Positions 1-64,000 of a stretch of DNA of 64,000 nucleotides are shown piece after piece. The translations under genes were made by a program, and so were the position numbers. Origin of the DNA: Pelomyxa schiedti (lineage: Eukaryota > Protista > Evosea); the NCBI GenBank assembly GCA_020536535.1, contig JAHLWZ010000852.1, positions 1 to 64,000 on the forward strand, written 5' to 3'. Below the pieces are notes generated by a model, which was not told where the DNA came from, searched no databases, and saw nothing but the letters and a program-made list of their open reading frames with translations. Within the stretch, counting starts at the first letter, position 1. The number at the start of each line of letters is the position of its first letter.

Positions 1-467
1 TTCTCTGTTTTTATTTTTCGATTTCTCACCCCAAAAACCAGGTGGTGTGGGTATCATGGAAGCATCACTGGCCTTCTGATCTCCAGCAGTTTGGCCACTA
101 GTCTGTGGCTTCTTCTTTCTTTCTTTCTTTCTTCTTTCTCCCAGTGTTGCACAGTGCTAGCGTTTTCGGCATTCCCGGCACAAGCGACACTGGTATGTGT
201 CTCCTTTTTTTCTTTTTCAGTCTCTCACCTCTATTATTATAGATGGTGCCTTGCCAGCTTCGTAGCTGAGAGCCTGTCACCAATTTACATCCCCTCTCCC
301 CTTTTATCTTCACCACACTCAACAATTTTACAGATGCCAGAAGGACCGGCATCCACCTCACCTCCACACCCGCCACCCTCTTGCCCTTGCGCACCCCACT
401 CTATCTCACATCTGTGCTCTGTGCCACTGCTGTGCTCCTCTACCCTCACCTCTTTGCCCTGGCCTGA
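1..467 (+). CDS. Probable 3' end of a spliced gene for a hydrophobic/membrane protein (partial, runs off the window)
   Basis: Plus-strand GT..AG introns with pyrimidine tracts (about 90-144 and from 193). Joined exons give VVWVSWSITGLLISSSLAT/MLHSASVFGIPGTSDT/DARRTGIHLTSTPATLLPLRTPLYLTSVLCATAVLLYPHLFALA* (TGA 465-467). No family recognised. Confidence 0.3.
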
Positions 468-895
468 TGCCCATTTTGGACATTTTTTTTTAAAGTTATA
501 TGAGTACCACGGAGGCAACCAACAGCCACGTTCTGGCATGGTGTGGTACCACACGGACCCCAGAAGGAAGAAAATAATTAAGAGATTAAAAGGAAAAAAT
601 TGTAAAATGACCGCCCTTGGGCTCCAGATATGCGTTGTGCTAGCTGGGGTACCAAACAGAGAAGGCGCTGTAGTACCAGGCTGTGTTCCAAATAAGCCAC
701 CAGTCGTAGTACCAGGACCAGGAGAACCAGTTCTTTCTCCTTCACAAGAAGTGATGAACAAGCCGCTTGTTCTCTGTCTGAGTACTAAGAAAAAGAAATA
801 ACAGGATTCCCAGATGCTGGTGCCGGTGAGATTCACTTCACTCTTGATTGTAGATATTCGCAGAAGATTGCAACAAAAAAAAAATACAAGGCAGA

Positions 896-2572
896 ATGGC
901 TGACAAGGTGCTACGGCCCGCCACTTTTTTATTTGTTTTTTGTTTGTCTGTTTTGCTTGTTGGTTGTTCTTTAGTCACCACGCGGAGTTCTCTTCAATTT
1001 GTAATAGTAAATACTCAGCCCACACAACATACTGCACTGAACCACACTTAACTTTGATGTAATAGTTCACAAGGGCAGAGTTGGAAAAAATGACTCTGCT
1101 GGAACTACGAGACCGGCTCAGGGAGAGGAAACTAAAAGTGGGCGGGCTCAAGGCCGAACTGGTCACAAGGCTACTCGAAAACGACGCGAGAAAGATTCTT
1201 GATGACGCCCCTTCGCCCTCGTCGGCTGATTCTGCTAAGGACACCCCAAGGGCTACTGCTTCAAGTGCTTCTTCGAACTGGTTGTGGCACCCCCCCCTTT
1301 TTTTTTCCCCTAATAAAAGTGTCAGCATCACTAACAAAACACAATATATAGTACTAGTACTAGCACAGCTACGTGCACTAGTAGTAGTGGGACAAGCGAG
1401 AATGAAAGGGAGGGAAGCTCCAATGATGATCAGCCTGTTGCCCCAAGGTCCAAGAGGCCGAGAAACACGAAGGGCGGTGCAGTGGAGGCAAATACTGTCC
1501 TAGTAATAAAGAAATCTGCTGGCCAAGCTGTACTAGCTACTACCACTGCTGATAATGACTCAGGTGAAAAATCAGATGACCCAGGGTTGGTCGAGGGTGA
1601 GGAAGGGTGCACTGGCACGCCTGCTGTTGTAACCAGTACGGCTGCGTCATCTGTTTTTGGCACAAAGTCGAAATCAGAACTAGCACTGGAGATCAAGCTT
1701 GCTGGAACTGATTTCGACTTCTTCCCGAAAAATAGCACATGGCGTGGTGTTCTTGACGGCTCCTTTAGGAAAGAATATTTTTATGAATTAATGAAGTTCG
1801 TTCAGCAGGAGAGACACTCAAAAGTGGTAAGAACTGCACTAATTTTTCTCATACTAACGACTGTAAGATATTTCCTCCCGCAAAGGATGTGTGGAATGCT
1901 TTCGAATGCACTCCGTTTGACCAAGTTAGAGTTGTAATTATTGGCCAGGATCCATATATCAACGCCGGTAAAGGTCTCTTTTAGTTTCAGTAACCTAAGG
2001 ATATTCAGGACAGGCCCATGGTCTTTGCTTCTCTGTCAAACGTGGGGTCGCTGTTCCGCCATCTCTGAAACGCATGTATGAAGAATTAAAACGGTCAATT
2101 CCTACGTTCCGTGCTCCAAACCACGGTTGCCTGGAATCCTGGGCCCGACAAGGTACAATTACCTTCCATCTCTGTAGAGCTGCTTTACTCACCTGGCCAT
2201 CAGGGGTATTCATGATTAATGCTACTTTAACCGTGGAGTCTGGGAAAGCAAACTCACACAAGGACAGTGAGTGGAGTACATTTACTGATGAAGTTGTACA
2301 AGTTCTCAATGAGAGAAAGAAAAACGTAGTAAGTATCTCTGTCTTCATGCATTTCCAAGTCACCAAAGTGATCCCAGATATATCTTCTCTGGGGAGCCTT
2401 TGCCAAGAAGAAAGGAGCCCGTATAAACAAACAGACCAACCATATACTTGTGGCCAACCACCCCTCTCCACAGTGTGGAACCAAGTTCATGAACTGCAAC
2501 CACTTTGTCAAAACCAATGAAATCCTGGAGTCTCTTGGCGAGAAACCCATTGACTGGCAGCTCCCTCCCTAA
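896..2572 (+). CDS. UNG: Family-1 uracil-DNA glycosylase with N-terminal SAP domain and Ser/Thr-rich linker
   Basis: SAP: [32 protein letters not shown] (1081-1180). UNG motifs after splicing: [64 protein letters not shown] (TAA 2570-2572). Start codon uncertain (ATG 896 or 1090). Confidence 0.92.
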
Positions 2573-2667
2573 CACCAGAACATAAAACCCCCACAGTACC
2601 ACTATGAATTGTATTCTCCCAAATAACAGAATGAAAGAAAAATAGAATAGTTTTGAATTCTTCCAGT

Positions 2668-4933
2668 TCAACACACGTACTCCAAACAATCAGTGCCAGA
2701 CCAACAGGCCTCACACCAGCCACAATGCCCGTCATACATGTCACATGCGTTTGCCGATGCCCCGCAGTGCCGTGGAGCACATGACATGTCACAGTTGGTC
2801 CCCCACCACCCCAAGTCACAGTAGGAGCACACCCCAGTGCCCATGTCGCATGCGTGTGCTGTTGTCCCACAATGGCGCGGTGGGTAGCACTGCAAGTCAC
2901 AGTTGTCCCCCCAGTATCCAAGGTCACAGTACGAGCATTCCCCGCTGTACTAGGAATATGAATCGTTGGGAGTGAGAAAGAGGTATAGTATTTGTTACAT
3001 TAAATTAAGTTACAACTATGAAATATGTAGGTTTCATTTATCTTACAAACCTGATCGCAGGCATGGGATGTGGTACCACAGTGCCGGCAATATTCAGAAG
3101 AGCAACAAGGTTGGTCACAGTAAGGGCCCCACCAGCCAAGGTCACAGTAGGAACATATGCCCTGTGAATCGCAGCTATCGCTGCCACAGTGTTCTGGGCA
3201 TTTGGTGCAAGTTACTCCTGGGCACGTGGGTGGATTATTTATGCAGGTAGAATTTCCGGGGAACGATTCATCCCACAGAGGGATGGTGAATGAGCCAAGG
3301 TTCTTGGGGAGACCAAGCGATATGGAAGAGCGAATGCTTGATGAAGTGGAAAGAAGCCCTTTGTAGTTGCCATTGGAATCCTTGCAGGGGCAGGTACTCT
3401 GTTCCCATGGCGGAGGAACAGAGAAGCCCACTTCTTCACTTCCGGAAATTGAAAGGGACAATGGAAACACCTTATCAATTGTAATCACAAGTGCTGGTTG
3501 AAGCCAGACAGATATCGTAGCACTACATCCAAATGACAGCTCTGGTGTCTCTTCATTGAAGTAGAAAGTGGATTCTGATTCAGCACCAAAGCCGTCATTT
3601 ACATCCCAGCTCATTTCAACTTTAACACTGGAAGAAGTAACTAAAACGGATTTTACTTCTGCCACATCTCCAATAGAGAGTGAAAACCCAGTGTAAAGCG
3701 TAAGGGCGGGACTGGCCACAAAAGGGATTCCAAGAACGAAAAATACAACTGACTTGAACGGCCATGATATAATAGGTTCACTTCCAGATGTGGATAGCTT
3801 GGCACCAACATATGCCACAGTTTCCAAAGAAACTGCAAGTTTTCCAGCTATTGAATACGAAAGGTGAATAAGTGAATGATTTGCTGTGATCACCTGCTGG
3901 AATTGAGAAATTCCTCAGTGAGAAATGAAACTACCTGCAAAGAAAGCATTGGCGTAAAATCAAACGATGGCAGTACTGTCACAGAGGACAGTGAATTGTT
4001 ATATAGAACATATGGATCGTCAGGTTCCCAGTGAATAACTAATGAAAAGTCTGCCCCAGGCACGGGTTCCGTAGAGTTGTTTGCAGTAGATAAATCCACT
4101 GGAATAGAGAAGTGCGAATCTGAGAACACATCCTCTATTCCTCCAAACTCAAATAGGTACTTCCAGTACCCAGAGTTCGCGAAGGAGTCACCTGTAAGGA
4201 GCATAATAAGGCCGCCGCAGTCCGGTGAGACCAAGGTATCACCCTACACGGAGTTTGTAACCAAAACAGAAGCGAAGTCATACTGATTTGATGTTGAGCG
4301 AATCTACAGCACTGTTCAATATGCGCACATTGTTGTCTGAGCCAGGACACTGTCCCTATGGAGTAGGGTAAGATAACAACAAGGAAACGAGAGGAAGAAA
4401 CACCTGATACAGGCTTCCAGTAGGCAACACTTTTACATTGGAACAAACAGTGGCAAAAGCTGCAGTTGTTGTGGCCTGTGCTGTGCTGACTTCATTGGTA
4501 GCAACGACTACTGCTGTGTAGTTTCCATATGGACCCTCATCAATAAAACTATGCACCACACGGTCCCCATATGCAGTCACATTGTCCTGTTGTACAGTAA
4601 TTCAAAATGAGATAACAAATAAAATTTAGTGACTGTTTGTTCTCAGTACAGAAATCCACTACTTTCTATAATCTATAAACTAATAGGTATATCTAATATT
4701 ACTAGCGATAATTTTCTCAAAGGTTCACCAACCTCAGGGAAGAACCACTGGTACACAACATTATCTCCAGTGGAAACCCATGCAATGAAAGTGACAGGGG
4801 ATCCAAATGCCACAGTGGCCTCAGGTGCAGCAACCAGCCCGCTTATGGGAGTTGAATCACGGCATAACACAAATTGCAGTACTGTGGACACTATTAAAAC
4901 AAGCCCACAGCGAAATGTTGTCGATTGTGCCAT
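2668..4933 (-). CDS. Secreted/surface protein: signal peptide, PKD-like domain, beta-rich region, C-terminal EGF/laminin-like Cys repeats
   Basis: N-terminus MAQSTTFRCGLVLIVSTVLQFVLC; PKD-like GSPVTF..TGDNVVYQWFF / VVHSFIDEGPYGNYTAVVVATNEVS; repeats of C..HCG....CD...G.C..CDLGWWG..C at 2690-3240. Last exon uncertain. Confidence 0.75.
2690..3240 (-). repeat. Intragenic tandem EGF-like repeats (about 40 aa unit, 4-5 copies, split by an intron)
   Basis: Recurring plus-strand nucleotide motif ccaa(g)gtcacagta(g)ga/cga, encoding CSYCDLGWWG, at about 2810, 2915 and 3135. Confidence 0.75.
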
Positions 4934-5230
4934 GTCGTCGCAATATTGTTACAATAAAATAAACCAACAAACGGCTCACATTTAAATGGTTGTAAGTTGC
5001 CCAGCAATTTCTGTTTGAACAGGTCTTTTTGGTGCCCAACACCAACCACACCAAGTTGGTTAGTCGGAACACTGGTCTTTGTCTTGAGACTCTCGAAAAC
5101 AACGATCGGGGCGTCGATTCATCGCGGGAAGCGACTTCTCTGGCAGCAGAAGTTTGTGTCCAAAGATTTCCCCTGTGAGAATCAATCAGGGCGACACGGT
5201 CCAACCGACAATTTGTCACAAATCGAAAAC

Positions 5231-8200
5231 ATGTCGTGGTTGTTGGACTCTGTTTCGCAGTGGTGGTCGTCGTCCGGATCTACGACAGCTTCTAGTGCGT
5301 CGTCTGCGAGTAGTGGTGGCTCTGGATCTACGCCCGCCACGTCTGCCGCGAAAACAGCCAGCAGCGGGGGTGGCCTGTTGTCCTTCGCCGGGAAGGCTTA
5401 CAAACACCAAGAATCTCGCAAAGCCGCTGATTACGATCACTTGGCCAAAGTGGTTTTGTGTGGTACGTATGCTTTCTTGGTTCCGACTTTTTTCCCTTTT
5501 ATCGTGGCTGGCTGACCTTGATTAAGGTGATAATGGAATTGGCAAATCATGCTTTTTAGTTCGCTTCACGTGAGTAGCTTAACACCTTTCTCTTTGTGTT
5601 GTGACCACATTTCAGTGAAAACAAATTCTTCCATGAAGGATTTGTTAGTACGATTGGAGCTGCTTTTGTAACTCCCTATCTGGCACTTCTTGTCATTTAA
5701 TATCCAATCAAAAAAAGAGAACAAGGTCAGTGGAGTTGGATGGACACATTTTCAAATTAGAAATGTGGGATACAACTGGTCAAGAGAGGTGAGCATTCTT
5801 TACAGGGGTTAAAGACTTAGTTTTGAACAAGATACCGCGCCATCACCCCAATGTATTATAGAGGTGCAGCAGGAGTGGTTCTTGGTTTGTGCGCATCAAT
5901 CAACCTCTTCCAACAAAATTATAGGCTATGATATCTCCAGTCGCGAATCATACGACAGGGCTATAAATCAATGGGTCAGTGAACTTTCTAGAACTGGTGG
6001 TGATACTAGCATCGTTCTTTGTGGGTTCAAGTCCGACTTGAACTCTCACCGCGCTGTTGCAACAGAAGAAGCTCAAGCAGCTGCCCAAGAGAGAGGCTTC
6101 TTATTCACAGAATGCAGTGCGAAAACAGGAGAGAATGTAGAGCGCGCCATGTTACTATTAGTTCAGCAGATAGCTAAGAAAACTCTTGGCATAGATCTAT
6201 CCTATGCAGCACCAGTATTTGACCGACGAAAGGCAGCAGTCGACTCCATATCCGATTCTCTTGATGAGGCAGAATATTTTGAGTACTTCTCCAGATTTGT
6301 CCTCTTTTTTTTGACGCTACTTTTATAGTGATGCCGACTTAGGCACAGACCTCCATTCGCTTTCAGCAAAGGTTCCTTCAACCAGTTCTACCCCCAGTAA
6401 GAAGCACAAAGTGCAAAAACTTGACGCCAACGTATTCCGCCTCAAGCTGGGTTCCTTGGCCGACCCGCTTCCTCTTGTAACTGGTGATCCTTGTACATGC
6501 AAATCCTGCGGGGTTATGTTTAATCACAAGAGCTCTCTAAAAACATTGCCCAGAGAGGAGGCTTCGCAGTTGTTCTTGGAGCAAGAAAAACGTATTGGGC
6601 CAGCGCCCCCTGTTGCCCCTTCAATACATCCCCGTTTTCAACAAAAACCTTCAACACCCTCCGAAGTATCCCCACCTTCAGAGAGTTGTCGTTTGTGGAC
6701 ATGTGAGTTTTGTGGCACCCACCAAGAAGCCACCATTGATGCAAGTGAAATCCCCGAAAGTGACTCATCAGAGTATCTTGTGACCCCAGTGCCTACGGCA
6801 ACAGCTTCTGCCTCTTCAAATATTATCTTTGTAATTGATACAAGTGGGAGCATGTCTGTAACTACGGAAGTAAGTGGAAAACTGGGGGATTTACTTTTAA
6901 TTTTCACCATAGGTGAGAACATCACAAAAAATCAAAGGAACTGCTGAACGCCTTGCCAAACTAAGCTCCGAAACCGGGGGTACACCGTCTACTGCGTTCA
7001 CAGGTGTCACCCATGTCAGCCGTTTGCAGTGCTTACAAATTGCTGTTGAGCAGCAGATGGAACGTGTGGCAAGAGAGTCACCTGATAAAAAAATAGGTTT
7101 TGACATTGCTGTATTACTGTTCTTGTATTTAACTTCTGCTTAGGCTTGATCTCATTTTCTAATGATGTCACTCTCATTGGAGATGGAAAGCAATCACCAG
7201 TAGTTGTTGCTGGAGATACTCTGAATTCCTGGGAGTCTTTAATGACTTGCGGAAAAGATTTCAAAATTGGGGCACGCATACGCGAGAGCCAACGGGATTT
7301 GGCAAAACGTTTATGGGAACTGGAAGAGTCTGGAGCAACAGCTCTTGGACCTGCACTACTGCTAGCAATTTGTATTGCGGGAGAAACTCCTGGCTCTTCC
7401 GTTGTGGTTTGTACTGATGGAATTTCAAACTGTGGACTTGGAAGCCTCGAGGGGAATTCAAGTGAGTTTGCGGCATTTTATGCCGAATGTGGGGAGCAAG
7501 CTCTTCTACGAGGTGTTACAGTGTCAGTTGTATCTCTTATTGGCACTTCATGTAAACTGGAAAGCCTGTCACAAGTAACGGAGAAGAGTGGGGGAACCAT
7601 ACAACGAGTGGACCCTTCAGGAGTTGCCAACCAGCTTAGTGCTTTGGTCTGTGCACCCCCCGTTATCGCATATGGTGGATTTGCAATGGTTTTACTGCAC
7701 AAGTTTGCCTTCAAAAAACCAATGCGGCCTAATTTCTCTCCAGGAGCATGCAATTTAGAGGTGAAATTGATGATGAAAGGGAGCAGAGACTGTGGCTAAT
7801 CAAAGATCTTGGGAATATAACAACAGCTTCGGAGTGCACATTTGGCTACCAGTTTAGGTGTGTAGAGCTTCGTCTCATCAAGGTGGCTAACTTGTGCCTT
7901 TAGACCAAAAGAGGAAGTTGATGTTAGTGCCCTAAATGAAGTGCCTTTCCAGGTTCAACTTCTATATACTCGCCCCGACGGATCAGTAAGACTACGCGTA
8001 AGCACTGCCTGCGTTGACACAACAGAGGACCGCACAGCCGCAGAGCAAACCGCCGATTTGAGCGTCGTAGGGGCCCACTGGTCCCGCAATGCCGCCAAAC
8101 TGGCGAAAGGAGGAGACTACGAAAGAGCACAGCTCCAGAACCGCGCGGCACAGAGAATGCTCAAGCGTGCTGGGGCTGGAACCCATACACTGGAGGAATT

Positions 8201-8336
8201 CAACTCCAAAGCAGACTGTGTTGATGCTGTGGCCCGCAAGGCAATCACAAAAGAAGCGGACCCTGTTCTCAACAACTTCATGCGCCTTGACCGGGACGAC
8301 GAGGACGCTGAGGCCATAAGCGGTGCCCTCTTCTGA
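5231..8336 (+). CDS. Rab-like GTPase fused to Sec23/24-type zinc finger + von Willebrand A + beta-sandwich (cpRas-protein-like C-terminal module)
   Basis: Spliced G motifs in canonical order: VVLCG/DNGIGKS (G1), STIG (G2), WDTTGQE (G3), GFKSD (G4), ECSAK (G5). Then CTCKSCG...WTCEFCG, IIFVIDTSGSM (MIDAS), LISFSNDV, GATALGPAL, VVVCTDGISNCGLG. TGA at 8334-8336. Confidence 0.85.
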
Positions 8337-8667
8337 TCCAAACAGACTAGGCAAACGCTAACAAGCACTGTCAAACCTGAAGATTCCCTGTGGTAACTTA
8401 TCACAACTGCAGAACAGACATCTATCTCTTTTTTGGCAAAAGCAACTTTTCTTTCCGGAAATGCGCAGGACCTTCTCATCGGGGATTTTTCTTCGCTGGC
8501 GTCTACGTCGTTTTTTGGATTTTCGGTTTAAGTTGCTGAAGTGATTGATCGTCCCAACTCGGTCAACTCATTTCACCTTCTTCTTTGGGATCAAGTCAAT
8601 TTGGTTTGGGTTCTCTTCAAAAGCAGAAGACCAACATCAAAAATTAAACAAATCCCGTGGTAACCAA

Positions 8668-11600
8668 ATGAGCTCCGCACCCAAAGAAGCCCTGTCGATA
8701 GGGCGCAACCGATCAAGCATTTCAATACACCTTGGTTCTGCAACTGACAACAACAACAACAACAACAACAAATACTTTCCCACTGTTGTGGCCCCCGTCG
8801 TGATGCCAAAGTACACCCGCAGTCTGAGCGCCAGTACGTTGGGAGATTCACCAATCGGCAGCAGTTCTCCCCCACCGATGGGTGACAAGGCCTCCACGTG
8901 GCAGAGCACGGGCCTGAGCACCAAACAGCGAGAAAACCGAGCGCAGCAGCTACAGCACCCGAGCACGGCCTCGCCCTCCGATTGGGACCCCAACCTCCAC
9001 CTAAACGAACTCGCGTCCCTGGGGCCACCCCCGCCGATCCCCACCGCTCGCACTTGTGGGACTGACGGCCTGACGACGCCGTCGCAGTCCCCGGAGCACT
9101 TTTTCTGCAGCTCGGCCGACGCCTCCCCCAACCTGCGGCCCATGACGCCGTGCTCGCTAGACCGCGTGGCGACGCCCACGCAGCTGCAGTCCCCGTCGCT
9201 CTCGCACTGCGGCGACGGCTCCTTCTCCTTCTCGTCCTCGCCGCTGCTGCTGCCGCCGCCCGCGGTGGCCCCGCGGCCCCTGACTCCGTCCGCGGCGTCG
9301 ATATCCACGCCGCCGATCTCGCCCTCGCACTCGCCGTCGCTGCCGCTCCCGACGGCGCCGGCGCCCCCCCCGCCGATGTGCGTCGCGCCGCAGCGGCCGC
9401 ATTCCGTCTCCCCGCAGCCGTCTCCTTCTACCTCCCCGCACCCGCCTCTTTCCATTTCGCCCCAGCCGCCGGTTTCTCTTTCGCCACCCACGGTGAATAT
9501 GTGTATATATTCTCCTGGTGTGGCTCCGGTGCCCACGCCACCTCATTCACCTTCGCCACAGCCACCAGTTTCGCCTTCAGTGCGGCCAATGAGCATGTGT
9601 CAATATACTTCTTCTCCAGCTATCGCCACACCGCCCATTGATCCGGGTTTTGCCCCTGTGCACCCACAGCTGGAAGCTATGATGAAGTACTCTAAATTTC
9701 TCATAGTTCTTATTTTCTCATAGTTGAAAAGGTCGTCGTCATCGACTATGATAACTATTGCTGCTGCCGAGGGTATTTTTAGTAATTTGCCAACAAGAGC
9801 CACAATATTCCTCAGTGGTCAACAAAGATCATTCACCGCATCAGGGGGAGTTGTATCAGTGTCATTCGCACAGCCGTTTCCAAGCACAGCCAAAGTATTT
9901 GGTTGGCTCTTTGGTTATACTACCGAAGCCCCGTTCACCACTGTTCATAGCTCCAAAATTCTTGCTTCCCCCACAGGTGGGTTTACCCATCACCACGTAC
10001 CGAAATTTAAAGCCCCTAAGTTAAAAATCACCACATTAGTGGTGCCCGCTCCCCTCTTCCTCTTCAAATTGGACCAACCAAATCCCACAACAGGGTTCAC
10101 TGCCGCAGTTGAAGGGAATTCAGAGATGTGTTGGATTGCATTTGTAACTCCCGTCACGGCACCAGCACTGAAAGAGGCAGTGAGGTTCATACAAGCCTCA
10201 CCGCGAGGGTTGAGCAAGCAGTTGGTGGAAAAAATTGAGGCGAGCCTCAAGGTATCATCACATTCCACAATTCGTCCATTACCTACCGTTTGTATTTTGT
10301 CACATGTCTCATCCAGGAGGGAACTGTTAATGCAAAAGGGGATACCGGTCTAACCCTTTTACATACTGCTGCATATGCTGGAAACTCCGAAGTTGTGAGC
10401 TATCTTGTGGAAAAAGCGGCAAAAATTGATCCCAGAGTATGAGACAGATTTGTAACTGTAATTTTACTTAATGGATATTTTTTTATCACAGGACGATCTG
10501 GGTATAACACCTTTACTGTATGCAGTTAGCATCAAAATCCAATAATTAATAGTGTTCCCTCCTCTGCAAAAACAAAAAGTGCAGCAATCTCATCTGGGCA
10601 CTTCGACGTTGCCAATCTACTTATTGAAAAGGGTGCCAGGCCGTGGCATCGAACAAAAAGAGGACAAACTGCACTGCACTTTCTTGCAAAATCCTTCCGA
10701 TCTGACTCAGCGTCAAGTCTGGTTGAATGCCATCTTATTTTATACCTAACGCATTAACTTCGTAAATAGCTTCTCCGCACGCTCTTGGTGTCCAAAATTG
10801 ACGTGAATTCACAAACGGACACCGGCGACACTGCATTGATGATGGCTTGCTCTGTACCGGACCCGTATTTTGACTTCATATCTTCTCTCATCTTCGCAGA
10901 GGCAAACCCTTGTGTGCCCTCTCTCCAGATCTTTTTTTTTTTTCCCTCTTGGGATGCTGGCATTTGACTAACGTTTCCAAAAAGATATTGAGAACAATAA
11001 TGGGGAGTCCCCCGCGATGAAGGCGAAGGCCTCTGGGAACACTCAGTTAATAGATGCCCTTTCCAGGTGTGTTCCAAACATTATTGCTATTTTGTGATGT
11101 TGCGCAATGTCTAGCATGTGTAAAGGAGAAACAGCATCCAACTCACCAAATGGAAAGTCTACCCCTAATGAACAACGCATTCCCCTTCCAGCATCACTAT
11201 CACCCCCTTCCACAGCTGTGGATTTGGAGCTTGTGTGGCGTGTTTTCGAAAAGATTTCTCCTACTGCTTCTCTGTTTCAAAGTGGACGATTTAGAGCCCA
11301 TTACACCAGGCAGCATATCGACTTTGTAACACCATATCACACCCGACCTCATGTTTCTGTGTGGTCACTTAGTGGGACACAGTCACGAATTCCAACCAAA
11401 AGGATTGCACCAACTCTCAAAGGCAAGTAAAATCCCTCACCTCGCCTATTTTTGGTTTTTCAATTTCGCTGAGTGGGAACAGGGTTTGATGTGGATCTGG
11501 AGAGAGAGGGCCTTACATTTGGCACCTCTCTGAGTTGGATTGCCACTGATACACATTCAAAAAAGCCGGTATTTGGTTTTTGTCAAATGTAGGAACAAAC

Positions 11601-21593: not shown

Positions 21594-24500
21594 TCAACAA
21601 AGCTTCTCTAGGTACTGCGAAATGGTGCGCTGTGTGACCACAGGGGGCGGGTGCTCACACAATATCGCTGCAAGGGCTGACTGGTCCACCAGATTCCTCT
21701 CGTCGCGGAACGGAATTCCGCCAAGTTGGTGCAGCATCAGCCTTAGAGGCCAGAGTGCACAATTGTAGTCGCTGTGAATTGCCTGCATCCACTCCTCGTT
21801 GGTAACCACTTCAAGCCTGCCCTTCCCATAAGTGTGCAGGCTGTAGGCTTCCTGCAGGTGCTCTAGCAGCGGGATCGGCGGTCCCACAATGTGGTACGTG
21901 TTGGCGTCGGGGATCCCGGGGAGTAGCGATAATGCTGCGACTACGGCAGCCACCCAATCCACTGGGGCCAATGAAGCCAATCGGTCAATTTCTGCAGATG
22001 GATTTGGAATCTTTTGCAGTTGCATGGTTGATTTCAGGAATCTGTTGATTGTATCTGTTGGGTTCAGAGCACCGGTTATGCTGTGTCCAGATATAGTTCC
22101 AATACGAAGGACTGGATTGGATTTAGCTTTACAGGTGAATGGAATATATTTTACCTATTGCTTCGAGTCCAGTGGCTCTTGCTTTTTGGATTAGAATTTC
22201 ACTCACTCTCTTCGTTAAACCATATGGTGTCATGTTGAGAAGGCCCGGCCGGATATCAGTCTCTAGAGGCAATTCCAAAATTGGTGCTTTGGTTGCCATC
22301 TCAGAAGATGAAAAGGCACTCAAAGAAGAAATGTAAACCAAACGTTTCTTTGTTTGTGAGGCTGCAAGTTTGATACACTCTACTGTTCCTATTACGTTTG
22401 GCCGCCTGAGGAAGCTATACGGACGTATGGAACTTACTGTAGCACCATTGTGGATAATGAGTGTGGCACTGGTGGCTATGTCGTACCACACTTTTTCCGA
22501 TAGCCCAAAATATGGTTTGCCTAAGTCACCAGAGATGCAGTACACTCGTTCCAGAATGGTGTCTGCTGGAATTTGTACGGAATACTTAAGCAAGCTTTCT
22601 TTCAGTGCTTCTTGCGGTCTGGATGATGAAGTGTCATGAACAAGGCAAAATACTTTCTCGCAGCCGGAGGAGACTAATTGTGCAAGGATATGGACACCCA
22701 AAAACCCAGTGCAGCCTTTTGTTTTTTTAGTTTTAAGGTAGGTAATGACATTGAAGCTTAAACCTGTTAGAAAGCAGCAAGTATGAGTGACCACGACTTC
22801 TGCAGACCTATTGAACGTAGTTATACTCTCTGTTAAGGTAGTGTCATGTTGTAATTCCGATACAGTAACATCAGGTGTAGACAATGAGGATCCAAGTGCA
22901 AGATCGTTAAGAGTCACGTGCTCTGATAAAAGGGCATGGGGAGCCACGTGAAAGGGTAGTGTTTTATTTAGAATTGTGGCCAGACGTATTGCCTGGATGC
23001 TATTAAGACCAAAGCTCCTTATTGGCACAGTTGGGGATGGGTTTGAAATATTCAGTTCTGACACGAGCAACGAATGTGCACTTTGAATGGCTCCCTCAAT
23101 TCTGCATTGAGTGTTGTACTGTAACATGAGTTTTTCAGAGTACTTGGAGTTTAACGCTCTCCTATTCAATTTCAGACTTGGCAAGAATAGGGAGTTGTCT
23201 CCTGTCCAAGATTTACTATCGAGAAGTAGACCACCAGGAATTTCATGTGAGGGTAAACTGAGTGAGCCAGCAATGACTTTGAAATCGTCAGAAATCAACT
23301 TCACCATTCGTGGGTCACTGCAGAGGAAAGAGTTATCATCCATGTTAATTTGCAGTCCCTGAGCTTCAGCGTGCTTCGCCAATACATGGAAATTGGGAAC
23401 TACAACAGCTAGTACACAAGGTAAAAAGCTAGAGACATGAACAAAAACACTCTCCACCAGCTTAGAAGTGGAGTATATTTTTTCCAATTTCTCAGGTGAA
23501 ACCTTATGCTCTTCAACTTCACACAAAGGAAAGAATCAAAAATACCCAGAAGCCTTGAGAAAGTTTGCAACAGAACTTTGCACGATCAATGACTTTTATC
23601 TGCATTGTTTCACTCTTCAATTCGACTATATCTCCTGTGCAAAAGAAACCATCTGACGAAAAGTTGTCTTGATTGCTTGCAGTATTACCAAGATATCCTA
23701 TATACATTTCTGGGGTTTTTACCTAATCACAGTGGGAACGGAGAGGGTGTGAAGAAGTGTTTTCATTTCCTTACCCAAAGAAGGCCTCTGGGCGGTTTGT
23801 CAGTTTTAAAGTAGCCAAGGTCAGGAACATCTTCAAGTCTCACTTGGACGTTGAATCTTATTCTACCATCCACTGCAATTGCTCCGCACTCAGTGGTTCC
23901 ATAACCTTCCCGAACATTGATGGGATAGAAGCACTCCTTCATCCAGTTCAGCACTACATCAGGGGTGGGGGCACCGCCAGTGGATATCCTTACTATCCGG
24001 GGACCAAGAAGTTTACGAAAAGAGATCATGGTTGTCCTTTTTACTTCCTCGATCTCTGTTGAGTTGGTTGAAATAGCCATTTGAGCATTGAACCTGCTTA
24101 AAAGTGAGTCATGTCTGGTCTACTAAAAAAACAACCTTACTTGGAATACAGGGACGACCATATAAAAGGGGGTGCCTGTAAATCTGTGGGACCAAGAATC
24201 GAAACCTCTTGAAAGAAAGTTGCTAAATCACCGGAAAATAAGCCAAGTTTCCCTCCACTTGACATCACTGTCAAAGTGAGGAATAATTGAGCCGACTGAG
24301 AAATTTTAGTTAAACGAGAATGACACTAGAGGAATGAACATAGGCTAAAGGCATGTACAACAGTTGAACACCAGTAGGGGGCGCATCGACGGTCCTATTG
24401 TTGTTACTACAGCACCTCAGACCTCCAAAGTACCTTACATGCATGTTAAGGTTTCTATCTGGAATCACTGCTCCTTTCATCATTCCTTCACTTCCACTCG

Positions 24501-25615
24501 TAAAAACAATGGTGCCAGCTGATGACCATTCTCTTGGAACTATCCTCGGCCAGATAGGTGCGGCATTAGATTGTTCAATGGCTTCATTTAAAGAGGTGTA
24601 ATGAATGCAATTCTGGGCCAGGACTTGCTTTAGACACGGGGATGGTGGTACGCTTTCAAGTACTACCAACCACCGGAAAAGGGGGAAAGAACCTTGGCAA
24701 GTGGCACTCTCCATACTTCTTCTGGATATAATGTGATGGATCATATCAAAGTGTGAAGAGTCACAGAAAATGGCGGTGACATCCGAGTTCACAAGACCCT
24801 CAATTACAGCCTCATTGGATACTTTTGGGGAAATGGGTGCTGTAACACAGCCAGCGAAGGAAGAACCAAAGAAAGAAACAATCCAAGCAACTGAATTTTC
24901 ACCAAGAATGGCTATTCTTGAGCCAGGTGGTATCCGTGCTGTGGTAATAATCCACGATTGAAGTGCACGTGAAGATAAATAGATGTCCCAATATGAAGTC
25001 CACTTATATCCCACAATCCCTGCTCCTTCCTTGTGCACTCCAACGCCAAAGAGTGGTCTTTCCCGCCATAAGAGAAGTGCAGATCTAAGGGACCGAGCAA
25101 AACAATTGTAAACAGTATTTGGATATCCAATCCGTGAAGGAGAGACCACAACCACAACGTGTTTATCTTCAACTGTTTGTTTTAGATCAAGAAAAGTGAA
25201 ACTACAAGCCAACCAAAGTGTTTCCTCCAAGTGTCAGATGAAGCCCAGCACTCTTCACACAAATCAAATTCACCTGTACTCAACTCATCACATGTACTGC
25301 AGTGATATCTCACCCCATCATCCTTGATACCAATCCTAGCCAAAAGAAAAAGGCAGAGCAGGAAAAAGAACATGGACAAAAAGGTGAACCATAACAAAAA
25401 CTGAAAACGAAATCGAAAACGAACCTACAAGCATCACATAGTATAGCAGCCCGTGGTTCCAGTGAAAATTGATCCCCTGCGTCCCTCCCATCATTGTAAG
25501 TGTCCTGTTGGTCATTGCATTTATCCGGCGCACCAATGAATCCTCTACACACGACGCCATCAACCTCGGTTTCCAGGGCCTTCCCATCATTGAGAAACAC
25601 GCTGCCGCACGCCAT
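21594..25615 (-). CDS. Carboxylic-acid-reductase-like adenylation-thiolation-reductase (A-T-R) enzyme with N-terminal ZZ-type zinc finger
   Basis: ZZ: ILCDAC/RIGIKDDGVRYHCSTCDE...FDLCEECW. A domain: FTSGSEGMMKG, YGTTECG, FFCTGDIV, IDRAK, LKLNR. T domain: FGLNSIQAIRL. R domain: TGCTGFLG, HNGATV..PY..LRRPNVIGT, YISS, YGLTK; stop at 21594. Confidence 0.88.
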
Positions 25616-25867
25616 ACTACCACACTACAGCGAGAAAAGCCGAAACAGCCAAAAAAACCTTTCCAAGAAACTAACTTCACAAACAACAGGGTAATCTCTT
25701 TGCTTTGCAATTTGTGAATTGTGTAGTGTAAACCAGTTCAACAGGAACAGTAGTGTTTTCGGCTACTGCTGATAATGTCTGGTGGGTTTTGGATTTTAAA
25801 CATTGCGATGCTCCTCATTCTCTACTCCTTTTGCTCACTATAGTATGATACATAGCCGTAAACAAAA

Positions 25868-28800
25868 TCAATCCTGGCCTGAGGCAGCCAGAGCCAATGC
25901 ACGCCATTTGGCCAAATTGGTCGCAACATTCTCTTGAAGCTCGGATCTCAGGGAAGGCAGAACCTGGCCAATTACATCCGCAAACGGCTGGATTACATAT
26001 TCAATGAATGTGGCTTGGCACTTGGGTATTTTCTGTTGTGTTTGTGGGAGATGAGTCTCTTTTTTTTTTTTTGTGGTGGTTTTTTGTACCGAGTCAGTTC
26101 TATCCATGAAAGGGGATACTGGTAACTTCCCTTTTTTCTCTTCATCACCTTGCCGGAAGAATTCCTAAATGGCAGTAGTTACAATACACCTACACTCAAA
26201 AGGAATTAAACCTCCATGATTCGTTCCGCCCAGAGTTTGGCAATTTCCCAAGGTCTAGTGGCATTGTTTACATCTGCAAACTTTATGAACATCTGTAAAA
26301 CGGCATCTCGTTCGGACTGCATTCTTAGAATACAATACATTTGGATGTGAAAGTAACCTTTTTCTCCCAATCAATGCCTTTAGTCAAAAATTTTGTTTTG
26401 AAGGAACTCAGCAACTCGACATGCCTTGACATATCTGTTGGAATGTAAGAAAAATGGCGGGGAATCGTTTCCAACCAGTTGCTAATACTAACGATGTTAC
26501 AAGCTGATGAAACTCTACAATCTCCTTCTAGTTTGAAATGAGCAAGGAAATGAATAGTGGTACTGCTTACCCTTTCCCATTTCTCAAGGAAATTGTTCTC
26601 ATCCATAAAGAGGAGCTCAAAACTGACAGCTGCGTGCATGTTTTCCAAGATCTTTAAGCAGTCACTTGGTGAATTTTAAAAGAAATTTATACAGATATCC
26701 CATTATATCGTATTGCCAGCCCGTCAAGAGTGGTGTGCAGGTAGTTATTATTGACACCAGGGTGGCGGTAATCTGATTGGGAAAAAAAACCAGTTCACTC
26801 TTCAGAGAAAGCAAAAAAGAAAATACCGTGTATCTAGATTTTTTTAATAAAAATAAAATAAAAGATTTGCGCATACGGCAGAAGCAAGAATAGAGGCAAA
26901 AATTTCTTTATCAGAAATTTTTATTTCGCCAAGACCTCGTAAACACATATGGACAGCTTGACAAACTGAACTTTGTTTACTTATAAAGTCAGGTGAGACA
27001 AAATCGTACCGTCAATGGCATGGAGAGCGCAATGATAGCTGATCTATGGTTAATGAATTTCCACAATCCGAGAATTCTTACGGGTTATCAAAGTAACCGT
27101 CAGCGATTTGCATTATATAGTTTTCGAGCTTTTGTCTGTTGAGGGACAATTTGTCTACAAGGCAATAGAAATCCACTAATTTCATGAAAATACGATGAAA
27201 TACCACCTCTGCAGCTGGTGAGTAATTCAATGTAAGGAATAGCCTTTCATACTGGGAGCTTGTGGGAATTCTAACACATTGAAGTTCCAAGAATTGAGCG
27301 AATGGGAGTCACCAGAATCTTCAATGACAATTTTTATGCTTATGAAAATTTGTCAACCTAACTCGCCAGATAAATTGTGTATTACCTATTTGTATTGGAA
27401 TTTAAAGGAACGCCCTGTTGAATTTGCTCGTTTTCATCAGTATTGTATCGAAGAAGGGTTGTCTTTATGTAATCGTCCACTTCTGAATCCACATCTGATG
27501 CAATGTAACTCAACTATGTCGAAATTGCCAATTTTGTACACACTGAGTAGTCCCATTTGCTTTTTGGAGATGTAATCAGCTTTGTATAATTTATTTGAAG
27601 CAATCAGTCCAATGACTTCATTGAGCTCTTTTCTCATCCGTGAAGTGAGTCCTGCAGGAGTTGAGACTTATATTGTGTTCAGGTCCTCTTACTTCTGGCG
27701 GATTTGATTTCAGATAATGTTTGTATAGCAAATTCAGCTGGTGTATCAAGTACGTTTATGCCAACTTGATGTTCCAGAGCATGAACCTATCTTGATAAGA
27801 GAACCTAGTGGAGAGTACAAAGGAACCTTTGCTCTGAATCGCAAAAGCATTAGGCACATAAGAATTAATGTGATTGACACAATAAAAAGAATCCCACCAG
27901 CAACACTTGACATAATAGCAACCGTAGGGTCTGACTTCAAAACATAGGAGTAGGGTATGAACACGACAAGAGACCAAGGGGTGGCCCTGATAGCACTGTG
28001 CACGAGGAGGTACTTCTCTTTTCCTATGGGCCTCACGTCATAGCCCGTAACGGTGAAGTTGATCTGCGTGCGTAAAAGAGGATACCGAGTGTAGAGAGCA
28101 TTACGTCAGCAACGGATGTGGGAAGCTGGCAGTAAAGTGTGCAATTCTCCACTTGAGAGAAGACAGAATTGGTCAGGGTCGTGCCCGTCAAAATAATTTT
28201 GGAGCTGTCCAGAGCTATGGCAAAGGCTGTCTGAAGTCAACTCAGAGGAAATAACTTCTCTACACACAATTTGGACAGGGAAGAAATTCTTCCAGAAGGA
28301 GTGTTGAAGCATTCAGGGAAAGTTGAACAAACACGCCTCCAATGTAAGTATCATGCATATACACAGGGTACGAAAGACTTACTTTATACACTAGGGGAAA
28401 GTTAGTTTGTATGCACAGGGGAAAATGGTTACAGGCTTGCGTGAGAAATGACGCTGGCCCGAGATATTGTATGGTATGATTGAGGTTATGTATGGGATCA
28501 GCCAAAGGAATGAGAGAACAATCTTGAGGGATTGTTTCAGCAATGGTGTGATTTTCAAGGTTTTGCCAACCCAATGCCCTGAACAATTACACTAAGATAC
28601 TACAAGTGTGATAGTTGGTACCTCAGCCAACAGGCTAGCCCATATTCAGAGCCTCCAGACAATATCCAACCACTTGCTCGGGTAACAGTAGAGAGGAGCG
28701 TTGTACCAATCTCATCTAACAAGTGACTCATTACGTAGGCGTCAATTGCCGCACAATATTGAGGGCAGTCCACACACTCCCCCTGTCCTGAGAGTATTGG

Positions 28801-29459
28801 AAATAATATTAGTTAAGTGTGTCTGTACCATTAAAGTATTTTTGGCAAAATTCTTCCCAGAGGTCAAAACATCTGCACGAGGTGACATTTAATTTCTCCA
28901 CTACCGGAAGCATCCCTTGCCATGCCACAAACTGCATAATTGTCAACCAGGCGAATATTGGATAAAAATTAACCTCAGTGGTCCTATTGGGGTTCTCATC
29001 AGAGAGGTAACCATATTTTGCAGGATGACCACGAGCAGTTGCTTCCTCTTGAGTGCAGTAAAACAAATTTAAAAGTTCGGTATCACTCAGAGAACTAGTA
29101 CTCAGAGTGTTATCCATAGAATTCCCCAAAACACGCATGAGCTATTGCCAAGTCAATGTATTTAAGGGCAGCAAGATACCCAAGAAACCTGGTGTATGTT
29201 CACCAACGCATTTGAGACATAAGTCGCATTCTTTTCCACCTCAGCCAACAATTGAGAGAGAGTTCCACTGTCCAAGTGTGAGGAAGAAAAAAGAAAAAAA
29301 GGAAAAAAAACATGCACCAAACAGCCATAATAAAGTCAGGGGGAAAAAAAAAGTTACACACGAGTTTTCGTAAGTAAGTCCGTGGACCAAGCACACCAGA
29401 CCCATAATCACAACTTGAGGAGGACCCACCAACTTCATCACCCAACCTCGTCCTCTCAT
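25868..29459 (-). CDS. Class I cyclic-nucleotide phosphodiesterase with signal peptide, extracellular domain and single TM helix
   Basis: Spliced PDE motifs DNP/YHCALHAIDV, ILASAV/HDYRHPGVNNNYL..LAIRYNGISV/LENMHAAVSFELL, QATFIEYVIQP. TM: IMSSVAGGILFIVSITLILMCLMLLRF. N-terminus MKLVGPPQVVIMGLVCLVHG. Start codon approximate. Confidence 0.85.
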
Positions 29460-29694
29460 GATGAGTGCACCCCACAAAGAACGGGAAAAACCCTCAGGCC
29501 TCGCTGGCTACCTACGAACGAACCCCCTTTGGTTTTGGTGGTTGTCTGGGCCCACGAACGAACGTTTTTTTCTTGTGATTCGTTGATCAGGCTCAGGCTC
29601 TGGAAACAACCAACGGCCGAAAGAACTGAACTGGCGAAACCCCTTTTCCGTCATTGGGAAATTTGGGAGCCGCGTTACGCTTTTGGCCAAAGAA

Positions 29695-31050
29695 TTAGAT
29701 GCGCGTTACCGTTTTAAGTAGTTCCAGAGGTGCAACATCAGGGAATGACGGCATGTGTTGCAAGATGAGCTCCATGACGTGGGCTGTTCCGTGCTCTTGG
29801 CGTCCAACGAATAGCATTTGTGGGGGGCTGTTGGGAATATCCTCCCCTACGTTTACGAAAGGCATGCGGTCTGTGTGTGGAACCAATGTTAGTTTTTGGG
29901 GGATTTGGCGAGATTGTTTGTGGTTATTTGGGTGGCGAAGTGGTAAGTAATGCCATACCTGAAAGTGGCTTGTCGTTTGCGTTTGGGGAGTCGCCAAATG
30001 CAATGGCTGAATCGAAGGAGAACCCGTATTCAGGGTGACTAGCCATCCAGTCGAGAGGTGATCCTTTGTTTATTTCCTTTTTCCTCAACCAAATACCTGA
30101 ATGTTACATTAGTCAAGCAAAGGGAGGGACACTTGGGATACTGTTAGGGGCGCGATCCACGGAAATTCCCTTGGAATCAAAGAACCCATCAGTGGGAACA
30201 TACTTTTGTGACACAGACTGAACAAAGCCCATCATAGAGATTGTGCAAGTGTGGTGTACTCCTCCCGGAGAGGACACGGGAGGACCGTGCCTCTCCACCA
30301 CAGTTTCGTTGGTCTCACACATAATTGCACCACGTGTGGTAATTTTTTCTATGGATAGGGCTTCCTCCAGAGGGGTAGTTGTGTCATCAACAATCTTCGC
30401 GAAGGGTTTTTGATATTTTGCTGACAATGCCAATAGTGGTGTGCGGTCCTTTCTGAAGTCACGGAAAAGGGCCAGGAGCATCTTAACAAGGTGAAAAGAA
30501 ATAAACTACATAGGGAGCTACCTCCTGTGCCTTCAAAAGAATATCTGGGATTATTTCGTTTTGTATGCAGGTTGTACCTGAGCAAAATGTCTCCCTGAAG
30601 GTTACATCCTCGGATGGAGTACCTTCCTACATAAGGTACTTTGAGAACATTCCAATATAACGAGAAACAAACATTCCCAGTGAACTTGATGATGCATGCA
30701 CCTGAGCACATTGACACCACAACGTTCTGCCTCAATTCAGGTGGTATTTGCTCAACAATTTGGTTGAAAACTCTTCAAAGCATCAGTGATAAATTCAAAA
30801 AAAAAAAAAAGCAAAACAACATAGGGAAAAAAAAATGACACCTTAGGCCAGCAGTGGTAACAACCATCAATTTTCCTCCACTTTTCAACCAGGCCACTAG
30901 TGGTGCGTGCACGGGGCTCGTGGTCAGAGGAGGAAATAAGCCGGTCCGAGGTTTGCACACGAGAGTGTCGTCCATATCAGCAACAAGCCATCTCAATCTA
31001 GAACTACGAACAGGACAACAAGACGGCTCAGATCCGGAAGCACCACTCAT
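29695..31050 (-). CDS. HAD-superfamily hydrolase (class II / phosphomannomutase-like cap)
   Basis: Motif I WLVADMDDTL, motif II MVVTTAG, motif IV AIAFGDSPNAND..L, then MPFVNVG. Substrate unknown. Confidence 0.8.
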
Positions 31051-31233
31051 TGCGCAATAAAGATCTCGTTTGAACGAATTGAATTTCTCTCACAGTGCCC
31101 TGCAACGAAGGAGCTTGCCTCAGGAAAAAGGAACACTGAACTGGGATTTTTTGACACCTTAGAGCAGGGGAATGCTGCCAACGCTGTTCTCAAGGCTTCG
31201 TGTTCAGATCTACAAGCAGTTTTCTTTTATTTG

Positions 31234-33341
31234 ATGTCCGCTGGTTCGCGTGGAGTGTGCCCACCAAGACAGCAACAGCCACCGCAGTCGCAGTCGCAAC
31301 CACAGTCCAAGGGGAAAAGACCCGTAGGGGAGAGTGGATCTGAGGCACTGTGGGAGTGTTTGATAACCGCGGCAGATCCAGTCTCCGCGCTGACGGCATT
31401 CTCGTCTGCGAATGGTGTTGATAGCACATATGGTTGGTGTTTCTTATGGATTGCCTGTTTCCCCCTTCTTACTGGAGAAAAGCAAGTGACTTAACTCCGG
31501 TGCTAAGTCTGTTGGAGTCTCACCATGTGTCACGTGTTACTGTACACCAGGCGCTTTTGGGATCCATAAAAAGTTCCCTTTTGACTGCCATTCCATCAAT
31601 GCCATCCAACAAGTTCGTCCATCAGCCCCTTGCTCTGTTCTCAAATCTCACAGATTGTTAATTCTTCTTCAAGACTCGTTCCCGTACATCCACTTTGAGG
31701 AGCTACGTCCAATTCCCCTTGCTGTTCTGGAAACACTCCGGGAGATACCTGAAAATTACCTTCGGTTCATAGCATCAAATAAGGAGTTATATCAGGTTGA
31801 GGAAATGGTTGGCTAATTTGAGTTTACCCAAACAAGCTCTGTTCAGTGTCAGTTTGGAGACAGATTTGGCCTTTGGATTCTGGGCCTCTGAAAGATGAGG
31901 TCTTGTCACGTAACTGTGTTCATTATTTTTCCTAGCTAATGCTTGTTAAGATTTGTAGCATCATTCGGCCCGTTTTGGAAAATTCTGGTATATGTACAGA
32001 AAATCACGAGTGGTTTGAAAAGGGACTTTTCACAAGCAAAAGTATAGGATCCTACACTTTTTATGCTCAAAGCTAACCTTGTCCCAAAACCCAAGAGCAT
32101 ACCACCAGCGCAGGTTTTTCCTAAAGCCTAATTCATTCTAACTTTATCAAGATGGTCCAATAGTGTCTGCTCTCAGGCGACTTGTTGGGCGAAACAGCGT
32201 TATATACAACCTTGTGGTGGAAATCCTGACACAGCACTTCATCACCACCAGTAATCCACTTCTGTGCACTCTTAGGTCAAATCTCCTCATGTCACTGCAT
32301 GGTGATGGAGTCTCAGAGATTTATGACAAAGACCCCATCCACAACTTTGCCTGGTGTGTGGATGCTTGCATAAAGAGTCCTTCTTTAGATGAAAGGAACG
32401 TTCACAATACCTAAAGTATAACATAAGCAACCTGAGTGACTCTCTCTTAGACGAATACAGGAAGTTTTTTCACATGCCTGTCGCATCTCAGAAGGCAACT
32501 CAAGGAAAATCGGGGACTTAGCAGTCATTATGGCGAATCCCTTTGCTCTCAACGCTTTTTTATCAAGTATTGTTCCTCTATTAAAGTCTGTGGTTGAAAG
32601 AGAACTTGTTCCAAAGGTGAAGCCCCACTTCTACTTCACCAGTGTTGATTATTATATAGGACGACCCGGCGGTGATTCAAGTCACTCGGTTATTACAATT
32701 AGGAATGTCTGTCCATGAAATACTAATGGCCACGGGTCCCTTGAAACTTCCAGAGGAAGATTATCGCACTATACAGGTTTATCCAATCGTTCAACTGATG
32801 TCTTACTCTATCAGAAATTTTATCCTATAATCGCCGAGAAGATTGTTTTAGAAGGATTTGAAGACAACGAACCACTTCACCCAGGTTTCAAGAAGTATAT
32901 GCAGCAAAGTTCTTTGTGCCGAAAGGTTCATCTGAATTTTTTTTATATTGCCCATTAATTCACTGGGTAGTGTGGTCTTTACTACATTGTAGCACGTGTT
33001 CAGAAAAGAGACTTTAAATCAGCATTACCTATGCTGTTGGCTGCTACTGAGCTTGACGATTTGCTGCAGTCTGAATATGAGTTCTGCCAATCGTTAATTT
33101 CTGTGCTGTGTACTCAAAAGGTTTGGCCACGTGAATCGCTTTTTTTAAAACTGTTTCCAAGGATTTCCACGAGGCCATATTCAACACAATGGCCATTCTG
33201 AAGAACCTTGACACCGTTCACACACAGTTGGTCCGATATCTTATACACATGTCTACACACCTTCCAACACCCGAATTATGTAGGCATGTGACCTCACTCA
33301 CCACAGAGTGCGCACTCGGTACCAACATCCCTTTTCAATAA
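31234..33341 (+). CDS. NELFB: Negative elongation factor B (COBRA1) homolog
   Basis: Matches remembered NELF-B segments: ADPVSALTAFSSANG, LVGRNSVIYNLVVEIL...LCTLRSNLLMSLHG..VSEI..DPIHNFAWCVDACI, GDLAVIMANPFALN. 3' end approximate. Confidence 0.88.
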
Positions 33342-33524
33342 TCAGTTGCTCACTCGAAACACAGACCCTAGAACAGTCCAAGTTCCCTACAACACCCTAA
33401 TAGCAAAATCATCCGGCAAACTCACGCCTACAACCACACCATCACTTTTCTCCTTCCTCTCTTTGTAGCATTCCTAAAGAAAGAAAGAAAACCTAGTGCA
33501 CAAAGCAAGGTAGGTCAGTTCATT

Positions 33525-34139
33525 TTAACTCCACCACCATTTGCCATCATCCACATCCTGATATTTTGCCCAGTGGTAAAGGTGCGTAGTTTCTTCAATT
33601 CGCCTGCAATCCAGTGGGCACACAGTTATTTTTGATGCACACTTGTGGCAGCAACACTCATGCCTACAAGGAAGGAACTGAACGTCCACATCAGGTACTA
33701 GGCAAACACTGCAAAGATTGCGCTTGATGTCAGTGTTCTCAGCCGCCACTTCTATCTTGTTCCATGCCCTTACAGCACGCCCAACAAGCAGTGATATCAC
33801 CACCACATCGTCAACGAAACTACAAGAATAAGAGCGATAGAAAGGAGTGAGTGTGTACCCAACAAGCGGAATTATGTCAGGAATGACATCCAGGGGAAAC
33901 AGCAAGTATGCCAGAGCCACCGCCAACAGCCCTTTGGTGAATACGCCCACTTTCATTGCTTCAGACCCAGGAGGTGGTAATGTGGTTGTTGCTGCGGGTT
34001 TGTTGCTGTCCTGCAAGTAGTCATCACCACAGTGGAATAACACCTCCCTTGTCATACGAAGGAGTGCACCTGGAAGAGGTGTGGCCAGTACAAGTGACTG
34101 GGAAACAACGAATCGATACAATGTCGTTAGAACAGGCAT
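33525..34139 (-). CDS. DUF1232/YkvA membrane hairpin + C-terminal C3HC4 (IAP/LUL-type) RING finger, putative E3 ligase
   Basis: LAYLLFPLDVIPDIIPLVG/FVDDVVVI (DUF1232 signature), then CSVC...FLPCRHECCCHKCA..ITVCPLDCR. Confidence 0.82.
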   Translation of the reverse strand: MPVLTTLYRFVVSQSLVLATPLPGALLRMTREVLFHCGDDYLQDSNKPAATTTLPPPGSEAMKVGVFTKGLLAVALAYLLFPLDVIPDIIPLVGYTLTPFYRSYSCSFVDDVVVISLLVGRAVRAWNKIEVAAENTDIKRNLCSVCLVPDVDVQFLPCRHECCCHKCASKITVCPLDCRRIEETTHLYHWAKYQDVDDGKWWWS

Positions 34140-34222
34140 TACGACGAAAACGAAATCTTTTGCTGTGTGTCTTTGCTTTTGTTTTTGTTTTGGCTATTTG
34201 GAGTAGATGAAACTTGGAGCTT

Positions 34223-36748
34223 TTAGGGGTCTTCGTCGTCACTTGTAGCGCGTGTCGAGGAATACTCCATGGCATAGCGCAGTGCGGCAATCTTCTGGGG
34301 TAGGAGGGCCAACATTTGCTTGCAGAGCTGAGTCCAGTATTAGCGTGCTTGTGAAAGTGCAAGATTGTGCGGATTACTTGCATGTGTGTACTGAAGTTCT
34401 TGGGTGAATTCTTTTCACCATAGTCAGAGAGCCAGGAGTACTCAACCAGAGCTTTCTTCATATTCTCTACACAAACCTCCAAGTCAGAACTTATTAATTG
34501 CGTGTACCTGTTTTTCGTTAGGTGTTGTGTTAGGGAATTAAGTGGGTTTACAATCTGGCACGCGAGAACCGGGCAGCCAACACGGCATCTTCGTTGCCGC
34601 CGAGGGGCTTTCCTTCAAAACATCTTACAAGTCTGGAGAAATATGTGATAGACGAGTTGATTCTGCTCTAGGGTTAGCGGCATATAACATTACATGGATG
34701 CCACACATCCTGTTGATTTTATAGTCAAGTTCGTGACTGTTGGTGGCGGCCTGAACTTTTAACAATTGATCTGCATATTCTGAATGCATGTTTCCGAGTT
34801 TGTCATACAACTCTTGAAGTTCAAAGTTGTAAAATTGCGGATTTAGCTGTGACACAAGGGGTTCGAGTAGAGAGATTCGCTTCTCCTGAAGTTTACTTTT
34901 GGTTTTGGTAATTGCTTTCGTGAATATGAGCTAGACAAACCATCTCCGCTCCAAGTTAGTGTCATACGAGATTAGTAGTCTATAGAGTTTGCAGAGATCC
35001 TTTTTTGTACTCAGAACATGATTAAATTGAGCCTTGGCGTACATTCAACAATTTCATATGATCTGAGGTAAAGCCGTCAAGTACATAATATTTCATGCCA
35101 GAAATTAGTAGATCTCTGATTCTAGAAAACAGTACGTAGGCCTATGAGGATTAAAAAAATATGGGGGAAATTGGCATCAACCTGCTCATACGTGTCAATT
35201 GTAGAAAATTGAACCAACTCGCTGGGGGATGGGGCATTCTCACCCCCAAACAAAGGTTCTGGTGTCTCCACACCACATGGAGAGATGCTCTTGAGTTCTC
35301 CGATGTGTTGTTTGTACTTGAACTTAAAAAAGTCAAGCAACCAATGGGCTCTGGCACTGTGCGATTTAAGTACATATCACTGAATTTTGTTTTACTAAGT
35401 ACATGCTACAATTTATCTTGTTCTCTTCACTGGTAGTGACAGGTAAAGTAGCTGCAGCAATGGATAAACATTGCTCTGCAGCAAAGAACATGTAGTGCTC
35501 AACATAATATGCAGCAAGTGAAACACAGTTTAAAGCCCATTCCTATCGGTATTAATGGGAAAACTTCAACGTATTGGCGATTACTTCGGAATTGTAAGTA
35601 TTTGAGGCACGTTGTCTCTTCAAAGTCTCATAACAGTACTGGGCAGCCTTCACGGTTTCAGTAACAGGAAAAGGAAAAAAGTGAGCTCGTTACCATAGAC
35701 TTCTTCGAATTAATGTTATACATTTGAGCAAGGTAATAAAGGGTATGAGTGTAGAGAGATTCGATTTCATTGTGATACCCGGTGTGCGTAAATGGTAAAA
35801 CTTCAGCTTCATTTCTGAGAAAAAATTTTGGGATAAGATCAAAGTGAGCAATTGTGCCTGCTACTTGCCTGCGTTTAATTTGGAGGTACACTGCCTCGGC
35901 CTGCTTTAAGTATCTCTCTGCTTCTTCGTGGTTGGATCTGTCTGAAGCCAATACACCAAGTCTATTTAACGAATCTATTGCTATACTTCCCCACCCGCGA
36001 CGGTGGTCACCAACAGGAAGGGCACTTGCAGAGTTGTCCAAGGGGCAAATTCTTGATAACCTAACCTCTGATAAGATAATCAAATGATAGCCAGGAGTTA
36101 ACAATTTATGGAGATTCGATTCCCCAGCAGCATTGTCCTCACTATTGAGAGCATTGATTCCAAGTACATAATGGATAACTGATTTCATGTCAGCCTGTGT
36201 TAAGAAGCAGACCTCTTTTAAAACAGATTCCCCACATTAATTCTACTTTCATAAAATTGCCCTGAAATTTCCCGCGTCATACCTGGTCTTCAGAATCCGA
36301 ATTCAATCTAGATAGTAACTCTTTCTAAATGAAAGTGCTGTTAGTAACTGGCAAAGCAATCAATCCTGAGTACCAGCACATCATCAGATTTGTAGATAGA
36401 CTTGAATGGAGTCTCTGGTGGATCTTGAACTTTCAGTAGATCCTCTACTTGTTCCATAACCCGTTCGAATTCAGCAAGAGGTAACTCGCTTGAACTCGTA
36501 GAAGTGGAAGACGTTGTGGTTGTAGACGTAACTGTAGGTGCAGACGCAGGTGGAGACGGAGACAGAGGAACACTTGCAGCACTCGGATTAGGGATTGCTT
36601 CCGACGCCACCGTATCCGCACTCGCATCGTGTCCCTCTGCGGTAGTAGTTACCACTGAGGGGATCTCTGTCGTTTTCGTCGGTCCCTCATCACTGACCGT
36701 TGTCGATAATTCGGTAGTACTCGTAGTTACCGCCCCTTCCGCGCTCAT
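34223..36748 (-). CDS. KIFBP: KIF-binding protein (KBP) homolog
   Basis: DPPETPFKSIYK, LGINALNSEDNAAGESNL, SLNRLGVL...EEAERYLKQAEAVY, YTHTLYYLAQMY, EWALNCVSLAAYY, C-terminal LCKQMLALLPQKIAAL; TAA at 34223-34225. Confidence 0.88.
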
Positions 36749-37022
36749 CGCCACGAAGTTTTTGCGAAAAAGAAAATTTTGTTGTATGACTGTGGGCATT
36801 AGAATTCAAAGTGGCAGTTTGATAGGTTGGCAGGGAACTACAGTACACGAGTTGGAGGTATCGGTGAAAGAGTTCAGACTCCCAAGCGATGTGTCAGTTC
36901 TAAACTCGGCCTTGTCAGCCTTCCGGTAATTACCCGGGAATTCCGCTCAAAAAGGTCAAACCATAAAAAAACTGCGAAACCCGAACGACGTGGGCAATCT
37001 TGCGACTAAAGGCCGGTGTCGA

Positions 37023-37967
37023 ATGACAAGAAGGTTGCGCAGAAACACAACTGGCAAGTTATGGAAGGCTTGGACACTAAGTGCGGCTTTTCTCTGCTTT
37101 TTTTTGTTGTCGTCGTTCTCTAAGATCTGTATTGTGTGCAAAAGGAGGCACGCTGCTGTTGGCACATTTTGTTAAAGGACTACTTTCATGCATTTTGAAT
37201 TCGAATTCTTTTGGCTTGTTTCCGTTGCGGAGGTTTGTTCCCTTTTGCGGTGCCCGTCATCAACTTTTTCAAGGAGGAGACTCATACCAGGGAAAGATGA
37301 CGGCAGTAAAAAAACTTTAATTCTTGACCTTGACGAAACTTTAATTCACAGCTCCTTTGAGGTACACTGCACCTACTTCCTTCCTCTGTGACTGAGTTAA
37401 TTATCACAGCCTGTTTGTAAATATGATTTCTCTCTGGAGATGTTCCTTTGCCAACAACACTGCAAAGTTTATGTCACAAAACGCCCTGGGCTTGAGGAAT
37501 TTCTTAATTCCATAAAAGAAAAATTTGAGATTGTGGTTTTCACTGCTAGTTTAAAAGAGGTTCGCCATTTGATATTAACCTATCTCTCCAAATAACCTCC
37601 AATAGTATGCAGATCCAATTTTAGACCTAATAGACCCCAACAATATTATCCACCACCGCCTTTATCGTGATTCCTGCCATGTGGTCAGGAAATTACATGT
37701 TAAGGTAAGAGTAATTCATTACCAATCTCCAAAGAAAAACTATCTTCGTAGGACCTAAACTGGCTCGGGAGAGATGTCAACAAGTGTGTAATAGTCGACA
37801 ACTCACCTGTATCATACCTTCTGCATCCACAGAATGCTATTCCTATACGATCATTTATGGGGGATTGCACTGATTCCGAGTTGAATTCATTAAGTGAAAT
37901 TCTGACTGAAATGGCCAACTCCCCACTAACTGTACCATCTACCTTGGCACTAATGAAAAACCCCTAA
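37023..37967 (+). CDS. FCP1/SCP-family (NIF domain) small CTD phosphatase-like protein
   Basis: KKTLILDLDETLIHSS, YVTKRPGLEEFL, VVFTAS..YADPILD.ID, RLYRDSC, DLNWLGRD...VIVDNSP.SY..HPQNAIPI. Upstream FFCC resembles the CTDSP palmitoylation motif. The 5' end is unresolved. Confidence 0.88.
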
Positions 37968-38194
37968 CACACACCACACCACCAGTTTTGTCCCTTGTAG
38001 TGACAAAATACTGAAAATATCCCCCTGTTCTCCTTGTTTACCTCCACCACGAAGGCGCCAAAAACCTCGCAATAACGGGAAACTTTAAAAACCAAGAAAA
38101 ATCAAAAAAAAAAAGAACGTGGAAATTTACCCACGAGGCCCCGCTAACCACCTCCCCTCCAGTATAAGCCACACCAGTACGAGTGCATCAACAA

Positions 38195-40126
38195 ATGCCC
38201 AGCGCTGCCCCTGCATCCCCGCTCTCCACCCCCACCAAGCCCCGCCGACACGCGCACCCCGCCGCGAGCCCCATCGCCGCCACCACCGCCGCTACCAGGA
38301 GCAAGAAGTGCGCCTCGGCTTCGGCCTCAGCAGCCGCAGCAGTAACCAGCAAGCACCTGCGCCGCCCCCGCCGCGGCCGCGACGCGGAGGAGACCCCCAG
38401 CAGCCCCAGGCCTTCCGTGGCCACGCCGCAGAGGCGCAAGGCGCGGCGGCGCAGCAGCCTGCTCTTTGACACCCTGGTCCCTTCGTCCCCCCCCTCGTTG
38501 GCGGCCGCCCGGCCCCACCAACGAATCCTCAGCAGCACGAGCGAGGACGACGACGACGAGAGCATACGGGGAACCGACGACGACAACAATGACAACGACA
38601 ACGACGATGGCAGTGTCGGTGATGACGGCAGGGACGAGGACGAGGGCGGTGACGCACCCAGGAATAAGAATAAGAACAAGGACAGGAACAGGAGGAAGCA
38701 CGGCGAGAGTGGTGGAAGGTATGTGTCACGTTGTGAGAGGGGCAGAGTGGCAGACAGAGACGACGAAGGGATCGAAACAGCCTCGACTCCGTCGAAAAGG
38801 AGCGGGAACGAGGAGAGCAACCTGTGGTATGCGTCGCCGGCTCGGCCTCTGCCACCTTTGTCGACGGATACTGACATCACACAGAGGTTTGCTTCACTCG
38901 ATATTTCCTTATCCATCTGTATCACGTTTTCTTTATGTCTTGGCTGTTTTCTAATGATAAATTTCTCACATAGTGGAAATTGCTATAAAAGAGTGCAACG
39001 TGGCTACGGATTACCGGTAAACAACACACAACCACTAGTGTCATTTCTGGCAGATGCGATGATAAGGCAGAACCCCCATTCAGAGTGTTCAACATCAGCT
39101 GACGAAAATACTCCTCATTCATCACCCTCTTCTGATCGATCCAATCCTGCAACTGCCTTACCCAATGGTAGCGATGCAACACTGGTTATGGCTACTGCTA
39201 ACGGTAAAGTATTGATGCTGTCACGCACATCATCCTTTGATGAAGCTGTAAAATTGCAAGTAAGAGCGTTAAATGATGTCTTCAGCTCTGTGGACCAGTT
39301 TTGTATTGAAGAAGAAGTGAAAAAAGGTGGTGCATCTCCGCAAAAACCACCACAACACCCAGAACCAGTACCTGATTATAACCGCGTATCACACACTACT
39401 CCAACCCAATGCCCCACCCTCAAACAACATGAACCTCACAGGCACAAAACAAAGGCTCAACCCAGGGAACAAACACCTAGGAAAAGGCTAAGCACTGCGC
39501 CGTCTGAGACAAAAAGCAAAAAACCACGCCACAATGACAGCAGCACCACGACGCAACACACCAAGAGCCCAAAGAAAGGCAAGAAGGAAGAGGACCCCAG
39601 TGCCGGCGGGAAGCCCAAGCCGAAGCACGCGGAACTGCCGAAACCTTCACCGCTCAAGGCGAACGCCGCACCCCGCCTCTCCCCCGCCTGCACGCGCCCG
39701 TCCCTGCACATATCCTCGCTCCTTTCCTCCAGCCCAAGAAAGAATCCACCACCAACACCCCTCAAGTGCCGCAACACCGCCACCACAGCCACACTCAATG
39801 ACCACAACACAAACACCAACACAAACCCAGCACCATTTACTCTACCAGAACCACTTCCACACCTTGACAATCACAACACGGACAGCAACAGCAGCTTCCC
39901 CATACCAATAACACCACCCTCATCACCACAAAAACAGCAACAACTACATCAGCACGCAGTCACAGCGACAAGGAAGCCGGCTGCCTCACCCTCACGCTCA
40001 ACCCACAAGTCGGTACTGGTGTCACCACACCGCTCCCCAAAAAAGGATAGGCCTGTGCCGTTCCCGTCTTTGTTTGGGGCTGCAGCACCCAAACACTACT
40101 CGAGGAGGAAAATGGTTAAGACCTAA
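38195..40126 (+). CDS. Low-complexity Ser/Pro/Lys/Asp-rich protein, unknown function
   Basis: 647-codon ORF with ATG at 38195 and a probable in-frame intron at about 38887-38973. No recognisable domain; basic clusters suggest a nuclear location. Confidence 0.6.
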   Translation: MPSAAPASPLSTPTKPRRHAHPAASPIAATTAATRSKKCASASASAAAAVTSKHLRRPRRGRDAEETPSSPRPSVATPQRRKARRRSSLLFDTLVPSSPPSLAAARPHQRILSSTSEDDDDESIRGTDDDNNDNDNDDGSVGDDGRDEDEGGDAPRNKNKNKDRNRRKHGESGGRYVSRCERGRVADRDDEGIETASTPSKRSGNEESNLWYASPARPLPPLSTDTDITQRFASLDISLSICITFSLCLGCFLMINFSHSGNCYKRVQRGYGLPVNNTQPLVSFLADAMIRQNPHSECSTSADENTPHSSPSSDRSNPATALPNGSDATLVMATANGKVLMLSRTSSFDEAVKLQVRALNDVFSSVDQFCIEEEVKKGGASPQKPPQHPEPVPDYNRVSHTTPTQCPTLKQHEPHRHKTKAQPREQTPRKRLSTAPSETKSKKPRHNDSSTTTQHTKSPKKGKKEEDPSAGGKPKPKHAELPKPSPLKANAAPRLSPACTRPSLHISSLLSSSPRKNPPPTPLKCRNTATTATLNDHNTNTNTNPAPFTLPEPLPHLDNHNTDSNSSFPIPITPPSSPQKQQQLHQHAVTATRKPAASPSRSTHKSVLVSPHRSPKKDRPVPFPSLFGAAAPKHYSRRKMVKT

Positions 40127-40283
40127 AAGCCCTTGGAAATTTAGCATAGCAGTTCTAAGACCTCCAGAGCAAAAAAAAAAAGTCCCGCAGTTGTAAATAA
40201 CTACCAACTCTAGATCAACTCGTAGTGTTGTTCTTTTTTTTTCTTTTCTGGTCGAACGAGGAAAAGAAAGGAGCAGGCAACCA

Positions 40284-41305
40284 ATGCGCACCGGAAAAAA
40301 GAGATGCAAAAGTAACGGCAGTGGATTGAGCTCCACCGCAAAATCAGAGCAAAGCCGCAACATGCGAGCCAGAACGGCGGAGAGCAGTAGCCCCAGCGCA
40401 CAGCAGCCTGTTGTAATTATGGGATCCCCCGGCAACGAAAACTCCTCCCCCGTCGCGTCCACGACTACGTCGTCAGCTAACAGAAACATGGGCATCGTTG
40501 CAATCATGCAAATAATTCATTGTATCCAAGGGAGACAGTGCAAACCTAGAGACTCACATCAAAATGCGAACGCGGCTCTGTACCGACCGGATCGGGATGA
40601 CCAGAGGTTGATTGTTTCAAAAGCAGAACCAAGTGCCACAGAGTCATTGCCGGCCTTGGTGAAGCACACCGGGGTAACGGTGTGGCTTTCCGTTGGTATG
40701 ATAATCAGATAATAAGTGATGACAGTATTTGCTAACATACAGTTCCATCAGATACACGAGATTCACGAGAATCACTGATGATTCGCAACGTCACAGAAGG
40801 CGGGAGGTCTTCAGGTCCATTTACTGTGACTTTACTACATGTGGAACCAGAGGTAACAGATCTGGAAAAAATGGATGTAGTCATGACCATTGGTACTAAT
40901 ATCAGCACTTATTCTACAATTCTCAACACCCACCCAACATTAGAAATACCTGCATTCCGGGAATCCAACAGGGGACCGGTTCCTCTGATGCCCTCATACT
41001 GGCCCCGAGTTCCTATGACGCCCTCATTCTGGCCCCAGATATATATTGAGCCTCCGCCATATCCAAATCCACCTTGGCAACTTCAGAGCTATGGCGATTC
41101 GGATTCTAATCCTATGGTACCCCTTCAGGCTCCAGCCGCCTATAGTTACGAAACTCACAGCCCAAGCTCACCTCCACTCGAAGGCAATTATGTGGTTTCC
41201 CCCACATATGCTTTAGTTGTCGTCCCTGCAGATGTTGTGGTTACACCTGAAACACTCGACACACCCCAAACACCACCCGACGTGGTAGCCACCTTTTTTT
41301 GTTAA
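40284..41305 (+). CDS. Hypothetical protein with Pro/Tyr-rich C-terminus
   Basis: Two ORFs joined in frame by a GTATGA...GCTAAC..CAG intron (40697-40742). No domain recognised. Confidence 0.5.
40979..41038 (+). repeat. 30-bp tandem duplication within coding sequence
   Basis: gttcctctgatgccctcatactggccccga / gttcctatgacgccctcattctggccccag, encoding VPLMPSYWPR / VPMTPSFWPQ. Confidence 0.85.
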
Positions 41306-41514
41306 AATTTAAACACGAAATCGTCTCTTTAAAGCAAGCCTCTCTTCCCACAACTAGGCCAGCGGGCCAGTTGGCAAAACAACTGGTTTCGCCACTAAAA
41401 AATTGGTGGCTGAGCACGTGCTTGTTCGAAGGGGGAGCCCTAGGGGTCTCAGTCTCAGGCAATCAGATCAGAATTTTTTTTTTCTGTCTTTAAAAAAAAT
41501 TATTATCTGCCTCC

Positions 41515-43460
41515 ATGGGCATTAAAGGTAAATTGTCCGACAATTGTCCGACTTATCCCTTTGTTGCAGGTTTGCTAAAAGCCTGTGCGGAGGGATGCAT
41601 CGTGGTCCAGGGCAACCCCCTGTGGCCTGATCGACAGTTTTTCTAAGCAAAAGCTACGCTGCCCAATGACCTTCGCAGCCTCCACAAAGCAAAGTCCTCT
41701 CATGGGTGGTCAAAATCAAGTCGTGGGGTGTAAGCCGCATTATTTTCGTGATCGATGGGGCCGTGTCACCCGATCGATTTGCGTGTTGGAAGAAAAGGCG
41801 CACCGCTGACCTGCACCGACACCGCCAAATAATGACAAGCCTGATTACGGGATCTGTATCTCCTGTATTGCCACCTCCTGCCTCAGTCGGCACCCCCCAA
41901 TCAGATCATAAAGACGAGAAGGAAGATTTGCCTGGAACTAAGAGATCTGCTCCTGCACTCAGTAATGAGATTGTAGAAAAACCAGCAAAGAATCCACAGA
42001 CAGAAAGTTGGCCTTTAAAAGGTATTTGTTGCTCCACTTAATTCTAATTTCTTATAACTGTGCATAATAGGTGGCAAGTTGTCAGGCAAAATAAATCCAG
42101 TGGCTTCTGGACTTGCAACTCAAATTGATCAATTGCAACAATACAGTGTTCCAAAAGCTGGTGACTTGACTGTTGAAGGTCTAAATGAGCTGGATGGTGG
42201 TTGTTGTCAGACTGTAATCACCAATGGTAGTTCTTTGTTTTAAAATAATAATATTAACCACTTTTCATTAAGCAAAGAGAATACAGACTTCTGTATCTGC
42301 CAGTCTAAATGGAGTTGAAAAGACTGTTATTACCACTTGTAGTCATTTTCCTTTCAAAATGTTTCTTACATTCTCTATAGATCAAAAGAGAATCCCAACT
42401 TCTGCTCCAAATCAGAATTCAAAAGGGAAAAGAAAGAGGCCAAAGAAAAAGCCACGAAGGGGCAGGTGGCACCTCCCCAGACTGCTGCTAACACCCATAC
42501 AACAGTAGTGCCTACAAGTAGTACAACTTGTATTTATTATGTACTTGCTGATATTTTATCTAGGTGGCAAAAATACAGTTTTCCCTAAACTGAGAATACA
42601 GAACAGTCAAGAGCATGAGCAAGGTGTTTGCTCGAAGTAGCCGGATTTCTTGTGAACACTGTCACCAGTCACACTTCCTCTCATTTTCGAAGCCAATATT
42701 GCCAGAGAGTAACCACCAGGTTGTTTATGAAGCCTTGGCAGAAAGTCAGAGTGTGGTAGGGACACACTCTGCTTTTTTTTTTCACCCTTTTGGGAAAGGT
42801 GTTCTTTGCAGTGAAGGAGTCTGATGGACAATGTGCCTTCATTGCTAAAGTGGAAGATGCCTGGGGCACAACTTGCAAGCTTTTCTGAGGGAATATGTTT
42901 TGGAAATATAATCATTTCCTGTGAGACAAGAAAGTTGTGGTGGTTGTGCACAACAATCACCACATGCCTAGGCAAGTCCTCCTTTGTGAACAATTACCAC
43001 CACTTTCTTGGCTCCCAGGAAATGACTACATTTCCAAAACATATTCCTTCAAAAAAGCTTGCAATGTTCTTCATCAATAGAATGCAGCAAAATATACAGA
43101 TACACTTGAAGCAGTATCCTGTCAGAAGTTCAAAGCAAGTCTTGAATCCTGCAATCTTATTAATCCAAGTACCACCTAACAAAAAACAATTAGCAATATT
43201 AGGAAACATGTTGTTGTGGGTGCAAAGTGATGAAGCAATCTAGTGGCTCCTTGCTACTGCAGGGGAGTCACTTGGGACATTTCAAGGAGGACACCAATAC
43301 CAAAGGGGATGACACAGCACTCCCTCTGCTATATACCACACAAGAGGCACCTCCAGGTTATGGAAAAGTTGAGGTGTCCCCCTTGCCTTAACATAATCCA
43401 GGGAATGGGCCCCTTTGGTGCTTGCATAGCAACTGCTCAGTTGTATCACCCCTACATTGA
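41515..43460 (+). pseudogene. Unprocessed pseudogene of an XPG/FEN1/EXO1/GEN1-family 5' nuclease
   Basis: ATG GGC ATT AAA G/GT gives MGIKGLL; IIFVIDGAVSPDRFACWKKRR (N domain); after an intron VKESDGQCAFIAK (EAD motif of the I domain); possible H3TH remnant NIIQGMGP. Frameshifts at about 41615-41690 and in-frame stops at about 42710-42730; splice sites retained. Confidence 0.65.
42873..43064. repeat. Long inverted repeat (81-bp arms, 30-nt loop), MITE/foldback-like
   Basis: Left arm 42873-42953 versus reverse complement of right arm 42984-43064: 10 mismatches by hand alignment. The loop contains the palindrome tgcctaggca. Confidence 0.9.
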
Positions 43461-44128
43461 CCGGTGCTGCCACATTGCACTGATTGCCCAGCAGTCCTTA
43501 CTGGACCTCACACCCAATGCTTGGCCTCACTTAGAAGATTTCAAACACAAAACCACAGGCACCAACTCCACATTGCCCACATATTCTACAACAGTCCCCA
43601 AAGCAATACCAATTACAAAACAATCACAAACAGAAACAGCTACATTCCTTGCTTTCTAGAAACCAAACCAAAAGAAAACTGTTTTCTTCCACCCCACCAC
43701 CGTGAAAATATTTGAAAGGCACCAAGAAACCCAAAGTCCATACTCTTGTCCATACTCTTTCCAAGTGCTGTTTGGTGGAACAAGGAAGAAACCATCACAA
43801 AAAAGAACCAACTTGGTGGTTTTTGGGTGGGTTGTAGTCACCAAGTTGTGTTCTATGTGCCAACATGCACCACAAGGGCACATGCTTGAGCACGGCCTCA
43901 CACCAACACCACTCCACCTCTCTGTAGCCCATGCACCTGCACGCAAAGCTTGGCGGAGTTCGCGGAAATGATTTTGTTGTCTTCGCGGAGAGAAAACGAC
44001 CTTTCCTTTTTGACCTAGAGTTGAACTGTTTTTTTACTTACCATCAGAAACACGTGCAGCACAACCACCGTGCGGTACCGTGTTGGTTTGTTTTTTGTCT
44101 GGTTCCGCATTACCACGACACACCCACG

Positions 44129-45626
44129 ATGCACTCTCGTATGCAACCACGGGCTGTAAACCAGACTACTCAACAGCAACAACCACGTTCCCGTGCCGCC
44201 CCCAGCCGGCAGCAGCACACCGTGCCCCCCTCGTCTTGGCGTGGTGCTGAGCGACGGGCCTCCACGGCGCCGCCCCGGCGCCCCCATCGCGCCCCCCGCA
44301 GAGGCCCCTCCTCCTCCTCCATGGCCCCGCCTGCTGCCCCCCCGATGCTGCCCCCGTGCCTCCTCGCGCCCATGGCCGCGCCGCGCCCGCCCCCGCCCCC
44401 CAGGCCCCGCCCCGCCCGCGCCGTGGGCCCCACGCCGTCCCCGTCGGCGCCCCCGTGGGGGCCGCTGCCGGGCCTCTCGGGGGCGGCGCTGGCCACCACC
44501 AGCACGGAGCAGCTGCGGCGCCTGCTTATGCTGCCGAGCGGGAGTGTGAGTGGCGAGCAGCGGGTGAGAATAGTGGCGGCGATGCAGAGGCTCAACAGGA
44601 GCGCCATTGTCAGCGAGCTCGCGAGCTCCCCGCGAACATGCAACCGTGACTGGGCCCCCTTGTTTGTCAATTTGCAGGACGTGGGTCACTCTATACTACT
44701 ACTTGCTTGTGTTTTGTATCTTATTTGTTTAACTTGTTTGTTAGCTTTCCTTTCCTTTCCTTTTGTTTGGTTACAATTTTCTTTGTTGTTAGAAGTCTTG
44801 CTATTGAGTGTATAACTTTAAACTAGATACAAGAAAAGAGTTGGGGAATACATGAATGGTCACAACAGCCACAGTCCGCACTAACACGAGCTTCAATTTT
44901 ACACACGGCACAACAAGCTATGCAGCTACTACACTGCTTGGCAGAAATAGCTCCAACCAATATGAGGGTGTGGAGGAATAATATGAAGTGAGGACTCTCT
45001 CAGAAACTTTTTTAAAAAAAAAATCCTCCAGGAACAAATTATGCATTCTGCACTTGATACTTTGAAAGACATTGATTCACCCACAGCTTCCAGTAACAAG
45101 ACACGGCATTCTGAAATAACTTTGCCGGGTTTGCATCATGCAACTGGGAACAGCTTAACTCAGACATCATCATTACCAACCAAACGAAATCTCTCAGAAA
45201 TAAAGTAAGACATCTCTTCTACCAATTATATCTTTTTTCCAGTGCTCATACACGTAAGTGGATTGTACACAGTTTCCTGCCCTACCTCACTAAAGAGGGT
45301 ACGCACAAACCAACAATAGAAATTCTGCTCACCCCTAACAGGGAAGGTACTGCACTGAAATAGAAACATATCCTGACTACTCGGACTATTCCTCATCCTC
45401 ACCAGAGCAACACTCATCATCAGAATCATCCCCATCACAAACCCAACAACACACAACAGACTCCACGGAAGAAGAGGAGGAAGAATTAGAACTATTCCCC
45501 CCGCTATCCAGCTGCCTCGACGTAGTTGTACCCCATGCACAGCACCCCAAACGAGACCAACCCCGTAATTCTCCCCCGCCAGACCCCCCACAACAACAGA
45601 AACAACCACAGTCTGGCCACCTATAA
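44129..45626 (+). CDS. Pro/Ala-rich hypothetical protein (multi-exon, includes an 11-nt micro-exon)
   Basis: GC-rich first exon; five GT-AG introns give an uninterrupted frame ...NLQD/IQEKSWG...PTNMR/EQIMH...SEIN/AHTQ/ILLTPNRE/EQHSSS...SGHL*. Confidence 0.6.
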
Positions 45627-45799
45627 CTGAACACAATATCATCACCATAAAGACATCTCCTAATCACAATAAGCAACCTCTCTATCCTCATTCTCAAAAC
45701 GAAAGAGGATAGGAAAAAGGAAAAGTACTTCTAGCTAAGATTTTCATTTTTGATTTTTGTTTTCAAAAGTGGTGTTGGTGCTAAATACAAAAAAAAGGC

Positions 45800-47203
45800 T
45801 CAAGAGTCATCGAGGACTCTTGGTTTGGGAACATATTCTACACAGCGGGATGGGTCTGTTGGGTACCTTTGCTGACAAAAAGTCATCAATCGCTTGATAG
45901 ATTGTAGGTATTTCCTTGTCGTCTCGTCATTTAGAATGTCTAGTGTCACTGGGTTAAGATGGCATGAAAAACGGAAGGTTACATACGCGCAACAGACTTC
46001 GAGAAAATTTTTTCTCGGGCAGAACGTTCGTGGATACCAACCATGGTTACACCCATGGGCCATGGTGCATTGCCAATAGCCATTCCCAAGTAAGCATCGT
46101 TAGCTTTGACGTAGTCCCTTTCTTTGAGGAATTTGACAATATCGATTACAGGGATCAAAATATCATCTGCAACTGTCTGTCATGTGTTATTGGCCGATAA
46201 GCCATCACAGTTTAATGAAACCTTCGCATTGAGGAGGTCAAAGAATGGCAGAACGTTATTGTAGCACTGCTGAAAAGTGGCTGTGGCCAGTTTCCCTTGC
46301 GAAGATCGTCGTTCCGCTTCCGGTTTTTCAGCTAATTGTTCGTTCCAGTCATTCAGCAATTTCTGACGGGCATTGATTGTTTGCAGTAGTTGTGCCTAAA
46401 GATACCTTGAAGAAAACCATGATTTCTTCTTCTACAGTGGCACATTTATCAGGAATGACAAACGGAGCTCCACACTCATTTTCTTTTGGCTTCTTTGGTT
46501 CATCTCCCTGCTTTCAGTTAGGAAAGGTAAATAAAAGAGAAACGGGCATACAGTTTCCATGGCTCGGATAGATTTCAAAATCTCATTATCTGTGCCAGCT
46601 ACATACTCCATGGGCTCCCTCTTTTTGAGTGTGGGTTTGAAAGGTTTCAAAAAATAAGGTATATGCGAACCTCTTCTAACTTGTGCAGTCTATGTGCTCT
46701 CTGGTGGTCATCTTCTCCAAAAAGTGTAATTGGTTGGCCCCTCTGTCGAAGACGGGCCATAACTTCTCTAACAGGAAGGAGTAACTCGGGTCCTTCTGTC
46801 TCCTGCGGCAAGGGTTATTATTTTAAAAACAATGGTCTAAAGGTGCAACTTCTCTGAAATTTCAAGGTGAAAGAGTACTTGCCTGTTTCTCCTCGGGCTC
46901 ACTAACGCTCCGCAAAGTGTTTTGCACTCTCTCCCTCAGTAATTTTTGTTCCTGAAGAAAAGGAAACAAGTGTGAATTTGGTGGCAAAACAAGCACAATA
47001 CGTACAGCTTCTCGTTTTGCGTTCTGTTCCTCCAAGTACTTGCGCTCCCTCTCTCGTTCCAGATCTCCTCTTGTCATATACCGCTTCGACGCCGGGGGTT
47101 TAGTCTCCGTCTGTGAACGTCGCTTTCTCGCCACCTCGTCATGCAAACTACTAATGAGATCTCTCGGTATTGCCGCCGTTGCAGGTGAAGCCTTAGCTGC
47201 CAT
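45800..47203 (-). CDS. PRPF18: Pre-mRNA splicing factor 18
   Basis: [19 protein letters not shown]4-like [19 protein letters not shown], and Prp18 core [24 protein letters not shown]...[21 protein letters not shown]. Confidence 0.95.
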
Positions 47204-47330
47204 CTCCAACACCCTTGTTTGTTTTTCGAAATGAAATGAATTTTCTCCTCTCAGATCAAGATAATTGATTTGCCTGCCAGTGGTGTGTTCGGTACCCCAA
47301 CGCGAAATTGTAACTAAGACCTGAGAAGAA

Positions 47331-48229
47331 ATGCACGTGTGAGTGACCACTCTTGTTGTTGAAATCACCATCGTCTCCTTACATTTTTTTTTCTTCTCTT
47401 TCCCATCATCTGGTGTGGTTTCTGTTTTCTTTTTGTCAAGTGTGCAGGCCAACTGTGGCATGGTCACAAACGTGGAATTACTACGAACTCTCGAGGAGGT
47501 TGTTTTCCTAACTTTCTATTCCATTTATATATATATATCACTTACTTTGTACGTTATGGGCTTGGATACTCACAAATTTTTTTTTTGTTTTATTTTATTT
47601 TTTGTATAGAAACGTGATTCTGGGGACCGTATGACCGAAATTGACAAGCACGTATGTTAGAAATAACTGTGGATGAATATAGAAAGTGTAGCTCCACTTA
47701 TGGTTATTTAGCTTCTTGGAATATTGAGGTCTATAGTTCCCACAGTGTTCCGCGGCCCTCAGGGATCAGAAATATGTCGAGAGTACCAAGCAGTTATGCA
47801 GTATCATAATTTGAAACCTCGCGAACAGCTTCAGCTATTCAATCATGCACCTTCCATGGATCTTGAATTGTATTTGGTAGAGAATCTCGTGTGGGTATTT
47901 GTCTCACTTTATGTAACAGATGATTGAAAATTGTGCAGCTCGCTTCCCCGGCTCTGCAGTTACCAACCTTTTGGTGGACCTTACTCAAGCTCTCGCTGGA
48001 AAAAGGCCTTCAGAACGATATAAAAGCCAGGTAACCTTGCCTGTGTTGAGCACCACAGCGTCATCTACATCCATGGACACGCCTCTACCTGAATCACCGG
48101 AAATGTGGCACGGCATTCGAAGGCTCAGGTATATGGAATTATACTATTTAACAGTAGACACAAGATTTAAACAAACAAAAGCAAGAATGATTGGGGCACT
48201 ACCACTCCCCCCACAGAGGACACGTGTAA
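47331..48229 (+). CDS. CRCP: RNA polymerase III subunit RPC9/C17 (Rpb4 family)
   Basis: Spliced MHV/VQANCGMVTNVELLRTLEE ... LKPREQLQLFNHAPSMDLELYL/MIENCAARF aligns by eye to RPC9 MEVKDANSALLSNYEV...LTKAEKLQLLNHRP...IQLMVEESEERL. The 3' end is ambiguous (48170, 48229, 48273, or read-through into SET). Confidence 0.82.
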
Positions 48230-48260
48230 ATTCATTCCGACTGGAGTGCATCCTGCTGAA

Positions 48261-48866
48261 ATGCAACCGCTAGCAAAATGCAGTGTCACCGAATTCTTTC
48301 CCGACTCAGACTTCGAGATAAAACTTACGGAACACACAGTAAAATGCCACACAAAAAAATCTTCACTAATAGCATAGGGATATGGTTTGTTTACCCGGAA
48401 AGACTTGCCTGCAGGGAAACCGATCATTCCTTTCTGTGGCCAAGTGACTGTCAATTCCCCACACAACATGTACACAGCAAGAATGGTTATTGATACTCCC
48501 ACTGCACCACTATGCTTTTTCATTGACGCTGAACGGACTGGAGGTGTGGCCCGCTTTATCAACCATGCGTGTGAAGGCAAAAACAATGTTTCCACATGTG
48601 TTCTGTGGGTCACTGAGTGGAACGAACCAGCCTTGATAGTGTGTTCCCGCTGTGAAATTCCCGCAAACACTGAGATTCTGTTGGACTACAGTGTCACCAT
48701 CATCAGTGATAACCCCAAAGATCAGAGCATTCCTTGCCAGTGTGGTTCTGTAAGCTGCAAAAAGACCTTATGCCCCACAACTAGTGCATCTCTACCACAA
48801 GCCCAAACTCAAGTTTCCATTCCTCCCCCAACTCACAAACACCATCACCACAAAAGAAGGCTCTGA
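48261..48866 (+). CDS. Compact SET + post-SET domain lysine methyltransferase
   Basis: FEIKLTEHT/GYGLFTRKDLPAGKPIIPFCGQV, IDAERTGGVARFINHAC, EILLDY, post-SET CQCGSVSC; one 39-nt intron at 48339-48377. Confidence 0.85.
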
Positions 48867-48922
48867 AGGGAAAAACCCTGCCAGTCCCAACAAACAAAAG
48901 TACTTTTCCTTTTTTTTTTTGC

Positions 48923-51900
48923 TTAGGTCTGGAAGTAGGTGTGTGATTTTTGTGCCGTGGCAATGAGGTGATTGAGGAGGGTATAGCCAGAAATAGCATG
49001 CTGGTCCCCATTGGTTAAAACGGAGCCTCCGGATGTGTGTCTTAACAAGTTTTCACTTGCAACTACTATGCACTTCTATAGGGAATGATAAGGAAACACA
49101 GTCACTGTGACTAGAGATACCTGTTTGGCTCGGGTCACAGCTACATTGAGCCGTTGCTTGTTGTAAATGAAATTCAGTTCCCCAGTACATACACTGGGGA
49201 AAACATAGTCCACAATTACAACATCCCTTTCTTGGCCCTGGACCTTCTCTACAGTGTTAACGGAATTCTGTATATCGATTCCAGATTGAAATAACGGTGC
49301 TGTGAGGTTTTGTCCAAAGCAAGGACATAATTTTTGAAGAACGGCAAGCCTCTGTATGTGCTTTGGTGTCACAACAAATAGAGTGTTTCTCCAGAAGGTG
49401 GAGTCCGGTACCTGAAAAGTTATTAGTATAAGGGCACACAGGTTGTCATACTGTTGTATTGTTACGTAAAAATGAACATAAGTCTGCGATCAATTTCACG
49501 CCAACAGTTTCTTGCCTTTAAATTGTGAGAGCATCCTCCAAGAAAAGGAAGCAGTTACTTAACCACAATGAAAACAAAGGCGAAATCAGGGTTCAGGGCA
49601 TTCTGAATAATCGTTCCTTGCTTTTGCAGTAAAGCTGGGTCCAGAATGCGCAATCTCTGAGAGGCAATCTGTAGGCGTTGGTATCTTAGTGGCCATGGAA
49701 AGGAAAAACCTCTTGCGTTGCTGGGTGAAAGGGGTTTGTGGGGTTTCGATACAGCATGGACGCCATAATGTCACACAATTGGGTACACATTCTAGTTGTT
49801 TCTGAGAAAATAAATTGACATGATTATAAACACCTCCAAGACTCTGTAAGCATACTGGAGAAGCTACAACTGCAATTCATTAAAGAGGAGAAGGGGAAAA
49901 AAGGTGTTACCTCTGGTCAGAGGCTTGGAAATAACCAAAAAGTGACGAATCCAGTCTCCCCCATGGGGATCCTTTCCTCTCTTCAGGTATGAGCCGTGAA
50001 AGAGTTGGGGATAGAACAAAACTCACTAATGAGTATTCAGTAAAGTTGCCGAAAGAAAAGCAATTGTGACACCTCGTTTAACAGGTCCCAGTTGGTTCTC
50101 ATCCCCAAAGAGCAATAGTCGTCCACTTGGTTTGAGATAACACATTGGTATACTGAGTTCAGGAAGAGTGCTCTGTGTGGCTTCATCCCAAAGAATGACA
50201 TCAGCCTCCAGAATGTGAGTAACATGATGGACAGGCGTTACGTTACTACCATCGGTGGTTTTGTCATTTCCTTGAAGTGTCTGATTTGCCACACAGTCCC
50301 ACCAATTACAGCAAACTTGGCGTTGGAAAGGAAGTTAAACACAGTGCACATCTCCCCGTGCTTGCATGTGGGGTAATTCAAACACCTTAGGTGCTTGCCA
50401 TCTTTTTCCAATCGACCAATACAAAACGGTTCGTTACTAGATCCATCTCTCAGGATTGGTAATGAGAAGAAGGTCATACTCTTGTTGTCGGTTCAGCTGT
50501 GATAGCGATTGGAGCAGAGTTGAGATACTGGTATTGGTGAAGCAAACAGCAAGAGCTAAAAATCTATCCTTGCCGGATCTTATTGCCTGGCGCATCATTA
50601 ACAGAGCAGTTGCCGCGATAACACGTGATTTGCCAGATCCAGGGGGCCCCCACACAAGATGAAGGTGTTGGTCAAAACACTTTTTCACCACCTTGGTTGG
50701 TTAGACACAGCAGCGAATATCATGCCTAGTACCTTTGACTGTTCAACTGTAAGAAGAGACGCAGGAAGGGGTTCTGGAGGAAATTGCAGTAGTGTGTCAG
50801 GTTTAAAACTCTGAAAGAGTTCCATTGTCATGAGGAGTGTAAAAATGGGAAAATAATGAACACACAGAGAGAGCCCAATCTATCGGATTGTGTATAACAT
50901 TTAGAAAAAGAGAGGGCTTGCCATAAAGCTGAAGATGTGTATAAAGCATTGGAGAAGTTACATCTTGGTTGGCAGTGCACAAGAGATAATGAGCACCTTT
51001 CACGGAATTAAACACATAGGCTGTGGAGAAATACTACCTGGTTTTACAGTCGTAGATGCCATTATGGACAGAGCTAACACAAGATTCCCACCTTCTGATA
51101 CTGTCCAGGTTAAGTACTTCTTAGGGGAGGGATGACCTACAGCGTGTGGATTCCACTCGCACTAAAATATTACTGAATGCCCTGTTCTTGGAAAAAAGAG
51201 CTCCAAACTCATTCGTAGTGAACAGTTTCTTCTGGGCTGCGCTCCGTGCGCCGTTCGCTTCCTTATTACCACAAGAGCAGTCCCCGCAACAGTGACAGTA
51301 GGAGTGGGTACTTTTCGAGCAAGTGCACTCAACTAGAAGATTAAATACTTCTCTCTCAATACGTGACATGTATTGAGTGAAGTGTGGCCCATCAGCGGAA
51401 GTCATTACTGTAGTGAAGATAGCTTTTGATATCTGGTAGGTGTTGGAGGGAAACAGAGTGAAGATGAAAGTTGACAGGTATTTCTGGCCTAGGTTGGTCT
51501 TCAGGTAACGCAGCACTGCAAGTAACTACAACACAGGACTTCTTTCTGCAAAAAAAATTAGACAAGTTGTGTACAAATGTTGGGTACTCTTCTTGGTATT
51601 CGAGGGAATGAGATCTCACAAATCTCTGTTTTTCAGCAAAGTCATAGCATTCTTGCTGGAGGAGATACAAAAAGCGTGGAATATAACCAGAGCCAGCTTT
51701 ATGTATCAGAGGCCACTTAAACAATGGTGGACGAGGGAGCAATCTGGGAGGTTGGTTATGCAACGGAATCGAGAGAATTATACCTTGAATGTACTTCAGA
51801 GCCCTCTAATGTGTGTCGCAGTCCATTTAGAACCTCAAACGTGGACATGATTTTTTTCTTCATCCACTGTTCTCGAACTTCTTCTGAGAACTCTTTTGAT

Positions 51901-54900
51901 GATGAGACGGAAATTGGTGTGCAGAAGAAGGCACACTTGTGGAGGTTTGTGAGAGGTAAAATTCGGCTACCATCTCTGTGTCAAGTGACTCGAGAGGAGA
52001 GATGTCAGACATTAATTTATAAATTTCTTCTCTTAGCGCAGCTCCTCTATTCTGCTGAGTAAGAGTGATACAATACGATAGCTTTACTAACTGTGTAAGA
52101 GCAGCACAGTAGTCTCCTAATGTAGCATCATAAAAAAGAGGAAGTGCCAGATGGCGATCGACTTCGGATTTCAGGACTACAACCCGTAAGGGTGTACAAG
52201 AAGATAAGTCAGGCTGTTGGATAACGTTACCAAGGTTCTAAAGTAATTGTGAATAACCTGAAGTGGAGCATGTAAAAGAAGCCCGTCTGGAAAAAGAGTT
52301 GCCAAAAGCCTGGAAGCTTGTTTCGAAAAATCCTAGATGTGAAGTATCAGCATATGAGAACAAGAGAGAAATTCGACTGTACATTGAAATCTTGTTCAAC
52401 GTCAGGCGAAACCACATCTGAGTCCAGAGTTGCCACAACACTCGTGACATTGGGAGTTGCGTTCTCGTTACCAGAAGGCGGTGCAGTGGTTACTACCGCT
52501 TCTTGAGATGAGGGCAAGGCAAGAATAGGGCTGCTATCCACATAACTTGGCAACTGGTGCGCAATATGCATACTTTCAGTACTTGGTTCTGGTGCCGCCT
52601 TCATGGTTTTCGTGGAATCTTTTTTTTTTCTTGCAGTCGTTTTCCTTGTACTCGTGGGGGTAGATTCGCCAATTGGTTGAGTATTAGGTGACTCTTCTGA
52701 TGATTGCACATCTCTTTGTTTGAGTTGTGCTGCAAGCTTAGATTGGGAACGTGTCACCGCTCCAGCTGAGCGTATTTTTGCAGGATCGATATCATCCTTT
52801 TCCTTCAGAGTATATTCAAAAGTTTACAAAGGAAAACAGGGTGGAATTACATGAGAGTTGTTTGTGGCTTCCAGATTAACAGCTCCAAAATCTTCAATCA
52901 GCTTGGGAATACCGTCATCTTGTTCTGCTTTAGATCGTCTTCTATTTGAGGGGCTCTGCTGCGGGAGTGGGAGACCAGAAGGGGAGGAGAAAAGGGGAGA
53001 AGGGGGAGGAAGCACTGCAGGAGATGGTGGAACAATTGAGGGGGTTGGAGGTGCAACTGGTGAGGATGGTGAAAGTATTGACGATGGGGACTTCATATAC
53101 CGAGAGGTTTTAGATGACGTCCTTTTCTTGTCTACCATGCAGTTTAAAATTTTTAACAAAAAGTGCTGCAGTGATCTCTACCTGGTGCTTTCTTCATTGG
53201 TGTAATGAAAGCCGTGGAACTAGCAGCACTGGCACTTATGTTCTGTGAGAACACACCAATACAATTTACAAAGAAGTACATTGGCTCAGTAGATTCAAAA
53301 GACGGGGGTATTTTCCATGCATTACTCAGAAGGATTGCTTTAAACGCATTAAGTTCAATCTGGAACATCAAAGTAAATTCTGAGTCAAAAGGTCATGGTG
53401 AAAATTACCTGGTCCCAGATGTAAATTTGTGTGTGCACTCTCTGCTGCCAAGGAAGAGGTTCATTATAGGCAGATACCTTGTCTAGAACACAGTACACGG
53501 CAGTGATAAGGTTACATTGTAATTCGCTGTTTACCTCCGGCGGAACAACGTTTGTATCTTGAAGTTCAGATAAGTAATTGAACATCTGGCCTGTAATGTG
53601 AAAAGTTACCTGCTAGTACGTTTGTAAGTATTACAGAGGTTGCAGAAACTTCATGGAACCACTTCAGATGTGATGATGCCGGGGTGTCAAGGTGAAAGAG
53701 TGGGGAGAGAATTTGCTGAAAGATAAGGGTTGGTGATAATTCCTTCGGCCCCCTAAATGTCGTTGGGGTAAAGTAATGTCAAAATTATCTAACCTTTGCC
53801 TGTTAAATATACCCATGCCCCAAGATAACAGGGAAAGTCTATGATAGTCAAAAGTAAGTCCTATCACAACTGCCAGGTTCTCACAGGCAGGGAGTGTGGA
53901 GGATCCAAGATGCGCAGGGCCCAGTACAACGACCCGACGTTCATTAAACGACTTCAGACGAGATGAAACGCTCTCAATTGGCATACAATCTGAGATGCAC
54001 CTCTTACCAAAGTTGGGTGACGACCTCAGGTAATGTTATTAAGGTAGATTTTGGTACTAGAAAACATCAATTCCGCCAAAGAGTTTTGGCATTCCGGGAC
54101 AGTAAGCAGTAGGCAATTCTCTTCAAGAATGTCTCGAACTTCAGCATCAATACCGTTTATCAGGAAGACTGACTGGATTTCTGGTCAATGGGAAGAAAAC
54201 AATCAAATGGGAGACCTTTTCTTCCTGTGCACGTCTTCAAGACTAAGTTAAAAAGGTTGAGAAAAACTTGGAAGGTACCTTACACAATACTCCGAGTAAA
54301 CACAGCTCTTGCATGCTGAAAGAAGACAGGACTCTACTTGGTCAAATGAACTGGTGGCTACCTGAGCCAGCCTAGCTACATGTGGCAGGAGAGTCTGAAT
54401 AATATACATCCGTGCAGATGTAAGATGAACAAGTGAAAAGGTATTCTCTCCAGAAAGCCATATCCCCCCTGAGGTAGTATTTACCAAGAGTGGGATATCC
54501 TTTTCCTAGGGATGATGAATTAATAGTTTCACCCATATGAGGCACACCTGGCAAGTTGCTTCAAGGATCATTGTATACAAGCTGAGTTGTAAATTATATG
54601 CGGCTTTTGTGTGTGGAGAGGCTTTAGCGTCTTTTGGGGGTGAGATTTGTAGAGTAGCAACACACTAATACCAATGATAAACGCTTCCCTTCCATTGCTC
54701 GACCCTGTACTATGTCAAATCAAAGGATATATCTAATAAGCAGGGATACATACTACGGATTTCTATGAGGTCAGGATAACATCTGGAGAATGACAAAACT
54801 GAAGACTGAGGGAAATTTAAAAAGGATGCTCTAAAAGTTGAATTCACAAGTAAGCAAGCCTGATAAATGAACACCCTAAAAAAGTGATAAGAAATCAAAT

Positions 54901-56183
54901 AGAGGAAGGCAAGGGTTTACCTCTTTCCCTCTACAGGCTCTACAGTACGTAGAAGGTTGATAGTCTCAGAGGGCGTGAATTTGTTGTTTGGAGGTGCTGG
55001 CTGATGCACAATGTCACCGCGCTGACAAATCATACTTATGAGCTTGCTCTCCCACTCAAATCCACTGTTGATGTAATAGCGTGACATAGGACTCACTAGA
55101 AGGAAAGGGGGAGCATTTTTCACCTTAGTTTTACTCAATTCTTACAATTGTAAAGGTTATGTTACATGTTCCAGGATATCCGCGATGTATTACTACTTCT
55201 GATGTGCAAGAGCTGCTTAATGCATTTGGAGCACTGAGGCTGTGGGCATATGGGTCCATGGTCAGCTGTATTCTTTTGTGGTGAGGATCGTCCATAGTTA
55301 CCCAATATACCTGAAGTGCTTGTTACAGAGAAGAATGTAACTGGGTAGGCTCTTAGCAGCACCAGTTTCCAGTATGCTGGCATTAAGTGGATCCAGAGGA
55401 AGCACTTTGGCTCCAGAAGAAGTTTGGAAAAACCATGTTGCTCTGTGAAGGTGGAACTGATTTGAAGAGTGAACCTAAAGTATAGGAGAGAAGAACTCAC
55501 ATAGAGATGAGTGTCCGAAAAACTGAATGTAATGAACATTTTCCCCACGTCGACTGTACAAACAGCCTTTCCTTCTGGGGTGTCAAATTCACTGACTGCT
55601 ACTCCTGCTCTGTCAAACTGATATAAGACTTCCAAAGCTGACGCTTGCACAGAGGGAAACGAAACCCCACAGCAACAAATATCAGAGCACTTCTCTGGAT
55701 CCAGGCAAGGGTTTTTTTGCTTCCACCACTTATAGCAAAAAGCACCAACAGATGAAATTGTGAACTTATGATGCCCGGTTTGAGATAAAGTTTCTTGACT
55801 TGGATTTGGAGGTACTCCCTAGGAGAAGCAAGATAGAATAAGATATCAATAGTCACCATTGCAATGCATACCTCTTCGAACGAAAAATACCATCTAGCAG
55901 ATTGCACACCACTTGGGTCACCACTTCTTGATGTTGCACTCAATACCAAAAACCTACACATTTCTCATTACTTTTGTTTTTGAAAAAAAAAAAAAAAAAA
56001 AAAGAAAGATTTCACGAGATAGGGAAACCTGTCGCAGTTTGACAAAGTGAAATAGGACATCAACATGGATGGGCTGACCCGAAACTGCACCGACGACTTG
56101 GACGATGACGTCAATGCCGAAACACGAAGCACCCTCTCAGATTCCGTCATTGTTGTCGTTTCGCAGCACCTGCCCTCCTGCAT
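48923..56183 (-). CDS. RecB/Cas4-like (PD-(D/E)xK, Fe-S staple) nuclease fused to SF1 DNA2/NAM7/UPF1-like helicase
   Basis: N-terminal VSPSMLMSYFTLSNCDRF; YPDLIEI...FII/DAKAS..K..YNLQLSLY; CKSCVYSEYC (Cx2Cx5C). Helicase: VWGPPGSGKS, CFTNTSI, LWDEATQ, LFGDENQLGP, VNTVEKVQGQERD, RLNVAVTRAK. Many introns; TAA at 48923-48925. Confidence 0.85.
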
Positions 56184-56371
56184 CTTGCCCTTGACGTTCT
56201 TGTAATTTTATGATTTGGGCCGGTCTGATTTCTGTGAACTTCCTTCCTCAAGTCTGGAAGCCCACAACCTCGGAAACGGTCCCGCCTTTGCCACCAAGGA
56301 CACTCAGGAATATTCAAAATCATCAAAAAGTCTTTCTACAAAACTTCATTTGATGGAATGGTTCACCTTCC

Positions 56372-57255
56372 TCAAACCAAGCCAAGTGATGAGTGGACAC
56401 TCAGGACTCGACGACAGAGCTCTGTGAAGGCTAGACTTACATTGTCACCTGTCAGAGCACTGCACCTTTTGAATAGCAGGATCCCTTCTTTTTGCAGAAA
56501 TACATTGACTTCTTCATCGCTTGTGCCATCTCTGTTCAAGTCGGTTTTGTTTGCCACAATCATTGGAACTATCCTTTTTGGAGCATGTTCTTTCATCATT
56601 TTATACCAGTCCTTCGCCTGATCAAAGGATTCCTGAATCTAAGTTAGCAAGAAAAAATACCAAAAATTAACTTGAACCTTCTCCGTTGTGTCATAAACTA
56701 CAGAAAAATATCCGGCAAATGTGAGTAGTTAACTCATGTTAGAGTAGAGAGGGAACGCACCAAGCATAACGCCATGAGCACCTTTGGAACATTTTAATGT
56801 TAAACAGTTAGTGATGGAATACCTCTGAAGTAACTTGGGACCAATGAATGGTACCTTTCTGTTTGGCTTTAATAAGGGTGATTAATGCAAGCTGCTTAAC
56901 CTTGGCCGGCAGTGTCCCATATCTACATTTTGTGAGTTGGCAAAACGAAACAAATGTGCTGTACACTCAATTTCCGGTTCACACCATCGATCTGGAAGTC
57001 TGTCAACTCAAATGAATTTCTGGAAGGTGAATTTGTATGCGTTACGAGTCTAAAGGTGAGAACTTGAACACACGCAACAGTTACAGGGGTGGCAGTGGTG
57101 AAGGAGTTTTGGGTCAACCGATGCAAGAGAGATGATTTCCCCCCACCCGAAGGCCCCAGCATTACAATTCTAATTGAGTCTTGTGGACTTCGTGAAGTTA
57201 TCAGCGGCCGCGGCGGGGCCGCAGCAGAAGTACGGCCACACCCTCCGTTTCCCAT
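56372..57255 (-). CDS. Rab-like small GTPase, N-terminal MG..C acylation signal, no C-terminal prenylation motif (paralog 1)
   Basis: MGNGGCG; GPSGGGKS; IWDTAGQE/RYHSLVPSYFRG/AHGV; NKTD; CSAL; ends ...SSLGLV*. Confidence 0.9.
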
Positions 57256-57346
57256 TTCAGTTTTTTCAAAAAGAATGGTGGTGCAGTTCGGGGAAGAGAA
57301 TCAACAATTTGCCCAATTTGGTGGAAAAACCAAAAACACAAGGAGA

Positions 57347-58919
57347 ATGGGAAACGACAACAGCATCGCCATAGACAATACCACTACCTATGCGCTCCAT
57401 GTCATCATCATGCAAGTGGGACCCTTGCTTGACGCCATTGTCCCCAAGGAAAGCATGCTGCGAATCGACTGCAAGGCTCGTGTTTTGTAAGTGCACAACA
57501 ACCATATTTCCCGCAAGCTCTTTTCCACGGCACTAAAAGCACACACGCGCAGCTTCACCGTTGCAGTGTCCAAGGCCCCAGCGGACCCCACGCCCGTCAG
57601 AATAACCAACTGGGACGTCGCCAAGCCCATCGTCCTGGTGACCTCTGGCACCGTCCTAGCCGCCGCCACTGGCTGTGTCCTCCTGTCCCCCCTCAGGGTC
57701 ACAGTAGGTTGCGGGGCTGCGGTGCTCGGCCTGGGCGTCACCTCCGCAGCGGCGACCACCTGCGCAGTGAACGCGAGGCTGGCGCGCCGCGACTTTGGCT
57801 GCATGTCGGCAAACTGCAGCCTTCTGGCCGGGTACATGAACCAGGAGGAGTGGAACGATGCGAGAGAGCTGCAAGAGGCTTTCGTATCTAGTGCGGGAAA
57901 AACTATGTTCCGTGTGGGGGCGAAGACTAAAGTTCACCTCCCTAGATTGTCAGCCCAACACTTCGTGGGAGGATCTTAATCACCATCTTGTCCATTTGGA
58001 TGCCATTTTCAAAGCCAAAGGCATAGAGCAAGTAAGCAAATCTCTCGGTGCTGTCAGTAACAACAACTGTAGAGTGAAATCGATGAACTTATGAGAGAAG
58101 TGCAGTATCACTTCTTCGATTCTTGTTACGACATACTTGTTATTCCTGATGTAGCCAAATTCCCAGAGAAAAAACCCACAATACACAGGGGGATGATGAT
58201 AATTTCAGAGTCGCGGTGAGAAATGGAAAAGATAAAGCTCTTCTTAGTGTTTCTGATGATTCGTGTACCCCCGCTGTTCCTCCTGTTTGAAATGACTTTT
58301 GTTACCCGAAAATGCAGGGGACTACCTACAGGAATTCACACGAGAACTTGAAGCAATCTCAAAAGCTCGGAGCCCTCATATGATTCTAAGATGTGTTGAG
58401 AACGCGGAATCAGTACTGGCCGGCTATTGGAGAAAATTCAAAAGCCCAACAGAACCCACCCCACCGGAAGGTCCGATGCTGTAATTGCCCCAAGTCTAAT
58501 TCTTGTTTTCTTTAGCTCTAGCAGAATGGATGGAACTTGGCTTATATCAGGCGAATATACTGAATATGCACTCTATCCTTAACTACCTTGCTCGTTTTCA
58601 GGAAGCCCTTCCGGACCACTTGTATGCCAATCAATCATCCCGTACAACTGATCTTTAAAAAGGCAATATCTGTATCGAACCCTCGCAGGAATGGTGGGGG
58701 TCATCGAACGTGTGTTTCCCAGTTTACCGACACAAAAACTAAATAGGGCACCAAAAAGAAAGGGCAACAGGAGGAAGGTCATACAAATACCTTGGCATTG
58801 GGACGCGGCCCTGTTATGCAACCAAGTATGGTGTTTATGCCAATGGGAAGACCACTGTACATGTGGAAGAAGATGTCAATGGTTTCTTGGTGTTACGAAC
58901 TTCCCATGATGTATCTTGA
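57347..58919 (+). CDS. Hypothetical protein with N-terminal MGN and a Gly/Ala-rich hydrophobic hairpin
   Basis: ATG GGA AAC at 57347; GC-rich exon with IVLVTSGTVLAAATGCVLLSPLRVTVGCGAAVLGLGVTSAAA; later exons joined tentatively up to TGA at 58917-58919. Confidence 0.5.
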
Positions 58920-59236
58920 TTGTATTATAAACCATTGTTTGGTTGGAAGAGGAAACCAACAACTTGTTACAAAAAAAAAAAAAAAAAAAAAAAAGGAATA
59001 GTTTGGGCATTTGTGAAGAGTCCTCTTCTCCAGAAAAGTGCTGGTATTACATGATTTGTTGTGTTGTTGTTATTTCAATAGGATCAGGAGGCTTCTTATT
59101 TGTGGTGGGGTAGTAATTCACCCACGATTGCCATCTCTAGCAGTCCTGCCAATGCACAGAGCCACCTTTCCTGAGTGACTTTGAGTGGTAGGCCCAATTT
59201 TATTATAGGGATCATACAAGCTACAACTCCTTGATT

Positions 59237-60118
59237 TCAAACTGAGGCAAGAGATGGATTCACAATGAGGACTTGACGACAGAGCTCTGTGAACGCTTCT
59301 GTAACATTATCGCCTCTCTGAGCACTGCACCTTTCAAAAAGCGGGTGGCCTACACTGTGAAGGAATTCATCGACCTCCTCGGGAGATGTGGCATCATTGT
59401 TCAGGTCAATTTTATTGGCCACAATCATTACAGTGATAGTATCTGGAGCATTTTCCATCAATTCGGCATACCATTCCTTCATCCTTAGAAAGGATTTCCT
59501 GTCTGTCGTGTCATACACTGTTGAAAAAGTTTAAAAAAACATTTCAATGAGAAGTGGGTAGGAAACGCACCAATCATCGCTCCATGAGCCCCTTTTCAAA
59601 ATAAGTTACTGGAAGAAGAATTAGGGGTACCTCTGTAGTATAGATGCGTCATAGCATGGAAGATTTCTGTTTGTAATTGTAAGGGGGTAATTATTCTATT
59701 CAGGAGAACCTTGGCCTGCAGTGTCCCAAATCTACACTTTGTGGGTAAACCAAAAAAATCAGATGGAGGGTGTACAGTCAATTTGGCTTCCTTCCCGTCT
59801 ATAGGGAATCGTTTCGACTCCAAGTTAACCCTACTCAGAGAGAAGAATTCGTTATGGTATGTTCTCTGAGAGAATTTGTACACACCCAACAGTTGCCACA
59901 GTATTGTTGTTAAAGGTTTTTTTGACAAACTGCACCAAGAGAGATGTTTTTCCACCTCCTGAATGGCCCACCATGACAAGTCTAATTGGAGTTGGTCCCA
60001 CAGGTGGGGGTGCCTTTGGGTAATTTCTCACCGACAGTGATGGTGATGATGGTGTCACTTGGGAAGCAGCGGTAGAAGAACTTGAACCATTCTTGTTTTT
60101 TGAACCGCAACCCCCCAT
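59237..60118 (-). CDS. Rab-like small GTPase, N-terminal MGGC acylation signal, no C-terminal prenylation motif (paralog 2)
   Basis: MGGCGSK; GHSGGGKT; IWDTAGQE/IFHAMTHLYYRG/AHGAMIV/YD; NKID; CSAQ; ends ...PSLASV*. Shares intron positions with paralog 1. Confidence 0.9.
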
Positions 60119-60307
60119 TTCTGTTTTGGAATTTTTAGTGCGCCCGCCTTGGGTGACTTGGTCCGCCCTCTGTTGGTGACAATTTGAAGGAATTGAATTC
60201 AAACCAACTTGAAGCCGCTTTCGGCGACCACCTTGTTTTTGTCACAGAGGTGCTCTCAGGTTACAATTGTTTCCTGCTGTTCACAGGCAAGACTTTTTTT
60301 TTTTTTA

Positions 60308-62532
60308 TTACAAATCTCTGCTGGCCAAGGGGTCTGTTGGTGGGAGGAGGTAATTTGACCACCAGGGTGTGGGATCCTCAAGAACTGACATCCATTGATG
60401 GAGCTCAGTTTCGTTCTCTTTTTGTTGATTAGTTTTAAGACTTATCTGTGGAAACACACCAACGTAAAATGCTGATTCTGCAGTCACTGTGTGGATTGTG
60501 AACTGGCACGGTTTAGCATCTTGGTTCTGGTTGTCGAATTGAATTCAATTGAAATGCCAGTGAGATTTACCTTGTCCCTTGTGATGAAGTGGTCTGTGAG
60601 TTGAAGTATACCACTAGGTGCTGCATCCTGCAGAATAAAAGAACACCTTGGGATTTATTCTTGCGGGGCTAGGGACTAAAATAAAAAAGAAAGTACCGTG
60701 TCTGTCTTGAAAATGAACAAGAAGTTGTCCTTCAATACACAATACTTTTTGCTCCACAGTCCAAGCAGTGCTGCTGTATACAGAAGTTAGGAAAAGAAAC
60801 ATAGTTGGGTCACTTGCCTTGCTTCATCATGAAACCACTTCGGGTGGCTTTCCGAGTGAGTCGTGGAGCATCTGTCTTTGAATAAACAGAGGAAGCCAAA
60901 TGCGTGGCATCTGTATAAGTTATTCACTTAACGTGTTGTAATGCACAAATAAAACACACCAACAGTTTTTGTAACTGAATCCAGAATCTTTTTAAATTTC
61001 TTTGTATTCCTCCGGTGAACGGCTTCTTTTTCTACCTTCTCTTCTTCTTCTTTTCTTTTTGTTTCACTCCTTTCTTCCATGACTTGTTGAATTTGGCTCT
61101 TTTTTTTAACTGTGAAAAGGCATCAGCAAGGAAAAAGAGTTGGGAGGTTGACCTATTTCCGTTTTTTGCTTTGAGAGTAAACCTAAGAACCTTGTTGCAG
61201 CCTCTTTAGCCAAAGCTGTTGTGGTGTCAATTGGTGTCGATGTGGCACTAGTACTTGTGGAGCTTGACTCGCGTAGATGAGCAGGCTTTGGTGGCACTGG
61301 TGGGGGTCGAGTTGGGGGTGGAGGTCCAGCAGAAAATGGATCCACAAAAAAGGGATTATCCTCCTCAAGTGTTGATGTGGGCGTTGCTTCAGTTCCAGGT
61401 GCATCAAATGGAGAGGAAGGTTGAGAAAATGGATCATCTGTTGTTGGTTGAGGTGGAGTCACAGTCGGCGTTTCCAATTCGAAGTCCAACCCATCTGGAT
61501 TTGTAACTACTGAAAGTTTATGTATTGTGACGCCAATAGTGAATGGGTTCTAAACTCCTTGAGAGTAAAACGCGATAAAAAAAAAGTGTACATGAGGATC
61601 AGATGTATTATCACGATAAACTAATTTCACATCATTCATAAAAAGTTCAAAATTATGCACAATATGAGATACAAGTCTCTGAGGAAGTGCTTGCTCTCCG
61701 GGGTTTACACCTGTGAGTATTGTATTTAAGTGAGTTGGGTTATTTGCCTTGGGTATTGGTTTCTAGTTATTACTCAAAAATAACCGGAATTCGGTAGTTT
61801 TATTGGCCCTACAGCAGCTATTCCAGTCCAAGCTCTAATTTCCTTCAGGATATCCTCTTTTCCTGATGCATCAGCAGAGCTTGAGCTTCCCCCATCCGAT
61901 GATGGTGGAGCCACATACTGTTGGAATTGTAAACAAATAAACAAAAAAAAAAAAGTTGCATTGGTAAACAGTGCCACAAGTCCCTCCATGTAATACAGAG
62001 TTGGTTAAAACCAAACCTCAGGATTCGGCTCCACAACCAACAAAACGTCATCAATCCTTGCAATTGTGGGAGTCCCCGAATTGCTCACAGCCGGAGTCGT
62101 AGCTCCCAAGTTGGTGGCCGATGATGACGATGACGTCGACGACGACGAAGCCAATGAGGAAGCTGAAGGAGGTGCAGGTGCATTTTTCTTCATCTTCTGG
62201 GCGTGAACTAGGGTATTGACAGGGATTCTGAGCCTCAGTCTCCCAAGTTTTCCCCTCACGACTCTCACGGGTGCATTTGTTGTTGGTGGTGCTGATGGCT
62301 GTGGTGGTGTTGCCGCCGTCCCATAACTGGAAGTTGCACTAGTCGCGGAGCCGCTACTGCTTCCGCCTCCGCCGCCAAAGTGCTTCTCGATGGCGCCGGG
62401 GCGCAGTTCCAAGTTGGACACGTCGACTTCGCCACGTGTGAGCCCAAAGTGGATGTCGTCCTTTCCAAGGTCGGAAATGTAATCACTCAGGAACCGAAAC
62501 ACTAATAACCGCACCACCTGCTCTATCAACAT
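60308..62532 (-). CDS. Short Chorein-N (VPS13/ATG2 N-terminal) domain protein with Pro-rich linker and C-terminal PH domain
   Basis: MLIEQVVRLLVFRFLSDYISDLGKDDIHFGLTRGEVDVSNLELRP...VRVVRGKLGRLRLRIPV...IARIDDVLLVVEP (Chorein-N). PH: SGFMMKQ/ALLGLWSKKYCVLKDNFLFIFK...PSGILQL...QFTIHT...NETELHQWMSVL; TAA at 60308-60310. Confidence 0.82.
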
Positions 62533-62708
62533 CCTCCTTATTTGAGCGTTTGTTTTTTGATTTCGAATTTTTGGAGAATTGTGGCAAAATTTTGTTTGAT
62601 TCCTTTTGGGTTTTGTATGGTTACATACAGGGTGCACTGGGCATTGTTATATGGTACAAATGACCGGAAACATGGGGCGGTGATGTGGAATATACAAATG
62701 TTGCTGTA

Positions 62709-64000
62709 TTAGGACTGGGGAAGGAACAGAGCAACCGCCGCGATTGTGGTGGATGTTAGGTAATAGTCATGCTCACAGGAATCAGGGCCGGATGATAACC
62801 TTTGTGGGATTAGGCAGGAGACTGAAAAATGATGGTAGAGGGATATTACTCGGTCGCAATGAGCAGTTCGGTGAATAAAGAAGGTACGCAGGCCTGTGCA
62901 ATTACATACTGAAACAGGCACGCCATAGTATCTCCGCAGACGGTCCGTTTGTTTGCTTTGTCCCCTTCCCATAGTTGCCCGATGAAGTTGAAAACAGCAT
63001 GTGCAGTATTCGTGACACAAGCGGCTTTCTCCGTTGGGCATGCCTTAGACTTGATACTTTTAAAGATATCAATAGCGGCTTGAAATGGCCTTAGTGTGGT
63101 TGTGACCCTCACAGTACTTGGACCCTGATTGGCTTTTTTGTATCCAATGCTACTTGGTAGAAGGCACATACCAACCAAAATTCTGGTTCCACACCAAAAT
63201 CGGAGGGTGTAGATGATTTATACCGAGCCCACAGTGCCTCGGCCGCTTTGTCAGCTTCAATACATCTCGTTTTTTGTTTCACAAATGGTAGAACTTGCCC
63301 CTGTTGAGAGGATCAATTCAGGACTGTTGATTCTCTTTCGTAATTTACCTTGCACCATGTGAAAATTTCTGTGCTCGATCTCACCAAGAGTTCGGCACGT
63401 ATTATTTCGGAAATCAAATCCTCAGAAACGGCATCACCAACGGAAAGTTGGCGTATGCACTGGTCATAGATAGTTTCTAGTACTAAATGGGCAACAGGAA
63501 AAAACTCTCAGTACTTACCGGTAGTGGTGAATAGTTTAGTTTTTAGCGATTTCATGTCTGCTAGCATTCTTATTGAATCGGAAAATTCTTTGGCAACCAT
63601 TTCAACAGGTTTACTGCTAAAGGAAATTGAGATTTATCGGAAAAAGTGGTGGGTATACCTAAAAAGTTCTTGTATGGATACGGCAAGTCTTGTACAGTAC
63701 AGGTGATGAGTAGCAATGCTTGAATTGTTGAAAAAAAGGCGCATACTCATGCAACTTACCCGGATAATAACCGTGCTTCCACGTAACAGTCTTGTGCCTT
63801 TTGCTCCAGTTCAGAAAAGGAGAGGTGCGGAAGGAGTATCAGTTCAGCCATCGGCTTATTTTTTTCGGGGAAATCGGGGATAGTTATAGTCCCACTTTGG
63901 AAGCTAATGGACTGCATGAGCTATCACCACGTATTTTAAGTGACATACTATTTGAGTTCTGCTGCAAGACTGTAAATGAGAGCGTATCGCTCCAAACTCA
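62709..64000 (-). CDS. VPS9-domain protein (putative Rab5-family GEF), 5' part outside the window
   Basis: PFQAAIDIFKSIKSKACPTEKAACV...VCGDTMACLFQYVIAQACVPSLFTEL...EHDYYLTSTTIAAV matches the VPS9 pattern (xxDx..P.L.YV...; E..YYLT...AA). Confidence 0.75.

Follow-up and report, generated by a model that had tools for sequence, protein, structure and literature searches.

Does the intron-rich nuclease-helicase gene that we found in the anaerobic amoeba Pelomyxa schiedti encode the replication and repair factor DNA2, an enzyme of defence, or a member of another family? The gene lies on the minus strand, to which all feature coordinates below refer, at 48923..56183 of a 64-kb stretch of DNA that was analysed as a whole (the window). 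Its product (KAH3745966.1, P0001 in our sequence set) was deposited as 'AAA family ATPase [Pelomyxa schiedti]'. Our analysis indicates that the gene, which is nuclear, spliced and expressed, probably encodes a eukaryotic protein of the Bad family, in which an iron-staple nuclease that resembles DNA2 without being DNA2 is coupled to an SF1B helicase. To our knowledge, this family has so far been described solely in bacteria and archaea.

We identify the locus as a spliced and expressed gene of the P. schiedti nucleus. Its coding region opens with an ATG at 56183 and is closed by a stop codon whose last base is 48923, in agreement with the coordinates first given. Exon-by-exon mapping of the deposited 1839-aa protein onto the window was exact; the 38 introns that separate its 39 exons have GT-AG borders and measure 38-75 nt each, those at 52091-52047 and 51587-51546 being in frame. 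This mapping also supplies the spliced protein that the initial annotation had called for. Spliced RNA contigs from three single-cell RNA-seq runs of one study confirm 11 of the introns, all in the stretch 50437-53793. No RNA contig from those runs covers the 5' exons (53882-56250), which therefore rest on the deposited model and on homology. Other genes in the window, SET-domain and Rab-like genes, also carry introns, in agreement with the intron-rich eukaryotic gene first proposed here. A dynamic-programming splice model of the locus was discarded, as it over-spliced the gene, for example through the Cx2Cx5C motif.

At the N-terminus, residues 33-62 (55923..56087) form a 'staple' helix motif, SPS..YF..C50.RF.L..SATS, which spans intron 1 (56028-55954); SPS corresponds to residues 37-39 and YF to 44-45, followed by C50-D-R-F. 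Positions 2-30 of a profile built from prokaryotic relatives alone align to these residues, and structural alignments to Cas4 chains begin at model residue 32-34. The PD-(D/E)xK nuclease core comprises residues 271-483 (54234..55093). It matches the prokaryote-only profile with E 1.2e-41, has a pLDDT of 85-98 in the AF2 model and contains G281/W284/E285, Y332-Q333, P362-D363, D380-x-K382, Q394...Y398 and C472-x2-C475-x5-C481. The CYPDL motif has its D363 at 54770-54772; the intron-split IIDAKA motif with D380 and K382 lies at 54623-54672, QLSLY (Q394-Y398) at 54575-54589 and CKSCVYSEYC (C472/C475/C481) at 54284-54313. Across 28-62 aligned family members, G281, E285, D363, D380, K382, Y398, W423, C472, C475 and C481 are invariant. 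All four cysteines (C50, C472, C475, C481) are present, as are E285, D363, D380, K382, Q394 and Y398, in columns that are invariant or nearly so. This invariance, and Pfam matches to AAA_11 and AAA_12 above their cut-offs in the helicase, show that the motifs are not chance matches.

The predicted fold is that of a Cas4/Dna2-type PD-(D/E)xK nuclease: in Foldseek and VIA searches, the nuclease model matched Dna2, Cas4, MGME1, Exo5 and AddB. Direct sequence searches gave a fainter signal. The Pfam family Cas_Cas4 scored 22.6 bits against a cut-off of 22.7, and scans of single exons reached E 0.013 for the same family. Nuclease exons tested singly had no NCBIfam or PDB match, and the N-terminal family profile, run against PDB sequences, likewise had no true match.

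A Pelomyxa-specific insert of 208 aa (residues 63-270, 55094..55922) separates the staple helix from the nuclease core; it has no counterpart in the prokaryotic profile or in the closest relative, P0018. Its pLDDT is mostly below 50, and this segment without a confident model could disturb the staple. It contains a second cysteine, C229, within a weaker look-alike of the N-terminal motif. An internal duplication of that motif was considered, but BLASTP of residues 25-125 against 195-300 gave no alignment. The prokaryote-only profile selects residues 33-62, not 210-240, as the N-terminal motif.

The long middle region noted in the initial annotation is real and consists of a family-conserved central domain, recognized by the prokaryote-only profile at residues 490-582, 660-711 and 978-1178, and of a second Pelomyxa-specific insert at about 712-977. 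The first part of the central domain, behind the Fe-S motif, is a linker (residues 490-560, 53919..54172) that aligns with the prokaryotic family and is helical in the model. An alpha/beta domain follows at residues 570-715 (53312..53891). In the ESM Atlas, 383-391 residues aligned to TM0106/RNase_H_2 proteins with TM values by row of 0.59-0.67, and a feature search likewise points to TM0106/RNase_H_2. Against the PDB, this domain found weak matches (Z 5.6-7.1); it has no Pfam match, and PF13482 (RNase_H_2) did not match the protein even at E = 1. Residues 744-977 (52383..53182) form a disordered, protein-specific insert between profile positions 437 and 443. It is rich in Ser, Pro, Thr and Lys (S 17%, P 13%) with several basic clusters, and its exons are covered by spliced RNA contigs. 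The second part of the central domain (residues 978-1364, 50778..52332; profile and VIA) begins with a helical region, profile positions 443-633 aligning to residues 978-1178, and continues into the stalk helices and 1B beta-barrel of an Upf1-like helicase. The motifs LF.WPP.F and IYIWD (YVFD-like) of the central domain align with the family. The models suggest that the central domain includes a divergent module akin to the RNase_H_2 domain found in TM0106 proteins, followed by an Upf1-type stalk and 1B barrel.

The C-terminus is an SF1B (Upf1/Dna2-like) helicase core, residues 1365-1810 (49013..50777), identified by Pfam, invariant motifs and Foldseek. Motifs I, II, III, IV, V and VI are intact (GPPGSGKS, DEATQ, GDENQLGP, ESWRM, TVEKVQGQERD and RLNVAVTRAK), and their residues are invariant in the family. 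The best Foldseek match was Dna2 (5EAN, E 2e-23), with Sen1 and Upf1 next. VIA aligned Upf1, IGHMBP2 and nsp13 at Z 25-28, starting near model residue 140 (about 1124 in the protein) and running to the end; SETX scored in the same Z range. Pfam, Foldseek and VIA together recover the RecA1/RecA2 core, stalk, 1B barrel, AAA_11 and AAA_12 of an Upf1-like motor. Motifs, profile and predicted folds bear out the original reading, in which a full SF1 helicase is fused to a RecB/Cas4-type nuclease with an iron staple, and the motifs first listed (the N-terminal motif, PD...DxK...Q...Y and Cx2Cx5C) are all conserved in the family.

Which family combines these parts? Bad is a bacterial and archaeal DNA2-like helicase-nuclease described by Wilkinson et al. 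(2020) from Geobacillus stearothermophilus (PMC7430649). It was described as a rare enzyme with an unknown physiological role and was studied as a model of DNA2. The Geobacillus protein, the sole characterised family member, is a ssDNA-dependent ATPase, a ssDNA endonuclease and a DNA helicase; its central domain, absent from DNA2, was called 'completely unknown' at the time (PMC7430649). The Pelomyxa protein has the RecB-family nuclease with four conserved cysteines, nuclease motifs 1-3 and QxxxY, the conserved central domain that DNA2 lacks, as judged with the prokaryote-only profile, and the C-terminal SF1B helicase with motifs I-VI. In P0080, motif III is at D150, the same as in Bad. The prokaryote-only profile is collinear over nuclease and central domain, and the full-length alignment covers the helicase as well. 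By BLASTP, residues 270-712 align to prokaryotic proteins of about 1200 aa with E down to 7e-28. Relatives found by a contig search with a six-sequence alignment include, over residues 4-770, Ca. Competibacter denitrificans, Methanoculleus marisnigri, Methanohalobium and Methanosphaerula; these four genera and the first two species are listed among the Bad-defining proteins in Suppl. Fig. 1 of PMC7430649. The assignment to Bad is based on this overlap in species and on the matching architecture, the comparison being with these relatives and not with the Geobacillus Bad sequence itself. Identity to the prokaryotic members is just 20-26%, and branches are long. The deposited annotation could be replaced by 'Bad-like iron-staple nuclease / SF1B helicase'.

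The relatives are not confined to prokaryotes. Ten rows that are eukaryotic or were treated as such, including Rhizamoeba and eukaryote-like contigs, cluster in a single group; this group is the sister of the prokaryotic Bad proteins sampled and is not nested among them. The lateral acquisition suggested in the initial annotation finds no support in this topology. A partial Acaulospora protein joins the eukaryote-type group in the helicase tree, and two scans of viral contigs found no relatives there. A word-index search with residues 1-560 of P0001 returned the protein itself only, and one with the full-length alignment returned mostly unrelated SF1B helicases; a blank in either is uninformative on absence. 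An intron-rich, expressed amoeba homologue with relatives in other eukaryotes means that the Bad family crosses into eukaryotes. It adds a second DNA2-like nuclease-helicase lineage to be weighed when eukaryotic replication/repair or immunity genes are annotated.

The mechanism that we propose follows the biochemically studied Geobacillus Bad and the structurally studied Dna2; Fe-S binding, substrate and polarity are inferred, as is the biological role, which may be the processing of DNA ends or flaps or the restriction of foreign DNA. By this analogy, C50 and C472/C475/C481 would hold a 4Fe-4S cluster that staples the N-terminal helix onto the nuclease core, in which E285, D363, D380 and K382 would be the residues of a PD-(D/E)xK endonuclease. 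Single-stranded DNA with a free 5' end may thread past the nuclease to the Upf1-like motor, which would move 5' to 3' using ATP. We propose that, by this translocation, the enzyme would unwind DNA and cut the strand ahead of itself. The central domain, with its putative divergent RNase_H_2-like module, lies between nuclease and motor.

Could this enzyme serve defence, as was first considered possible, by restricting foreign DNA or RNA of viruses, endosymbionts or prey in the amoeba? Three prokaryotic relatives do lie amid defence-type genes (LmuB_C, MZB helicase, SNF2, AAA_15/21, Eco57I-type methylase, NERD-UvrD, NOV_C, WYL), and the helicase is similar to the DpdJ and MkoA motors. In Geobacilli, a Type III-like methylase adjoins bad, and the authors of the Bad study propose a role in restriction (PMC7430649). 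However, these three defence-island-like contexts stand against ten other immediate neighbours that are mostly housekeeping or DNA-repair genes (thioredoxin, aconitase, lipase, XPB-like helicase, HhH-GPD). No partner gene is conserved across taxa, synteny being found among Methanoculleus species alone, and PADLOC matches are limited to generic helicase or Cas4 parts. Moreover, all of the supporting context is prokaryotic and none comes from a eukaryote. A defence function is thus not borne out, and we regard it as unlikely. Rather doubtful, too, is a broader scenario in which Bad-type nuclease-helicases are an old eukaryotic lineage, patchily kept beside DNA2 in Amoebozoa, glomeromycete fungi and uncultured protists, and act as stand-alone, restriction-like degraders of foreign DNA in amoebae with endosymbionts and viruses. 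If true, it would make the protein the eukaryotic equivalent of a motor-nuclease of prokaryotic defence.

We give little credence to the idea that the enzyme acts on RNA like Upf1, Sen1 or MOV10, and not on DNA. Upf1-like motors can act on RNA too, and the high VIA scores of the helicase core, with its stalk and 1B barrel, were to RNA helicases. But Cas4/Dna2-type iron-staple nucleases are DNA enzymes, and the only family member characterised so far, Bad, works on DNA (PMC7430649).

A fast-evolving DNA2 orthologue would explain the order of nuclease and SF1B helicase, which is the same in DNA2, and Dna2 structures as top Foldseek matches for both models, yet the remaining evidence makes it very improbable. 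P0001 has no match to PF08696 (Dna2), a domain that is present in the DNA2 references P0165-P0168, and BLASTP to duck DNA2 aligns the helicase alone, at 23% identity. The helicase tree places the protein in a starred (99) clade in which 32 of 45 rows have a Bad-type N-terminal domain, with DNA2 on the far side, and the AU test rejects a grouping of P0001 with the DNA2 clade (p = 0.00085). The central domain found in Bad and missing from DNA2 points in the same direction, so that the initial classification as a non-Dna2 enzyme holds. No OB-fold or RPA-binding region is apparent in the model of residues 1-745, though residues 48-225 have a pLDDT below 50. Finally, that the gene is a prokaryotic contaminant or belongs to an endosymbiont has next to no probability: its nearest characterised relatives are bacterial and archaeal, methanogens included, and P. 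schiedti hosts bacterial and archaeal symbionts (PMC10579272), but this origin is refuted by the splicing evidence (38 spliceosomal introns, 11 of them removed in RNA) and is further opposed by the intron-bearing neighbours in the window and by an identity of about 25% at most to any prokaryote.

A eukaryotic Bad-type protein thus remains the preferred reading, and it can be set beside several known systems. The PD-(D/E)xK fold is common to Cas4, AddB, Exo5 and MGME1, the first three of which also share the arrangement of one N-terminal Cys plus C-x2-C-x5-C. Cas4 reaches VIA Z 10.6-11.9; in contrast to it, the Pelomyxa nuclease is fused to a motor and has no CRISPR context. With the TM0106 family, the resemblance is in layout. 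In the ESM Atlas, entire TM0106-type proteins match the fold of its N-terminal half (residues 34-739), and the bacterial order of nuclease, RNase_H_2-like domain and AAA_11/AAA_12 noted initially seems to be present. The family, however, is Bad and not TM0106 proper: TIGR03491 scores 27.7 bits (E 1.2e-6, nuclease part only), far under its cut-off of 97.45, PF13482 is undetected, and stand-alone TM0106 proteins have neither the helicase nor the rest of the central domain. A literature search found no paper joining TM0106 with a nuclease, or Cas4-like with Upf1-like proteins. DNA2 (mouse, 5EAN/5EAW/5EAX) shares the Fe-S-stapled PD-(D/E)xK fold ahead of an SF1B motor, but the Pelomyxa protein lacks the PF08696 signature, has the extra central domain and is similar in sequence in the helicase motifs only. 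Bad has the same parts in the same order (a RecB-family nuclease with its iron staple and four Cys, then the central domain, then the SF1B helicase) and is collinear over the full length. The Pelomyxa protein is longer (1839 aa versus about 1250 aa) by the 208-aa and the about 270-aa (712-977) inserts, and it differs in its eukaryotic host, its 38 introns and its separate eukaryote-type sequence group, while the catalytic and Cys residues of Bad are kept.

The nuclease-helicase gene runs from 56183 to 48923 on the minus strand of a window that is eukaryotic in character, with very short introns. Its product, P0001 (KAH3745966.1, 1839 aa, deposited as 'AAA family ATPase [Pelomyxa schiedti]' from a 74-kb contig), was retrieved from a library of 1.84 billion proteins with the AAA_12 exon as query. 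It fits the window exactly in 39 exons, and its 38 introns are all GT-AG and 38–75 nt long. An ORF listing and a three-frame reading recovered every motif named in the initial annotation on the minus strand at 48.9–56.2 kb, scattered across many small exons. The introns, together with the adjoining SET-domain and Rab-like genes, exclude contamination.

RNA contigs from three single-cell RNA-seq runs (one study, labelled 'protist metagenome') skip 11 stretches of 40–55 nt with GT..AG ends (minus strand) over this gene, which is thus transcribed and spliced. All 11 are included as introns in the deposited model. No RNA contig from the three runs covers 53882-56250. Two annotated introns, 52047-52091 (45 nt) and 51546-51587 (42 nt), keep the reading frame, are stop-free and are bridged by no RNA contig; some transcripts could keep them as coding sequence. 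Intron 1 contains a run of ~21 T (minus strand) at 55970-56014, which would encode poly-Phe if read through. On the plus strand, an ORF at 48387-48866 with a SET-domain-like C-terminus (..FINHACEGKNN.., C.CGS..C) is convergent with the nuclease-helicase gene and ends ~60 nt from its stop codon, so that the 3' ends are almost in contact.

An exon-wise Pfam scan placed AAA_11 at 50440-50700 and 50029-50334 and AAA_12 at 49079-49489 (3e-12), all on the minus strand, with a weak Cas_Cas4 match in the minus-strand exon bearing Cx2Cx5C. For the whole protein, AAA_11 and AAA_12 both exceeded their cut-offs, Cas_Cas4 reached 22.6 bits (cut-off 22.7) and PDDEXK_1 gave an E-value of 0.0013. When the other matches were compared by BLASTP, residues ~270-712 aligned to the first ~450 residues of many proteins of 1170–1290 aa (best E 7e-28). 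These are bacterial, for example MBI5014607.1, a 'predicted RecB family nuclease' from a deltaproteobacterial MAG, and share the Pfam layout of P0001: Cas4/PDDEXK_1, ~500 residues without a Pfam match, then AAA_11/AAA_12.

Alignments of 12, 28 and 62 members showed G281, E285, D363, D380, K382, Y398, W423, C472, C475 and C481 (P0001 numbering) to be invariant, as were all helicase motif residues. A profile built from 18 exclusively prokaryotic members (A3) matched P0001 collinearly: profile positions 2-30 at residues 33-62, 45-346 at 271-582 (E 1.2e-41), 386-437 at 660-711 and 443-633 at 978-1178. By the first of these matches, C50 is the first of the predicted Cys ligands, and together they delimit two Pelomyxa-specific inserts, residues 63-270 and 712-977. 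Within the central region, residues 1225-1244 (window 51274-51333) form a Cys-rich stretch, C.C......C.CC..C.C, modelled with low confidence, that could be a small metal-binding insert peculiar to P0001.

We scanned one genome per prokaryotic species with an alignment of the N-terminal and central parts of the family and obtained 138 relatives, 80 of which were kept. They include Ca. Competibacter denitrificans, Methanoculleus marisnigri, Methanohalobium and Methanosphaerula, with matches spanning residues 4-770. All four genera appear in Supplementary Figure 1 of the study of Bad, a bacterial and archaeal DNA2-like helicase-nuclease family (Wilkinson et al. 2020, PMC7430649), Ca. Competibacter denitrificans and Methanoculleus marisnigri as the same species. 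On the basis of these shared genera and species and of the matching architecture, which served for the comparison in place of the Geobacillus Bad sequence itself, the P0001 family is taken to be Bad.

The enzyme had been proposed not to be a DNA2, and the phylogeny bears this out. PF08696, carried by true DNA2 references, was not found in P0001 by Pfam, and only the helicase aligned to duck DNA2 in BLASTP (23% identity). Among the 81 rows of a helicase-domain tree, P0001 falls in a starred clade (99) of 45, 32 of them with a Bad-type N-terminal domain, and DNA2 stands on the opposite side with other SF1B helicases. Constraining P0001 and DNA2 together cost 88 log-likelihood units (p-AU 0.00085), and DNA2 orthology is rejected.

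In an AF2 model of residues 1-745, the nuclease core had a pLDDT of 85–98, and most of residues 48-225 were below 50. The anticipated PD-(D/E)xK fold was recovered, with Foldseek matches to Dna2 (2e-5) and Cas4 (3e-4). VIA-align ranked Cas4 structures highest (Z 11.9 for Cas4-Cas1, 7mi4; 10.6 for 8d3l), followed by SSO0001 (9.0), Exo5 (8.4), AddB (8.2) and Dna2 (8.0); these alignments begin at model residue 32-34, the helix bearing C50. Residues 128-205 (window about 55300-55700), part of the low-confidence insert near the putative Fe-S site, were modelled as a helix and a five-stranded sheet; their likeness to frataxin/CyaY (VIA Z 6.1–6.5, pLDDT below 50) is curious at that place but much too slight to be taken as a result. 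The helicase model (985-1839, pTM 0.82) had Dna2 5EAN as its best Foldseek match (2e-23), then Sen1, Upf1, SETX, IGHMBP2 and ZNFX1, and its residues ~140-855 aligned by VIA to the Upf1, IGHMBP2 and nsp13 cores, including stalk and 1B barrel (Z 25–28).

Residues 571-701 had middling PDB matches (top Z 7.1; ExoI 5.6). In the ESM Atlas, residues 31-745 resembled clusters named 'bifunctional RecB family nuclease/helicase' (TM 0.53), and residues 34-739 aligned over 383–391 residues to whole TM0106-family proteins with PF13482 RNase_H_2 (TM by row 0.59–0.67); a feature search returned the same families. The TM0106-like layout first suggested for the protein is favoured by this fold match and by AAA_11/AAA_12, but not by sequence profiles: TIGR03491 (TM0106 family) scored well under its cut-off (E 1.2e-6), and PF13482 was undetected in P0001 even at E = 1. 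Since the structural matches come without a PF13482 match, we describe the module in the N-terminal half as divergent and as resembling, in predicted fold, the RNase_H_2 domain found in TM0106 proteins.

Two full-length trees, with a second subfamily of about 1400–1500 aa as outgroup, united the ten eukaryote-type rows in one group (support 94 in FastTree, 96 in IQ-TREE with a mixture model), whose sister is the clade of the bacterial and archaeal Bad proteins sampled. Of the rows nearest to P0001, P0018 comes from a Logan contig and P0005 from the Rhizamoeba saxonica transcriptome in EukProt. Three share a contig with other genes: P0006 with fibrillarin, SH3, BORCS6 and C2H2 genes in a metagenome, P0139 with OGFr_N, RING and EF-Tu-type genes, and P0067 with TEX47 and ceramidase genes in an NCBI assembly. 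P0015 is found on transcript-like contigs, and P0118 is a partial protein of Acaulospora colombiana. The gene is not a recent import into Pelomyxa alone. Because branches are long, prokaryotic sampling is biased towards one query and the ten rows include several of unknown origin or assigned to eukaryotes by inference only, lateral acquisition is to be regarded as no more than possible.

The prokaryotic Bad relatives occur in mixed gene contexts. Three loci resemble defence islands; a further ten genes lying directly alongside have mostly housekeeping functions, and with them are an XPB-like helicase, an HhH-GPD glycosylase and an HNH protein. Beyond synteny in Methanoculleus, these relatives had no conserved partner gene; PADLOC matches were generic, to helicase parts (DpdJ, MkoA) or Cas4 parts, and scans of viral contigs turned up no relatives. 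Several variants were observed. Homologues in Planctomycetota (Pirellulaceae and others; L039, L041, L043, L044, L050, L059, L070, L074, L083, L086) reach about 2030–2130 aa through a C-terminal extension of ~800 aa past the helicase. A 1973-aa ENA metagenome protein (P0164), with the Bad-type nuclease profile at residues 924-1179, is a two-motor variant in which DEAD/Helicase_C (SF2) precedes the nuclease and an SF1B helicase. In one bacterial lineage (loci L003:11837-14881 and L004), the gene 12 nt 3' of Bad encodes a DEAD/Helicase_C protein of 1014 aa that also has WHD_HRQ1 and MZB (DUF1998) domains, and the pair may form a two-helicase operon.

Bad from Geobacillus stearothermophilus carries an Fe-S cluster and is an ssDNA-dependent ATPase, an endonuclease on ssDNA and a 5'-3' translocase and helicase; its conserved central domain, of unknown structure, is missing from DNA2, and its physiological role was reported as unknown (PMC7430649). 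Its landmarks are K815 in Walker A and D150 in nuclease motif III (PMC7430649); in the prokaryotic relatives of P0001, motif III likewise falls at D150/K152 (numbering of the relative P0080). By analogy with Bad and Dna2, P0001 would act as an Fe-S stapled endonuclease ahead of a 5'-3' ssDNA motor.
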